A DNA stretch of 64,000 nucleotides from Candidatus Thermosaccharophagus tengchongensis (GTDB lineage: Bacteria; Armatimonadota; Fervidibacteria; Fervidibacterales; Thermosaccharophagaceae): assembly GCA_032161105.1 (NCBI GenBank), contig JAVHTD010000003.1, one strand, 5' to 3'. Position 1 is the stretch's first letter. The number at the start of each line of letters is the position of its first letter. Below are positions 1 through 64,000 of this stretch, piece by piece. A program made the position numbers and the translations under genes. The notes beneath the pieces were generated by a model. The model had not been told where the DNA came from and ran no database searches. It saw only the letters and a program-made list of their open reading frames with translations.

Positions 1-515
1 TTGATGAGCTTTACCCATTGAGCGCTATTGATATCGTGCTCATGAGCCGCGTGAGCGCAGAAAAGCCATGGAGGCGATTCTCAAGCGATGACATTGACGC
101 TGCCCGTTGGGCACTTGAGCAAGTTGGCATTGCTGACATGGCTACAAAGCCATACCGAATGCTCTCTGGCGGTCAAAAACAGAGGGTCTTGATTGCGAGA
201 GCGCTCTCGGTTGTGCCAAATGTGCTTGTGCTTGATGAGCCAACAAATGGGCTTGACCTGCCAACGGAACACGCAATCATGGAATTGATTTACAGGTTGC
301 ACCGAGAGCATTCAGTCACCGTCATATTTGCAACGCACCTGCTCAATGTCGTGATCAACTACGCAAACAGGATCGGGATAGTCCACGACGGGTATGTGCG
401 CATTGGCACAACATCGGAAATGATCTCTCAAGAGAGACTGCGCGAGGCATACGGAATTGAAACGACCATCGCAACCGTTGATGGAAAGAGGCTGGTATTA
501 GTGAAGGCTTCATGA
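1..515 (+). CDS. Metal (Zn/Mn) ABC transporter ATP-binding protein, 5' end outside window
   Basis: LSGGQKQR signature, VLVLDEPT Walker B and H-loop (ATH). Frame is open to the window edge (DELYPLSAID...). Walker A is absent, so it lies upstream. Confidence 0.9.
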   Translation, partial: DELYPLSAIDIVLMSRVSAEKPWRRFSSDDIDAARWALEQVGIADMATKPYRMLSGGQKQRVLIARALSVVPNVLVLDEPTNGLDLPTEHAIMELIYRLHREHSVTVIFATHLLNVVINYANRIGIVHDGYVRIGTTSEMISQERLREAYGIETTIATVDGKRLVLVKAS

Positions 516-522
516 CGGGCTC

Positions 523-1368
523 GTGAAGAATGAGCAGGTGATGCTGTCAATGATCCCTTGGGGATTGCTTGCCATGCCAATTTTGAGCGCTTCAATTGCA
601 TCGGCCGCATGCTGCTATGTTGGTGTTTATGTCGTGCTGAGGCGCATTGTATTCGTGAGCGCCGCATTGGCTCAACTTGGTGCTGCCGGTGTCGGGCTCG
701 GATTGATGCTCAACATCAACCCGGTGGCGACTTGCTACGCATTCATATTGCTCGGAATGCTCTTTGTCCCACTGATACAGCGCGAGAGGAAAGTCAGCCG
801 AGAAAGCATCCTCGGAGCAATGTATGCTGTAGCCGCGTCACTCGCCATGATATTTGTCGCAAAGAGCCCAGCCGAACAGCATTTGATGGAGTCAATACTA
901 TTTGGCGAATTGCTCTACGCAACGAAGGATGTGGCGTTGCGTCTCGGAGCTGTCACCGCATTCACACTCGCAATTCACCTGACGCTTTTTAAGCCGTTGC
1001 TGCTTTCGTCATTTGACCCCGAGTTCGCCACCACTCTTGGAATACGCACGCGGTTGTTTGACGGCATCTTTTACATTGTGCTCGCTGTGCTTATCGGTGA
1101 GTGCATACGGGCAATTGGAGCACTGCTAACATTCGCATATCTTGTGCTACCACCATTGACGGCGCTGCTGCTCACCGACAGGTTCAAGAGCGCTTTTGCC
1201 ATCTCAATCTCATGCGGGTTGGTTGCGAACATAATCGGCATTGTTGTCTCGTTTCACTACGACTTACCATCAAGCCCAACTGTGGCAGCATGCACGCTAT
1301 TGCCGTTAATTGTGCTCGCGCCATTGGCACTCCACTCACGCTTGCTTAAATGCACATCACAGCGATAG
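523..1368 (+). CDS. Metal ABC transporter permease (ZnuB/ABC-3 family)
   Basis: Polytopic membrane protein with VGVYVVLRR, LFG and SFDPEFA motifs typical of ABC-3 permeases. Directly follows the ATPase. Confidence 0.9.
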   Translation: MKNEQVMLSMIPWGLLAMPILSASIASAACCYVGVYVVLRRIVFVSAALAQLGAAGVGLGLMLNINPVATCYAFILLGMLFVPLIQRERKVSRESILGAMYAVAASLAMIFVAKSPAEQHLMESILFGELLYATKDVALRLGAVTAFTLAIHLTLFKPLLLSSFDPEFATTLGIRTRLFDGIFYIVLAVLIGECIRAIGALLTFAYLVLPPLTALLLTDRFKSAFAISISCGLVANIIGIVVSFHYDLPSSPTVAACTLLPLIVLAPLALHSRLLKCTSQR

Positions 1369-1543
1369 GGCATTAAGAATCCGACATAGACTTAGCAGCG
1401 AACCATCACAGCCAAGACCATTTTGGTCGCAACCAACGCGCTACTATGTGTATCAAAAACAATCGGTGACGGGTTTGCTCACAAGTGCTGCAAGCGGTTT
1501 ATTCGTGAAAGGGCTCTAACCCCGGTGAACTTCGTTTGAAGTG

Positions 1544-1645
1544 AAGGAGGTGGTGAAAAAATTTGATGTGACATAGCTGCTGCTTAGCAATGCCCAGCGA
1601 GCCTGGAAGCTCACAAACCCAAAACACCGTAAGGAGGGATATCCA
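1544..1645 (+). promoter_or_regulatory. Leader of prepilin-like gene 1 with an upstream strong Shine-Dalgarno (AAGGAGGTG) and a second SD at the start codon
   Basis: AAGGAGGTG at 1544-1552 and AAGGAGGGAT just before ATG 1646. The same layout occurs at 2905-3005. Confidence 0.55.
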
Positions 1646-2371
1646 ATGATGGTAGTAAGGAAGCGCGGCTTTACGCTGATTGAGCTTCTCGTCGTGATAG
1701 CCATAATCGCGATCCTGGCGGCGATTCTGTTCCCGGTGTTTGCCAAGGCTCGCGAGAAGGCAAGGATGACTTCATGCCAGTCAAACTTGAAGCAGCTCGC
1801 TCTCGGACTGCTCCAATATGTTCAGGACTACGATGAGAAGTTCCCAACCTACTACTGGGGCGAAGGAAATAGCGGCGTTCCAAACTCGTGCACATGGTGG
1901 GCTGGCATCTATCCGTATGTGAAGAACCTGCAGATTTACAAGTGCCCGAGTAGCCCGATAAATTCGCACAACACTCATCAAGTCTGGATTAACAACAACC
2001 CGCCATTCAACACGCCCGGCTTCGTTAACAACTACGGTTATAACGAACTCATCGGGAATGCAAGCGGTGGACTGCCATTAGCCCGCTTGAACAACCCAGC
2101 AGAGACTTTGGTGTTGGCAGATTGCACATCCACTTGGATTGGTGGCTATTGGCGATCTGCCGATAGACCGCACCTTCGCCGTGTGGCATTTGCAAGGGGC
2201 GGCGCACCATGCGGCTGCCCACCAAACCTCACAATGAACGAGGATTGGACATTGCACCTCGGTGGCTCAAACCTCGCCTTCGCCGATGGGCATGTCAAAT
2301 GGTTTCATTGGGCACAGGTGCGCACAATAACTGGTGGCGGTAAGATACGATACTACGACTGGGAATGGTAA
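1646..2371 (+). CDS. Prepilin-type N-terminal cleavage/methylation, DUF1559 / H-X9-DG domain protein
   Basis: RKRG^[24 protein letters not shown] class III signal, C.SNLKQL, CPS, C-terminal [16 protein letters not shown]. Confidence 0.93.
1660..1762 (+). repeat. Direct repeat: 5' coding segment shared by the two prepilin-like genes (copy 1; copy 2 at about 3014-3116)
   Basis: Near-identical DNA, e.g. atcgcgatcctggc..attctgttcccggtg..gagaaggca in both genes, differing mainly at third codon positions. Confidence 0.8.
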
Positions 2372-2410
2372 TGCTCGGGGATGACATCGGCGCGCTAATG
2401 GCTAAAAATG

Positions 2411-2437
2411 GGGCGGACTATGGTCCGCCCAACTTTT
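2411..2437 (+). terminator. Rho-independent terminator
   Basis: GGGCGGAC-tatg-GTCCGCCC hairpin followed by aactttt, about 40 nt after the stop of 1646..2371. Confidence 0.75.
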
Positions 2438-2502
2438 GCTTCCCTCCCACAACAGCGCGCTACTGATGCTATGCGCAAAAGGATGCACCACAATGGCAGC
2501 AC

Positions 2503-2530
2503 TTGACAACGCAGCCAGAGATGCTAAGCT
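2503..2530 (+). promoter_or_regulatory. Sigma70-type promoter (copy 1 of a duplicated segment)
   Basis: TTGACA (2503-2508), 16-nt spacer, extended -10 TGcTAAGCT (2522-2530). Confidence 0.55.
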
Positions 2531-2720
2531 AAATAACAGCTCGTGAGCGGCATGCCAAAATTGAATGTGCGGCATGTGCATAACGGGGTTTTGTGACGGT
2601 GTGGCTCAACCTCATTGGCACATGAGCGGATGTTGAAGTTGCCAAAGCTTCCGTCGGCGCATCTCATGTGCCACACTTAATGATGTCACGCAACGAAGGC
2701 GCACCTTGACAGGGTGGCAC

Positions 2721-2749
2721 TTGACAACGCAACCGGATGATGCTAAATT
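2721..2749 (+). promoter_or_regulatory. Sigma70-type promoter (copy 2 of a duplicated segment)
   Basis: TTGACA (2721-2726), 17-nt spacer, extended -10 TGcTAAATT (2741-2749). Lies upstream of prepilin-like gene 2. Confidence 0.65.
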
Positions 2750-2904
2750 GAATAGTGGCTCATCGGGCAACGCATGCCACGCCGAACATTGAAAACGCAA
2801 TAGGTGCAACGATACTTCGTAGTGCTAATAGCGCATGGCGAGCCTTTGGTTGGATGCTGCAGTTGTAAATGAATTAACGAGACGAGAATGCAACACTTGG
2901 GGCG

Positions 2905-3005
2905 AAGGAGGTGATGCGAGAAACCATTGAAGCGGTGATGGCATGGGTGGTTGCTCGGTGAGGCTGCGAAGCGCGCAAACCAAATGTAATGAGGAGGGAT
3001 GCCAA
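2905..3005 (+). promoter_or_regulatory. Leader of prepilin-like gene 2 with an upstream strong Shine-Dalgarno and a second SD at the start codon
   Basis: AAGGAGGTG at 2905-2913 and GAGGAGGGAT before ATG 3006. Confidence 0.55.
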
Positions 3006-3761
3006 ATGATGAGGAAGCGTGGCTTTACACTGATTGAATTGCTCGTCGTAATAGCTATCATCGCGATCCTGGCAGCAATTCTGTTCCCGGTGCTCGCCAG
3101 GGCGCGAGAGAAGGCACGCACAAGCTCATGCCAGAATAACCTCAAGAACATCGCAACGGCTTTCAAGATGTATACCAACGACTGGGATGAGAAGTTCCCG
3201 GCTCCAAACCATCCAGGTAACGATCCACATAACAATGTATACCAACAGGGTGAAATACCGTGGCCATTGCAGCTTGACCCGTATGTGAAGAACTGGCAGA
3301 TATTCAAGTGCCCGTCATACACAAGCTTCGGACTCGGCTATGGCTATAACCCATACCTCCAGTGGAGCTTGCGCGGCGAGAATCAATATCCAGCTGGGTG
3401 CTCTGAGGCAGATGTGCAGGATGTCGTCAGGACTGTGTTGGCTGCCGATGTGGATACGGCCGCTAACGACTCATCCTTAGTCCCGCCAGGCACGCTCCCG
3501 GGCATCGTTGACCAATTCAACCCGGACCTTGTGACGAGCTTGAATGGCAATATTAGCGGCGTAAATCCACCACCGAATCCGATACAGACAGGCAGCAGGC
3601 TTGCTGGCACTATCGTAACTGGTGGTGTCCCGATGGGTGGTGCACCTGAGCCGAGGCACACTGACGGCTGCAACTTCGCATTCGTTGATGGGCATGTGAA
3701 GTGGATTAAGAACAGGATGCAGATCATCTTCAACCCGAATGCAACGGCACCGGGTAACTAA
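3006..3761 (+). CDS. Prepilin-type N-terminal cleavage/methylation, DUF1559 / H-X9-DG domain protein
   Basis: MMRKRG^FTLIELLVV..., C.NNLKNI, CPS, C-terminal [16 protein letters not shown]. Start moved to ATG 3006 behind GAGGAGG. Confidence 0.93.
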
Positions 3762-3801
3762 CATTGGACATATGCCTCGGCTAAGGTAGGGTTGACCTGC
3801 G

Positions 3802-3842
3802 GCTGCGGTGGCACATATGTGCCACCGCAGCTTTTCCTTTTG
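3802..3842 (+). terminator. Rho-independent terminator (perfect 30-bp palindrome)
   Basis: GCTGCGGTGGCACAT/ATGTGCCACCGCAGC (3802-3831) followed by ttttcctttt. Confidence 0.8.
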
Positions 3843-3977
3843 AGCCCATGACACAACCAAAGCACAATTCGCCATGATTCGTTTGGAACTGAAGCATACC
3901 TTCGGAGGGGAATAGGGAAGCAAATTTTTAACGAGAACTGAAAAGCCACAAAACCGGCGCACGGGAGGGAGAAGCAA

Positions 3978-5792
3978 CTGCCGACTTTATCCCTCGGACG
4001 CATAGTCGCCTACATCACAGCATGCATTGCATTTGCAGCTATTGTCACCTGCCCGACCGAGAGCTATGACATTTGGTTTCACATCGCGACTGGAAGATGG
4101 ATAGCCATCAATGGGCGCATACCGACAAGGGATACATTCTCACGGAACTCCACGCGCAAATGGCAGCCACACAGCTGGCTGTTTGACTTGGCGTCGTTTC
4201 ACCTAAGCGGGCGCCCGTGTGCATTGCCATCGCATGATGGCATTCGCAACCTGCTCATTCTCAAGGGGGCACTGTGCGGCATCGCGTTCGTCATCTTGAT
4301 GGATAGCGCATTTTGGCTGTGTGGGAATCAACCAACTTCGTTGCTGCTCTCGCTCGCGGCAATTTACGCGAGCGTGCCATCGCTTGACATACGCCCGTAT
4401 GCTGTGAGCATCCTCTTCTTCATCATCTGCCTTCGCATGCTCATCGGGGAAGATACGCACCAGCGCAGAATTGCGCTGAAATTGGGATGGCTCTTCCTCT
4501 GCTCCGCCATTTGGGTCAACATCCACGGGAGCTTCTTAATCGGGCTCATCGCTTCGCTCACATTCATGCTTACGGCGCTCATCGCCAAAAGGCATGAGCT
4601 AATTCAATGGCTGCATGGCAGGGAGCGCATCTCAGCTAAAACGCTCTCTCACATGCTCGCACCGTTGGCGATGCTCATCGGCGGTTTGTGCAATCCATTT
4701 GGGGTGCGTGCCATCACCTACCCTTTCACCTACTGGCTGACTGAAACGAAGCATGCTACAAAGATCGTCGCTGAGTGGCTGCCGCCGGATTTCAAGTTGC
4801 CATTTGACTATGCCTTCCTGATGCTCCTCTGCCTGTGCATAATCCTTCCAGCTATTTCACATGTGCGAACTGATGCGAGAGTGAGATTGAACTCGCTCTC
4901 GCTCCTTTGCGCCGTGCTGGCAGCGATGGCGTTGATATCGCGGCGCAACATATGCCTGTTTGCAACCTGCTCAGTGCTGTTCATAGCGCAGACATTGCCA
5001 AGCGCATTCCAAATCGGCATCCTATCAAAGCCATTCATGCGCAGCTGGCACACCATCACCATCATATCTCTCGCTACCATCCTCGTTTTCTTGAGGAGCG
5101 CTTTGATGGCGCTGCGCCATCCATTGCGTGAGGAGCTCTTCCCATACGGCGCTGTTGAATTCATGAAAGCCAACTCGCTCCCGACGCCAATTTTCAACCC
5201 GTATCACTGGGGCGGCTTCTTGATAGCAGCGTTTGATGGGCGTGTGAAAGTCTTCATTGATGGGCGAGCCGATATTTACTCGGCTCAATTCCTAAAGCGC
5301 TATCATGACGCACAAAATGGCTTACATGGTTGGGATGACTTCCTTGATGAGCATGCCGTGAAGACAGCCATTGTTGATGTCGCAACCCCACTTTATGAGC
5401 TGCTCAGGCAGAGCCAGAAATGGCAAATGCTATACAGGGATATAACTGGCGCTGTGTTCGTGCGTGTCTCACGCGAGGCGATTCCACTCCTTAAGCGCGC
5501 CCAAAATGACGAGCTCAAATACCCGAAGAACGCGTGGGCTTATTTTTACAGAGGGATGATGTGCGCCGAAAGGAAGCAGTATGAGCGCGCCATCATGCAT
5601 TGGAAAGAGGCTTTATCGCTCAAGCCGGACATGGCAGAGGCTGCCATCAACTTGGGATGCGCATACGCAAGGCTGAAGCGGTGGAAGGATGCCAAATGGG
5701 CTTTTGAGACCGCAATAAGGCTGCTTGGGAAAGATTCACCACAATATTTGCACCGCTACCTGCGTGAGGCAAAGAAGCACGCCGGAGAATGA
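3978..5792 (+). CDS. Polytopic membrane protein (putative GT-C-like glycosyltransferase) with C-terminal TPRs; probable CTG start
   Basis: Frame is open from 3942 and contains DIWFHIATGRWI...P..D.FS upstream of the track start 4188. Also WVNIHGSF, NPFG, EWLPP, WGGFL, FIDGRAD motifs and a TPR tail. GGAGG lies 9 nt before CTG 3978. Confidence 0.75.
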   Translation: MPTLSLGRIVAYITACIAFAAIVTCPTESYDIWFHIATGRWIAINGRIPTRDTFSRNSTRKWQPHSWLFDLASFHLSGRPCALPSHDGIRNLLILKGALCGIAFVILMDSAFWLCGNQPTSLLLSLAAIYASVPSLDIRPYAVSILFFIICLRMLIGEDTHQRRIALKLGWLFLCSAIWVNIHGSFLIGLIASLTFMLTALIAKRHELIQWLHGRERISAKTLSHMLAPLAMLIGGLCNPFGVRAITYPFTYWLTETKHATKIVAEWLPPDFKLPFDYAFLMLLCLCIILPAISHVRTDARVRLNSLSLLCAVLAAMALISRRNICLFATCSVLFIAQTLPSAFQIGILSKPFMRSWHTITIISLATILVFLRSALMALRHPLREELFPYGAVEFMKANSLPTPIFNPYHWGGFLIAAFDGRVKVFIDGRADIYSAQFLKRYHDAQNGLHGWDDFLDEHAVKTAIVDVATPLYELLRQSQKWQMLYRDITGAVFVRVSREAIPLLKRAQNDELKYPKNAWAYFYRGMMCAERKQYERAIMHWKEALSLKPDMAEAAINLGCAYARLKRWKDAKWAFETAIRLLGKDSPQYLHRYLREAKKHAGE

Positions 5793-6144
5793 ACTCACAC
5801 GGCGCTACCATAATGTGAGTTACGCATTTAGCCCCATTGCATGCGGCAAACTGTGGGACAACGGCCTGCACGAAAGGAATGATCCATCTGCACGGTTTGA
5901 AGGCATCCTCTGCGGGCAGCTCAATGCCGCTCTTGCATCTATTGCTTATTGCTCAGCTTCCGAGCTGGATGCGGCTTTTGAAATTGAGTGCGCCAATTGC
6001 AGTCAACAGCGCATCCAATTGATTGGCGTCAACTCACCGTGCCAGAAATTCAATGGTGATGGACGGCGGCTTTAATAAGGCTGCGTGGTGGCAGGCTCAT
6101 TTTCCGCCGTTGAAAAATTCGGCATGCCATTTGGGGGTGTGAAC

Positions 6145-8925
6145 ATGCGACAGAGGCTATCGCTTGATGGGCTGTGGGACTTTACTGCCGACCCGATGGG
6201 CGAATTGCGTATTGACAAGCTCGGGGGAAACATTCAATGGCGCAAGATCAAAGTGCCATCCTTCTGGGAAGCGCAATTTGACGACTTGCTCAATTACGAC
6301 GGCATAGCTTGGTATCGTAGAAGCGTGCCGATGCCAAAGGAATGGATTGATGCAATCTCAAGCGGGCAAATGCGCCTTTTTATCCACTTTGAAGCGGTTG
6401 ACTATTATGCGTGTGTCTTCGTCGGTGGACACAGGGTCGGCGAAAATGAAGGTGGCTACTTGCCATTTGAGTTTGAGCTTGCCGGCAACTTGCTCAGCGA
6501 TATTGTGCGCGATGGCGAGCTGAAGATAACGGTGCAAGTCATTGACCCGACAAATGACAGGCTGCGTTTCCCGAAGTTCCCAGCCGATGAGATACCAATG
6601 GGTAAGCAAAGTTGGTATCTCAATGTCGGTGGCATTTGGCAGAGCGTTTGGCTTGAATTGAGGGAACAGACATTCGTTGAAGACATATTCGTAACTCCGC
6701 TGCGCGACTTGGAGAGCGTAAACCTGCGCATCAAACTCTCCGGAGCAGTTGAGAAGACCACTCGCTGTGAAATTCTCATTGAGGATGCTGATGGCAACTT
6801 AAGGTCATCGGCGCATAGCGATATTCCGGCGGGCGAAAGCGAACTGACAATGCGGCTCGTGATTGAGGACGCAAAGCCGTGGCACCCGGAAAGTCCAAAC
6901 CTATACCGAGCTATCGTCCGATTGAGCAATGGCGATGAGCACTCAACCACATTCGGGTTAAGGATAGTTGAATGCCGCAATGGCAGGGTGCATATCAACG
7001 GAGAGCCAATATACATCATCGGTGCGCTTGACCAAGATTTTTACGCCGACGAGATATACCGACCGCCAAGCGACGAATTCCTTGAGCGCCAGTTCAGGCT
7101 TGCAAAGGAACTCGGGTTTAATTTGCTTCGCTGCCATTTGAAGCTGCCCGAAAGACGCTATTTGGACATCGCAGACAAAGTGGGAATGCTTGTCTGGTAT
7201 GAGGTGCCAAGCTGGTCAAGGTTCGGCGAGCGCCTGAAGCAAAGGGTTAAACGGCACATTCAAGGGATGGTCAGGAGGGATTACAATCATCCATCTTTGG
7301 TGGCGTATGGGATTGTCGGTGAAGGTTTGGGATTGAAGTTGAGCGAACAGGAGCTGCACAGGCGATGGCTCGTTGAGGCAGTTGAGCTGCTGCGCCAACT
7401 TGATGGCACAAGGCTCATAATTGACAACTCACCATGTGAGGGGAACTTCCACATCAAGACCGACATAAATGACTTCCACATCTACTGCAACTCGCCCGAT
7501 GAGGATGAGCGCCTCTCACGGTGGCTTGATGAATTTGAAGGGCGCCCATACTGGACATTCAGCACACACGGCGATGCGCAACCAAGCGGCAACGAGCCGC
7601 TCATTGTTTCCGAGTTTGGCATTTGGGGATTGCCGGATGTGGACAGGCAGGTTAATGCGCTCGGGAAAACACCGTGGTGGTTTTCGACCGGCAGCGGCGC
7701 ATGTCGTCCTGATGGAGTTCATGAGCGCTTTTCGCGATCGCCACTTCGCGATGAATTTGCGAGCTTGGGTGAGCTGTTTGAGGCTACAAGGCTGCATCAG
7801 GCTGAAGGGCTGCGCCATCAGATTGAGGAAATACGCTCCCGCCACAACATCGCAGGATATGTCCTCACCGAATTGACGGATGTGGCTTGGGAGTGCAACG
7901 GCGTGCTTGACTTTGAGCGCCACGAAAAAGAGGCGGCAAAGATGCTTCGCCAAATACAATCGCAAGATGCGCTCATTATCAAGCTGAGCCGAGAGTGCGC
8001 CTTCGGCGGTGAGACAATAACGGGGCAAGCACTGCTCTCACATTACAGCCGAAGGAGTGTTGATGGTGGATGCCTGCTGATGCGCCTCGTTGACGAGCAC
8101 GGAAATGAGCATGCCAGCATAGATTTCCAGTGCCCTCGTGTTGAGCGGGGCGGTGTCAATAAGGTGGCTGAGTTTGAAATTGCGTTGAGTGATTTTGCCA
8201 AGCCGACATGGGTGAGCATTGAACTGCAACTGCTCTGTGATGAGCGTGAAGCAGCCCGAACAGCGAATAAGGTCCTCGCCATTCCGAGCTCTTGGAGGCG
8301 ATTTGATGCCGATGTTGAGGGCATTCAGCTTGCTGCGAAGAAAAGGATATTCGTGCATGATGCGAACTGCTGGCTCAACGGGCTTGGTGAATGGATGCGA
8401 AAAGCTGGGATGAGAATGGCTGACGGATTTGATGGCGCTGACATCATCATCGCCCCGTCACTTGATGAGAAGGTGCTGCGTGCCGTGAAGGGCGGCGCAA
8501 GCGCTCTTTGCATCATTGAGATGGCAAGGGCAATCCCGATGCCGATTGAGGGCTTGAGTGTGGTTGACAGGTCTTTAAAGGGGCGTCACGGGAGCTGGTG
8601 CACATCCTTCACATGGCTTTCAAAGCAGCTCTCTGAGCAACTCAACTTGCCGCGCATCCTGCCGCACGCCATGCGCCCAATAGTTCCGAGGTGCGTCATT
8701 GAGGCTGACTTTGAGCGCGCTTCGCATAACTCAAATGGCAACCCGGAGTTTGAGGCGGCACACGCCGGTTTGTTTGTCGGGTGGCTTCACGAGCAATCTT
8801 TTGTCGCCTTAACGATGCGCTATGGGAATGGCAAACTGCTTCTCACGACATTCAGGCTTACTGGCGCGGTCAATGATGAACCACCAGCTATAGCGATGCT
8901 GCGTGCGCTGCTGCAATTGCTATAG
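6145..8925 (+). CDS. Glycoside hydrolase family 2 protein
   Basis: SLDGLWDF, WYRR, HFEAVDY, GGYLPFEF, GGIWQSV, FGLR, GFNLLRCH, RDYNHPS, and the nucleophile region IVSEFG. Confidence 0.88.
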   Translation: MRQRLSLDGLWDFTADPMGELRIDKLGGNIQWRKIKVPSFWEAQFDDLLNYDGIAWYRRSVPMPKEWIDAISSGQMRLFIHFEAVDYYACVFVGGHRVGENEGGYLPFEFELAGNLLSDIVRDGELKITVQVIDPTNDRLRFPKFPADEIPMGKQSWYLNVGGIWQSVWLELREQTFVEDIFVTPLRDLESVNLRIKLSGAVEKTTRCEILIEDADGNLRSSAHSDIPAGESELTMRLVIEDAKPWHPESPNLYRAIVRLSNGDEHSTTFGLRIVECRNGRVHINGEPIYIIGALDQDFYADEIYRPPSDEFLERQFRLAKELGFNLLRCHLKLPERRYLDIADKVGMLVWYEVPSWSRFGERLKQRVKRHIQGMVRRDYNHPSLVAYGIVGEGLGLKLSEQELHRRWLVEAVELLRQLDGTRLIIDNSPCEGNFHIKTDINDFHIYCNSPDEDERLSRWLDEFEGRPYWTFSTHGDAQPSGNEPLIVSEFGIWGLPDVDRQVNALGKTPWWFSTGSGACRPDGVHERFSRSPLRDEFASLGELFEATRLHQAEGLRHQIEEIRSRHNIAGYVLTELTDVAWECNGVLDFERHEKEAAKMLRQIQSQDALIIKLSRECAFGGETITGQALLSHYSRRSVDGGCLLMRLVDEHGNEHASIDFQCPRVERGGVNKVAEFEIALSDFAKPTWVSIELQLLCDEREAARTANKVLAIPSSWRRFDADVEGIQLAAKKRIFVHDANCWLNGLGEWMRKAGMRMADGFDGADIIIAPSLDEKVLRAVKGGASALCIIEMARAIPMPIEGLSVVDRSLKGRHGSWCTSFTWLSKQLSEQLNLPRILPHAMRPIVPRCVIEADFERASHNSNGNPEFEAAHAGLFVGWLHEQSFVALTMRYGNGKLLLTTFRLTGAVNDEPPAIAMLRALLQLL

Positions 8926-8986
8926 TGGTTTGGCATATGCCACATTGCCACATCGGCGTCAGAATGGCGCTCTGTCCATTTGGTGC

Positions 8987-9826
8987 TCAAAAGTGCTCCT
9001 CAATCTTGCGCCTGAGGAAATTGAGTGAACGCACTGTGCCCTCATCACCAAACGGATTGCCATCCTCAAGGCTTATGAAGCCGCAATAGACGATGGAGGC
9101 AAGCTCACTCATGATAGCGTCGTAATTCACATCCCCCTCACCAACGACTGTGTGTTGATATTCTCCCACCTTCCTGTCGCTTGCATGCATGTGCCAGACC
9201 TTGTGCTTCACCTCACGCAATACGCGAAGCGGGTCTTCGCCAACCATGAGCGGATTTGATGCATCAAAGTTGACGCCGACGGGCGTATCCTCAAGCCTGT
9301 GAAACACCTCAAGGAAGACATCCGGATGGAAGGCGAAATCAACATTCCTCCAACGCCTGTCCTTGTAATGGTTTTCAAGACCGAGCTTTATTCCCCTCGG
9401 CTCCGAGAAATCAAGCAGGCGCAATATGCATTCGGTAGCCCACTTTATGCCCGACTCCAACTCAACACCCTCATGAGCGCACCCAACGGTAACTCGCACG
9501 CCATGTGCGCCGAGCACGCGGGCTACTTCAATCATCGTCTTCATGTATTCAAGTTCGCGCTCTCTAAAGCGCTCATCCGGATGCGTGAAGTCGGGTGCAC
9601 ATGTGAGCTGCGATATGCCGAGCCCATTTCGCGAAAGCAGGCTGCAAACGGAGTTGAGCGTCTTGCGGTCGTATGAGGGCAGCATGCTGTGGTGAAGCTC
9701 AACAAATGATAGCCCAAATTCAACAGCCTTGTGAAACAGCTCCTCAAGTGATGGCTCTTGGCGCTCTGCCATTGAGTTAATGAACCTCACGGCAAGCCAC
9801 GATAGCACCGGTTTGCCACCAGACAC
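8987..9826 (-). CDS. Sugar phosphate isomerase/epimerase (xylose isomerase-like TIM barrel)
   Basis: LENH...NFDASN...HMHASD...GEGDV...SLE metal-binding pattern. Confidence 0.85.
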   Translation of the reverse strand: MSGGKPVLSWLAVRFINSMAERQEPSLEELFHKAVEFGLSFVELHHSMLPSYDRKTLNSVCSLLSRNGLGISQLTCAPDFTHPDERFRERELEYMKTMIEVARVLGAHGVRVTVGCAHEGVELESGIKWATECILRLLDFSEPRGIKLGLENHYKDRRWRNVDFAFHPDVFLEVFHRLEDTPVGVNFDASNPLMVGEDPLRVLREVKHKVWHMHASDRKVGEYQHTVVGEGDVNYDAIMSELASIVYCGFISLEDGNPFGDEGTVRSLNFLRRKIEEHF

Positions 9827-10018
9827 AAGCTCATCCTCCCTCCACGGGAATGGAAACCATCCTATAAGCCATTAGCTGCATCAACTCCGCCTGAGGGAGA
9901 AGTATAACAGCGCCAAAGCGTGCACCCACCAATTCATGATGCGCCATACTTACACCATCGGTAAGCGCTATGCCACTGGTGGAAAATTGGCATGCCGCAA
10001 ATGGCAGGTGGTGATGGG

Positions 10019-10801
10019 ATGATGCGCCTGTGCTTCATCACTAATGGCAGCGAGGATGATTTGAAGTTTGCCTCCGATGAGGGCATACCGCTCGTTGAGA
10101 TAACCATCCACGACAACCTTGACTGGTGGGAGGGGCGTTCCGAGGAGTATTTGGAGATGTGCCATCGCTATGGCGTTCAAGTTGCCGCTGTCGGCTTGTG
10201 GGGAAGAAACTACCTCAGCGACGATGGCGGTGAAAGGGAAAAGTGCCTTTCAGAACTTGAGCGCGCAATTGAGCTTTCACGGAAGCTTAACGCCAGCGTG
10301 TTCATAACTGGTGGCGGCATAAACCACAGGGAGACGATACGGCAGATGGCGATGCGCGCAAGCGAGCTGCTTGCGCCATTCGTTGAACGAGCTAACGAAT
10401 ATGGAATCAAATTCGCCTTCTACAACTGCCACTGGGCAAATCACATCATTGGGAGCGAGGCTTGGGATATCATCTTTGAGCGCTTGCCTACTGCGGGAAT
10501 AAAATACGACCCATCGCACCCATTCTACGATGGCGTGGACTATTTGCGCGAGTTGCGCGATTATGGTGGGCGCGTCTTCCATGTGCATGCAAAGGGATGC
10601 GTGAAGATAGGCGATGAGCGATTTGACGACCCGCCAGCCGGCATGGACCAGATTGATTGGAGAAGCATTTTTGCCATCCTTTACAAGCATGACTACAACG
10701 GCGCAGTGTCAATAGAACCGCACAGTGAGACATGGCTCGGTGAACGATACTACGCCGGCATAAGATTTGCGAAGCGCTTTTTGGAGCAGTTCATAGTTTG
10801 A
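10019..10801 (+). CDS. Sugar phosphate isomerase/epimerase (xylose isomerase-like TIM barrel)
   Basis: YDPSH, HVHAK, G..IDW and SIEPH motifs. Confidence 0.85.
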   Translation: MMRLCFITNGSEDDLKFASDEGIPLVEITIHDNLDWWEGRSEEYLEMCHRYGVQVAAVGLWGRNYLSDDGGEREKCLSELERAIELSRKLNASVFITGGGINHRETIRQMAMRASELLAPFVERANEYGIKFAFYNCHWANHIIGSEAWDIIFERLPTAGIKYDPSHPFYDGVDYLRELRDYGGRVFHVHAKGCVKIGDERFDDPPAGMDQIDWRSIFAILYKHDYNGAVSIEPHSETWLGERYYAGIRFAKRFLEQFIV

Positions 10802-11006
10802 GTGCGTGGGAGCCATCATGTGAGGGCAGCCGCGCGAAAAAGCGCCCAAGAAATCGGATGGATTTTTTATCCGCCTGAGGTTTGGCAACTTTTGCACAGT
10901 CCATGCGGTCGGAAATGCCTGCAACACCCGTAGCGCTATAAATCCGATTTGCGCTGTGAGTTGGCTCACGCTCAAGCCGCAAGATGTGGTTATGGGGGTG
11001 AGCAGT

Positions 11007-11489
11007 ATGCCGACAGTGCTCGTCATCTACTACAGCCGGACTGGTAACACTCAGGCGATGGCTGAGGCAGTTGCCGAGGGCGCAAAAAGCGTGCCCGGCG
11101 TCAAAGTTGAACTTAAGCGTGTTGAGGAATGCACTGTTGAAGACCTGCTTAATGCTGATGGGATAATCATTGGCTCACCAACTTACTACGGATTGCCGGC
11201 AAGCGAAATAAAGCGCCTGTTTGATGAGAGCGTCCGCTATCATGGGCAGCTTGAGGGCAAAGTCGGAGGGGCATTTTCCTCATCGGCTAATGTCGGTGGT
11301 GGCAACGAGACAGCCATACTGGGCATTTTGCAGATGATGCTCATTCACGGCATGATTGTTCAAGGTGCCGTGCAAGGCGATCATTACGGGCCGGTGAGCG
11401 TCGGTTATCCAGATGCGCGCTCAAAATCACAGTGCTTTGCCCTGGGTGAACGAGTTGCGAAGCTCGTGCTCAAGTTGCACGGTGAATAA
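11007..11489 (+). CDS. WrbA-like flavodoxin / NAD(P)H:quinone oxidoreductase
   Basis: YYSRTGNT FMN-binding loop, GSPTYYG, GKVGGAF, GGGNET. Confidence 0.88.
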   Translation: MPTVLVIYYSRTGNTQAMAEAVAEGAKSVPGVKVELKRVEECTVEDLLNADGIIIGSPTYYGLPASEIKRLFDESVRYHGQLEGKVGGAFSSSANVGGGNETAILGILQMMLIHGMIVQGAVQGDHYGPVSVGYPDARSKSQCFALGERVAKLVLKLHGE

Positions 11490-11528
11490 GCCTTAAGCTG
11501 CATTGATGACCTCTTGGGTGACAAATGG

Positions 11529-12059
11529 ATGCGCTATATCGGAGCGGCAATTGGGTCGGCATCAATTGTTGTTGCGAGCGTAATAGTTGGGCTTGCAGTG
11601 AACGCTATTCGCCCGGATGGCATACCGCTGCGCTACAGCGAACTTGAAAGGTTGCTCAGGACGCGCGAGAACCAGCCATGGCTTGAGCGTCTCCCAAAGG
11701 GTGTTGAGGTGATTGAGTTTAAGCGTGCATGGATGCTTTTCATCTCCCGCCGCGCAATATTTGTTGATGCGCGCCCAGCCAGCGATTATGTGAAGGGTCA
11801 CATACCTGATGCTATCAATTTGCCAGCTGCAGAAAAGGAGTTTGAGGCTTCATTTAAAGCTGCGAAGGGCAAGCTCCCAAAGGATGCAAACATTGTCGTA
11901 TATTGTGCCGGCGGCTCATGACCACATAGCGTATCGGTCGCGGAGCGGCTGGCAAAGCTGGGTTACAAAAAGTTGCTCGTGATGCCCGGCGGATGGGGTG
12001 AGTGGGTCTCGCACAAATGCCCAATTGAGCGGTCGGAGAAAAGCAAAGGGACCAAATGA
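11529..12059 (+). CDS. Membrane-anchored rhodanese-like protein, probable selenoprotein (in-frame TGA 11919-11921 read as Sec)
   Basis: N-terminal TM helix, FVDAR, GHIPDAINLP, VVYCAGGS-[TGA]-PHSVSVAERLAKLGYKKLLVMPGGWGEW. The rhodanese C-terminal signature lies after the TGA. Next stop is 12057-12059. SECIS-like hairpin immediately downstream of the TGA. Confidence 0.82.
11922..11962 (+). promoter_or_regulatory. Putative bacterial SECIS element
   Basis: Upper stem UCGGUCGC (11934-11941) pairs with GCGGCUGG (11945-11952) using G-U pairs, loop GGA beginning 20 nt after the UGA, lower stem UAGC/GCUG. Confidence 0.6.
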
Positions 12060-12085
12060 AGCGTATATTCCAGCGGGTGATTTAG

Positions 12086-12604
12086 ATGGTGCGTTGGCGT
12101 TGGTGGAAAGTGATGTGCTTCATCTTGCGCATTGGGTTGGGCGGCATATTCGTCTTTGCGAGCCTGGGAAAGATAGTTGATGACCCGCTGATCTTCGTTA
12201 GCGTGGTTGAGAGTTACAAAGTGCTCCCAAAGGCTCTTATCCCGCTCTTTTCCGTTGTGCTGCCTTGGGTTGAATTCATCGCCGGCACCCTGCTCATAAT
12301 TGGCTATGCTGTGGAGAGCGCTGCAGCGGTCATAGCATTGATGCTCGTTGCATTCATCTTCGGCATCGTCATAAATCTGTTTCGCGGTGTTGAGATGGCG
12401 TGTGGCTGTTTTGGGTTCATTGAAGGGGGTGATAAAATCGGCTGGTATACCGTGGTGAGAGATCTCGCCATGCTCCTCAGCGCTGTGTTGCTGGTGTTCG
12501 CCAATGTCCCGTTTGCTTCGCTTGAGAGTGCCTTCTCAAAGATGCGCCAACGGGACAACAAAGGCGAGGTGATGTGCAATGCGGATGAGCGAGCGAATGA
12601 ATAG
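12086..12604 (+). CDS. MauE/DoxX family redox-associated membrane protein
   Basis: LRIGLGGIFVFASLGK, LPWVE, CGCFG and RDL motifs; four TM helices. Confidence 0.9.
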   Translation: MVRWRWWKVMCFILRIGLGGIFVFASLGKIVDDPLIFVSVVESYKVLPKALIPLFSVVLPWVEFIAGTLLIIGYAVESAAAVIALMLVAFIFGIVINLFRGVEMACGCFGFIEGGDKIGWYTVVRDLAMLLSAVLLVFANVPFASLESAFSKMRQRDNKGEVMCNADERANE

Positions 12605-13457
12605 GCGTTTATTCATCGCCACCATTGCCGGTGCGGCTGCAAGCACAAGCTTGAGCAAAACCTTAATCGGCGGTGAAAGCGCACCATTCAAAAAGGCAAT
12701 ACTGCTTGGGATGTTGCCATCTGATATGCCACTTACGGACAGGCTTAAGCTCGCCAGAGATGTTGGATTTGATGGTCTTGAAGTTCCGCCAATGAGTGAG
12801 GAAGATGCAAAGAGGCTGCGTGAAGCCGCTGACAATGTCGGGATTGAGTTGCACTCAGTCATCTATGGCGGTTGGCATGCGCCGCTTTCAAGCCCCGATG
12901 AGAAGGTGATTGAGAACGGCTTGAACGGGCTTAAGAGGGCACTCCACACCGCAAAAATCGTCGGCGCTGATGCGGTCTTGCTCGTTCCGGGAATAGTTAA
13001 TGCTCAAACGAGGTATTCCGAATGCTATGAGAGGAGTCAGCGCAATATTAAGCGCATAGTGCCGCTCGCTGAGGAGCTCGGCATAACGATCGCAATTGAG
13101 AATGTGTGGAACAACTTCCTCCTCAGCCCAATTGAATTCGCAAGGTATGTTGATGAGTTTGGCAGCGAGCGCGTGCGAGCTTACTTTGATGTCGGCAACA
13201 TAGTCAAGTTCGGCTTCCCCGAAGATTGGATATTGACGCTCGGAAGGAGGATAGTCAAAGTCCACCTGAAGGACTTCAAGCGCGACAAAAACGCATTTGT
13301 CATGCTCCTTGAAGGCGATGTGGATTGGAAGGCTGTAAGACAAGCATTGATTGAGGTTGGCTATAGGGGTTACTTGACAGCGGAGCTTCGTGGCGGCGAT
13401 GAGGCATATTTGCGCGATGTCAGCGCACGCATGGACAGGATAATCAAGGGAACTTGA
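12579..13457 (+). CDS. Tat-exported sugar phosphate isomerase/epimerase (hexulose/xylulose-phosphate epimerase-like TIM barrel)
   Basis: NRRLF twin-arginine motif followed by a hydrophobic stretch; IENVWNNFLLSP, YFDVGN, HLKDF, AE motifs. Confidence 0.85.
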   Translation: MRMSERMNRRLFIATIAGAAASTSLSKTLIGGESAPFKKAILLGMLPSDMPLTDRLKLARDVGFDGLEVPPMSEEDAKRLREAADNVGIELHSVIYGGWHAPLSSPDEKVIENGLNGLKRALHTAKIVGADAVLLVPGIVNAQTRYSECYERSQRNIKRIVPLAEELGITIAIENVWNNFLLSPIEFARYVDEFGSERVRAYFDVGNIVKFGFPEDWILTLGRRIVKVHLKDFKRDKNAFVMLLEGDVDWKAVRQALIEVGYRGYLTAELRGGDEAYLRDVSARMDRIIKGT

Positions 13458-13628
13458 TGGGCTTAATTTGGTCACAGCAATCCCGTCTTAAAACCATGTT
13501 GCGATGCAACACCGTTGCAACATTGATGTGACATTGATACGACGAATGCTCTGCCGCGTCTGAGATATGACATTGCCGAAATCTTTGGCGCTGCACGGCT
13601 TTCATAACGCTTAAAGGGGTGAGTTTGC

Positions 13629-15899
13629 ATGCGAGAGATCAATGTCCTTCCCGACATGTCACCGGGCGAACTCACATTTGGTGTGATTCCGAAATGCAAG
13701 TGGCAGAAGCGGCTCAAGGATGTGCTCGGTGAGATGGTGACTCCACAGCTCGCTGTGGAGATGCTTGAGACGATGTTCTGGATACGCTCATTTGAGAATC
13801 TGATCGTTGAGATGCGCGATGGGAGGTTCAAACCTAAGGAGGACTTCCAATTCGTGGGCGCAACTCACCTCTCAGTTGGTCAAGAGGCAGTGGCAGTTGG
13901 AGCTATTGCAGCCATACGCCCCGATGACTACATCACGAGCACGCATCGTGGTCACGGGCATGCCATTGCAAAGGGCGCATTCGCGCTTCGCCGAATGAGT
14001 GAGGATGAGCTGAAGCGATGGCTTGGAAGGGATGTGAACGGCACAAGGGAGGAGCTGCTCTCAATTGCGCTTGAGGAACACCTGTATCGGACGGTCGCCG
14101 AGCTGTTTGGGAAGGAGGATGGCTACTGTCGCGGGCGCGGTGGCGGAATGCACATTGCTGACTTTAGGGTTGGGCATCTCGGTGCAAATGCCATAGTGGG
14201 TGGAAGCTGTGGGATAGCAGTTGGAGCTGCAATGGCTGCATGGAAACTTGGGACTGACAGAGTTGTTCTGTGCATGATAGGCGATGGCGCAACGCAAAAT
14301 GGCATCTTCCACGAGGCTGCAAACTTCGCTTGCATGGCGCAGTTCAAGCGAGGTCTACCAGTGGTGTTCGTGGTTGAGAATAACCAATATGCGATGACTG
14401 GACAGCACTATGGAGAGGTCACCGGGCTTGATTACCTTGCGAGGCGCGGCGCCGCATACGACCTCCACATGATGCATGCCGAGGTAGTCAACGGGATGGA
14501 TGTGCTTGCTGTTTACGACGCTGTCTCAAGGGCTGTTGAGTTGGCGAGGAATGGCGATGGACCAGTGCTTCTTGACTGCGAATGCTACCGCTACTATGGG
14601 CACTCGTTGAGCGACCAACGAACTAAGTATCGCACAGCCGAAGAGGAGGAGGCTTGGCGAAAGCTTGACCCAGTGGATAACTTCGCAAGGCAGGTAATTG
14701 AGGCTGGCGTGCTGACCGAGAGCGAAGTTGAGGAAATGCGCCAAAGATGCAACGAGCAGATACGGCAAGCAGCAATAAAATCTGCACATGCACCGTATCC
14801 CGATCCGGCAACGATATACGAGGGCTTGTTCTCAAACACGATGTGCGAGGAAGTGCCCGAGAAGTATCGCCATGTGAGCGTCATAAGGCGAGCAAGGAAG
14901 TTCCAGAGAGACAGCGAAGGAAAGATAATGTATCGTCACGCAGTGTGCGAGGCGCTCATGGAAGAAATGATGCGCGACAGCAGGGTCATAGTTTATGGGG
15001 AGGATGTCGCCGACTACGGCGGCGCATTTATGGTCACAGCAGGGCTGCTTGAGACATTTGGGCGAGATAGGGTCTTCAATACCCCTATAAGCGAAGCTGC
15101 GATAGTCGGAACAGCAATAGGCGCTGCTATGGTGGGCTTACGCCCAGTCGTTGAGATCATGTATATTGACTTCATCCTGCTGGCGATGGATCAAGTTGGG
15201 AACCAAGCGGCAAAGATGAAATACATGTCCGGCGGACAACCAAAGATACCACTCGTCATAAGGACGACAATTGGCGGTGGAAGGGGATACGCAGGACAGC
15301 ACTCGCAAAGCCTTGAAGCAGTCGTAACGCATTTTCCCGGGCTCAAGGTTGTAGTGCCAGCAACTGCATATGACGCGAAGGGCTTGCTCAAGACGGCAAT
15401 AAGGGATGATGACCCGGTCATCTTCATTGAGCACCAAATGCTATACACAAGCAAAGATGTTGTGCCAGAGGACGAATACCTCATACCATTTGGCGTAGCT
15501 CGCATCCATCGCGAGGGCAAGGATCTGACAATCTGCGCATGGTCAAAGATGGTTGAAGTGGCGCTTGAGGCTGCAGCGATGCTTAAGGAGCAGCATGGAA
15601 TTGAAGCCGAGGTAGTAGACCCGAGGACGCTTGTCCCATGCGATTACGAAACTATAGCTGCATCGGTGAACAAGACGGGCAGGCTGCTCCTTGTCTGCCA
15701 AGCTCCCGAAACGGGCTGCTTTGCTGAGCACATAGCGTATCAAATGCAGCGCCGCTGCTTCAGGTCGCTTAGGGCACCGATAAGGATAGTGGCAGCTCAT
15801 AATGTCCCACCACCTATGTCCCCAACGCTTGAGCGAGAGAATATACCCTCCCCGGAGAAGGTGGTTCGTAACGCACTTGAGTTGATGAGTGAAGGTTAA
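13629..15899 (+). CDS. Fused E1 alpha/beta TPP-dependent 2-oxoacid or acetoin dehydrogenase
   Basis: Alpha half: HLSVGQEA, HRGHGH, GRGGGMH, GDGA...ENN, GHS. Beta half: GEDV, NTPISE, EIMYIDF, QHSQ, DAKGLLK. Confidence 0.9.
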   Translation: MREINVLPDMSPGELTFGVIPKCKWQKRLKDVLGEMVTPQLAVEMLETMFWIRSFENLIVEMRDGRFKPKEDFQFVGATHLSVGQEAVAVGAIAAIRPDDYITSTHRGHGHAIAKGAFALRRMSEDELKRWLGRDVNGTREELLSIALEEHLYRTVAELFGKEDGYCRGRGGGMHIADFRVGHLGANAIVGGSCGIAVGAAMAAWKLGTDRVVLCMIGDGATQNGIFHEAANFACMAQFKRGLPVVFVVENNQYAMTGQHYGEVTGLDYLARRGAAYDLHMMHAEVVNGMDVLAVYDAVSRAVELARNGDGPVLLDCECYRYYGHSLSDQRTKYRTAEEEEAWRKLDPVDNFARQVIEAGVLTESEVEEMRQRCNEQIRQAAIKSAHAPYPDPATIYEGLFSNTMCEEVPEKYRHVSVIRRARKFQRDSEGKIMYRHAVCEALMEEMMRDSRVIVYGEDVADYGGAFMVTAGLLETFGRDRVFNTPISEAAIVGTAIGAAMVGLRPVVEIMYIDFILLAMDQVGNQAAKMKYMSGGQPKIPLVIRTTIGGGRGYAGQHSQSLEAVVTHFPGLKVVVPATAYDAKGLLKTAIRDDDPVIFIEHQMLYTSKDVVPEDEYLIPFGVARIHREGKDLTICAWSKMVEVALEAAAMLKEQHGIEAEVVDPRTLVPCDYETIAASVNKTGRLLLVCQAPETGCFAEHIAYQMQRRCFRSLRAPIRIVAAHNVPPPMSPTLERENIPSPEKVVRNALELMSEG

Positions 15900-15929
15900 T
15901 CCCTCATACAAACACTTGTCGGTGATGAG

Positions 15930-17183
15930 GTGGTAAGCGTGCACCAAGTTTTCACGAAGCCGATCTTCATCCTTTCATCCGTCAGGACACCGCTTGGGCG
16001 ATTTAACGGCGTGCTATCGGGGTTCAGCGCTGTTGACCTTGGCGCGATTGCCATTAGAGGCGCATGTGAGAGAGCCAATATACCGCCACAAGAGGTTGAG
16101 TTTGTGACCTTGGGCAATGTTATTGGCGCCGGCTTGGGCATGGCTCCGGCAAAGGCTGCTGCAGTTAAAGGTGGGTTGCCAGAAAGCGTTTGCGCAAGGC
16201 GCGTTGACTCGGTGTGCGCTTCATCGCTTGATGCTGTAGCCATAACCTGCGATGCAATTTGCTCAGGCGCATACGATGTGGCAATAGCCGGCGGTATGGA
16301 ATCACGCACCAATGCACCCTACCTTGTTGGACCGAGGATGGAGCGCAAAACGAGGCTGTATCAGAAGGGCGAGCGAGTTAAGGTTAAGCGGGCTGGCGCA
16401 TATACATTCATGTTCAGCGAGAATGAACTTGAACAGCTTCAAGGGACTGGCTTGGTTGATGCGACCGCATATGACGGCTTGCTATGGTTGCCGGAACGAA
16501 AGTTCATGCGCCAGTATGCAATTGAGTTCGCAAGGGAAATGGGATACACCGTTGAACTCGTTAATGAGCACGCCTCAAAGAGCCATCAGAAAGCGCGCAG
16601 GGCTGCATCAAACGGTTGGTTTGATGAAGAGATAGTCCCATGCGACAGCGTTTGGAGGGATGAACTTTTGAGTGACGAGCAACTCGCACAAATGCTTGAT
16701 GAGGCAAAGGAGGATATAGCGTCGGCATACAATACGGCTGTGCCAGTTGATGGGGCTGCTGCTTGCACGATCGCTTCCGAGGCAGCCGTTAACAGGCTTG
16801 GTGTGAAGCCATTTGCGAAAGTGCTCGGATACTCAAGGGTTGATTGCCATCCGAGCCAATTCCTAACGGCACCCGTAACAGCTGTTACGGAATTGATCGG
16901 CGCGCTTCGCAGCAGCGGCTTTGATGGCGAGTTCACCATCGTTGAAGCCAACGAGGCGTTCGGAATACAACTCCCCTACTTTGAGCAGGCGTTTGATGGG
17001 ATGGAACTCAATGTGCACGGCGGCGCAATAGCTCTCGGTCACCCATTAGGCGCTGCGGGTGTGAGGCTGCTTTGCACATTGCTGCATGCCATGAAGCGCT
17101 GGGGACACAAGTTTGGTCTTGTGACGATGTGCTTTGGGGGTGGCGGTGGGATGGCGCTTGCTGTGGAGCTTTTTGAAGCTTGA
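15930..17183 (+). CDS. Thiolase (acetyl-CoA C-acyltransferase)
   Basis: RTPLG, VCASS catalytic Cys, GGMES, NEAF, GGAIALGHPLGA, MCFGGG. Confidence 0.9.
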   Translation: MVSVHQVFTKPIFILSSVRTPLGRFNGVLSGFSAVDLGAIAIRGACERANIPPQEVEFVTLGNVIGAGLGMAPAKAAAVKGGLPESVCARRVDSVCASSLDAVAITCDAICSGAYDVAIAGGMESRTNAPYLVGPRMERKTRLYQKGERVKVKRAGAYTFMFSENELEQLQGTGLVDATAYDGLLWLPERKFMRQYAIEFAREMGYTVELVNEHASKSHQKARRAASNGWFDEEIVPCDSVWRDELLSDEQLAQMLDEAKEDIASAYNTAVPVDGAAACTIASEAAVNRLGVKPFAKVLGYSRVDCHPSQFLTAPVTAVTELIGALRSSGFDGEFTIVEANEAFGIQLPYFEQAFDGMELNVHGGAIALGHPLGAAGVRLLCTLLHAMKRWGHKFGLVTMCFGGGGGMALAVELFEA

Positions 17184-17324
17184 AAGCCGCTAAGTTACCC
17201 GCCTGCGGGCGCACTGATGGCGCATTTGTGGATTATGAACCATAATTGATTGTGGCTGAGTCGCAAAGTTATCCCATCTCTGAGAGCGCATCAAAAATTT
17301 AAAAGCTCAGCGGGCAAGGCAACT

Positions 17325-19592
17325 ATGCAAAGGACATTAAAGGTAACCTCGCTTCAACGACTGCTCAACATCATCAGTTGGCTCTTCATTTCCATTGCTG
17401 TGGGCAGCGCAATTGGGGCATGCTGTGCTGCAGCCGTATATTACACCCTCGCCCGTGACTTGCCACAAATCTCGGAGCTCACATCAATACGCCCCTGTGA
17501 GGCTACCATCATTTACGCGTCAAATGGAGAACAACTTGCCGAAGTGTATGCAGTCAGGAGGAAGTGGGTGCCCATATCCCGCATTCCAAAATATCTCCAG
17601 CTGGCTACCATCGCAGCTGAGGACAAAAGGTTTTACACCCACCCGGGAGTGGATCCGCGCTCAGTTGTGCGCGCCCTCATAGTGAACTTAAAAGAGCGCA
17701 GGTATGCTCAAGGTGGGAGCACCATAACGCAGCAGCTCGCAAGGGGGCTCTTTCTGAGCCCGGAGAAATCGCTCAAACGCAAGTTGAAGGAGATCATCCT
17801 CGCCATCAAGATTGAAAGGGCGTTTTCAAAGCAGGAGATACTTGAGATGTATCTCAACCAAGTGTGCTATGGGCATGGCGCATACGGCGTTGAAGTCGCA
17901 TCACAGCTCTACTTTGGGAAGCATGTTTGGGAACTTAACTTGCCGCAGTGCGCATTGCTTGCGGCTCTGCCAAAGCGCCCCTCATATTACTCACCCTACG
18001 AACATCCCGGGGCTTGCAAGGCGAGGAGGGACTTCATCCTTGATAAGATGGCGGAGTTGGGCTTCATAACGAAAGAGGAAGCCGAGAAAGCAAAGCAAAC
18101 GCCAATAACCGATGGATTGGTTGACCTGAGGCAGATTGGTGTTGGGCAGGTCAAGGCACACTATTTCACCAACTTCGCCATTAAGGAACTGGTGCAGCGC
18201 TTCGGCTCTGATATGGTCTACAAGGGTGGGCTTAAGGTCTACACATCGTTGGATTTGAAGCTGCAAGGAGAGGTTGAAAAGCTGGTTGAAAGCAACCTTT
18301 GGAGGATAAAAGCTTCCGGCGCAGACCAAATCGCCATCGTATGCCTTGATATAAAGTCGGGGCAAATAATGGCGATGGTTGGCGGCGCGAACAAGTTCCG
18401 AATCGACCCGCGAACAAAGGAGCGAGTGCGCGATGATTATAACCGCGCAACTCAAGCGCCCAACCAACCCGGGTCAAGCTTCAAAGTGTATGTCTATGCG
18501 GCAGCGCTTGAGTTCGGATTTAAGCCATACAGCATCTTTAACGACTCGCGAATAACATTCGTCAGCGCCGGCGGTAAGACATGGTCACCGAGAAACTACG
18601 ATGGGGTCTACGGGCGCTCAATGACGCTCAAACAGGCTTTAGCCATGTCAAACAATGTAATCGCTGTCAAGCTGTGCAGAGCTGTCGGCGTTGACAGAGT
18701 TGTTGAATGTGCAAAGCGCATGGGCTTCAGGTTCGCCAGAGATCCATATTCGGCAAGCTACGCGCTGGCGCTCGGCGCAGTTGACGGCTACCTGCTTGAC
18801 CATACGGCTGCGACAGCATGCGTTGCGAACAAAGGGAACAGGGTTTTCCCAACAACATTGGAGAAGGTATACGATGGGCGTGGGCGATTGATTTACCAGC
18901 ATGCGCCGCGCACCATCAAAGCGCTGAGTGAGGAAGTGGCTGAGCAGCTCCTTGATATGATGATTGCCGTCGTGACATCTGGGACAGGTAGGGCTGCCGC
19001 AGTTAACGGATACCAAGTGGCGGGCAAGACCGGCACAAGCAGTGAGCTGCGCGATTTATGGTTTGTTGGCTTCAGCCCATCAATAGCGTGCGGCGTGTGG
19101 GTTGGAAGGGAGGATAACAAACCCTTGAGAAGCGGCTCCGGAGGGTCAGTATGCGCACCCATATTCTCACAGGTGATGAGGGTGGCTCTCAAATTACATC
19201 CGGGTCCGACGAGGTTTGAATTTACGGCGCTCAAGAAAGATGGGGGTAGAACGCCTCTTAGCGCGGAGCCAAAGGATGAATTCCGCAGGGTGACCATATG
19301 TGACGATAGCGGTCTAATTGCTACCCCATCGTGTCCATCAACGCACGAGGAGGTGCTTCCAAAGGAACAAGTCCCGAGGCGTGAATGCAGCCTTCACCGA
19401 ACTGACTTCGTTGATGTAGCCATATGCAAACTGTCTGGAAAGCTCGCCGGCTTTTACTGCCCGGCGGATGAAATTGTTTGGCGCAGGATGCCAGCCTCAT
19501 CAGTGCCAACCGAAATTTGCCCGGTGCATCGCCCGAGCGCAGAAACCTCAGATGCATCCGCAATCGGGGAGCACGAGCAGGCTGATAGGTGA
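17325..19592 (+). CDS. Class A penicillin-binding protein (PBP1A family) with two C-terminal Cys/His repeats
   Basis: TM anchor; GT51 motifs EDKRF, HPGVD, GGSTITQQL, RKLKE, YLN; transpeptidase motifs SSFK, SNN, KTGT. Confidence 0.93.
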   Translation: MQRTLKVTSLQRLLNIISWLFISIAVGSAIGACCAAAVYYTLARDLPQISELTSIRPCEATIIYASNGEQLAEVYAVRRKWVPISRIPKYLQLATIAAEDKRFYTHPGVDPRSVVRALIVNLKERRYAQGGSTITQQLARGLFLSPEKSLKRKLKEIILAIKIERAFSKQEILEMYLNQVCYGHGAYGVEVASQLYFGKHVWELNLPQCALLAALPKRPSYYSPYEHPGACKARRDFILDKMAELGFITKEEAEKAKQTPITDGLVDLRQIGVGQVKAHYFTNFAIKELVQRFGSDMVYKGGLKVYTSLDLKLQGEVEKLVESNLWRIKASGADQIAIVCLDIKSGQIMAMVGGANKFRIDPRTKERVRDDYNRATQAPNQPGSSFKVYVYAAALEFGFKPYSIFNDSRITFVSAGGKTWSPRNYDGVYGRSMTLKQALAMSNNVIAVKLCRAVGVDRVVECAKRMGFRFARDPYSASYALALGAVDGYLLDHTAATACVANKGNRVFPTTLEKVYDGRGRLIYQHAPRTIKALSEEVAEQLLDMMIAVVTSGTGRAAAVNGYQVAGKTGTSSELRDLWFVGFSPSIACGVWVGREDNKPLRSGSGGSVCAPIFSQVMRVALKLHPGPTRFEFTALKKDGGRTPLSAEPKDEFRRVTICDDSGLIATPSCPSTHEEVLPKEQVPRRECSLHRTDFVDVAICKLSGKLAGFYCPADEIVWRRMPASSVPTEICPVHRPSAETSDASAIGEHEQADR

Positions 19593-19721
19593 TCCGAAAC
19601 ACATCCACTTGTGCTGCAGCTTGAACCTCAATCACATGAAGGTTTTTATGAGCACGCCTTTATCCCGCCCGCCTAAAAACATAGAAGTTGAGCTGCCCAT
19701 CGGAGCTGCGTGAATTGGAGG

Positions 19722-21917
19722 TCACCGGCTTTTGTCCGAGCGGAAATGCACCATTGAAGCAAGTGAACGCAGGTCCTTTGCCGGGGATGACAGGTAAATC
19801 GGAGCACGACTCAACTTCACCTTTGAGGTCGCTATCTCGTTACCCATGATGTCATACGCTTTAACTGCACGCCCTAACGATAAATGTGCATTGGCAGTTT
19901 CGTCTGCGAGCCATGCAATTGCAGTCACGCCGTTTCTGGTGCGAAAGGCATAACAGCGTGAACGGCTTCCGAGGTTAAGCACTCCTAACGGAAGCGGGCT
20001 TGATGTGAGAAAGTTCGCTAAAGCAGCATGCATCGGCAGCGTCACTTTCGGTGTCCCATCAACCTCAAAAAACAAATCGCCAAGATGCCCGCCCGATGAC
20101 GCGCATCCACTTGCGTGAAAGATTTTGCCAACGCCATACGAAAGGAGGATTGCGACAAGGCGCACCATGCAAATGCCCATCTCAAGCTCATCCTGAGGGC
20201 TGCTCAAAGGCTGTGCGCCTGAGCCTTCGCCCGATAATGACCAATACCATGTGAGCCAGATTGGCTTTCGCCCACCACGCGCATCAATTTGAGCAAGCAG
20301 CTTCTTCATCAGCTGCTCAAGCGCCTCCGATGGGATTTGAGCGGAGCGAATTTCAACTGCAAGCGCATCAACAAACTTCAGCCCACCGGAGGCGACGAAC
20401 TCATTTGCAAACTCAAGGGCTGCTTCAGCTTCGCCAGCACTTATTCCGCCAAGGAGGAGGCAGTCGCGGCATAAGCCCTTGGCTATGCTGTAAGCAGCTT
20501 TCATCAACTCAATGTATCCGCCACATTGGAGGTCACGCTGCCGCGAGCAGGCCGCATGCGGTAACACAGGATGGATCAGCTCAAATGCCACCACGCGAGT
20601 CCGGTAGCGTCTCACCTCAACGCCAAAAAGCTCCGCAAGCCGCTTCGCTCTTACTGCTTGTGATGACTCAACGCACTCCCCGGTTAAACCCTCCTCATCC
20701 CCAACCTCACAACACTCCAACGCCCTTGAAAGTTGATTGGTTGAGATTGAAAGCAAAGGGTGCACACCGAGCTTTAGCGCCAAATCAACTTTGGCATTAA
20801 CATCGGCACCATCACCTATAGCTCCAACTGCTGCAGCCTCCGCCAACCGAATTTTACGCCAGAGCAATCCAGCACGCTTTGCAAGCAACAGCAACTCACC
20901 GCACGCATGGACATCCTCCGCACCAAATGGTGAATCAACGCCATCAAACTTGCGCAGCACAGCACATCGGGCTTCCGCATTCGCAATTGGATGCCGAGAG
21001 TCATCGTAGGCGTGTGCCCTCACAAGATAAAACCCAAACGCCTTTGGCAGAACATCGTGCAGCGGGACGATGATCCGGCTTGCCATCAAGGCTTTGGTGC
21101 GGACCTCGCGATGTGAGACGGCAACTCCATTAAAGTCGTAAGCTCGGACATCAATGCTCACATCGGAATCTGCACCATCGTTGTATCCCACAAGGCACAG
21201 CTTTGCATCGCCGGAATTCACCCACACATTTGTGGGCGAGTTTGAGGTGATGAAGAGCTCAAACTGCGATAGCGGTCTGTAGGCGCTCGGTGCATCACCG
21301 CATTCAAGTTGAATTGCATCCACAAAAATTGAGCCCGCTTCACACCAACCCTCACAGCGGCAATGACCTATCACCACTGAAGCAAACTCCTCGCGAGCCA
21401 CAAATGTAAACGAATAGCGCCGCCAAGAGTTTGATGGCTTAAATTGGCGCCCATGAGAATCGCCGCTTCGGTAGCGAAGCATCAATGTGGCAATGGCATC
21501 ACAATCAGAACGCATGAATGCCGAAAGGGTGTAAGTCCTACCGGCGCAGAGCTTAATCCAACCGCTTGAGGCAACGAGCACATTAACGGCGGAAGCATTT
21601 GCTTTGAACAGCCCAGACATGCTTATAGGCGCGCCAACACTCAAGCTCAGCACCATCTTACCGTGTGGGGCATCGTCAACCTCAATTACATCGCCATGCA
21701 ATTTCCAAAGGCTGCCCACAGTGCCGACCTGCGGAGGATAACCACGCCACCCAACTGAACCGCACTCAAAGCTGCTGTTTGGGATGAGGTTTACTGAGCC
21801 ATTCGCATCCTCGCAATGCGCCTGCGAATCCAAATTGGCGCATGCCAAGGCAAAAGACAACCACGCGATGAGGTGAGCAATGCACCGTCCGTCGGTGCTG
21901 TGAGGGTTCACAATCAT
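19722..21917 (-). CDS. Secreted carbohydrate-binding / GH39-like TIM-barrel protein with degenerate catalytic motifs
   Basis: Signal-like N-terminus; NLIPNSSFE...YTLSAFMR...W.RYSFTF...VDAIQLE CBM-like domain; SPFG; KPIWLT; DGTPK; YDIMGN...PIYL tail. ATG 21917 overlaps the nnr stop (ATGA). Confidence 0.6.
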   Translation of the reverse strand: MIVNPHSTDGRCIAHLIAWLSFALACANLDSQAHCEDANGSVNLIPNSSFECGSVGWRGYPPQVGTVGSLWKLHGDVIEVDDAPHGKMVLSLSVGAPISMSGLFKANASAVNVLVASSGWIKLCAGRTYTLSAFMRSDCDAIATLMLRYRSGDSHGRQFKPSNSWRRYSFTFVAREEFASVVIGHCRCEGWCEAGSIFVDAIQLECGDAPSAYRPLSQFELFITSNSPTNVWVNSGDAKLCLVGYNDGADSDVSIDVRAYDFNGVAVSHREVRTKALMASRIIVPLHDVLPKAFGFYLVRAHAYDDSRHPIANAEARCAVLRKFDGVDSPFGAEDVHACGELLLLAKRAGLLWRKIRLAEAAAVGAIGDGADVNAKVDLALKLGVHPLLSISTNQLSRALECCEVGDEEGLTGECVESSQAVRAKRLAELFGVEVRRYRTRVVAFELIHPVLPHAACSRQRDLQCGGYIELMKAAYSIAKGLCRDCLLLGGISAGEAEAALEFANEFVASGGLKFVDALAVEIRSAQIPSEALEQLMKKLLAQIDARGGRKPIWLTWYWSLSGEGSGAQPLSSPQDELEMGICMVRLVAILLSYGVGKIFHASGCASSGGHLGDLFFEVDGTPKVTLPMHAALANFLTSSPLPLGVLNLGSRSRCYAFRTRNGVTAIAWLADETANAHLSLGRAVKAYDIMGNEIATSKVKLSRAPIYLSSPAKDLRSLASMVHFRSDKSR

Positions 21918-23542
21918 TGCTGTTTCCTCCCGCGCGACACAAACCACACCCTTGCACTCAGCGGGCGAAGGCAAATGGGCATCCACATGTCCGGTTGCGT
22001 TATCGCCTTCGGAAGGTATTCAATCAAGTCGCCGGCGATGAGGGAGACCTCGCCTTTATCCCATGACGCCATATCACCGGCTAAGCCGTGAAGGAAAGCG
22101 GCACACGCAGCTGCTTCAAACGGTTCGTTCCCTTGCGCAATCAATCCGGCTATCAAACCGGTGAGCACATCACCCGTGCCACCACTCGCCATGCCGGGGT
22201 TGCCAGTCAAGTTTATGTATGCATTTCCATCTGGGGAGGCAATGATGGTGTGAGCGCCTTTGAGCACAACAACGGCATTCAGCTCGCCAGCAACACTCTG
22301 AGATATGCCGATGCGATCGGCTTGCACTTCGGCAACCGTCTTCCCAGTCAGCGCAGCCATCTCACCAGGATGAGGCGTCAGCACAAGCTCACAAGCACGC
22401 TTTTTCAGCTCTTCCATCCTCCCAGCGAATGCCATAATCCCGTCGGCATCAAGCACGATGGTTTTTGTTGAGTTGGAAACGACCTGACGCACGAACTCTT
22501 GCGTCTCCGGCACCCTTGATATACCCGGACCAATAGCAAGCACATCAACTGCTTTCATGCGCTCAAGGACAACATCAATTGCGCCCAAGGATATACTCAT
22601 TGCGCTCGTTTCCGGCAGCGGCAAGCTCATCGCCTCAATGGCTGCAGCCTCAAAGGCTATGTTTAGGCTCTTTGGGAGCGCCACTGTCACCAATCCTGCA
22701 CCGCCACGCAGCGCTGCCATGCCGCACATCATTGCAGCGCCGGTCATCCCAGCAGAACCACCGATGACGAGCACCCTGCCGTAATCGCCCTTGTGCGTGT
22801 TGGGTGCCCTCGGCTTATAGCAATTCCAAACGAGCTCTTCAGTCGTCACCTTCACCCATGGTTCAAATGACTCAAACAACTCCTTCGGCACACCTATGTA
22901 GCCGAGAAACAAATCCCCAACATGCTCAGCGCCTGGGAAGAGTAACAATCCACGCTTTATTGCGCCAAGCGTAACCGTCACATCCGCATTGATGCATACA
23001 CCACAAACTTCGCCCGTGTCGGAATTGAGTCCCGATGGGACATCCACAGCCACAACATGCTTCCCGCACGAATTGATAACTTTCACGGCATCGGCTATGA
23101 TTCCCCTGACCTCACCGGTTATCCCGGTGCCGAGCAACGCATCAATGACAAGCTGTGCCTCCCTCAAAGCCGCCTCAAATTCCGCCAGCTTTGATTCATC
23201 CACAACCTCAACTACAGGTATGCCGATGCTCGCTGCGGAAGCACAGTTGATGGCAGCATCGCCTTTTAAGTCGCTGGCTCGCGCCATCAGGTAGACGCTC
23301 ACATTAACGCCCATGTTGTGAAGATGCCTTGCAATGGCTAACCCATCACCGCCGTTGTTCCCGCGCCCACAGGCAACAGCAACCTTTTGCTTTGGTTCAA
23401 CCCCAACATGCTTCTCAAGCACCTCAACGACGCTTAGTGCCGCATTCTCCATGAGCACGATTGATGGCACACCAAGTTGCTCGGCAGCTCTCCTGTCGCA
23501 TTCCCTGCTCTGAAACGATGTGAGCACATGCCTTGTAAGCAT
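21914..23542 (-). CDS. nnr: Bifunctional NAD(P)H-hydrate epimerase/dehydratase
   Basis: LMENA, GRGNNGGDG, DALLGTG, AVDVPSG (YjeF_N); HKGDYG, GAGLV, DADG, TPHPGE, LKG, GGTGDVL (carbohydrate-kinase-like domain). Confidence 0.95.
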   Translation of the reverse strand: MLTRHVLTSFQSRECDRRAAEQLGVPSIVLMENAALSVVEVLEKHVGVEPKQKVAVACGRGNNGGDGLAIARHLHNMGVNVSVYLMARASDLKGDAAINCASAASIGIPVVEVVDESKLAEFEAALREAQLVIDALLGTGITGEVRGIIADAVKVINSCGKHVVAVDVPSGLNSDTGEVCGVCINADVTVTLGAIKRGLLLFPGAEHVGDLFLGYIGVPKELFESFEPWVKVTTEELVWNCYKPRAPNTHKGDYGRVLVIGGSAGMTGAAMMCGMAALRGGAGLVTVALPKSLNIAFEAAAIEAMSLPLPETSAMSISLGAIDVVLERMKAVDVLAIGPGISRVPETQEFVRQVVSNSTKTIVLDADGIMAFAGRMEELKKRACELVLTPHPGEMAALTGKTVAEVQADRIGISQSVAGELNAVVVLKGAHTIIASPDGNAYINLTGNPGMASGGTGDVLTGLIAGLIAQGNEPFEAAACAAFLHGLAGDMASWDKGEVSLIAGDLIEYLPKAITQPDMWMPICLRPLSARVWFVSRGRKQQ

Positions 23543-23610
23543 GGGCTTTTACCTCCCACGACCTTGCTCACGGGTTTAGTGGGTGAGTTCATGATGCAAC
23601 GGCATGCGGT

Positions 23611-24813
23611 TTAACCTTCATCCGATAGACGGCGAAGCACGCTGCGAGTGACCATCGTTGGCAAGCCAAAGATTTTGATGAAGCCCTCCGATGCACGATG
23701 GTCAAACTGGTCAGCACGGTCATATGTGGCGAGCTCATACCTGTAAAGCGAGAATGGGGATTCTCGCCCTACAACCATGCATGTGCCTTTGAACAGCTTG
23801 AGCCTGACCGTGCCCGTTACGGTGCGCTGTGTTGCATCCATGAACGCATCCAAAGCCTCGCGCAGCGGGTGATACCATAGCCCATAGTAGACCACTTCGG
23901 CATACTTGAGCTCAAGCCCGCGCTTGAAGTGAATCAAATCCCTTTCAAGCGTGAGTGCCTCAAGCGCTTTATGCGCCGTTATGAGAGTGATGGCTGCAGG
24001 CGCTTCATATACCTCACGCGACTTTATTCCGACAAGCCTGTTTTCAATCATGTCCACTCGCCCGATGCTGTGTCTGCCTGCGACCAAGTTCAAATGCGAT
24101 ATGAGTTTGACCAAGTCCATGCGCTCGCCATCAACCGCCACCGGCACGCCGCGCTCAAACTCAACCGTGATGTATTGCGGCTCGTCGGGCGCGTGAGCCT
24201 GCGGTGTTGTCCACTCAAATACCTCCTCGGGCGGCTCCTGTGCCGGGTCTTCAAGCTTGCCACACTCAATGCTTCTCCCCCAAAGGTTTTGGTCTATGCT
24301 GTATGGGCTTTCAACATCAACTGGTATCGGTATGCCATGCTCCCTTGCGTATTCAATTTCCTCCTCACGGCTCATTCCCCACTCCCTTGCTGGTGCGATG
24401 ATTTTGAGTGACGGGTCAAGCGCCCTGAAAGTCACCTCAAAGCGGACTTGGTCATTGCCTTTGCCAGTTGCACCGTGAGCAACTGCATCGGCGCCAATTT
24501 CATGCGCCACTTCAACAACCTTCTTTGCAATAAGCGGGCGTGCCATCGCTGTAGCCAATGGATAGCCATCCTCGTAGATGGCATTCGCCTTCAAACACGG
24601 CGTTATGAAGTCCTTGGCGAATTCATCCCTTGCATCAATGAGGAAGGCTTGCTTTGCGCCTATGCGAAGCGCCTTCTGTCTTATCGCTTCATAGTCCTTG
24701 ACCTCACCAACATCAACGGTGACTGTCACGACCTCGGCGTTATATCGCTCAGCAAGCCATCGTATAGCGACCGATGTATCCAAGCCGCCGGAATACGCAA
24801 GCACAACCTTCAT
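23611..24813 (-). CDS. argG: Argininosuccinate synthase
   Basis: MKVVLAYSGGLDTS, HGATGKGNDQVRFE, SIDQNLWGRS, ENRLVGIKSREVYE. Start set at ATG 24813 behind GGAGG. Confidence 0.97.
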   Translation of the reverse strand: MKVVLAYSGGLDTSVAIRWLAERYNAEVVTVTVDVGEVKDYEAIRQKALRIGAKQAFLIDARDEFAKDFITPCLKANAIYEDGYPLATAMARPLIAKKVVEVAHEIGADAVAHGATGKGNDQVRFEVTFRALDPSLKIIAPAREWGMSREEEIEYAREHGIPIPVDVESPYSIDQNLWGRSIECGKLEDPAQEPPEEVFEWTTPQAHAPDEPQYITVEFERGVPVAVDGERMDLVKLISHLNLVAGRHSIGRVDMIENRLVGIKSREVYEAPAAITLITAHKALEALTLERDLIHFKRGLELKYAEVVYYGLWYHPLREALDAFMDATQRTVTGTVRLKLFKGTCMVVGRESPFSLYRYELATYDRADQFDHRASEGFIKIFGLPTMVTRSVLRRLSDEG

Positions 24814-25029
24814 GAGAAATCGCCTCCGTCTCACGCTCACCATCCACAACACAGTGATGGCGCTCAAGGAAATGTCATATGCAACTATGCCGCAAGCTCC
24901 CACCATTGGTATAAGGTTGGGTGGGCTAAACTTTGGATTTGATGTCCGTCACCGATGGCGTTGCTTTTCAACCGGCGATGAAGCGGCTCAACCTGCTGGA
25001 TGGACAATCTGTTAAGGTGGAGATGCGCA

Positions 25030-25941
25030 ATGAGCATCGTTGGCGTGCGAGTCAAAGTGCCAGCGTCAATAGCCAACATTGGCAGTGGCTTTGATGCGCT
25101 CGGGTTAGCCATATCATGGCATAACATCGTTGAGGTTGAACGCTCACATCGGCTTAGGATTGAGGTTTACGGTGAGGGCGAAGGCGAGCTGCCAAAGGAC
25201 GAGAGCAACATCTGTTACAGGGCATTCGCATCGGCGTGCCAATTGGTCGGTGAGAAGACACCACACATCACCATGCGCTTACATAACTTCATACCGATTG
25301 CGAGGGGATTGGGAAGCTCAGCTGCAGCGCGCGTAGGCGGCATACTTGCGGGGATAACCTTGCTCCAGAGGGAATTGAAAACGGGAGATGTGTTGAAGCT
25401 TGCAGCTATGTTGGAGGGGCACACGGACAATGTAGCAGCAGCACTCCTTGGCGGCTTCGTCATATCCGGGTGGAAGGTGGACAGCGGTGTATTCGCCATG
25501 CGCCTCCCAATCAAGGAAGCGCCTCAATTGGTTGTGCTCATCCCAAGCTGCAGGATTCCGACCGAACTTGCGAGGAGTGTCCTGCCAAATAGCATCCCAT
25601 TGAGTGACGCGGTATTCAACCTCAGCAGAGCCTGTTTAACAGTTGGCGCACTTGTGTGCGGCGAACTTGAGCAGCTCCGCGAAGCCCTCATGGATAGGCT
25701 GCATCAACCTTACAGGCAAAAGCTCATGCCATGGATGAACGATGTCATGAAAGCCGCATCGGATGCGGGCGCACTCGGAGCATGCCTCAGCGGCGCTGGG
25801 TCGGCAATGGTTGCATTCGTCACAGGCAATGCCGATGCCGTCTCGGAAGCCATGCTCAAGGCGCTTCAAAGGCATGGCGTTGATGGATATACTAAGATTG
25901 TGCAAGTGGACGGAGAGGGTGCGCAGATTGAAAGGTGGTGA
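25030..25941 (+). CDS. thrB: Homoserine kinase
   Basis: PASIANIGSGFDALG, PIARGLGSSAA (GHMP motif), EGHTDN, HQPYR, SGAG. Confidence 0.95.
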   Translation: MSIVGVRVKVPASIANIGSGFDALGLAISWHNIVEVERSHRLRIEVYGEGEGELPKDESNICYRAFASACQLVGEKTPHITMRLHNFIPIARGLGSSAAARVGGILAGITLLQRELKTGDVLKLAAMLEGHTDNVAAALLGGFVISGWKVDSGVFAMRLPIKEAPQLVVLIPSCRIPTELARSVLPNSIPLSDAVFNLSRACLTVGALVCGELEQLREALMDRLHQPYRQKLMPWMNDVMKAASDAGALGACLSGAGSAMVAFVTGNADAVSEAMLKALQRHGVDGYTKIVQVDGEGAQIERW

Positions 25942-25944
25942 AAG

Positions 25945-26265
25945 ATGGCGCGTAGCGATAAGGCAATTGCGGGTAGCGTTATCGGCATGCTCACATTCGT
26001 CGCCGGAATAACGCTGCTCGTAATCTCATTCGCCCTCACTTACAGCTTTTTCAATCAACTTGGAAACGAGAGGGCTGCGCTGTTCAACAATCTCCCTCAA
26101 GAGCCGAAGATGCTCATCAGTGCAGCATTGGGTTGGATATTGCGCTTGCTTTTCCGGCTGACTTGCTTGCTCATCATGGGGCTCATTGCCTCGCTTATCG
26201 CTGCTCGCGGCGCTCAGATGTATGGCGCTTCAATGACTTCGGCAAACTATAAGTCGCGGGAGTAG
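25945..26265 (+). CDS. Small membrane protein, unknown function
   Basis: Two hydrophobic helices; starts 4 nt after the thrB stop. Confidence 0.7.
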   Translation: MARSDKAIAGSVIGMLTFVAGITLLVISFALTYSFFNQLGNERAALFNNLPQEPKMLISAALGWILRLLFRLTCLLIMGLIASLIAARGAQMYGASMTSANYKSRE

Positions 26266-26385
26266 GGTGAGACGAGCAACCAATTCCTCGTGAAGTGATG
26301 ACAGCTCAAGTTGAGTCTCACGGTGATGGCGAACATGAACAGCAAGCCACAGCGCGAGCAACCACAAATGAAGGATAAGATGGGC

Positions 26386-26664
26386 ATGGAGAAGAAACGG
26401 CTACATGCCATCGTCCTCGGCTTGGTTCAGGGTGTTGGGTATCGTTACTTTACGCTGTGGGAGGCTGCAAGGCTTGGGTTGACCGGCTATGTGCGCAACT
26501 TGCCCGATGGCTCCGTTGAAGTTGTAGCAGAGGGGACTCAAGAGCAGCTTGAAAAGCTGCTTGAGAGGCTTCATCAAGGTCCACCTGCAGCCAAGGTGCG
26601 CAAGGTGATTGTGAAATGGGGCGAGGCTAAGAACGAGTTTGACAGGTTTGGAGTGAGGTTCTGA
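26386..26664 (+). CDS. acyP: Acylphosphatase
   Basis: GLVQGVGYR and [12 protein letters not shown] motifs; exact start uncertain. Confidence 0.93.
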
Positions 26665-26702
26665 TGTCTGTGTGATGCTCACCGTTCCAACACACCATTT
26701 GG

Positions 26703-28709
26703 GTGAGAGGGATGCGCCTTCCGTTGCTCACAGCTGCGCTCAGTTTGATTTGCGTATCCGCCTACACTGCGCCATCAGCCGGCGATGCGGGCTCGCAAGC
26801 ATTCGTGTTAATGCAGCTTGGCGAGATTGGGGCAGCAGCGAAGGCGCTTATTGACTCCAGCAATCCTGATGATGTAATGTGGCGTGCTGCAGCTGCCATC
26901 ACCTGTCTCTCTGCGGGCGAGTTTAGCGGGGCTTACAAAATTGCCCTATCAGCGCTTGAGCATTGCCATGATGAAACTTTGATGCTCGCTGCAGCGCTGT
27001 CAGCCATAGGGTGCGGGGATGGTGAAGCCGCTGTGCAACTCCTTACACAGCTTGTAGCATCACAACCCAAGCGTCACCAAATCCTCCCAAGGCTCCTGCT
27101 CAACCTTCTCGGAGTGAGCGCAGACGATGGCGATGGGTTTGAGGTGTGCGAAGAGGCTGCCCTCTTTCTTCGCTCGTTCCTATTGATGGAGCGCGGCAAG
27201 TTGGCGCCGGCAAAAGAGTGTTTGCAAAGGTTGAGGGAGAACATCACGAGTAGAATGAAGTCGCCCAATTTTAACTCGGCTGCTATGCTGCGCATCTCGC
27301 TGGCAGCCGTTGGCGGCAGCGTGAGGCTCATTATGTTCACTCCGCACGCTGATGCGCTCCCAAGAGAAACAGTCCAACACATCCTAACAGCAGCACTCGG
27401 CTCAACTGATGCCGTTCACCGAACAGCACCCATACGCCGCGCATCGCCCTTCCTCACGCTCCCACTGGGAGGAAAACCTGGCGGCGATGAGGCAAAGCTT
27501 GTGAGCGGGAAGACCAAAATCAGCGTTGACACATCGGCATTCACCAATGTCTCACATGTGACCTTCTATGTGGACTGCCAACCGAGATACACTGCAACTC
27601 ACCCGCCATTCGTGTGGGAATGGGACACGAGCAATGAGCTGCCGGGGGTCCACACGCTGTCTGTCATTGTCTTTAAGCGCGATGGCTCCGCATGCGCTGC
27701 AAGCAGCCAAAAGGTGTTTGTGGTCACGCCTATTGAGGAGGCAGCTCATGCGAAGGTGAGAGCTTCAAGTGATGTGCCCACTGTGCCAGCCATCAGGAGG
27801 ACATCTGGAGCGAAGAGCACAACCGAATTGACGCAAACCGGGCTTCGCCATACAGCAATGGCTTATGAGATGCAGCAACCCTTCCGCATGCCACCCATAC
27901 GCCTGATTGATGTGGACAGCAACTCCGTTGAACATTTGCTTGGCTTAGTCTATGCCGCCTCGGGAGATTACCATGAGGCATTTCACATCCTCGGAAAGCT
28001 GTATTGGCGCACGCGCAGTGAATCCCTGCTTGGGCAATTGCTAAGGCTGCGCCAAATGATGATCCCGCAATATGCCAACATGCCATTAATCGTAAATTCG
28101 GCTCCCAACAGGGGGAAGGCGGTCGCGCTCACATTTGACGACGGACCAAGACCACCATACACCGAACGAATACTTGAGCTGCTCTCCCGCTACAACGCCA
28201 AAGCTACCTTCTTCGTCGTGGGCGAGATGGTGCAACTTTATCCCGAACTGCTCCGAGCTATAGTCAATGCCGGACATGAAGTCGGCAATCACTCATACAC
28301 TCACACACCTTCAAGGCTGCTGACCAAACACGACATTGATTCCGAGCTGCTGCTCACAGACATAGTCACTTCGGAGACATGCAATATTCATCCGCTGCTC
28401 TTCCGCCCGCCAGGCGGAGGCATATCGGAGCAACTCATCTCGGCGCTATCGGAACAGCGTTACATATGCTCCCTTTGGAACATCAACATAGGCTCATACC
28501 GGGGCACGCCTGCAGAAGTCGCCTCCCGCATGCTCAGCGCTGTAAGGAGCGGCTCTGTAATCTTGATGCACAACGGCATGGATATGAGCGTTGATGTGCT
28601 GCCATACCTGCTTGATGGATTGAGGGCTTTAGGGTATAAAGTCACATCGCTCGGCGAGTTGCTCGGAATAAGCAGCACAAGCTGCGATAGCTTAAAGCAA
28701 CGAAGGTGA
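26703..28709 (+). CDS. Secreted polysaccharide deacetylase (CE4/NodB) with helical and Ig-like N-terminal regions
   Basis: Signal peptide; FYVD...PPFVWEWDT...GVHTL Ig-like domain; TFDDGP, ATFF, NHSYTH, FRPP, LMH motifs. Confidence 0.85.
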   Translation: MRGMRLPLLTAALSLICVSAYTAPSAGDAGSQAFVLMQLGEIGAAAKALIDSSNPDDVMWRAAAAITCLSAGEFSGAYKIALSALEHCHDETLMLAAALSAIGCGDGEAAVQLLTQLVASQPKRHQILPRLLLNLLGVSADDGDGFEVCEEAALFLRSFLLMERGKLAPAKECLQRLRENITSRMKSPNFNSAAMLRISLAAVGGSVRLIMFTPHADALPRETVQHILTAALGSTDAVHRTAPIRRASPFLTLPLGGKPGGDEAKLVSGKTKISVDTSAFTNVSHVTFYVDCQPRYTATHPPFVWEWDTSNELPGVHTLSVIVFKRDGSACAASSQKVFVVTPIEEAAHAKVRASSDVPTVPAIRRTSGAKSTTELTQTGLRHTAMAYEMQQPFRMPPIRLIDVDSNSVEHLLGLVYAASGDYHEAFHILGKLYWRTRSESLLGQLLRLRQMMIPQYANMPLIVNSAPNRGKAVALTFDDGPRPPYTERILELLSRYNAKATFFVVGEMVQLYPELLRAIVNAGHEVGNHSYTHTPSRLLTKHDIDSELLLTDIVTSETCNIHPLLFRPPGGGISEQLISALSEQRYICSLWNINIGSYRGTPAEVASRMLSAVRSGSVILMHNGMDMSVDVLPYLLDGLRALGYKVTSLGELLGISSTSCDSLKQRR

Positions 28710-29434
28710 CAGCCATGCACAAATTTGAGTGTGAATCAATCCCACGGAATGCCGCAAAGACGAGCTGTGCAACTAACTTCACCCTCCTTCTGCTGATGTT
28801 GAGTTCGCCCATCATCACACTGTTTGCCACAACGATATACGAGCGCTCCCTTGCGCATGCAAGCAGCGCCGCAGAGGAAGTGAAGCATCGCCATGCCCTC
28901 AGGAACTATATGCCCATAACATCATTTGCGCATTTCAGCCATGACGCAATGATGGTGCGAGATCAAGCCGTTGATATACTTTGGCTTATGAGCGACCGCT
29001 ATTTTCATGTTGGCGATTATGAGTCGGCAGTCCGAATGCACTATGCGAGCATCGCTCTTGACCCGCAGTTTGTTGAAGCATACTCCGTTGCGGCATGGCT
29101 GCTTGACAGCATGGACAGGACTGAGGAAGCGCTCTCACTTCTTGAGCGCGGCTTTAGCGTTAACAGGTTCTCGTATCAGTTGCCGTTTGACATCGGATTC
29201 ATCCTCACACGCCACAAGAAGTTTGAGGAAGCCGTCAAGTGGTATGAAATTGCGGCGCAGCTTCCGGCGCCATTCTGGGTGAGACACGCCTTGGCACATG
29301 CCTACGAGAAAATTGGCAAGCTGAAGGATGCTTTAAGGGTTTGGGAGATGAGGCTCAAGGAATCGCCGGATGACCCGGTCGTCAAGCGGAATTATGAGCG
29401 TGTCCTCAAGCTGATTGAGGAAAGGATGAGGTGA
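28706..29434 (+). CDS. Tetratricopeptide repeat protein
   Basis: Repeated TPR-like helices (GDYESA..., LDPQFVEAY, LAHAYEKIGK); hydrophobic N-terminus. Confidence 0.75.
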   Translation: MTAMHKFECESIPRNAAKTSCATNFTLLLLMLSSPIITLFATTIYERSLAHASSAAEEVKHRHALRNYMPITSFAHFSHDAMMVRDQAVDILWLMSDRYFHVGDYESAVRMHYASIALDPQFVEAYSVAAWLLDSMDRTEEALSLLERGFSVNRFSYQLPFDIGFILTRHKKFEEAVKWYEIAAQLPAPFWVRHALAHAYEKIGKLKDALRVWEMRLKESPDDPVVKRNYERVLKLIEERMR

Positions 29435-29442
29435 ACTTATAA

Positions 29443-30276
29443 GTGCTGCTCAAGCGAATTAGGGATGTCTTGGAGGAATTGCACCAACATCGCATAAGCG
29501 TTGAAGAGGCGATTGATAAGCTTCGCACGCTCCCATTTGAGGAACTCGGGTTTGCCAAGCTTGACCATCACAGGATATTGAGGCGGGGCTTTCCAGAAGT
29601 TGTGTTCTGTCAGGGCAAAACCGTGGAGCAGGTTAAGGCAATCGTTGAGGCCATGTCAAAAAGTGGCGCATCAGTCCTCGCCACAAGGGCAACGCCGCAA
29701 ATGTATGAGGCAGTTAAAGAAGTCCTACCGCACGCTGAATACCACGAACTCGCACGCATGATTGTCGTTCGCTCCCGTGAGGAGAAGCCGAGAGAGGATG
29801 AATTCGTTCCAACCGTTGCCGTCATATCCGCCGGCACCGCTGATATGCCAATCGCAGAAGAGGCAGCATTAACGGCGGAGCTCTTCGGGATGCGCGTCAT
29901 GCGGATTTACGATGTGGGTGTGGCTGGCTTGCACCGCCTGCTTGACCACAGGCAAGCAATTGAGGAGGCAAACATCATTATCGTCGTCGCCGGGATGGAA
30001 GGGGCGCTTCCAAGTGTAGTCGCTGGTTTAGTTGCGCAGCCCGTCATTGCCGTCCCAACAAGCGTCGGCTATGGGGCGAGTTTTCAAGGGCTTGCCGCAC
30101 TGCTTGCGATGCTCAATTCATGTTCGCCGGGGCTCGTTGTGGTCAACATTGACAACGGCTTTGGTGCTGGCTATTTCGCAGCGCTCGTCGGTGCACACCT
30201 GCGCAAGGCATGGGGCGAGGGCATAAAGAGGGCAGGTCATGTTACTTCACCTGATAGCAACGCCAGCTCCCTTTAG
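29443..30276 (+). CDS. larB: Nickel pincer cofactor biosynthesis protein LarB
   Basis: DHHR..RRGFPEVV, AGTAD, DVGVAGLHRL, AGMEGAL, PTSVGYG, LNSC, VVNIDNGFGA. Confidence 0.92.
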   Translation: MLLKRIRDVLEELHQHRISVEEAIDKLRTLPFEELGFAKLDHHRILRRGFPEVVFCQGKTVEQVKAIVEAMSKSGASVLATRATPQMYEAVKEVLPHAEYHELARMIVVRSREEKPREDEFVPTVAVISAGTADMPIAEEAALTAELFGMRVMRIYDVGVAGLHRLLDHRQAIEEANIIIVVAGMEGALPSVVAGLVAQPVIAVPTSVGYGASFQGLAALLAMLNSCSPGLVVVNIDNGFGAGYFAALVGAHLRKAWGEGIKRAGHVTSPDSNASSL

Positions 30277-31464
30277 TGCTTCATAGAGACGCCTGTATAA
30301 CTCACTCTCAACCTGCGCTGCCTCTTCACCGACGGCACTCACCCAAGCATGGACTTCAAATGAGAGCGCGTCGGCGGAAAGCCTTGTCAACCTCACCCTC
30401 ACTGCCGGCTCGCTCAACACCATTGGGTGTAAGCTGACGGCTTCACGCAGCAATGCTTGAAGTGAATCAATGTCTTCAATGTGCGCTGTGCCAATTGAAA
30501 GCCGAATGCATGATGGGCTATCCTTTGACCATCGCACAACTGGCGCAGTGAGCAGTTGCATGTTTGGGATGATGACCTGCCTATCATCCTGGGCTCGTAT
30601 AACGATGGCTCTCGCCATTATGCGCTCAACCCTCCCAACCTGCCCAGCAACGCTTATCATGTCTCCGACGCGTATGGACTTCTCAGCGAGCAGCAATGCA
30701 CCGCTAATGAGGTTGTTGGCTATCTGCTGCATGCCAAAGCCGAGCCCCAAGCCGAATGCCCCAGCGAAGAACTTGAATGTGGATAAGCTCACACCGAGAA
30801 AATCAAGCGCTATGAGTGCCCCCAATGCAAGCGTGCTGAATTTCGCAACATGCGTGATGATGTGTGCGGCGTGCTCATCAAGCCCGTAGCGGGAGAGGGA
30901 AATCTGATATGCACATCTTGCAATTGTCCCGCTAAGGCGCAAGGAGATGAGGATGACGGCAATGGCGATGAGCACCGACAGGATTGAAACTTTCTGCCCG
31001 CCAATGCTGAGCTGCGGCTCCGAAATGAAAGAACCGACTTTGGGCAGCGTGCCGGAAAGATACATCGCTGTGAGAATGAGGACAAGCGGCAACCAGATTG
31101 TTAGTTCGTATCCCTTTGCGGCTTCGGGTGTGGTGAGCAATTGAATGACCTTTGCGCCGAGCAGATAAACGAGCGCGGCGAAAAGCGCAACAGACCCATA
31201 TGGCATCCAAGCAGCATACTCGCTCCATTCAAAAGCGAGCGAGACACAGTGCGCCAGTGATGCCGCAAGCGCTATCGGAAAGAGGCTCGCGAGCACCCTA
31301 AAAATTGGATGCACAGTTTCAATTGGGTATCGGCGCACGCAAACCCTTACAAGCCATCGCGCTGCCAGATAAGCAAGCAGGGCTATGAGCAGCTGCAACG
31401 CTAACCCAATGAGATGAGGCAACGAACTTTCGCCTATCTGGACTCCCCAACGCACCGCATTCAC
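30247..31464 (-). CDS. MscS-family mechanosensitive channel
   Basis: GAFGLGLGFGMQQIANNLISG, IRVGD, IIPN motifs after several TM helices. Confidence 0.9.
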   Translation of the reverse strand: MNAVRWGVQIGESSLPHLIGLALQLLIALLAYLAARWLVRVCVRRYPIETVHPIFRVLASLFPIALAASLAHCVSLAFEWSEYAAWMPYGSVALFAALVYLLGAKVIQLLTTPEAAKGYELTIWLPLVLILTAMYLSGTLPKVGSFISEPQLSIGGQKVSILSVLIAIAVILISLRLSGTIARCAYQISLSRYGLDEHAAHIITHVAKFSTLALGALIALDFLGVSLSTFKFFAGAFGLGLGFGMQQIANNLISGALLLAEKSIRVGDMISVAGQVGRVERIMARAIVIRAQDDRQVIIPNMQLLTAPVVRWSKDSPSCIRLSIGTAHIEDIDSLQALLREAVSLHPMVLSEPAVRVRLTRLSADALSFEVHAWVSAVGEEAAQVESELYRRLYEALKGAGVAIR

Positions 31465-31856
31465 CTCTCACCAATAGCTTCCGCTAAAGCTCAATTGTAT
31501 TCGCCGAATGGCAAAGGGTGCCAAACGATGCGCACTAAATGTGGGTGAACAGCAAGGCCGGGCTATAAGGTGCATGCTTCACCCGTCGCATCATCTTGCA
31601 CCGCAATCGCTCTCAAAGGATGATGGTTCAAACTCCTTTGTCATGGACGGCTCTGCGCATCCCACTTCACCGCAAAGCGGGATGGTGCTGTCAACCACAT
31701 TAATCATCCCGCGCTACCAGTGAGATGTTCATCAAACCGTAAAGCTGCCTAATGCTGTGCCTAAATGCAACCTGACAAAGCTGGCTACCTGCGAATCTGT
31801 GGGCATACTTTAACCTGTGCCAGTTAAGGCGCTGAACTGCCGGAGGCGATGATGTC

Positions 31857-32945
31857 ATGGGCTCTCATTGCAACATCAGTGGTGCGCATGCAGCAAATGA
31901 TTTTGACACGCTCGCCTTTTCCTTAAGGTTGTATGAGCGTCAACCGCTTAAGCTCTCCTTCAGAGCCTCAAATTTGGATGAGGCGATTGAATGGCAACAC
32001 AAACTGCGCTCGCAATTGCGCAGGCTACTCGGCGGTTTCACGAGGCGCAAGTGCAAGCTTGCATCGAGGACGGTTGAGAGAGCGAACCTTCGCTTCCGAG
32101 CACCTTCGGGCAGGCTCGTTGAATATAGCCGTGAGACCATCGTCTTCAAAAGCCGTGAATGGTTATCGGTGTATGCTTACTACCTCACGCCAAAGGATGC
32201 ACGCACACCATTACCGTGCATCCTATGCCTTCCCGGGCACGGAAGAGGCGTTGATGACATTGTCGGGATAAACCCCGATGGCTCACTGCGTGAAAGCTAT
32301 GGCGGCTATCAAATGGATTTTGCGCTCCAGTGTGTTGAGCACGGATATGCCGCACTCGCAATTGAGCAGCTCGGCTTTGGGCACAGGCGTGATGAGCGTG
32401 CGAGGAAGCAATCACCGGAAACATCCTCATGTCAACCCGCAGCCGGTGCAGCGCTGTTATTCGGTGAGACGATGCTCGGTTGGCGTGTCTACGATGCTAT
32501 GCGCTCGGTTGATTACCTCCTCACGAGGGATGATGTTGATCATGAGCGCATCGCCGTAATGGGCATCTCCGGTGGCGGCGCTACAGCACTCTTCACTGCT
32601 GCAGTTGATGAGCGAATTAAAGCCGCAGTCGTAAGCGGCTACTTCAACACATTCAAGGACAGCATAATGAGCATACCGCATTGCATTGATAACTACATTC
32701 CGGGCATGCTCAAATTCGCCGAGATGTGGGACATAGCCGGCTTGATTGCGCCTCGTGCGCTGTTCATTGAGTCCGGGACCGAGGATTCAATCTTCCCGGT
32801 TGAGGCGACTTTGAGTTCCTACGAACGCCTGAAGCGCATCTACGATGTCTTCAATGCGGGCGACAGAATCGGCATTGAAGTGTTTGAAGGGGAGCACCAA
32901 TTTCACGGAAGAGGTGCGTTTGAATTCCTGCGCAAATGGCTATAG
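31857..32945 (+). CDS. Alpha/beta hydrolase (dienelactone hydrolase / Abhydrolase_7-like)
   Basis: PGHG, GISGGG nucleophile elbow, HCIDNYIPG, IAPR, C-terminal D...H. Confidence 0.85.
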   Translation: MGSHCNISGAHAANDFDTLAFSLRLYERQPLKLSFRASNLDEAIEWQHKLRSQLRRLLGGFTRRKCKLASRTVERANLRFRAPSGRLVEYSRETIVFKSREWLSVYAYYLTPKDARTPLPCILCLPGHGRGVDDIVGINPDGSLRESYGGYQMDFALQCVEHGYAALAIEQLGFGHRRDERARKQSPETSSCQPAAGAALLFGETMLGWRVYDAMRSVDYLLTRDDVDHERIAVMGISGGGATALFTAAVDERIKAAVVSGYFNTFKDSIMSIPHCIDNYIPGMLKFAEMWDIAGLIAPRALFIESGTEDSIFPVEATLSSYERLKRIYDVFNAGDRIGIEVFEGEHQFHGRGAFEFLRKWL

Positions 32946-35462
32946 CCGTATGACAGCAAGCCACCGTGCAATGAGGCATCCGCAAGCGAACGCCATGAAG
33001 GCGCATGCCATAAAGATGCCCAGCGATATAGCCACCGGCTCATACACAATCCAAACTGAGTGATGCCCATCTGGGACGAGCACGCCTCTAAAGGCATAGT
33101 TGGCGATGTGCACTGAAGTTGGCTCACCATCAATGTAGGCTCGCCATCCGGGGTAGAAGGCATCGGAGACGATGAGCATTTGCGTCCCATCGGAATGGAC
33201 TTCAAGCCTGAGTTTATTCAAGCCATCAAACACGATGCGGGCGCTCCCGCGAGATCGCTTTAAGCTGCCACCGGCTGGCTGCCCAAGTTCTCCCATCGGT
33301 TCAACGATGGCTTTGCTGCGCATGCTGACCATGCCAACGGCAGCATCCTTTAAAAACCGCATTGCCTCATTGGGTGAAATTGCAACTTGCCAATCCGTCA
33401 CCATGAACGCCCTTGGCATGACATCGGTGTTTTCGTAAAGCCACATGTCAGCTGCGGGCAGCCTTCGGACATTCCTCGGCTCGCGCTTTGCCACCTCCTC
33501 AATCGGCGCTCCAGAGACGAAGAATTTCACCGATGCCAAGTCAATCAATTGGGAGTCCGGATCGTCAAGTTGGAAGCCGGGCAGGTCTGAATCAATGCAC
33601 TTGAGGAAGTTTGCATAGCGTGCTGTCCAGAGCGAATCGGAGCCTTGCACATCCTTCAATCCGTAGACCATCGGAGTGTTTGAAGGCATCCAATGCTTTA
33701 TTGCATCTGTGCCGATAGCCATGATGCGGTGCTCACCCACATTGGCTTTCACATAGCGCAGGGAATCCGTCCAGAAGAAGACCATGCGCCTGTCGCATGA
33801 TGGATGAAGGTCGTATGCGAACGAGAAAAGGTCAGCGATGGTGAGGCACACTGCAGCTGGCATAAATGCCGCTCTGGTATGGCGCCACAGCGGAAATGCT
33901 AAGACAACACAGCTGAGCAGGAGCAGCAACGCAGCCTTGCAGATTTGCCATTGCTCGTATGCTGCGAGTGGGGATAGCGTTACAACCTCCCAAAAGCTCG
34001 CTGCGCCATATGCGATAACAAACAAAACCGCTGCAATGGTGACGGCGCATGGCACGAGCATCAACCGCATCATATTCGCAGCGTGTGTTCCAACACGCCC
34101 TCCATCATTTGCCACCTGCTTGGCGCCGTCAAAACTGCTCGCCTCAATTATCGCCTGTGCGCCAAGAGCTGCGAGAATCGCGAGGGCAAAATCAAACATA
34201 AGCAATGCCCTTGAGACGCCGACCATTTGACGCACACCCGGCAGCATGCCAAACAGGAAGCATATTGGTGAGCCAACGGCAATCAGGAAGCCAAAGCAAA
34301 GCATTAATACGGCATATGGGCGCACTGGGTGCTTGAATGCGCATCCAACGGACGCGAGCATGAGCGTAATTAACCCGATGTAACCGGTGCGCTCAATAAA
34401 GTTGAACCTCTCAAATGGGCTCCAGTGAGTGCCATCCCTGTAGTTCCCAAAAAAGTGGGGCACGACCAACCTTATCCATTGCTCCGGTTGGAGGCTATTT
34501 GCGAGCACCGCTTCATACCTGAACTCGCCAGCGCGTGTGCTCATCGTTGAAAGCTCAAGTGATGGCAAAAGCTGCGGCGATGAGAGCATGAGAGCAAGCA
34601 GGATCGTTAGCAACGGCACAGCGATGTGAGTCAGCATCGCCTTGAATATTGTGCACCTGCGGCATTGCAGCTCCTTCACCATGCACTGAACGCACCTAAC
34701 GGCTGAGTAGATGGCGAACGAGAGCCACACATAAAATGCAATCTGCATGTGCCCTGCGAGGACCGGCATAGCCATCGTGAGCGATGTTAAGATTGACCAC
34801 GGCAGTGCTGTCACAACTGATGCATCAGAGCCGATACGCCTCAACGCACATTCATGCGCAGCGATTGCAACTGGAAGCCACGCAGCGGTGCAGATTAGCG
34901 TGATGTAATTGAGCCATGCCATAATGAAGCCGCACAGCATAAATGAGCAAGCGCCAATGAGGGCGCACGATGGTCGGATGCCCCAAAGCGAAAGCAGCGC
35001 ATATATGCCCCACCCTGAGATTAGCAAATGGATGAGCGCAAACCATCCAAACGCCGCATCAATTGGGATGATGACGAAGATGATGTTGAGCGGGTAGAAG
35101 ATGGCTGATTGCCCATTGCCGATGAATGTCGTCCCACCGAACATGTATGGATTCCACAATGGCAGGTTGCCATCACGGATGCTCTCGGCATAGAACTTGC
35201 GCCACGGGTAGTATTGCTGAATCACATCAAGCAACGGTGCGTGCACCCGTTTGAACTCGGGGAAAAGCCTATGAGCGTGATAGCGCCAAGGCGTCATGAC
35301 GAGTAAAAGGTCGGCTGGCAGGAAGACCCTCCCGCCGATTAACGAACGGTGAATGAGGGCAACAGCTACGGCGAGGAGCACAAAGAGACATGTTAAGTGT
35401 TTGGCGAGTCGCATTTTTGCATCTCTCACCTTCTTCATCAGGTGCGGCACAAACGCTGTCAC
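32940..35462 (-). CDS. YfhO-family membrane protein (GT-C-like)
   Basis: PLWNPY..GG, FYPL, GH.Q, YIG, PRAF, YPGWRAYIDG...ANYAFRGV motifs. Confidence 0.85.
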   Translation of the reverse strand: MTAFVPHLMKKVRDAKMRLAKHLTCLFVLLAVAVALIHRSLIGGRVFLPADLLLVMTPWRYHAHRLFPEFKRVHAPLLDVIQQYYPWRKFYAESIRDGNLPLWNPYMFGGTTFIGNGQSAIFYPLNIIFVIIPIDAAFGWFALIHLLISGWGIYALLSLWGIRPSCALIGACSFMLCGFIMAWLNYITLICTAAWLPVAIAAHECALRRIGSDASVVTALPWSILTSLTMAMPVLAGHMQIAFYVWLSFAIYSAVRCVQCMVKELQCRRCTIFKAMLTHIAVPLLTILLALMLSSPQLLPSLELSTMSTRAGEFRYEAVLANSLQPEQWIRLVVPHFFGNYRDGTHWSPFERFNFIERTGYIGLITLMLASVGCAFKHPVRPYAVLMLCFGFLIAVGSPICFLFGMLPGVRQMVGVSRALLMFDFALAILAALGAQAIIEASSFDGAKQVANDGGRVGTHAANMMRLMLVPCAVTIAAVLFVIAYGAASFWEVVTLSPLAAYEQWQICKAALLLLLSCVVLAFPLWRHTRAAFMPAAVCLTIADLFSFAYDLHPSCDRRMVFFWTDSLRYVKANVGEHRIMAIGTDAIKHWMPSNTPMVYGLKDVQGSDSLWTARYANFLKCIDSDLPGFQLDDPDSQLIDLASVKFFVSGAPIEEVAKREPRNVRRLPAADMWLYENTDVMPRAFMVTDWQVAISPNEAMRFLKDAAVGMVSMRSKAIVEPMGELGQPAGGSLKRSRGSARIVFDGLNKLRLEVHSDGTQMLIVSDAFYPGWRAYIDGEPTSVHIANYAFRGVLVPDGHHSVWIVYEPVAISLGIFMACAFMAFACGCLIARWLAVIRL

Positions 35463-37198
35463 GGCTCAGGTGTCAATTCCGCAAACGCCTTCAAATCAAC
35501 CCGATATGCCTCATCGCCGCCGACCCTGAACGAGAGCTTGCAAAATGGCGGCAGTGAAACCCTACCGCCGGATATTGCCCGCTCAAAATCGGTGACGAGA
35601 ACGAAGCGCACATTGTGCGTTCTTATCAATGTTGACCACATGGCGAGTTGTGATGGCTCGCCAGTCCACCGGTAGCATTCCGTTAGGATGCGCAGCTTCT
35701 TTGTGAAGTTCAGGGTCTCAGCCCAGTGCCCAATGAAGACCGCCCTGCCGGAGAGTGGTGGAATGTAATTGCCGAGCATTGAGCTACATAAGATGGCGTC
35801 GTCACGCATGCTATTTTCCCGCACCCAGCTGATCAACGATATTTGGCTTTGGGTGAGGTAATACGGCGGTTGGAGCAGCCTCTCAGCGAGCATGTTGTTG
35901 TTTAGGAGCCAGTAGATGTTCAAACCGATGTATGCGCCATTGGATGGGAACATGAGGATGGTGAGCACAGCGACAGCACAGCAGACAGCCTTCGTTGATA
36001 TCCGCCGTTGCGACTTTAATTGAGCTTCAACTGCTGCATAAGCTGCAAGCATGCATAGCGGGATGTGTAAGCCCTCAATTAGCTTCCTCTGAAAGCTCAG
36101 CGGAAGGTGAATGGCAATGAGTGTCCCGATAAGCCACGCCAATGGCATCGGGAGCATGCGCCACCTGTTGCGCACGCCGAGGATGAGACCAATGAGTGAT
36201 AGCGGTGCAAGCAAGCCATATGTTCCGAGGAGTATAAGCGGCGGTGGGGTCAGCGTTTGAGTGAGCGCCTTTTGCTTGAAGGCTATGTCCGCTTTGAAAG
36301 CGATCACTTGAGGGAGCATGCCAATTATGGAGCACAGGCATACGCATACAACTGCGGCTAAGAGGCAAACGGAAACGCGCCGACTGAATGGGACATGCTT
36401 GCAAGCTTTGTCCTCTGAGGCATCCTCAAGTTGCCCCACTTGTAACAACTTCATCCATAGGAGGTGCATTGGATACCAGACGATCAGAACGATGACCATC
36501 GTCAACGCGGCATAGGAATGGGCATTGCCGAGGGCGAGTGATAAAAGTGAGGCGAGTAAAACGCTTCTCCAACTGCCACTGGTGAGGAATGAAGCAAGCG
36601 ATGCCATTAGCCAGACCTGAAATGCATTTCCCAGTGCAGTCAATGGCGCAACGAGCGCTGCAAGGAATGTTATGGCTTCGGGCATGACAAGTTCCTTGCT
36701 CACATCGGCGAATCGCGGCACATTTAAGCCAGCCAAATCCCTGAGCAACCACGCCAGCCAACCGAAGCCCGACGAGAAACAGAGGAACACGATGAACGAA
36801 TGTTTTGATGGCGCAAAATCAAAGTGGTGTGCAGCGAGCCAATATGCGCCAACGCAAAGCAGAGCGACGGCTGCGGTGCGCATAGTTTGGTAGAGCAAAT
36901 GGAGCGGAATCTTTGTAACGGCATGGAGCAAGCCCAACACCAACATGGGAAAGTGAAAAAGGCTGCCGGGATGCCTCTCCGTCGTGTATAAGTCTTTAAA
37001 GGTGATGGCGCCATCTGCAGCCTGTCTCGCCCACATGATGTGAACATTTTGATCGTCCGGGTTGCCCAAGAGCCACATGTATCTCATTCTCGGCGGCGTT
37101 ATTGCGAGCGCAAACAGGTATGGCAGCCATGTAAGGCAGACAAAGATGAGCGTGAAACGGCTTATCCAACGCTTTTCAAGATGGCTCATAATGGGCAC
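35459..37198 (-). CDS. Polytopic membrane protein, putative GT-C-like glycosyltransferase
   Basis: About 12 TM helices; N-terminal loop NPDD, SSGFGW, PEA; C-terminal soluble domain with GNYIP and IGHWAET. Confidence 0.65.
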   Translation of the reverse strand: MPIMSHLEKRWISRFTLIFVCLTWLPYLFALAITPPRMRYMWLLGNPDDQNVHIMWARQAADGAITFKDLYTTERHPGSLFHFPMLVLGLLHAVTKIPLHLLYQTMRTAAVALLCVGAYWLAAHHFDFAPSKHSFIVFLCFSSGFGWLAWLLRDLAGLNVPRFADVSKELVMPEAITFLAALVAPLTALGNAFQVWLMASLASFLTSGSWRSVLLASLLSLALGNAHSYAALTMVIVLIVWYPMHLLWMKLLQVGQLEDASEDKACKHVPFSRRVSVCLLAAVVCVCLCSIIGMLPQVIAFKADIAFKQKALTQTLTPPPLILLGTYGLLAPLSLIGLILGVRNRWRMLPMPLAWLIGTLIAIHLPLSFQRKLIEGLHIPLCMLAAYAAVEAQLKSQRRISTKAVCCAVAVLTILMFPSNGAYIGLNIYWLLNNNMLAERLLQPPYYLTQSQISLISWVRENSMRDDAILCSSMLGNYIPPLSGRAVFIGHWAETLNFTKKLRILTECYRWTGEPSQLAMWSTLIRTHNVRFVLVTDFERAISGGRVSLPPFCKLSFRVGGDEAYRVDLKAFAELTPEP

Positions 37199-37448
37199 AC
37201 CGACTAAGTGGGAGTTTCTGAGAACGGCTTTTTCCCATCGCTAAGCCGTGAGTCACTGCAATTAGGATGACCATCAAGCGACCGTTTGTAAATCGCGCTT
37301 GCAATGTGATGACCACCTTCCAATGACGCGATGTGGACAGCTTATGCTCGTGCTACCGAGTTGGCAGCTTTGATGCTACAATGCACCATTAGCGCATTAG
37401 CTCATTTCATGCCGCAATATCGCAGCGGGCTGACGGGGGTGACTGCGG

Positions 37449-38456
37449 ATGAGCAACGGCATAGTCAGGATTGGCTTCATCGGATGCGGTGGTATCGCAC
37501 AGCAACATATGAACGCATTGAGCAACATCTCAGAAGCACAGCTCGTCGCATTTTGCGACATTGACATTGAGCGTGCTCGTGCCGCTGCAGAAAAGCACGC
37601 TGGAAAAGCCTTTGACAACGCTGAGGCAATGTTGGAAGAAGTTGAACTTGATGCCGTTTGGGTGTCCCTCCCACCATATGCGCACGGGATAGAGCTCAAG
37701 CTTGTTGAGAAGGACATACCATTCTTCGTTGAGAAGCCAGTTGGGCTTGACATCGGATTGATACGAGAGATCGCTTCCGCCGTTGAGGGTAAGGGTCTGC
37801 TGACAAGCGTCGGTTACATGAATCGCTACAGGCGTGGCGTCAACAGGGCAAGGGAACTCCTTCAAGATGACCAGCCAATACTTGCCCTCGGCGGATGGAT
37901 TGGCGGGACACCGCGCCCTCGTCCCGGAGTGACAATCTGGCGGTGGTGGGTTGAGAAGAGCAAAAGCGGTGGGCAATTCCACGAGCAGGTGACTCATACG
38001 GTTGACCTTGCTCGTTTCCTTTGCGGTGAGGTCGTTGAGGTGCATGCCTTTTCGGCGATGGGGCTGAATAAAGGGGCTCCGGAGAACTACGACATTGAGG
38101 ATGCAAGCGTCGTTAACCTCAAATTCGCCAACGGTGCAGTGGCGAACCTATGGGCATGCTGTGCAGCAAATGCTGGTGGAGGTGGAGTTAGCTTAAGCAT
38201 CTATGCCAATAGGACGACGATACTGTTCACCGGTTGGGAACATAACACACGCATACTGCGTGCCGGTGAGGACACCGTTGAGATTGCCGGTGAGCCCAAC
38301 ATCTTTGAAATTGAGGACAGGGCATTCGTTCAAGCCGTATTAACTGGGGATAGGTCACTCATCAAATCGCCGTATAGCGACGGAGCAAAGACCGCTGAAG
38401 TGACGCTTGCCGCAAACAAGTCAATGGAAACCGGAAAGCCAGTCAGCCTCATCTGA
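37449..38456 (+). CDS. Gfo/Idh/MocA family oxidoreductase
   Basis: GFIGCGGIA Rossmann motif, EKP, GYMNRY, SGG...H. Confidence 0.9.
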   Translation: MSNGIVRIGFIGCGGIAQQHMNALSNISEAQLVAFCDIDIERARAAAEKHAGKAFDNAEAMLEEVELDAVWVSLPPYAHGIELKLVEKDIPFFVEKPVGLDIGLIREIASAVEGKGLLTSVGYMNRYRRGVNRARELLQDDQPILALGGWIGGTPRPRPGVTIWRWWVEKSKSGGQFHEQVTHTVDLARFLCGEVVEVHAFSAMGLNKGAPENYDIEDASVVNLKFANGAVANLWACCAANAGGGGVSLSIYANRTTILFTGWEHNTRILRAGEDTVEIAGEPNIFEIEDRAFVQAVLTGDRSLIKSPYSDGAKTAEVTLAANKSMETGKPVSLI

Positions 38457-38622
38457 AGCTCTAATGGCTGGAGTGCAGCAGGCTTGGTGAAAGTGAGCGG
38501 TTAAATCATGGTGGGTATTAAGCCCGCTGTAAAGGTCAGTTCAATGGGGCATTCGCGATGGATTCCCATCGGTCAAAACGCTGCATAAGCGATGCAAGCC
38601 ACACTTCAAAGCCGGGCGGAGC

Positions 38623-41430
38623 GTGGTGATTGAGATGCTGAAAGGATGGAGACGGTGCATGATGGCGATGTGTGTCATTTATGCGCTTGTGGCTCGCCAA
38701 TCATCCGTTTGCGCGCAGCCAAGGGAGCTAACATTTACCGACATGCTCTGGCGAATTGTTGACCTGAACGGGCTCCCGTTGATTGAGGACGGCGTTCGTT
38801 GCGCTCAGTTTTCAAGCTACGACAGGGCGAGTAAATCGCCGGATGAGCCTGGCTGGGGTGCAAATAGGGATTGGGGCAACTACATCCGAATTGAGCCAAA
38901 CGGCGAGGCGGTGATGGCTGAGATTGAAGGTCCCGGATGCATAGTGCGAATATGGTCGGCTAATCCGCAGGGCAAAATTCGCTTTTACATTGACGGCGCA
39001 GAGCAGCCACTTGAATTTGACTTTCAGGAATTGTTCACCGGCAATGTTGAGCCATTCATAGCGCCACTCTGCGGATACCATGGGCGTGGCGCAAACTGCT
39101 ACCTTCCAATACCGTTTGCGAAATCGTGCAAGGTGACGGCCGACAAACCTCACGGGCAGTATTACCACATCACATATGTGACCTTCCCGAAGGATTGGCG
39201 AGTTGAGCCATTCAAGCTGCCATTGAGCGGGGAGCAAAAGGAGGCATTGCGCAAGGTTACGGACATCCTCAACCGCTCCGGCGAAGACCCAAAGCCAGTT
39301 AAGGGCGCTGTTGAACGCTTCTCAAACAAAGTCACAGTTCCACCGGGGCAGCGCACCACATTAGTAAAGCTATCTGGCACTGGCATCATACGGTCGCTTC
39401 GCCTCAAGGTGCAGTCAACGGAGAGGTGGGCGCTTCGCAAGCTGCTCTTGCTCTGCTACTGGGATGAAGAAACTGAACCAAGCATATGGTGTCCGCTCGG
39501 CGACTTCTTCGGGGCTGGCTTTTACATCACCAAGTATGCGTCACTCCCGATCGGCATTACTGACGACGGCGCATATTGCTTCTTCCCGATGCCCTTCAAG
39601 AGAGGAGCACTCATTGAGATGCTGAACGAGGGGCAGAGGGATGCGGAGATTGAGTTTGCCGTTGAGTGCGAGCGCGGCATTGAGCTCCCGGATAGGATTG
39701 GCTATTTTCACGCCAAGTGGCGCCGTGAGGCTCCATCTAAAACCTTTGATTACCCATTCATCGTGGCGAGGGGCATCGGGAAATATGTCGGCACAGTGCT
39801 CAACATTGACAACCCAGAGCCGGGTTGGTGGGGCGAGGGTGATGAAAAGGTATGGGTGGATGATGAGGCATTCCCATCCACATTCGGCACCGGCAGTGAG
39901 GACTACTTTGGAGATGCATGGGGCTTCAGACCGTTCATTCACCCGTTGCATGGCTGCATACTCCGTGAGCGCCCAGACCATGCCGGAAAGACTTGCGTCT
40001 ACAGGTGGCACATAGCCGATGCGATACCGTTTTACAAATCGCTGCGCTTCACAATTGAGAACTACGGCACCGATAAGGATTACTCAAGCGTTGCCTATTG
40101 GTATCAGGTTGAACCGCATGAGGACTTCTTCAAACCGGAGAGCCTCGCCAATCGTCTGCCATGGGCAAAGCGCATAATCGGTGCAATTGAAATTGAGGAT
40201 GTGAAGGCAGAGCCGAAGGACAAAGTTAAGATAGTGACGGATGAGGACATCCAAGAGGAGCTTTCAGGCGGGAGGGCTCTCCTGTTCACGCCGGAGAAGG
40301 ACGGCGATACGCTGACGCTATCAATCCAGGTCAAGCGCGAGGATGTGTATGAGCTGGTCTTGCATTCCGCGGGTAAGCGTGCGCAGCCAGATTTTGAAGT
40401 GCTTGTTGATGAGAGACCGATGGGCAAGTTTGAATCACCGTTTTCTGAAACAACCGTGCTCCGCATAGGTAGGGTGAGAATGCGCCCAGATGTATCACAT
40501 GTGCAATTGGTCACCCGATTGAAAGATGCGCGCCGACAGCTCCTTCTTGATGCGCTTGAGCTGCGTCAATCACAAAGGGTCCAGAGGGTGATTGAAGCCG
40601 AATCCCTCTCAACCAAGTTTCCCGATGGCATTCAGGTGTCAATTGAGGATGGGCGTATGGACTGGAGCGGTTGGTCACAACTGCGCATTGACGCAACCGG
40701 TGCAAATCAATGGGTTGAATTTAAACTGCCGAAGGAACTCATGGGCAAATTCATGCTCTCGGTGCGCATGACGAACGGACCAACATACGGAACTGCCCAG
40801 TTCAGCATCGGTGGGAAAGCGATAGGCAAGCCGATTAACTGTTACGCTCAGAATGAGCGACTTGGGCAGGAGGTGGTAGTTGGCATTTTAGAGCTCGCCG
40901 GAGACGATGCCAATGTGGTCCGCTGCGAGGTTGTGGGAAAGGATGAGCGCTCTGCTGGTTTCTCAATTGGCATTGACTACATCCGTCTGACGAGGGTGCT
41001 TGTTGAAGGCGCTATTGAAGCGGAGAGGATGAGGGTGGTGAAATTTGAGCGCTGCCATCCGGGAACGCAAAACATGGCGCCATGGGGCGCTGAGAGATGG
41101 AGCAACGAAAATCAACTCTTCTGCCCGGGTGAACTCGGCGCATATGTGATGCTTGAATTTGATGTGGACACCGATGGAGTTTACGAATTGGAAGTCTACT
41201 TCACTAAGGCTCCGGACTATGGCATCGTTGAGGTGCTCATTGATGAGAAGCAAGTGGGCGAGCGCTTTGATGGTTACAGCGCAAAGGTTGAGCCATCGGG
41301 GAAAGTGAGCATGGGCACTCTCAAACTGGGTGCGGGGAAACACACCATCACATTTAGGGTGGTCGGGAAGAACGAGAATTCAACCAACTACTTCATGGGC
41401 ATTGACTGTATAAGGCTCGTGCCGAGGTAG
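38623..41430 (+). CDS. DUF2961 / GH172-like glycoside hydrolase with three C-terminal jelly-roll (CBM-like) repeats
   Basis: Signal peptide; SSYDR, GPGCIVRIWSA, PLGDFFG, PMPF, WWGEGDEK, GTGSEDYFG, YRWH, SVAYWYQ; repeats starting IEIE, IEAE, IEAE. Confidence 0.85.
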   Translation: MVIEMLKGWRRCMMAMCVIYALVARQSSVCAQPRELTFTDMLWRIVDLNGLPLIEDGVRCAQFSSYDRASKSPDEPGWGANRDWGNYIRIEPNGEAVMAEIEGPGCIVRIWSANPQGKIRFYIDGAEQPLEFDFQELFTGNVEPFIAPLCGYHGRGANCYLPIPFAKSCKVTADKPHGQYYHITYVTFPKDWRVEPFKLPLSGEQKEALRKVTDILNRSGEDPKPVKGAVERFSNKVTVPPGQRTTLVKLSGTGIIRSLRLKVQSTERWALRKLLLLCYWDEETEPSIWCPLGDFFGAGFYITKYASLPIGITDDGAYCFFPMPFKRGALIEMLNEGQRDAEIEFAVECERGIELPDRIGYFHAKWRREAPSKTFDYPFIVARGIGKYVGTVLNIDNPEPGWWGEGDEKVWVDDEAFPSTFGTGSEDYFGDAWGFRPFIHPLHGCILRERPDHAGKTCVYRWHIADAIPFYKSLRFTIENYGTDKDYSSVAYWYQVEPHEDFFKPESLANRLPWAKRIIGAIEIEDVKAEPKDKVKIVTDEDIQEELSGGRALLFTPEKDGDTLTLSIQVKREDVYELVLHSAGKRAQPDFEVLVDERPMGKFESPFSETTVLRIGRVRMRPDVSHVQLVTRLKDARRQLLLDALELRQSQRVQRVIEAESLSTKFPDGIQVSIEDGRMDWSGWSQLRIDATGANQWVEFKLPKELMGKFMLSVRMTNGPTYGTAQFSIGGKAIGKPINCYAQNERLGQEVVVGILELAGDDANVVRCEVVGKDERSAGFSIGIDYIRLTRVLVEGAIEAERMRVVKFERCHPGTQNMAPWGAERWSNENQLFCPGELGAYVMLEFDVDTDGVYELEVYFTKAPDYGIVEVLIDEKQVGERFDGYSAKVEPSGKVSMGTLKLGAGKHTITFRVVGKNENSTNYFMGIDCIRLVPR

Positions 41431-41569
41431 CATTAGCAGGCGAGTTACACGGCACTTCAGCCACACTGCCGAAGGCGGCGAACGGCGGCTGCGGTGAGAA
41501 ATTAATCGCCATCGGCGGAGAAAAACTCCGATGCCACATGGAGCAAGTTGGTGAGGTTGGTGGTCATGG

Positions 41570-42571
41570 ATGAGAGCAGCGATTGTTGAGGCGCCTAATC
41601 AGCTCATCATCACTGATATTGAGGAGCCGCAACCGGGCGAGGGTGAAATACTCGTTGAAGTGAGAGCCTGCGGTGTGTGTGGAACTGACTTGCACATTTA
41701 CGATGGTCTATTCCCGGCAAACTATCCGCTCGTGATGGGGCACGAATTTTGTGGCATCGTCGCGGCAGTTGGTGATGGTGTGAGCGGGATTTCGGTTGGC
41801 GAGAGGGTTGCCATCCAACCAAATGTCCCATGTGGCAGTTGTGAGCTGTGCCGATGCGGTCGCCCGAACCTTTGCGAGGGCTTACTCGCTTATGGGGTTC
41901 ACTTGAATGGTGGTTTTGCGCGGATGTGCATCGTGCGCTGCGAGAATGCCTTTCCAATAGGCGATATGCCTTTTGAGGCTGGCGCATTCGTTGAGCCGCT
42001 GGCGTGCTGCCTGCACGGGGTCAACTTGGTGGGTGTTAACGCCGGTGATAGAGCCATAGTTTTCGGTGCCGGTCCGATCGGTCTGCTGCTTGCGCAAATT
42101 TGCAAATTGCGTGGGGCGAGCGAAGTTGTAGTTGTGGACATCGTTGAAGAGAGGCTTCAAGTGGCGAGTTCGCTCGGCTTCGTTGCATTGCTGGGCGATG
42201 AATTGAGCTCCGATGAAGCTGCACATGCACATTCGTATGAGTTGGCAATAGATGCTTCAGGCGCAACTGCAGTCATTGAGCGATTGACGAGGTTCGTCCG
42301 AGACGGTGGCAGAGTGCTCCTATTCGGCGTTGCTCCAATGGATGCTCAAGTTACCATAAGCCCGTTTGAAATCTACAGGCGTGAGTTGACGATTGCCGGC
42401 TCATTCAGCCTTGGCTACGAATTTGATGCCGCCATAAGGTTGCTCAACAGCGGGCAAATCCACTATGACCCGCTGATAACGCATCGCATGCCACTTGATG
42501 GGCTCCGAGAAGCATTGGAATACAAGCGCCGCGGCATCGGGCTGAAAACTATCATCTGCCCGAGCGAATGA
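41570..42571 (+). CDS. Zinc-dependent alcohol/polyol dehydrogenase (MDR family)
   Basis: CGTD, GHEFCG, C..C..C.......C structural zinc site, EPLAC, GAGPIG. Confidence 0.92.
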   Translation: MRAAIVEAPNQLIITDIEEPQPGEGEILVEVRACGVCGTDLHIYDGLFPANYPLVMGHEFCGIVAAVGDGVSGISVGERVAIQPNVPCGSCELCRCGRPNLCEGLLAYGVHLNGGFARMCIVRCENAFPIGDMPFEAGAFVEPLACCLHGVNLVGVNAGDRAIVFGAGPIGLLLAQICKLRGASEVVVVDIVEERLQVASSLGFVALLGDELSSDEAAHAHSYELAIDASGATAVIERLTRFVRDGGRVLLFGVAPMDAQVTISPFEIYRRELTIAGSFSLGYEFDAAIRLLNSGQIHYDPLITHRMPLDGLREALEYKRRGIGLKTIICPSE

Positions 42572-42666
42572 AAGATTGCGCCACCCTTGGCTACCTCGTT
42601 GCAGCTTAACCTATCACAAGCTCTCATATGTCGCCTTCCAACCACCTCGGCTCAAAGGTGATTGAT

Positions 42667-43824
42667 ATGGCGGAGCAACTCACCATCGCAATTATTGGGT
42701 GCGGTGGCATGGCAGATGCGCATCGGCGCGGTTATCAAATGCTCTGGCAAGCTGGCTACAGGGAATTTCGCATCACTGCAACATGCGATGTGGAGGTAGA
42801 GCGAGCTGAAGCGATGGCTGAGAAGGTGGCTGAGTTTCAAGGCGTGCGCCCGAAGGCATACGGCGATGTGGAAAGGATGCTGGCAACCGAGAACGCTCTT
42901 ATGGCTGCCGATATATGCGTGCCGCACAATGAACATCATGTGATCGCCATCGCCTGCTTTGAAGCCGGGTTACATGTCACCGTTGAAAAGCCACTGGCTA
43001 TAACGCTGCGCGCCGGGAGGAAAATGCTTGAGGTGGCGGAGTCAAAGGGGCGTATACTGCAAGTCGCAGAGAACTACAGGAGAACGCCGACACAGCGAGC
43101 CATCAATTGGGCGCTCAAGATGGGCTGGATAGGGAAACCGAGGATGATCTTTTGGGTGGACACATTTGAGCGCCTATGGTATTGGGGTTGGAGGGAGCAT
43201 AAGGAGATAGCTGGTGGCGGTTGGACGCTTGATGGCGGTGTGCACTTTGCCGACTTGATGAGATACCACATTGGTGAAGTGGATGAGGTATTCGCGGTTA
43301 GCGAGACATTCCTTCCAGTGCGATACATGGAGCCGGAAAAGAGGGATAAGCCGGTTGAGATCAGTGTTGAAGATACCACCATGGCTTTGCTGAAGTTCAG
43401 CAACGGAGTGCTCGGACAATGGGTGCTGACAAGCGCGGCGCCGGGGAAAGGATACAACATGCGCGTCGTGTATGGTGAGGAAGGGTGCATTGACCTTCAG
43501 GATGGGTTTTATGGACGCACCACACACGAGCCAATTGACGCACTCGTCAATAGATTCATGGAGAGCATAACTGATGAGGAGCGAGAGAGGCTTTTCCCGA
43601 TGGGCATAACTGACTCTGTGGCGATAGAGTTGCATGAGTTCATTGAGGGCATCCTGCGCGAAAAGCCAATTGAGACCGACGGAATTGAAGGATATAAGTC
43701 GCAAGCTGTGTGCATGGCTGTCTATGAATCGGCATGGTTGAATTCTCCGGTGAAACTTGAAGCAGTCGCAAAGGGTGAAGTTGAGGGCTACCAAGCTGAA
43801 CTGAATAGGCAACTCGGTCTGTAA
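42667..43824 (+). CDS. Gfo/Idh/MocA family oxidoreductase
   Basis: IIGCGGMA, EKPLA, AENYR, GGG..DGGVH motifs. Confidence 0.9.
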   Translation: MAEQLTIAIIGCGGMADAHRRGYQMLWQAGYREFRITATCDVEVERAEAMAEKVAEFQGVRPKAYGDVERMLATENALMAADICVPHNEHHVIAIACFEAGLHVTVEKPLAITLRAGRKMLEVAESKGRILQVAENYRRTPTQRAINWALKMGWIGKPRMIFWVDTFERLWYWGWREHKEIAGGGWTLDGGVHFADLMRYHIGEVDEVFAVSETFLPVRYMEPEKRDKPVEISVEDTTMALLKFSNGVLGQWVLTSAAPGKGYNMRVVYGEEGCIDLQDGFYGRTTHEPIDALVNRFMESITDEERERLFPMGITDSVAIELHEFIEGILREKPIETDGIEGYKSQAVCMAVYESAWLNSPVKLEAVAKGEVEGYQAELNRQLGL

Positions 43825-43974
43825 GTCACGCTGATGCCAACAGGGCTAACATGCTCACAACTCACACTAAAGCGACAAGCAATGGGTGAGCGCGCTATAA
43901 TTGACACGACAATTCGTGATGTGTGCCCAACATCTTCGAAAGGATGAGGCATGTTGTGTGGAGGTGAAATGCGG

Positions 43975-44622
43975 ATGGTGGACTTGAAAGAGCTCGCAGA
44001 TGCTGTGATTAATGGCAACCGAGATAAGGCTGTTCAGCTCACACAGCAGGCATTGAATGAGGGCATTGATGCGGCTCGGATACTTAACGAGGGATTGATC
44101 GCCGGCATGCAGGTTGTCGGCGAGAAGTTCAAGAACAACGAATTTTACATCCCCGAGGTGCTTGTTGCCGCCAGGGCAATGAAAGCAGCAATGGAGGTGC
44201 TTCGCCCAGTCTTGGCTGAGCGACCCGATGTTAAGCCGTTAGCAACTGTTGTAATTGGAACTGTAAGGGGCGACCTACATGACATAGGCAAAAACTTGGT
44301 GGCAATGATGCTTGAGGGAGCCGGATTTAAGGTGATTGACCTTGGGGTTGATACACCGCCAGATAAGTTTGTTGAGGCTGTGAAAGAGCACGGTGCAAAG
44401 ATAGTTGGCATGTCAGCGTTGCTCACCACGACAATGCCAGCGATGAAGGACACGATTGAAGCATTGAAGGCAGCTGGGATAAGGGACGATGTTATTGTCA
44501 TGGTTGGTGGAGCGCCACTCACTCAAGAATACGCTGATTCAATTGGCGCGGATGGTTACGCCCCGGATGCGGCAAGTGCTGTTGATAAGGCAAAAGAGCT
44601 GCTGTCAAAAAGGGTTGCGTAA
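43975..44622 (+). CDS. Corrinoid (cobalamin-binding) protein of a methyltransferase system
   Basis: Cap domain (GM..VG..F....YIPE), GDLHDIGKNLV (DxHxxG), SALLTTT, GGAP, GADGY. SD GGAGGTG. Confidence 0.93.
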   Translation: MVDLKELADAVINGNRDKAVQLTQQALNEGIDAARILNEGLIAGMQVVGEKFKNNEFYIPEVLVAARAMKAAMEVLRPVLAERPDVKPLATVVIGTVRGDLHDIGKNLVAMMLEGAGFKVIDLGVDTPPDKFVEAVKEHGAKIVGMSALLTTTMPAMKDTIEALKAAGIRDDVIVMVGGAPLTQEYADSIGADGYAPDAASAVDKAKELLSKRVA

Positions 44623-44638
44623 GTGAAAGGCACATCTG

Positions 44639-45922
44639 CTATGCCAACCCGAGCCGGCGCAATGCTCGTCTACCAATATCGCGCCTGTAGTGCATCCCAT
44701 CAAACGAGATCCGTGAGACTGCCTCATAAGCCCGCTTTATAGCGGTCGGGAAATCATCCCCAAGCGCCGTCACACCGAGCACCCTGCCGCCATTTGTTAC
44801 GAGCTGCCCATCCCTGATGGCAGTGCCGGCGTGAAATACGATCACATCCTCAAGCGCCTCGGCATCCTCAACGCCGGTGATTACCTTCCCCTTCTCATAC
44901 TTCCCCGGATAACCCCCTGATGCCATGACTACACAGACACAGCAGCGCTGTGATGAGCGCACTTCAACTTCGTTCAAATTGCCCTCCACAACAGCGTTGA
45001 GTATCGGCACGAGGTCACTCTCCATCAACGGCAGAACCGCCTGCGTCTCCGGATCCCCAAATCTGCAGTTATACTCAAGCACCTTTGGACCTTCATCAGT
45101 AAGCATCAGTCCGGCATACAGCACGCCCTTGTAGGGGCGCCTCTCTTCCGCCATTGCTGTCACAGTCGGCTTTATTATCGTCTCAATGATGCGCTCAAAT
45201 AGGGCTTCATCAATCGCTGGCACCGGGCAATAGGCGCCCATGCCGCCAGTGTTTGGTCCTTTGTCGTCATCAAACACCGGCTTGTGATCCTGCGACGGCA
45301 ACATCGGCTTCACAGTTTCGCCATCCGTGAAGACCATGACAGAGGCTTCCTCACCTTCAAGGTAGTCCTCAATGACAATGAGGTCACCGGACGAACCAAA
45401 CTCGCGCTGAACCATAATCCTCTCAACAGCAGTAACTGCCTCATCAATGCTCTTGCATACGATGCTGCCTTTCCCCGCAGCGAGACCACTTGCTTTCACC
45501 ACTATTGGCGCACCATGTGAACGGACATACTTGAGCGCCTCATCTGGGTTGTCAAAGATTTCAAAATGCGCTGTCGGTATCCCATACTTGCGCAGCAGCT
45601 GCTTGCAAAAAGCCTTGCTCGACTCAATCTCAGCTGCGAGCTTATTCGGTCCGAAGATCTTGAGACCGCGCTTTTCAAACTCATCAACAATGCCTTCAGC
45701 AAGGGGCGCCTCCGGTCCAACCACTGTTAAGTCAATTCGCTCAGACTCGGCATAGCTTACAAGTGAGGCAATGTCCTCTGCGCTTATGTCAACGCACTTT
45801 GCAACCTTAGCTATGCCGGCATTCCCCGGGGCACAATGCACCTCCCTCACAAGTTGGCTTTGAGCTATCTTCCAAACGAGCGCGTGCTCTCGCCCGCCAG
45901 AACCAACCACCAACACCTTCAT
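44639..45922 (-). CDS. purD: Phosphoribosylamine--glycine ligase
   Basis: MKVLVVGSGGREHA, VGPE, GLAAGKG, QDHK, GPNTGGMG, RFGDPE, FHAGT, GGRVL. Confidence 0.97.
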   Translation of the reverse strand: MKVLVVGSGGREHALVWKIAQSQLVREVHCAPGNAGIAKVAKCVDISAEDIASLVSYAESERIDLTVVGPEAPLAEGIVDEFEKRGLKIFGPNKLAAEIESSKAFCKQLLRKYGIPTAHFEIFDNPDEALKYVRSHGAPIVVKASGLAAGKGSIVCKSIDEAVTAVERIMVQREFGSSGDLIVIEDYLEGEEASVMVFTDGETVKPMLPSQDHKPVFDDDKGPNTGGMGAYCPVPAIDEALFERIIETIIKPTVTAMAEERRPYKGVLYAGLMLTDEGPKVLEYNCRFGDPETQAVLPLMESDLVPILNAVVEGNLNEVEVRSSQRCCVCVVMASGGYPGKYEKGKVITGVEDAEALEDVIVFHAGTAIRDGQLVTNGGRVLGVTALGDDFPTAIKRAYEAVSRISFDGMHYRRDIGRRALRRLGLA

Positions 45923-45992
45923 GCGTCGCACCTCCCTACGCCGATAAGCTTTTTCTCCACATCGCGCCACGAAGCCAACGGCTTGTCCCAGC

Positions 45993-47090
45993 TCAAAGTG
46001 CACACCCAGCCGCAATTGATGCGATGAAGTCGCCAACTTCGGAGGTGCTCATCCCCATCTTCCCAGCCTCCATTGACTTTATCCTGCCGCTGCTCAGTGC
46101 ACTCACGCATGCTTGCTCAATGCGCTTTGCTGTGTCGTGCTCCCCAAGAAACTCAACGAGCATCTGCATTGCGAGTATGGCTGCAATTGGGTTGGCAACA
46201 TTCTTCCCAGCATACTTTGGTGCTGAGCCATGAATCGGCTCAAACATTGATGTCCGCCCCGGATGTATGTTGCCGGAAGCAGCTATGCCCATACCACCTT
46301 GAATGATTGCTCCCAAGTCGGTTATGATATCGCCGAACATGTTCGTCGTGACGATGACATCAAACCACTCCGGGTTCTTAACCATCCACATGCAGCATGC
46401 ATCAACATAAGCGTGGTCGGTCTCTATGTCGGGATACTCCTTTGCCACCTCCTCAAATGTGCGCTTCCAAAGCTCATGTCCGTAAGTGAGCACATTTGAC
46501 TTGTCAACCATTGTCACCCTCCTTTTCTTGCCACGCTGCCTTGCAAGCTCAAATGCGTATCTTATGCACCTCTCGGTCCCACGCCGTGTATATACAGCGA
46601 CTTGGAAAGCGACCTCATCCTTAGTGCCGCGCTTAAACCAACCACCAATACCGACATACACATCTTCGGTGTTTTCACGCACAACTACGAAGTCAATGTC
46701 TTCGGGGCGTTTGTCCTTAAGTGGCGTCCACACGCCCGGATAGAGTTTCACTGGGCGAAGGTTGATATAAAGGTCAAGCTCAAACCTGAGGCGCAGAAGC
46801 AAACCCCTCTCAAGCACACCCGGGGGCACATCCGGATGACCGATGGCGCCAAAGTAGATGGCGTCAAATTGACGCAGCTCATCAATGGCACTGTCGGGCA
46901 GTATCTCACCGGTGCGAAGGTATCTCTCACCGCCAAAGTCATAATGGAAAAGCTCATACTTCATCCCCGTAGCGGATGCGGCGGCTTCAAGCACTTTCAA
47001 ACCTTCACGCACAACCTCGGGTCCAATGCCATCACCGGGTATGACGGCTATCCTGTGAACCCTCCTCAATGTCTCCACTTTGAAAACCAC
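45993..47090 (-). CDS. leuB: 3-isopropylmalate dehydrogenase (isocitrate/isopropylmalate family)
   Basis: [40 protein letters not shown]. Confidence 0.85.
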
Positions 47091-47269
47091 CCCGCCACAA
47101 ACCCGAAAATGCTGTAGGCTTCATATGAGTGCGCTTTTAAGCCCCGCAGGTTTCGTGTGCAACACAGTTGCAACAAGAGGAGCGCAACAAAGGGAACACA
47201 CCCCGCACAAATGCAAGATGACTTCCAATTGGTCACAGGCAATGGATGGCAAAGCTTCTGGCAGTATGG

Positions 47270-48364
47270 TCACTCCAACTTGATCAGTTGAAATTCAGCG
47301 CGTATCGTTATGCTCATTGGCACACGCCTCGGAAGCTGCGGTGCATTAATCCCCTCTTCATCCCTTGGAGGCGCATCCTCACTCGGAGCTTCCTCCCTTT
47401 CCTGCCCTTCGTTCTCCTCAACACCCTGAGGCTCATCAACTTGCTCATCGGTTCCCTTCGCCCCTTCACCACCTGTGCCCCTTTCACTTGCACCGCCCAG
47501 CTGCTCACGCTTGGGAGCGTTCAAGTCCGGTCCGATGACAGACGGAACTAAGTCCGGCGGCAACTCTTCAATCGGCACTGACATGCACACTTCAATTTCA
47601 ATTGTCCCAGATGCCTCCTCAACGCATCCGGCGTGACAGTTGAAACTAACCAGCGTTGTGCCTTTGTGGTGGGCTCGAACCCCATACATCGCCCTGAGTT
47701 CAATCGGGATAAACCAATCAAGCGGCAGATCATATTTCGTCTCAAGGTATGCGACTGTCTGACCCACAGGCAAAGCGGCAAGCCTGACAAGCCTTGTGTG
47801 TGTGACAATTGGGTGTCCACCGCCAATGTTGTGCTCAACTTGCCATGCATCCCCAACCCCCACTGGCTTATCCGGCAAACCGACACAGAGTGCCCCGACA
47901 GCTAAGCTCACCAAATCCAAGCCAGCTGCTGCCTCAAAAACATCGCCAGCCGCAAGACCCTTAACAGCGATAACTTGCCCAAGTGGCGTCATCGTGATGC
48001 TGACCGTGTGGTTTGCAACCCTATCTATCTGCCTCCACCCCTGCCCAAAAAGGCGCATAATGCCCCCAACCACATTCACATCCATAACCAACTCTCCGGA
48101 GCGCATCTGGCGCTTAATCGCCGTTTCAATGTCTATGTTCGCGCTGAATTGCAACGGTGTGCGCAAAATCCCAAGTGTCGTTGATGCATCGGCACCGACA
48201 ATCAACTTGTATTTCCTGCGCCCACGGGCATCAACAGCATACCGCATTGTCACCTTATCAACTTTTGCATTTCCCTGCGGCTCACCGATGCAGATGAGCG
48301 GCTCCGTTGGGAACAGCAATAGCGCCGCTACTATGCCAAAGCAAATGGCATCCTTCCGAACCAT
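47270..48364 (-). CDS. Secreted hypothetical protein with an acidic low-complexity insertion
   Basis: Signal-like N-terminus, LPDKPVGVGDAW motif, E/G/P-rich segment near the C-terminus. Fills the gap in a minus-strand gene run. Confidence 0.65.
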   Translation of the reverse strand: MVRKDAICFGIVAALLLFPTEPLICIGEPQGNAKVDKVTMRYAVDARGRRKYKLIVGADASTTLGILRTPLQFSANIDIETAIKRQMRSGELVMDVNVVGGIMRLFGQGWRQIDRVANHTVSITMTPLGQVIAVKGLAAGDVFEAAAGLDLVSLAVGALCVGLPDKPVGVGDAWQVEHNIGGGHPIVTHTRLVRLAALPVGQTVAYLETKYDLPLDWFIPIELRAMYGVRAHHKGTTLVSFNCHAGCVEEASGTIEIEVCMSVPIEELPPDLVPSVIGPDLNAPKREQLGGASERGTGGEGAKGTDEQVDEPQGVEENEGQEREEAPSEDAPPRDEEGINAPQLPRRVPMSITIRAEFQLIKLE

Positions 48365-48425
48365 CTCCTGTTTAAGCCCCCTGTCATCGCGGCATCGTTC
48401 ATCATTTGCACCGTTGCCGACCCAA

Positions 48426-49274
48426 TTAATTTGACGCAGATGTCCGTTTCACTCCAACCTCGTCCAACCAACTTAAGACTTTGGACTTCGCTATCGCCTC
48501 CGTCAATGAGCGTCTCTCCGCATAGGCATGTAGTCCAATCCAAAGCACCAACACGGATAACTGAAATCCAAATGGTGTTGCCATCCAGATGAAGCTCCCG
48601 AGCGTCGCCCCAAGAAAGTTTGCACCGGCGTCACCGAGCATGGCACGACATGAAAAGTCATAAGGGGCATAGGGCAAGGTTGAGACCATGAGCATGGCAA
48701 TTGTGAACCGTTCATTGCCGTGCGCCACAACGATGGAACACGCACATAAAGCCCAAAACACCTTCAGCGCGCGTGAGGGGCGTTTGTCAAGCAAGTTAAT
48801 TCCGTTAGCCGACAGGCAGATGAGCATAACGCCAAGCAGCCAATTGGGCAACAGCTTGGCATCGCCTTTGGCTTGCCAGAGAATAATTGCAGTCGCCCCG
48901 ATGATGCCCCCGATGGCTTTGATCAACCCAGTTGTTACGCGGCGGTGATAAAGCAGTGCGCGAATGTGCCCACCAAGACCACGCCACAACCCATCTCCAT
49001 AAAAGTCATCAACCAATCCGATTGACAGAAACCAAGTTCCCACAAGCACCATGAGCGAGCATACGCTTGCGAGGTTGACGAAGAAGGGGCAAGCAACTGC
49101 GAGCTGCAACGCAAACGATGCGCATATGGCGATACCGCCGGAAGTGGTCACAAGTTGTCCGCGAAAATTCAGCCTCAACAAATCATCGCACCGCATCAGT
49201 GCGAGCATTCCCAAAGGGACAACCGCAAACGGGAACAGGATGACCATAGGAATGATTGACCACAAACCCATCAC
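48426..49274 (-). CDS. MraY/WecA-like (glycosyltransferase family 4) membrane protein
   Basis: GLVDD, GLGGH, TTGLIK, NGINLLDKRPSRA, MLGDAGAN motifs. Confidence 0.8.
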   Translation of the reverse strand: MMGLWSIIPMVILFPFAVVPLGMLALMRCDDLLRLNFRGQLVTTSGGIAICASFALQLAVACPFFVNLASVCSLMVLVGTWFLSIGLVDDFYGDGLWRGLGGHIRALLYHRRVTTGLIKAIGGIIGATAIILWQAKGDAKLLPNWLLGVMLICLSANGINLLDKRPSRALKVFWALCACSIVVAHGNERFTIAMLMVSTLPYAPYDFSCRAMLGDAGANFLGATLGSFIWMATPFGFQLSVLVLWIGLHAYAERRSLTEAIAKSKVLSWLDEVGVKRTSASN

Positions 49275-49297
49275 AGCAAAGCCACCATTTAAGCCAT

Positions 49298-50041
49298 TTA
49301 AGCATTGCCCTTATCCCTGCGCATCGTCTTCAAGGCTGAGCTAAGTTTTAATGAGATGAGCCTTGGCAGCGCCGCTCTAAGTATGTCCACCAACTGCCTC
49401 CCCCTATGGATAAACCCCCTAATGGTGCGCCCGGTATGGCGGTGCTCAAACTTGATTGGGATTTCAACAATGCGCGCGCCTTGTGAAAGCGCATCAATCG
49501 TCAACCCCACCTCCACACCAAATCCGTGTGCGAGCCGGCCAATGCGTTCAATCAACTTGCGGCGCACAGCGCGCTGCCCGCTGAGCGGCGCCTTAGGAAC
49601 AAACCCTCCAGAGAGCGCTATGGCAAGCCTCGCAATAGCCTTCGCTAACCCAAAACCACCGAGGTTGCCACTTGGCGGAGGGGCAGCAATAGCCATATCA
49701 ATATCGCCATCAACAACAGTCCGTATGAGCGGTTCAAGGCTGATGGCACTCTCGCCAAGATCAGCATCAACGAATAAAAGCACATCGCCTTTAGATGCAC
49801 TTATGCCCTTCATGAGAGCCATCCCTTTGCCGCTGTTGCTCTTCAGCCTGATAACAGCGGATGCTCCGCAGCTTAGAGCAATCTTGGCGGTGTCATCAAT
49901 TGAACCATCGTCAACAACGACAACTTCAATGACATGCGGCAGCCGCCACGCAGCCATAATCGTAGAGCCAATCCTATCAGCTTCATTGTATGCGGGTATG
50001 ATGACTGAAACACACCTGCAAGAGCCGGAGCGCTCGCTCAT
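49298..50041 (-). CDS. Glycosyltransferase family 2
   Basis: IIPAYNE, VDDGSID, GKG, DAD, LSGQR, FGVE. Confidence 0.9.
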   Translation of the reverse strand: MSERSGSCRCVSVIIPAYNEADRIGSTIMAAWRLPHVIEVVVVDDGSIDDTAKIALSCGASAVIRLKSNSGKGMALMKGISASKGDVLLFVDADLGESAISLEPLIRTVVDGDIDMAIAAPPPSGNLGGFGLAKAIARLAIALSGGFVPKAPLSGQRAVRRKLIERIGRLAHGFGVEVGLTIDALSQGARIVEIPIKFEHRHTGRTIRGFIHRGRQLVDILRAALPRLISLKLSSALKTMRRDKGNA

Positions 50042-50068
50042 GAGCGTTTGCCACGCTCTCTCATCGCC

Positions 50069-51037
50069 CTACCGTGTTGACCTAATTGTGCCGCCAATGC
50101 CCTTGGCATTCAACTGGAGATTGGGGAAGCGTTCCCTTGCCGTCTCCTTCCAGCCGTAATTACCTTCGTGCCCGGCAAGAGCGTAAGCAATGCAAATTTG
50201 CCCAATGGCTGATTCGGCATTGTCAACCGTAGGCACACCAATATAGCGGCACGCCGGAACAATTGACCTCTCAACTTCCGATGTCTCGCATATCACGATC
50301 TTCGCCCCAAACGGCTTCAGCGCCTTTATGAGCTCTAAATCCACCGCCTCAAACTCATCTTCATCTCTGGCTGCCTTGATGCCGCTGATAAGTATCACAG
50401 CACCAACCGGGTGAGAGTAATCCCCAGATAGCGTCACCCAACCACCATGTGCGAACTTTTTGAGTTGGTCATCCTGATCGCCAAACTTGATGAGCCAAGC
50501 AAGCTTTGCAATCAATGCCCTTCGGTATGCCGAGCGCAAATCGTGCGCATCCTTTGCGACCGGTTGCACCGAGAGGTTACCCGCCAGCCTCACAATGGCA
50601 TCTTCTGGCATGGTGAACACCGTTCTATGAACTTTCGTCACAGACCGAACAACACCGCCGGCTGCCCTCAGCACAAGCTCAAGATCCTTTAGGAATGCCG
50701 CATCGCCTTCCGGAGCTGTCACAATGATGGCTATGTTGCGATACTGCAATACATTGCGAAGGAGCAACGGTGCGGCAGAATGCAAAAACTGTTCATGCCA
50801 CGCCACCCTTTGCTTCACCTCAGCCAACTTTGATTGCAGTGAGCGCATGGCTTGCTCCTTCTCACGCAGCTGCTTGTTAACCTCTTCACGATACTGACGA
50901 AGTTGCTTTTCAATATGCGCAGCGAGCTTCTCAACTGCCGGCTGACGGCTTAGCCCAATTCCAACAAGCAAACCGATGAGGAAGAAAACGAGGACAGCAA
51001 CAAGCGATGCGTAGTAAAAACGCACATCCATTCCCAT
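50069..51037 (-). CDS. steB: SteB / MctB-like (DUF3186) protein
   Basis: N-terminal SLVAVL..LIGLLVG TM helix, coiled coil, TVDN...G...YG.K C-terminus. Directly downstream of steA. Confidence 0.75.
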   Translation of the reverse strand: MGMDVRFYYASLVAVLVFFLIGLLVGIGLSRQPAVEKLAAHIEKQLRQYREEVNKQLREKEQAMRSLQSKLAEVKQRVAWHEQFLHSAAPLLLRNVLQYRNIAIIVTAPEGDAAFLKDLELVLRAAGGVVRSVTKVHRTVFTMPEDAIVRLAGNLSVQPVAKDAHDLRSAYRRALIAKLAWLIKFGDQDDQLKKFAHGGWVTLSGDYSHPVGAVILISGIKAARDEDEFEAVDLELIKALKPFGAKIVICETSEVERSIVPACRYIGVPTVDNAESAIGQICIAYALAGHEGNYGWKETARERFPNLQLNAKGIGGTIRSTR

Positions 51038-51122
51038 GGCTCGTTCACCAACTGTCAGCTCAAGGAACACATTGTGAATCAGCGCCGCGTAGCGCCGTTT
51101 GCCGCCCCTAACCGAAGCGCAA

Positions 51123-52274
51123 TTAGAACACCAACTTGAAAAGCCTTTCCAACTGCACGATTGCCCAAAGGGCGATCGCTCTCAGGAAGCCCATTGTGTA
51201 TGGCGATGATTTTGCGATGACAAATGCAGACGCTGCGCCGAGCCCTAAAAGCGCGGCTATGTGCCATAGCTTCAATCCGCCGGAATAAAGCTGGCTGACA
51301 CCTTTCGCATCCACAAGCAAATGTCCGAGGCGCAAGCGCGTGAGGAATGTGCTTGCCATCCCCTTGCGTCCCTTCTCAAGGAACTCAATGAAACTCGTGT
51401 GCGTTCCGACCGCTATGATAAGGCTCGCACCACATGCATAAGCGAGGAGCATAGCCGCATCTTCGCTCGTCCCACGCACCGAAAATGTGACAGCTTCAAA
51501 GCCCAACCTCCTCACCCTTTCAAGCCCGGGCGCCTCACCGTCAACATACGCATGCACAACGATGTCGGTGGCACGCCTAAGTGCCTCCTCGGAGACACTG
51601 TCCATGTCACCAAAAACTATGTCGGGCTTCAATCCGAACTCAAGAATGGCATCAGCGCCACCATTAACACCGATGAGCACGGGATGCTCACTGCGCACAT
51701 ATGGCATGATAGCCCTAAGGTCTTCCTTATACCCGCGCCCGCGGGTCACGATGAGCGCATGTCTGCCATGCAGCTTCGTCTTTAGCTTCGGTGGCATTAT
51801 GCTCCCGGAAAGCAACTCGCTCCCCTCTCGCTGAATGTAATCAAGCGTGTTCCTGACAAACGCCTCAACAACCTCGCTGACGCGCCTTGAGAAGGCTTCT
51901 TTGCGGCGCTCAAGTTCATCAGCTGTGAGCGGCTTGCCGCGAAGCACGACATCGTCAAATTTGAGCTCGCCATATGGGATATTGACCTCCACCACTTCAC
52001 CATCACGCAGCAGCTCAAAAGCCCTTTTGTCCATCTCGTCAATGATCGGTATGTTGTGTGAGAGGAGGAGCTCAGCACCGCTGGGGGGCAAATTGCCAGT
52101 GGCTGAGCTTGAGATGTTTATCACAGCTGATGCTCCGACCTCAATCAAGCTATAGGCTGCGATCAAATCAATGTCCTCATGATCAATGAGCGCAATTTCG
52201 CCCCTCCTCAATCTCTTCACGAGCCTTTTGGTGAGCCTGTCCATGCGCACAGGTGCCCGTATAATGCCTTTCAT
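51123..52274 (-). CDS. steA: SteA-like cytokinetic ring protein (thiamine pyrophosphokinase-like domain)
   Basis: TKRLVKRL..GEIALIDHEDID, F..NT, RG..YKEDL, PVLIGV.GGADA, GDMDSVS, VHAY, FLEKGRKGMASTFLTRL, LVDAKGVSQLY, C-terminal TM helix. Confidence 0.85.
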   Translation of the reverse strand: MKGIIRAPVRMDRLTKRLVKRLRRGEIALIDHEDIDLIAAYSLIEVGASAVINISSSATGNLPPSGAELLLSHNIPIIDEMDKRAFELLRDGEVVEVNIPYGELKFDDVVLRGKPLTADELERRKEAFSRRVSEVVEAFVRNTLDYIQREGSELLSGSIMPPKLKTKLHGRHALIVTRGRGYKEDLRAIMPYVRSEHPVLIGVNGGADAILEFGLKPDIVFGDMDSVSEEALRRATDIVVHAYVDGEAPGLERVRRLGFEAVTFSVRGTSEDAAMLLAYACGASLIIAVGTHTSFIEFLEKGRKGMASTFLTRLRLGHLLVDAKGVSQLYSGGLKLWHIAALLGLGAASAFVIAKSSPYTMGFLRAIALWAIVQLERLFKLVF

Positions 52275-52332
52275 GCCCTTCACCGCAGCGCTGCACAAAG
52301 AGCATGTTCCAGCTTGCCGCACATGTCAGAGG

Positions 52333-54045
52333 CTAAGCAGCTTGCCTGGTCAACATCTCAGCGGCTTGCTTTAAGGTCGTCTCGGTTATCCTCGTTCCGG
52401 CGAGCATCCTCGCTATCTCAGCAACGCGCTCATCAAACGAAAGGTGATGGGCTCGTATTAGTGTCCGACCGCGCTCTGTCACTTTCCTAACGCTGATGTG
52501 GGTATCAGCCATGCAGGCAATTTGCGGCAGATGAGTGACGCATATCACCTGAGCGAATTTGGAAACGCCCTTCAGCTTCATGCCGACTGCCTCGGCGGTT
52601 CTACCGCCTATCCCAACATCAATTTCGTCGAAGATGAGCGTTGGTATCTCGTGCGCTGAGCGCAGGATAGCCCTCAAGGCGAGCATCACGCGTGATATCT
52701 CACCGCCGGAGGCTATTTTTGCGAGCGGCTTTAACGGCTCACCCTCATTGGGCGAAATCAAAAATTCAACTCGGTCAATGCCATCCCTGTCAAAGGCATA
52801 CTTCTCGCCATCAACCGAGAGACCGTCTTCATCCACTTCCCTGACTATGGACACCTTAAACCGAGCCTTGTCCATCATGAGCGAACGCAGTTGCTCTTCC
52901 ATCGCCATCTCCATTTCCTTAGCGGCTTCACACCTTGCCCTTGAAAGCTCACCGGCAACCTGCGATAGCCTTTGCCTCAACTCAACTGAGCGCCTTTCAA
53001 GCTCTTCAAGGCGCTCCTCATGCGATTCAAGCAAGCTCAACTCCGCCTCAATTCGCTGTCTGTAGGAGAGCACCTCTTCAATGCTGTCGCCATACTTGCG
53101 CTTTAATGCGCTTATGAGTGCGAGCCTGCTCTCAATCGCCTCAAGCCTCATCGGGTTAAACTCAAGCCCAGATGCATATTCATCAATCTGCTCAGCCACA
53201 TCCTCAAGCGAGTAAATAGCCTGCTCAATTTGCTCCGAGTGCTCACTCAATCTCCTGTCCCACTGAGATGCCCTCCTCAACTCAACCAAAACCGCTGAAA
53301 GGAGTGGAATTGCACCCTCAACATCCTCCTCGCCACGCAGGCATTTGCGCATCCTCCCGATCGCCTCTAAGAGCTTCTCGGAGTGTAAAAGCCTTTGCCG
53401 CTCCGCTTTGAGTTCTTCCTCCTCGCCGGGGACGAGTTTTGCGGCATCAATCTCACGCGCCTGATAGCGAAGCAGGTCTATGCGCCTTTCACGCTCACGC
53501 TCGCTGCTCATCATCTTGCGCTTAAGCCCTTCAACCTCTTTGAGGGAATCGTAGAGAGAGCGATACTCCTCAATCAAGCCCCACAATCGCTCACCGCCAT
53601 ACCTGTCAAGGTAAGCGAGATGAGTTTCCGGGCGTAGCAAAGACTGATGCTCATGTTGTCCATGTATGTCAACGAGCAATTCACCGATGCGCTTTAGCAT
53701 CTTCAAGCCAACCGGACGCCCATTGATGAAACATTTCGTCCTCCCGATGCGCTCCAGAACTCTGCAAACGATGAGTTCACTTGTCTCATCACAGCCGAAT
53801 TCATTCAAAGCCCTCCGTATGGCTTCGTGCCCATGCAGCTGAAACACAGCCTCAACAATTGCGGTATCAGCTCCGGTGCGTATCTGCTCAACATCGGCGC
53901 GCTCGCCAACCGCAAGCGATATGGCGTTTATGAGGATTGACTTACCAGCGCCCGTCTCGCCTGTGAGGACATTCAATCCGGGACCCAACTCAAGCTCAAG
54001 CTCATCAATCAAAGCGAGGTTTTTGACCCTGAGCAGCTTCAGCAT
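52333..54045 (-). CDS. recN: DNA repair protein RecN
   Basis: TGETGAGKS, HGQHEHQ, coiled coil, ASGGEISR, FDEID, THLPQ. Confidence 0.97.
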   Translation of the reverse strand: MLKLLRVKNLALIDELELELGPGLNVLTGETGAGKSILINAISLAVGERADVEQIRTGADTAIVEAVFQLHGHEAIRRALNEFGCDETSELIVCRVLERIGRTKCFINGRPVGLKMLKRIGELLVDIHGQHEHQSLLRPETHLAYLDRYGGERLWGLIEEYRSLYDSLKEVEGLKRKMMSSERERERRIDLLRYQAREIDAAKLVPGEEEELKAERQRLLHSEKLLEAIGRMRKCLRGEEDVEGAIPLLSAVLVELRRASQWDRRLSEHSEQIEQAIYSLEDVAEQIDEYASGLEFNPMRLEAIESRLALISALKRKYGDSIEEVLSYRQRIEAELSLLESHEERLEELERRSVELRQRLSQVAGELSRARCEAAKEMEMAMEEQLRSLMMDKARFKVSIVREVDEDGLSVDGEKYAFDRDGIDRVEFLISPNEGEPLKPLAKIASGGEISRVMLALRAILRSAHEIPTLIFDEIDVGIGGRTAEAVGMKLKGVSKFAQVICVTHLPQIACMADTHISVRKVTERGRTLIRAHHLSFDERVAEIARMLAGTRITETTLKQAAEMLTRQAA

Positions 54046-54060
54046 CGCAGTTCGCCTTCC

Positions 54061-54978
54061 TTAAGCCACACCGCCGCGCTGCTTGATTATCGGCTCTTCC
54101 TTGTAGCCCCACTTAAGCTTTTGGCGTAGCCTCCCAAGAAAATCAAACTTGCGTAACCTGACCAAGTTCGCCTTATACTCGGATGCCTTCACATACACCT
54201 CATCGTCCTTGAGCAACTTCAAAGTCAACTGCCCGTCAACCATGACGGTGACATCCATCGGCATCGCTTTCATTTCGGATATCCTGATTGAGACCTCCAC
54301 CGACTGGGATGTGACAACCGGTCTGACATGGAGGGAATGAGCGCAGATTGGGTTTATGATGAACACATCTGCATCCGGAGTGACTATTGGTCCGCCGGCT
54401 GAGAGCGAGTATGCAGTTGACCCAGTCGGCGTGGCTACGATTACGCCATCAGCAAGCTCAGCCATCAAAAGCTCACCGTTGATTCGCACCTCAAACATCG
54501 GGACTTGCGACAGCGCCCCCCTTGAAACGACGACATCGTTCAAGCCATAATTGAGCCACACCGTTTGCCCTTCCCTGTGAACGACCGCCTGAAACAGCCT
54601 CCGAGATTCAATCAGATGCTCCCCATTGAGTATCATCTCAAGTGCCCATTCCACATCTTGCCAATCAACCTCGCTCAGAAAGCCGAGCCCGCCAACTCTC
54701 ACCCCGAATATTGGCGTCCCATGCTTTGCAGCCATGCGCACCGCACTCAAAATGCACCCATCGCCGCCAAGCGCAAATATCATGTCAGACGAAGCTATGT
54801 CATCCTGGTGGGCAGAGCATGAGTGCTTGCCAACAAGCTCGGCACACTCGCTTGTGAGGAGCATATTGATTCCCCTTTCATCAAGCGCCGCAACAACGCT
54901 GCGTAAGGCAATCTCAATACTCGGCTTGTGCAAAGCAGCCACAATCCCAATGACGCGCACATCACCTTTCGGCTTCAT
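54061..54978 (-). CDS. nadK: NAD(+) kinase
   Basis: GGDG, GLGFL, LND, DGVIVATPTGSTAYSLSAGGP. Confidence 0.93.
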   Translation of the reverse strand: MKPKGDVRVIGIVAALHKPSIEIALRSVVAALDERGINMLLTSECAELVGKHSCSAHQDDIASSDMIFALGGDGCILSAVRMAAKHGTPIFGVRVGGLGFLSEVDWQDVEWALEMILNGEHLIESRRLFQAVVHREGQTVWLNYGLNDVVVSRGALSQVPMFEVRINGELLMAELADGVIVATPTGSTAYSLSAGGPIVTPDADVFIINPICAHSLHVRPVVTSQSVEVSIRISEMKAMPMDVTVMVDGQLTLKLLKDDEVYVKASEYKANLVRLRKFDFLGRLRQKLKWGYKEEPIIKQRGGVA

Positions 54979-55191
54979 GCAACTTCGCCTCACAAAGCGT
55001 GCTTTGACAGATTGCACCCAATGTCAAAGGTAACGCGCTTAAGCCCCTTTTAGGAAGGGAAGGCACACAGCTGAATGTGAGGGTGGTTCACAACCCGCAA
55101 TGCGGCATCACTAAGAGGGCATCCAATCTCGCCTCTGCGGAGAGCAGCTGCTACCACACGAAATTCATCCACCGATGGTGCTGGATTGGAG

Positions 55192-56859
55192 CTATTGAAC
55201 AGTCTTGAGGCGCTCCCTTAACCTCTTCAGGTTCTCTTCAGCTGGTTTATGCTTCGGGTCAACTTCAAGCGCCTTAAGATAGCACTTCTCGGCATCTTGC
55301 AACTTGCCCTGCCTCTCATACACTGCTCCCAAGCCATTCCACGCATCGGCGTTTTTTGGATCCAGCTCGGTGGCACGCCTGTATTCATCCAACGCAAGAC
55401 CCAAGTTGCCGCGGGTGTAATGGATGAAACCGAGCAAGACCCTCGCCGGCGCGTTCTTCGGATCTCTAACTGAGACCTCTTTACACAACTCCATTGCCTC
55501 ATCATACCGCTTAAGCTCAACGAGCACATCGGCGAGCTCCAATCTGGCTTCCAAGCTCTCCGGCTGCAGCTTCAGCACCTCATTCCATTCCGCTGCAGCC
55601 TTCTCAAAGTCGCCATTAGCCCTGTATGCGATCGCGAGGTTTTGGCGAGCCGTAATGAATGCCACATCTTCCTTCACAGCCCTTTGGAAGTATTGGATAG
55701 CCTCATTGCGTTTTCCGAGGAGGAAATAAATTCTGCCGATGTTGTTAAACAGCGCCGGCTGCGGCTTGAGAGCAGCTGCGAGCAAGTAGGAGTTGAGGGC
55801 TTTCTCCAAATCATTCTGACGCTCATACAACTCCGCCAAAGCAACATGCGCATCCCAACACTGCGGGTCAGCTTCCGCAGCTCGCTTGAAATAGTTTATA
55901 GCCTCAACCAACCTGCCCTTCTGCTCATATGCAAGTCCAAGCGCGTAGCTCACCTGAGACGAATTATCACCGAGCTTGACTGCCCTCTCAAGCACGGTTA
56001 TAGCCTCCGAGATTCGCCCCGCATTCAAGAGGGCAAGCCCGAGGTCTGAATGATACGATGCATTCTGCGGCGCAAGTCCCACTGCCTGTGCGTAGCTCTC
56101 TATCGCCTTATCCATCATCTTCAAGCGAGCGTAGCAGTGCCCCATGCTGCTGTGCAACTCAGATTGGTCGCAGCGCCTCATAGCCACAGCCCTGAAGCGC
56201 TCAATCGCCTGATCATACTTGCCAGCCGAAAGTATTGACAGGGCATCCTTCATCGCCGCCGCAATGTGCTTCTCTTCAACCTTCTGTCCGAGCTTTGCGG
56301 CGAATAGCTCAATCACCTTTTCATATGCCTCTATGGCTCGCATGTATAACTCCGCAGCCTCTTTCACCTTACCAGCGCCCTCCATCTGTGTCGCCTTAAG
56401 GAGGATGGCATTGCCAAGATTGAAATGGGCTTCGCTGAGCTTGCTGTTGAGCCTTGTAGCCTCAGTGTATGCGCCTATAGCCTCATCAAGCTTGCCCTTT
56501 GCTTGGAGTGCACAGCCCAAATTGTTCCATGCTACAGCGAGCACACTTGCGTCGCCCTTGAGCTTAACTGCCTTCTCAAAGTTGGCAATTGAATGGTCGT
56601 ATTGCTTCTTGTGGAGATAAATGAGCCCGATGTATGTGAGCGCCTCAACATCTTCGGGGTTAACTTCAACCACTGCCTGAAAGCCTTGCAATGCTCCGTC
56701 ATAGTCACCCTGCCGGAACTTCTCGCAGGCTTGATTGAATGTCTCAACCACATCTGCAGCTACGACTAAGCCCATACGGATGGCAACGACGGCGCAAATT
56801 ATGCAGATTGACAGCATCAGAATTGACACATTGGCAAAGCGAAGCAACCTCCCGTTCAT
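55192..56859 (-). CDS. Tetratricopeptide repeat protein (exported or membrane-anchored)
   Basis: N-terminal hydrophobic helix followed by more than 10 TPR units (AWNNLG, AHFNLG, AWNGLG). Confidence 0.9.
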   Translation of the reverse strand: MNGRLLRFANVSILMLSICIICAVVAIRMGLVVAADVVETFNQACEKFRQGDYDGALQGFQAVVEVNPEDVEALTYIGLIYLHKKQYDHSIANFEKAVKLKGDASVLAVAWNNLGCALQAKGKLDEAIGAYTEATRLNSKLSEAHFNLGNAILLKATQMEGAGKVKEAAELYMRAIEAYEKVIELFAAKLGQKVEEKHIAAAMKDALSILSAGKYDQAIERFRAVAMRRCDQSELHSSMGHCYARLKMMDKAIESYAQAVGLAPQNASYHSDLGLALLNAGRISEAITVLERAVKLGDNSSQVSYALGLAYEQKGRLVEAINYFKRAAEADPQCWDAHVALAELYERQNDLEKALNSYLLAAALKPQPALFNNIGRIYFLLGKRNEAIQYFQRAVKEDVAFITARQNLAIAYRANGDFEKAAAEWNEVLKLQPESLEARLELADVLVELKRYDEAMELCKEVSVRDPKNAPARVLLGFIHYTRGNLGLALDEYRRATELDPKNADAWNGLGAVYERQGKLQDAEKCYLKALEVDPKHKPAEENLKRLRERLKTVQ

Positions 56860-57003
56860 GCCTCACAACCCCCGCTCAATCAGTATTGGATATGCTGAGA
56901 GCACGCCGGCGCAATGGGACTACACCAAGCGATGCTGAATGCTAATTTTGCCGTCAGCGATTGATGAGCGCTATCCTCGCCTTTGAAGTGGCAAGCGCCC
57001 ATT

Positions 57004-57831
57004 TCAACGGAGCACAAATTTGTGGATTGCGTATGCGACGCCGTCGTCATCGGCGCTTGGGACAACCTCGTGTGCAACCCGTTTGACCTCCTCGGGGCTA
57101 TTCGCCATAGCCACCCTCAATCCGGCACATTGAAGCATGTCAATGTCGTTCAAGTTATCACCTATCGCCATCACTTGCTCCTTAGGTATAGCCAACCTTT
57201 CCAAAATAACCGTAAGCGCCTTACCCTTGCTCCCGTCCTTGTGATGGACCTCAACGACCCATCCGCCATATGCCACGCTATACGACGCGGTGATTGACAA
57301 TGCCTCACCAAACTCGCTCTTTAGCCGCCTTACGCAATTCAAAGCCACATCCTCATCCCCAATGGCTACAACTGTTGCCGGTTCAAATGGCATTGATTGA
57401 GTCAAATCATCAACCCACTCCAATCTGGCTATGTTGCGCTCAACATATGCCTCAGGTGGCGGTAGAATCCTTTCGGCGACCACGCAATCGCTCTCAATCC
57501 CGTCGGCCATCGCCACCGAACCCATGCCACAGCCCCTTATGACCGTTACCACCTTCTCCGCCAGCTCAACCGGTATGAGCACATGGTGCCAAACTGCACA
57601 GCTGCCCCAGTGCAACACAACTGCGCCACCAAACAAAATCACCGGTCCTGAAAGACCGAGCTCCTCCATCAAGTGGCGCATCGTATACCTGCTCCTTCCG
57701 GTTGCCGGAACGACCTCACATCCGAGCTCAATTGCCATCCTGATTGCGGATTTAACCCTTTCCGTAGGCACCTTACTGCTCCCTATGAGCGTCCCGTCAA
57801 CATCGGCTGCGATTAGCTTTATCTGCGGCAT
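57004..57831 (-). CDS. Cof-type HAD-IIB hydrolase
   Basis: DVDGTL, ATGR, SKG, GDNLND, AMAN, DGVA. Confidence 0.9.
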   Translation of the reverse strand: MPQIKLIAADVDGTLIGSSKVPTERVKSAIRMAIELGCEVVPATGRSRYTMRHLMEELGLSGPVILFGGAVVLHWGSCAVWHHVLIPVELAEKVVTVIRGCGMGSVAMADGIESDCVVAERILPPPEAYVERNIARLEWVDDLTQSMPFEPATVVAIGDEDVALNCVRRLKSEFGEALSITASYSVAYGGWVVEVHHKDGSKGKALTVILERLAIPKEQVMAIGDNLNDIDMLQCAGLRVAMANSPEEVKRVAHEVVPSADDDGVAYAIHKFVLR

Positions 57832-57892
57832 TGACAATGCGAGCACCCCATTGCGAGCGATTGGAGCCGTTTGCCTTTGCAAGGCTTATCGG

Positions 57893-58678
57893 TCATTGCT
57901 GTCCCTTGAGCTGCTCTTCAATGGCTTGCAAGTTAAAACCATACTTTGCACCGTGCTGCGAAATTACCCTTCGCACATACTGCAATCTTTCCCTCGGATG
58001 CGGATGCGTTCTGAGGAGGCGCGTGATTGCGCTATCCCGTGAGCCCTCCATCCTCAAAAACATGTTCAAGACCTTGAGAGCACCTATTGGGTTATAGCCA
58101 GCTTGCATCATGTAGATGACGCCATACTTGTCAGCTTCACGCTCATGTGAGCGTGAATAGCCTCTCTCATGCAGTGCCAGCGCCACTGAGACACCCATGC
58201 GCACGATCTCGCTGTCTGGCACAAAGACGCTCGCAGCAACCCCTAAGGCGAGCCTCTCGCTAATTTGCTTGCGCGCATGCTTCATAGCTATGTGCGCCAC
58301 TTCGTGACCCACAACATAAGCCAGCTCCTCATCTGTAGAGCACAAATCCATTAGCCTCTTGGTGACATACACGAATCCGCCCGGAAGCGAGACTGCGTTT
58401 ACCCATTCATCGTTGTTGAGCACCTTGAATGTGTAACTTACATCCCTGCGCGGGCACACTGAAGCAATCTTTGATCCAACACGCTGCAGCCTCTCAACAT
58501 GAACACCACTTACGAGGGCTCCACCATATTCACGCTCAACTTCAACCGCCGCCTGCTTCCCCACACGCACTTCAAGGTCTCTCGTCAACAAATCAATCCC
58601 AAATGCACCTTTTAATGCGCACAGGGTGAACAATGCCAAAATAGCAACTCCGATTTTGCATCGCACTAACATGCGCAT
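57893..58678 (-). CDS. M48 family zinc metallopeptidase
   Basis: NAVSLPGG, HEVAH, E.EAD, THP; signal peptide. Confidence 0.9.
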   Translation of the reverse strand: MRMLVRCKIGVAILALFTLCALKGAFGIDLLTRDLEVRVGKQAAVEVEREYGGALVSGVHVERLQRVGSKIASVCPRRDVSYTFKVLNNDEWVNAVSLPGGFVYVTKRLMDLCSTDEELAYVVGHEVAHIAMKHARKQISERLALGVAASVFVPDSEIVRMGVSVALALHERGYSRSHEREADKYGVIYMMQAGYNPIGALKVLNMFLRMEGSRDSAITRLLRTHPHPRERLQYVRRVISQHGAKYGFNLQAIEEQLKGQQ

Positions 58679-58694
58679 ACCACCTGCATATGAG

Positions 58695-59405
58695 TTACCG
58701 AACTAAGCCTATGCGCCATAAAGGCCACCAGCGAAACAATGCCTTCCCCTGCAACCTATCCCTCGTGACGAAGCCCCAGCGCCTGCTATCGGAGCTGTTT
58801 GAGCGGTTATCGCCCATCACAAAATAGCACCCTTCGGGGACGCGCACCCAACGCTTGCCCGAATGCATAACTACACACTTTGAAAGCTCGTGAGCATTCA
58901 TCCAGTCGCCGAAGTCATCGGGGAAGTTCTCAAAGCTTCTAAATTGGACATAGGGTTCGTCAAGCTTCTCACCGTTGACGAAAACCTGCCCACCCTCAAT
59001 CCTGATGAGGTCATTCGGTATCCCGATGACCCGCTTTATGTATGTCGTCTGATTTTGGTGAGCGCTTAACTTGAGCGCCTCTGGCGGTGCCTCAAAGACG
59101 ACCACCTCCTGCCTCCTCGGTTCGCGAAAGCGATAGAGGAACTTGCTGACCAATATCTTGTCGTTGACCTCAAGCGTTGGGCTCATTGAAGATGACGGTA
59201 TGTGGAAGGCATGCACAATGAACGGGCGTATGATAAGCATCACAAGGATGAGCGCAAACAGCAATGCCTCTACAATTTCAATCAGCTGCTTGCGCACAAC
59301 TTCAAGCCTATCCCATGATGCTAATGCCAACGCAGCCCTAACTATCGCAAGGACAACAATAACAACCCCCCACAGGGCTGGCGATGACAGCACTTCCCAG
59401 CGCAT
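58695..59405 (-). CDS. lepB: Signal peptidase I
   Basis: IPSSSMSPTL (catalytic Ser), IKRVIG (catalytic Lys), GDNRSNSSDSR. Confidence 0.95.
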   Translation of the reverse strand: MRWEVLSSPALWGVVIVVLAIVRAALALASWDRLEVVRKQLIEIVEALLFALILVMLIIRPFIVHAFHIPSSSMSPTLEVNDKILVSKFLYRFREPRRQEVVVFEAPPEALKLSAHQNQTTYIKRVIGIPNDLIRIEGGQVFVNGEKLDEPYVQFRSFENFPDDFGDWMNAHELSKCVVMHSGKRWVRVPEGCYFVMGDNRSNSSDSRRWGFVTRDRLQGKALFRWWPLWRIGLVR

Positions 59406-59480
59406 CCGTATTCACTTCCCATCTGACGAATCGCCAGCGATAAAGCTTATGTCACTGCACCATGCCATCATCCCTCGTGG

Positions 59481-59903
59481 CTATTCATCTGTGCCCTCCA
59501 GCGCTGCGCTTTCGGATTCACGCGAGCGCTGCTTATCGGCTTCAGCCCTCGCTCTATCCTCCTTCAACCTCGCAGCCTTGCCCTTGAGCTCACGAAGGTA
59601 GTAAAGGCGAGCTCGCCTGACCTTCTGCCGCCTGACGACCTCCAAGCGAACAATGCTCGGTGAATGGAGGAAGAAAGTCCTCTCAATAGCGACATTGTGT
59701 GCGCCAATACGCCTGACCGTGAATGTCTCGCTTGTGCCACTGCCTCTCCTTCGTATTACGACTCCTTCAAACACCTGCTCCTTCTCCTTGTCGCCCTCAA
59801 GATACCTCGTTGTGACTCGCACGATGTCACCCGGACGAAAGTCGGGAAGTTCATCCTTGCGCATGTAGTTCCGCTCAACTTGCTGTAATAGGCGCATATC
59901 CAT
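59481..59903 (-). CDS. rplS: 50S ribosomal protein L19
   Basis: [34 protein letters not shown]. Confidence 0.97.
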
Positions 59904-60116
59904 AGTTGCCTACCTCCCAACGGTCTGTGAAGCCCGCAATCAGCATCTGAGAACTCATTCTCACATCAACGCATAATCAACTCACCATGCCAATTTGAGC
60001 GAGGTCAACTGCCATGAGTTGGGGAAATCCAACAGGGCTATATGTGCCAAAGCCATTATAGCGCGCATGTGCTTTCCATGCGCAATGGGACGGAATTGGG
60101 CAACACAAAAGACTCA

Positions 60117-60638
60117 CTATGGCTCAACCATTTTGCGCTTGCTCGCACGCTGCATGAGCAGCATTGCAATTACGCTCATCGTTCCAAAGGTGAGCGCCAT
60201 GTCAGCTATGTTGAAGACGGGCCATACGCGCAGGTCAATGAAGTCAACGACGCTGCCACGAAAGAATCTGTCAAGCGTATTCCCGACACCGCCGCCAAAC
60301 ATCAGTCCAAAGGCTATGCACGCAAACGGATGCTCACAAAGCAGATGCCTGCCCCACAAAAGCAACCCCACAAGGCAGATGATGGACAGCAATATCAACC
60401 CATCGCCGATACCGTGAGCGAGCCCGAAGGCAATGCCATAATTTCGCACATGCTTTAAGTGGAGCACACCCGTAATCAAAACCCTCTCACTGCCCACGGG
60501 GAGCAACGAGCATATGAGCGCTTTGCTTATCTGGTCAACTGTTACGGTCATTGCAGCCACAACAATGGCATAAATCCAGCGCCGAAGCAAAAGGGAGTTT
60601 GTGATGCAAAGGCGCAGATGTGAACCTTTGTCATTCAT
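60117..60638 (-). CDS. lspA: Lipoprotein signal peptidase II
   Basis: DQISK, NYGIAFG, GN.LDR, VVDFID, VFNIAD. Confidence 0.95.
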   Translation of the reverse strand: MNDKGSHLRLCITNSLLLRRWIYAIVVAAMTVTVDQISKALICSLLPVGSERVLITGVLHLKHVRNYGIAFGLAHGIGDGLILLSIICLVGLLLWGRHLLCEHPFACIAFGLMFGGGVGNTLDRFFRGSVVDFIDLRVWPVFNIADMALTFGTMSVIAMLLMQRASKRKMVEP

Positions 60639-60879
60639 CTCGCTTATGCTCCCACAACAGACGAGCTCAAACTCACAAACTCAACCGCAACATTGCATGA
60701 TAAGCCACGCGCATACCCTGCGCCATTTGTGACCATCGCATGTGTGAGCTTTGTGAGCTTCATACAACTCGTTCTGGCACGAACTCACCTCATGATACAT
60801 GATAGCTTAATGCCGCCACCAAAATGAGCGCCGATGGTGACGCAAACCGCCAATGCTCAATGCGCTTGGAGGGAGCACA

Positions 60880-62409
60880 ATGGAGCAATGGCAATCTGGC
60901 GCCATACAAGAGGGAGGAATGCATCCCCCTGTGCGTCCAGCCATAAAGCTGTTGGGCGATGAGTTCGTAGAACGCATAGTGAGTGAGGCACTGGATATAT
61001 TGAGCAAGGTTGGCGTGTTCATTGAGCATGATGAAGCCCTCTCAATGCTCGGCGATGCCGGGGCAAAAGTTGACATGGCGAAGAAGCGAGCCCTTATCGG
61101 CGATGACTTGGTTTGGAGATGCTTGAAGAGCGCTCCAAGCAGATTGAGGCTATACGATAGGGATGGCAATGCATCAATTGAACTTTGCGGCATGGAAGTT
61201 CATTTCACCCCGGGCTCAGCAGCCCTCAACATTTTAGATGCGAAATCGGGCAGGATAAGGCGAGCCGTTAGCGATGATGCAGTTGCATTTGCCAGAATAG
61301 CGGACGCGTTGCAAAATATTGACGCACAAAGCACCGCCGTTATACCTTCGGACATACCGCACGAAATCGCCGATAGGTATCGTTTGTTCATCGTGCTCAC
61401 AAATTCAACCAAGCCAATTGTGACCGGCACATTCACAATTGAGGGCTTCACCGTGATGAAGGAGATGCTCACTGTCATTCGTGGAAGCGAAGAGGAGCTG
61501 CGAAAGAAGCCGCTTGCCGTGTTTGATGCGTGCCCATCACCGCCGTTGAAATGGAGCAGGTTGACAGCTCAGTCACTCATTGACTGTGCCACTTATGGCA
61601 TACCTGCTGAAATTGTCTCAATGCCCCTCCTCGGCGTAAGCGCTCCAGTGACTCTGTCTGGGGCGCTCGTCCAACACACTGCCGAGTGCCTTAGCGGAAT
61701 AGTCATTCATCAACTCGCTTCCCCGGGAGCTCCGATAATCTACGGCGGTTCTCCGGGTGTCTTTGATATGCGTCATGGGACCGTCGCAATGGGAGCAATT
61801 GAAGTGGCAATGCTCACCGCTGCGTATGCGCAAATCGGACAATACTTTGGTCTCCCAACACATGGTTACCTTGGGTTGAGCGACTCTAAGCTCTTGGATG
61901 CGCAAGCCGGTGTTGAATCGGCTATCGGGATGCTCATAGGGGCGCTTGCTGGAGTAAACATGATCGCCGGAGCGGGGATGATTGAGTTTGAAAACTGCCA
62001 AAGCCCAGAAAAGCTCGTCCTTGATAACGATGTGTGCGGCATGGTAAGGCGCATGCTCAAAGGCATAGAACAGCGTTCAGTGGTAATCGCTGAAGACCTA
62101 TATGATGACATAATGTCAGCGGAGCACTTCCTCACATCCGAGCACACGCTTAAATGGATGCGACATGAACTGCTGTTTCCGTCACAAGCCATTGACCGAT
62201 TGACAAAGGAAGCTTGGGAGCGAGCCGGCGGATTGGATGCTGTGAAAAAGTGCGCAAGCATTGTTGAAGAGATCGTCTCAACGCACCGCCCGAAGAAGTT
62301 GCAAGATGATAAGCTCAATGCGCTCACCGAGATAATGCTCGCCGAGGGGCGCAAATATGGCATCAAGCATATGCCGGCTTTGGATGCCATCCTGCATTCT
62401 GACGAATAA
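60880..62409 (+). CDS. Trimethylamine methyltransferase (MttB) superfamily protein, non-pyrrolysine type
   Basis: A..ILSKVGV, AP, TKP, PLKW, APVTL.G, G.P..YG, DMRHG, GLSDSK..DAQAG.E, AG.IE, E..V.DND, HFL. Leu occupies the site I align to Pyl. Confidence 0.9.
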   Translation: MEQWQSGAIQEGGMHPPVRPAIKLLGDEFVERIVSEALDILSKVGVFIEHDEALSMLGDAGAKVDMAKKRALIGDDLVWRCLKSAPSRLRLYDRDGNASIELCGMEVHFTPGSAALNILDAKSGRIRRAVSDDAVAFARIADALQNIDAQSTAVIPSDIPHEIADRYRLFIVLTNSTKPIVTGTFTIEGFTVMKEMLTVIRGSEEELRKKPLAVFDACPSPPLKWSRLTAQSLIDCATYGIPAEIVSMPLLGVSAPVTLSGALVQHTAECLSGIVIHQLASPGAPIIYGGSPGVFDMRHGTVAMGAIEVAMLTAAYAQIGQYFGLPTHGYLGLSDSKLLDAQAGVESAIGMLIGALAGVNMIAGAGMIEFENCQSPEKLVLDNDVCGMVRRMLKGIEQRSVVIAEDLYDDIMSAEHFLTSEHTLKWMRHELLFPSQAIDRLTKEAWERAGGLDAVKKCASIVEEIVSTHRPKKLQDDKLNALTEIMLAEGRKYGIKHMPALDAILHSDE

Positions 62410-62512
62410 AGGCGCACAGCTTTCGCATCATAGCAGTGCTACATCTTTTTGGCAGCACGGCTCTCTCAATTGGTGATGGATTGTCGGGTTGATCTTGAGG
62501 GGCGACTGAGCT

Positions 62513-63667
62513 ATGAAGGGCGGCTTCATATACCTCAACAACGCTGCCACATCCTTCCCAAAGCCGAAAGAGGTCTACCGTGCAGTCATGGATTACATGC
62601 GCCATCTGGGAGTGAGCCTTGGCAGGGGCACAGATAGCCTGACAGTTGCTGCCGAGAGACTCGCTTACAGCACGAGGGAATTGCTCGCATCACTATTTGG
62701 CATCAAAGACCCGCTGCGCATCGCTTTCACATTTAATGCGACACACGCTTTGAACATCGCCATTAAGGGCTTCCTTAAAGGCGGTGAGCATGTCATTACC
62801 ACGAGCATGGAGCATAACGCCGTTTGGCGACCGCTGAAATACCTTGAGCGGACAATGGGAATTGAACTGACCGTGATTCAGTGCGATGGCGAGGGAAGAC
62901 TTAACCCTATGGAGGTTGAACGCCACATAAGGCGAAATACGAGGCTCATCGTGATGACACATGCCTCAAATGTCACTGGCACAATAATGCCAATCTGCGA
63001 TGTGGGCGAAATAGCGAGGCGGCATGGGATACCGTTCCTTGTGGATGCAGCTCAAAGCGCCGGCATCCTGCCAATTGATGTTGATGAGATGAACATAGAC
63101 ATGCTCGCTTTCACTGGGCACAAGGGCTTACTCGGACCCCAGGGCATCGGTGGACTGTATGTCCGAGAGGGGATTGACATTGAACCGCTGATACATGGTG
63201 GGACTGGCTCACACTCACACCTTGAGGAGCAACCGCCGGAGATGCCAGAAAGAATTGAAGCCGGAACACTTAACATGCCGGCTATAGCCGGGCTCAATGC
63301 CGCCATAGGCTTTCTGATGCGTTACGGAATTGACAGGGTGCGCCAGCGTGAGTTGGCGCTAACGGAGTTAATGTTGCGCGAGTTATCAAGGCTCAATGGT
63401 GTGAGAATCTTCGGACCAAAATCGGCATGCGAGCGCGTCGGCATTGTCTCATTCACCATTGATGGACTTGATTGCGGCGAGGTGGCTATGAGGCTTGAGA
63501 GGCAGTTTGGCATAATCGTGCGATGGGGATTGCACTGCGCGCCGATGGCGCACCGCACTATAGGCACTTTTGAGACGGGCACTATTAGGGCGAGCGTCAG
63601 CCTGTTCAACACTGAGAAAGATGTGCTCGCACTCGCGACGGCGTTACGAAAGATATGCAGGGGTTAA
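62513..63667 (+). CDS. Cysteine desulfurase-like aminotransferase class V
   Basis: YLNNAATSFPKP, NAT, EHNA, HASNVTG, DAAQ, TGHK (PLP Lys), GT.N, GLHCAP, R.S. Confidence 0.9.
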   Translation: MKGGFIYLNNAATSFPKPKEVYRAVMDYMRHLGVSLGRGTDSLTVAAERLAYSTRELLASLFGIKDPLRIAFTFNATHALNIAIKGFLKGGEHVITTSMEHNAVWRPLKYLERTMGIELTVIQCDGEGRLNPMEVERHIRRNTRLIVMTHASNVTGTIMPICDVGEIARRHGIPFLVDAAQSAGILPIDVDEMNIDMLAFTGHKGLLGPQGIGGLYVREGIDIEPLIHGGTGSHSHLEEQPPEMPERIEAGTLNMPAIAGLNAAIGFLMRYGIDRVRQRELALTELMLRELSRLNGVRIFGPKSACERVGIVSFTIDGLDCGEVAMRLERQFGIIVRWGLHCAPMAHRTIGTFETGTIRASVSLFNTEKDVLALATALRKICRG

Positions 63668-63736
63668 GCAGCTGTCTCAGCCATTGCAATCCGAGAGAGG
63701 CAGCTGGCAAAATGCGTTTTGGGGTGAGGAAGCAAG

Positions 63737-64000
63737 ATGAGGTGGTATGCCTTAAGCATTGGAGATGCGGTGTCGCATTCATCCAAAAGCAGCCAGCCGC
63801 TCATACTCGCAGTGGATGATGATCACGCCGTGATAGAACTTCTGCGCGTGTGCTTGGAACATGAGGGTTTCAAAGTCATCACAGCTATGGACGGACTTCA
63901 AGCATTGATGCTGCTCCGCCGATACAACCCCGATGTTGTAATCTTGGACATTTACATGCCGGTGCTTGATGGGTGGGGAGTGCTTGAAGTGATACGCTCC
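63737..64000 (+). CDS. Response regulator receiver domain protein, 3' end outside window
   Basis: Manual translation gives ...LILAVDDDHAVIELLRVCLEHEGFKVITAMDG...PDVVILDIYMPVLDGW. Absent from the ORF track because it has no stop within the window. Confidence 0.9.
   Translation, partial: MRWYALSIGDAVSHSSKSSQPLILAVDDDHAVIELLRVCLEHEGFKVITAMDGLQALMLLRRYNPDVVILDIYMPVLDGWGVLEVIRS

Follow-up and report, generated by a model that had tools for sequence, protein, structure and literature searches.

A predicted membrane-anchored rhodanese with a probable selenocysteine codon in its active-site loop, encoded beside MauE in Candidatus Thermosaccharophagus tengchongensis

Candidatus Thermosaccharophagus tengchongensis (Armatimonadota, Fervidibacteria) carries a rhodanese-like gene in which an in-frame TGA, located in the active-site loop, is very probably read through and probably specifies selenocysteine (Sec) as residue 131. 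The gene lies in contig C3 (JAVHTD010000003.1) of assembly GCA_032161105.1, a 97.4% complete MAG of 2.74 Mb in 44 contigs, from which one stretch of 64,000 nucleotides was analyzed (hereafter the window; positions refer to it unless a contig is named). Overall, we consider it fairly likely that the gene encodes a Sec-recoded, anchored rhodanese with a dedicated MauE partner, by which a Cys126/Sec131 pair would be cycled. The interest of the locus resides in this MauE partnership as well as in the question of whether the UGA is decoded as Sec or as Cys.

The reading frame opens at ATG 11529 (with an alternative TTG at 11514) and runs to ...NIVVYCAGGS, where the TGA at 11919-11921 follows; past this codon the same frame continues for 45 sense codons (PHSVSVAERLAKLGYKKLLVMPGGWGEWVSHKCPIERSEKSKGTK) and ends at TGA 12057-12059. 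A preliminary description of this DNA had proposed that the first TGA conceals a protein of 176 aa with a C126-AGGS-U131 loop, that it interrupts a rhodanese fold which the downstream frame completes, and that the protein is membrane-anchored, and our results agree with it on all three points (Table 1). The Pfam Rhodanese profile (102 positions, cut-off 22.2 bits) scored 43.1 bits with the truncated product, covering positions 14-71, and 66.3 bits with the read-through product, covering positions 14-101; truncation at the TGA thus costs a third of the fold, and the read-through protein matches PF00581 across the whole domain, its active-site Cys opening the loop. The AlphaFold (AF2) model of the read-through protein, which was built on a family alignment of 42 sequences (A1), had a mean pLDDT of 90.9 and is composed of a confidently predicted N-terminal helix (residues 2-27) and a rhodanese fold, with residue 131 immediately ahead of helix 132-143. 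Its best Foldseek matches were the rhodanese structures 6mxv, 3tp9, and 3nhv. Hydropathy peaks at 2.32 over residues 6-24, and a hydrophobic N-terminal segment recurs in almost every one of the 42 aligned sequences. The N-terminal flank of this anchor is the more positive one in 25 of the 42 sequences, a charge bias that weakly suggests an outside-facing rhodanese domain.

Table 1 Features of the rhodanese locus, with positions in the window
Feature	Position	Strand	Description or evidence
Flavodoxin/FMN-reductase-like gene, directly upstream	10956..11489	+	Pfam FMN_red, Flavodoxin_1
Full read-through gene	11529..12059	+	176-aa membrane-anchored rhodanese-like (seleno)protein (predicted); terminal stop TGA 12057-12059
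N-terminal hydrophobic helix, residues 2-27, predicted membrane anchor	11532..11609	+	DSSP helix in model; hydropathy
Rhodanese-like domain, residues 76-161, spanning the TGA	11754..12011	+	Pfam PF00581; Foldseek
Cys126 codon (TGT), canonical rhodanese active-site Cys at loop start	11904..11906	+	Column C126 invariant in family alignment
In-frame TGA, residue 131, proposed Sec codon	11919..11921	+	TGA conservation; Cys in homologues
SECIS-like hairpin	11934..11952	+	Stem 11934-11941 with 11945-11952; apical loop GGA 11942-11944
MauE/DoxX-family membrane protein, next gene	12086..12604	+	Pfam MauE 87.5 bits; also matches DoxX
Xylose-isomerase-like TIM-barrel gene, overlapping the MauE end	12579..13457	+	Pfam AP_endonuc_2

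The gene was searched for in 24 genomes of the order and was confined to four of them, all belonging to one genus, where every copy (4/4) has a single in-frame TGA and matches that extend to residues 170-176. Protein identity among these copies is 59-79%, and all four loci translate as YC[AGS]GGS*P[HN]S[VI]..VAE[RQ]L...VMPGGW..W (the asterisk being the TGA); a metagenome contig with 98% identity (L062) likewise carries it. In addition, the TGA was unchanged in contigs from four runs of four independent hot-spring studies (depth 19-763), which differed from the window at positions 11742, 11855, and 11869 only, with zero indels. The preliminary description had suggested looking for TGC or TGT at this place in relatives and reads, as well as for purifying selection on the downstream segment. 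Close relatives and the four independent assemblies all have TGA, by which a sequencing error is ruled out as its source, and pairwise dN/dS is 0.08-0.22 past the TGA (36 codons) vs. 0.11-0.25 ahead of it (100 codons), with neither a frameshift nor a second stop accumulated in the downstream frame across the four species. A genome-wide reassignment of TGA was rejected as well: this codon terminates 1731 of 3049 long ORFs in a genome-wide count and also ends the rhodanese gene itself, therefore the recoding is local and the genetic code is not altered.

The expectation that standard gene callers would truncate the protein proved right, as six out of six public gene calls of the clade (59-100% identity) end at YC-x-G-G-[ST]. 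The gene being truncated in every public record seen, the selenoprotein is absent from Armatimonadota gene sets. These calls, together with a hairpin that is statistically unremarkable by itself (see below), are what can be said for a true stop, i.e., for a decaying pseudogene or a truncated protein of 130 residues behind which the downstream frame and the hairpin persist as leftovers. We regard this as highly improbable, since the TGA and an intact downstream frame under selection are retained in four species down to 59% identity, a stop here would remove a third of the fold, and neither a frameshift nor a second stop has accumulated.

An exhaustive HMMER search (E ≤ 0.001) retrieved 10564 relatives. 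When the best 150 of these were aligned by BLASTP, with a query that carried C in place of U and hence slightly favours Cys-aligned matches, Cys occupied both columns 126 and 131 in the first 50 HSP rows and in 173 of 327 HSPs overall; the remaining HSPs are ordinary C-x-x-G-x-R rhodanese repeats. The residue of homologues at the TGA column had been suggested as a check, and in 26 other Armatimonadota loci the codon at column 131 is TGC or TGT in 27 of 28 HSPs (Gly in one), while all of 116 further homologues have [YFW]C-x4-C. The accompanying remark that rhodaneses of such a type often have a YC-x-G-x-x-C loop is true for the MauE-linked subfamily described below; broader scans with the read-through protein (genome contigs, metagenomes) returned mostly generic C-x-x-G-x-R rhodaneses, with C-x4-C in one locus out of 40 (L022). 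Residues D80, R82, Y125, C126, C131, L141, G155, and W159 are invariant in the family alignment of 42 sequences. Sec in place of the second loop Cys would mark position 131 as the chemically critical one, and this is also the position that is retained in two homologues beside MauE (L113 and L115) where the canonical Cys126 was lost and the second Cys kept.

Past the UGA, the RNA can form the hairpin UCGGUCGC/GGA/GCGGCUGG with an 8-bp stem at a spacing of 20 nt; its energy is -9.4 kcal/mol here and -10.0 to -10.7 kcal/mol in the genus orthologues. The published model of bacterial SECIS elements (loop 3-9 nt, stem 4-16 bp, G in the first two loop positions, spacing 16-37 nt, ≤ -7.5 kcal/mol; PMC13188914) has four constraints, all of which this hairpin satisfies. 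Taken alone it is only mildly unusual: in a scan with a bulge-free version of the published constraints, 543 of 20000 random TGAs of the genome (2.7%) had a passing hairpin, and the 67 nt after the UGA folded whole gave z = 0.03. Rfam returned nothing for positions 11700-12200 up to E = 1. It is conservation that sets the hairpin apart from chance, because the TGA-bearing orthologues (4/4) share it together with its distance from the UGA and its loop, whereas among the Cys- and Gly-type HSPs any passing hairpin was seen in 3 of 28, each at a differing place. The stem is paired in 32 of 32 cells across the four species, with three one-sided changes and one compensatory change, from C-G to U-A, which couples an Arg-to-Gln replacement with a synonymous Val change; as covariation this is equalled by 87 of 500 shuffles, the four sequences amounting effectively to two lineages. 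A separate genome-wide scan yielded 239 read-through candidates consisting of a TGA and a hairpin.

Among the genes for Sec synthesis and insertion, which the preliminary description had proposed to look for, selB (C3:24340-26220, ~6 kb upstream of the window), tRNA-Sec(UCA) (75.9 bits), and selD were found in the genome, and selA was not. The selD gene has its own in-frame TGA at SG-U-ASK, and selB, tRNA-Sec, and a selD with one TGA are present in all three congeners as well. Searches with TIGR00474, with PF03841, and by tblastn with congener SelA did not find selA in this 97.4%-complete genome, and it was not found in congener G023 either. The other two congeners do have it, G021 on a 10-kb and G022 on a 3.3-kb contig, and it occurs in 17 of the 20 sister-family genomes; its location on small contigs in the congeners suggests an assembly or binning gap here. 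The only neighbour gene of G021 selA that is shared with this genome adjoins an aldo/keto reductase here, both flanks differing between the species, and no part of the 3.3-kb G022 contig matches this genome. Selenouridine synthase was not found in the genome, which leaves SelD without another known use found here. We propose that SelB and tRNA-Sec, together with the hairpin at 11934-11952, would recode the UGA to selenocysteine, by which the active-site loop would become C126-A-G-G-S-U131 in place of the C-x4-C of the family.

The genome contains, next to a normal tRNA-Cys of 74 nt, a 92-nt tRNA-Cys(GCA) with discriminator U (C10:44437-44528); the tRNA-Sec model gives it 46.7 bits, and its folding energy is -49.6 kcal/mol (z = -3.95). 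A similar long tRNA-Cys exists in congener G022. The molecule has the characters by which tRNA-ReC is recognized in the accessible text of PMC13582414, a source that, as far as this text goes, reports tRNA-ReC-like tRNAs in five of five Armatimonadota genomes with UxxU hydrogenases, cites Vargas-Rodriguez 2018 for the ability of both anticodon types to insert Cys at a SECIS-linked UGA, and warns that the UGAs of UxxU hydrogenases may be read as Cys. The presence of such a tRNA, which the preliminary description did not anticipate, keeps Cys insertion at the UGA as a rival: recoding through the hairpin and SelB would then deliver mostly or wholly Cys, perhaps depending on selenium supply, and the product would be an ordinary C-x4-C rhodanese. 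The long tRNA-Cys here and in G022, what the accessible text says of Armatimonadota, and the lack of a selA hit in this genome and in G023 all speak for it. We nevertheless judge it distinctly unlikely, as all four genomes keep tRNA-Sec, selB, and a selD that itself requires Sec, selA occurs in two of the three congeners (on the small contigs that suggest a gap) and in most of the sister family, no other SelD-dependent trait such as selenouridine synthase was found, and TGC would be the simpler codon were Cys alone wanted. In a bolder variant, selenium supply would determine whether the same UGA is read as Sec by tRNA-Sec or as Cys by the tRNA-ReC-like tRNA. With both tRNAs in one genome, the gene is a handy reporter for the amino acid placed at such UGAs.

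Selenoprotein rhodaneses are, as a type, already catalogued, a point that the preliminary description had missed, and the present protein, with Sec as the preferred reading of residue 131, adds a member. According to the accessible part of PMC13188914, five forms are distinguished: form 1 with UxxS (G. sulfurreducens), forms 2 and 4 with UxxG, form 3 with CxU (NF041203), and form 5 with UxxxxU (TsoB, NF045694). Form 1 (WP_010941598.1), as described there, shares the UxxS motif, which here reads U131-P-H-S134, the PF00581 domain, and a single Sec; none of the 120 listed matches bore the name Geobacter. TsoB, going by the same text, is likewise a rhodanese with an x4-spaced redox pair that has Sec in second place, coupled to a membrane thiol-disulfide protein, and the second U of its UxxxxU corresponds to column 131; it differs by having two Sec residues, a DsbD-like fusion, and ~572 positions, where our protein has a single Sec and lacks a fused membrane domain. 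The best NCBIfam match was NF041203 (rhodanese_LYCAU; 55.8 bits, cut-off 115, aligned along profile positions 34-125 of 126), also described as a small rhodanese selenoprotein but with Sec two residues after the Cys (CxU) instead of five (C-x4-U). NF045694 scored 48.6 bits, in the rhodanese part only (cut-off 805). Both scores being under the cut-offs, the protein belongs to neither curated model. A full-text literature search for TsoB and selenoprotein returned only the catalogue review PMC13188914.

The closest counterparts are the Cys-type C-x4-C rhodaneses encoded beside MauE, which share the length (~160-200 aa), the N-terminal anchor, the MauE neighbour, a juxtamembrane N-x-x-R-P-x-G-I-P-L motif, and the loop YC-x-G-x-x-C-x-x-S, but have TGC or TGT for TGA, are without the hairpin, and are 29-40% identical. 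Having no name of their own, they are annotated either as "rhodanese-like domain-containing protein" or as "rhodanese-related sulfurtransferase". In 29 of 30 Armatimonadota loci with a homologue, MauE directly adjoins the rhodanese gene on its downstream side (27 nt here); the sole locus without it (L110) encodes the protein with Gly at the Sec/Cys column, and none of 40 loci of generic rhodaneses has a MauE neighbour. The MauE protein carries a C106-G-C108-F motif (12401-12412) that is invariant in 29 of 29 MauE neighbours and in a second alignment (A2). Moreover, among 50 multidomain homologues scanned, one is a natural fusion of rhodanese and MauE (P0026), and in two the rhodanese is joined to AhpC/TSA. 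With its predicted anchor, its YC-x-G-x-x-C/U loop, and the adjacent CXC-bearing MauE, the read-through gene fits this MauE-coupled module, for which there is no curated family. C-x4-C rhodaneses of this kind are widespread, uncharacterised, and nearly always found with MauE.

To our knowledge, the natural partners of MauE are unknown in most phyla. A recent preprint (10.64898/2026.03.05.709764) reports, in its accessible sections, that MauE proteins of two phyla can stand in for DsbB in E. coli and that the CXC is required for it, the CXC site being predicted as periplasmic and ubiquinone docking to the protein; rhodanese is not mentioned in these sections. With MauE thus newly recognized as DsbB-like, the rhodanese is a concrete and testable candidate for a natural partner. 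Neither the rhodanese-MauE pairing nor this protein was described in the literature searched, where the full-text matches for MauE and rhodanese were unrelated. From the gene pairing, the CGCF motif, the fusions, the replacement of DsbB, and the charge bias of the anchor we infer a pair resembling DsbB and DsbA with a Cys126/Sec131 selenenylsulfide. MauE would act as a DsbB-like, probably quinone-linked oxidase with its CXC site on the outer face of the membrane and could oxidise Cys126 and Sec131 to this selenenylsulfide, and the rhodanese domain may then hand oxidising equivalents to extracytoplasmic thiol or sulfane-sulfur substrates. The known pairs DsbB-DsbA and MauE-MauD are alike in combining a paired-Cys membrane oxidase with a nearby-encoded, two-Cys, soluble or anchored partner; their partners have a thioredoxin fold and CxxC, whereas the partner proposed here has a rhodanese fold and C-x4-U. 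In its most specific form, which we offer as a tentative and rather doubtful suggestion, the protein would be a rhodanese-fold, Sec-bearing counterpart of DsbA, loaded by MauE with a Cys126-Sec131 selenenylsulfide and oxidising envelope substrates, as a selenium-accelerated branch of the MauE pathway.

The main functional rival accepts a genuine selenoprotein but makes it a carrier of sulfane sulfur or selenium, coupled to quinone, instead of a disulfide relay: Cys126 would bear the persulfide, Sec131 would accept or resolve it, and the MauE/DoxX protein would provide the link to quinone in the manner of a DoxDA-type thiosulfate:quinone oxidoreductase. The rhodanese fold with a catalytic Cys retained at the canonical place is what one would expect of such a carrier, as are a neighbour that also matches Pfam DoxX and best NCBIfam neighbours that are rhodanese-type selenoproteins. 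However, Cys or Sec stands throughout the subfamily where a rhodanese loop normally closes with Arg or Thr, L113 and L115 sit beside MauE without the canonical Cys and with the second one kept, there are fusions of C-x4-C domains with AhpC/TSA domains, which have a thioredoxin fold, and a disulfide-forming activity of MauE was demonstrated according to the accessible sections of 10.64898/2026.03.05.709764. We therefore hold the carrier role to be rather unlikely and retain the MauE-driven cycling of the Cys126/Sec131 pair as the preferred reading.

Regarding structural relatives, one of the best matches of the model is BH2092 of Bacillus halodurans (PDB 3nhv, 3o3w), a solved single-domain rhodanese whose YC-W-G-P-A-C aligns with YC-A-G-G-S-U (E 1.7e-6, 23% identity); it differs in being a functionally uncharacterised, cytoplasmic-type structural-genomics protein without anchor and without Sec. 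As for the other neighbours, the flavodoxin-like gene is probably in one operon with the rhodanese gene and was found beside it by tblastn in loci L058-L061 only, its synteny being restricted to the genus; the synteny of the TIM-barrel gene with the rhodanese locus is likewise at the genus level only.

Three population variants were detected in the rhodanese gene when independent hot-spring assemblies were considered (two amino acid replacements and one synonymous change), all of them located upstream of the TGA at 11919-11921, while the TGA itself and the segment downstream were free of such variants. The rhodanese-MauE pair is tightly flanked by two genes, one flavodoxin/FMN-reductase-like and the other encoding a xylose-isomerase-like TIM barrel, an arrangement kept in all genomes of the genus (4/4) and not found in other families.

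Coordinates of the variants, flanking genes, selD and tRNA-Cys genes in the genome assembly containing the window (G000)
Feature	Location	Strand	Details
Variant A>G	window 11742		Ile72Val
Variant T>C	window 11855		synonymous (Phe)
Variant G>A	window 11869		Gly114Asp
Flavodoxin/FMN-reductase-like gene	window 10956-11489	same as rhodanese-MauE pair	tight flank
Xylose-isomerase-like TIM-barrel gene	window 12579-13457	same as rhodanese-MauE pair	tight flank
selD	G000:C5:91187-92119 (locus L001)	minus	in-frame TGA within motif SG-U-ASK
tRNA-Cys(GCA), 92 nt	G000:C10:44437-44528 (= locus L007:1500-1591), outside window	minus	long variable arm, discriminator U
tRNA-Cys, 74 nt	G000:C5:103083-103156		normal; second tRNA-Cys of the genome

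No selA was found in the whole genome of G000 using TIGR00474, PF03841 and tblastn with the SelA of a congener, despite the presence of selB, tRNA-Sec and selD, and none was found in the whole genome of the congener G023, where selB, tRNA-Sec and selD are likewise present. In the other two congeners, selA lies on small contigs (10 kb in G021 and 3.3 kb in G022). The selD gene carries the same single in-frame TGA in all three congeners. The longer of the two tRNA-Cys genes agrees with the criteria for tRNA-ReC (a long type said to be able to insert Cys at SECIS-linked UGA) as set out in PMC13582414, and a similar long tRNA-Cys is present in the congener G022 (locus L130). A simple whole-genome scan of G000 recovered 239 in-frame TGAs for which the frame is open both before and after the codon and a hairpin satisfies the SECIS constraints; most of these are probably due to chance, and further selenoprotein genes may be among them.

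In other Armatimonadota families, in-frame TGAs were also observed in two more rhodanese homologues (G193:C1:2156395-2156691 and G257:C6:14307-14780; two in one and one in the other), and the MauE of G193 (L109, G193:C1, about 2160 kb) has an in-frame stop at the position of the conserved Trp of the family (LP*IE). These stop-bearing homologues could represent additional Sec forms or pseudogenes. The canonical rhodanese Cys is replaced by Gly, with the second Cys retained, in the homologues of G048 (L113) and G277 (L115), both adjoining MauE; the sole homologue with Gly in place of the second Cys (L110, G257) comes from a locus that lacks MauE. Natural fusions were found as well: P0026 (700 aa) has MauE at its C-terminal end preceded by three rhodanese domains, and P0038 and P0059 combine an AhpC/TSA thioredoxin-fold domain with two or three C-x4-C rhodanese domains.
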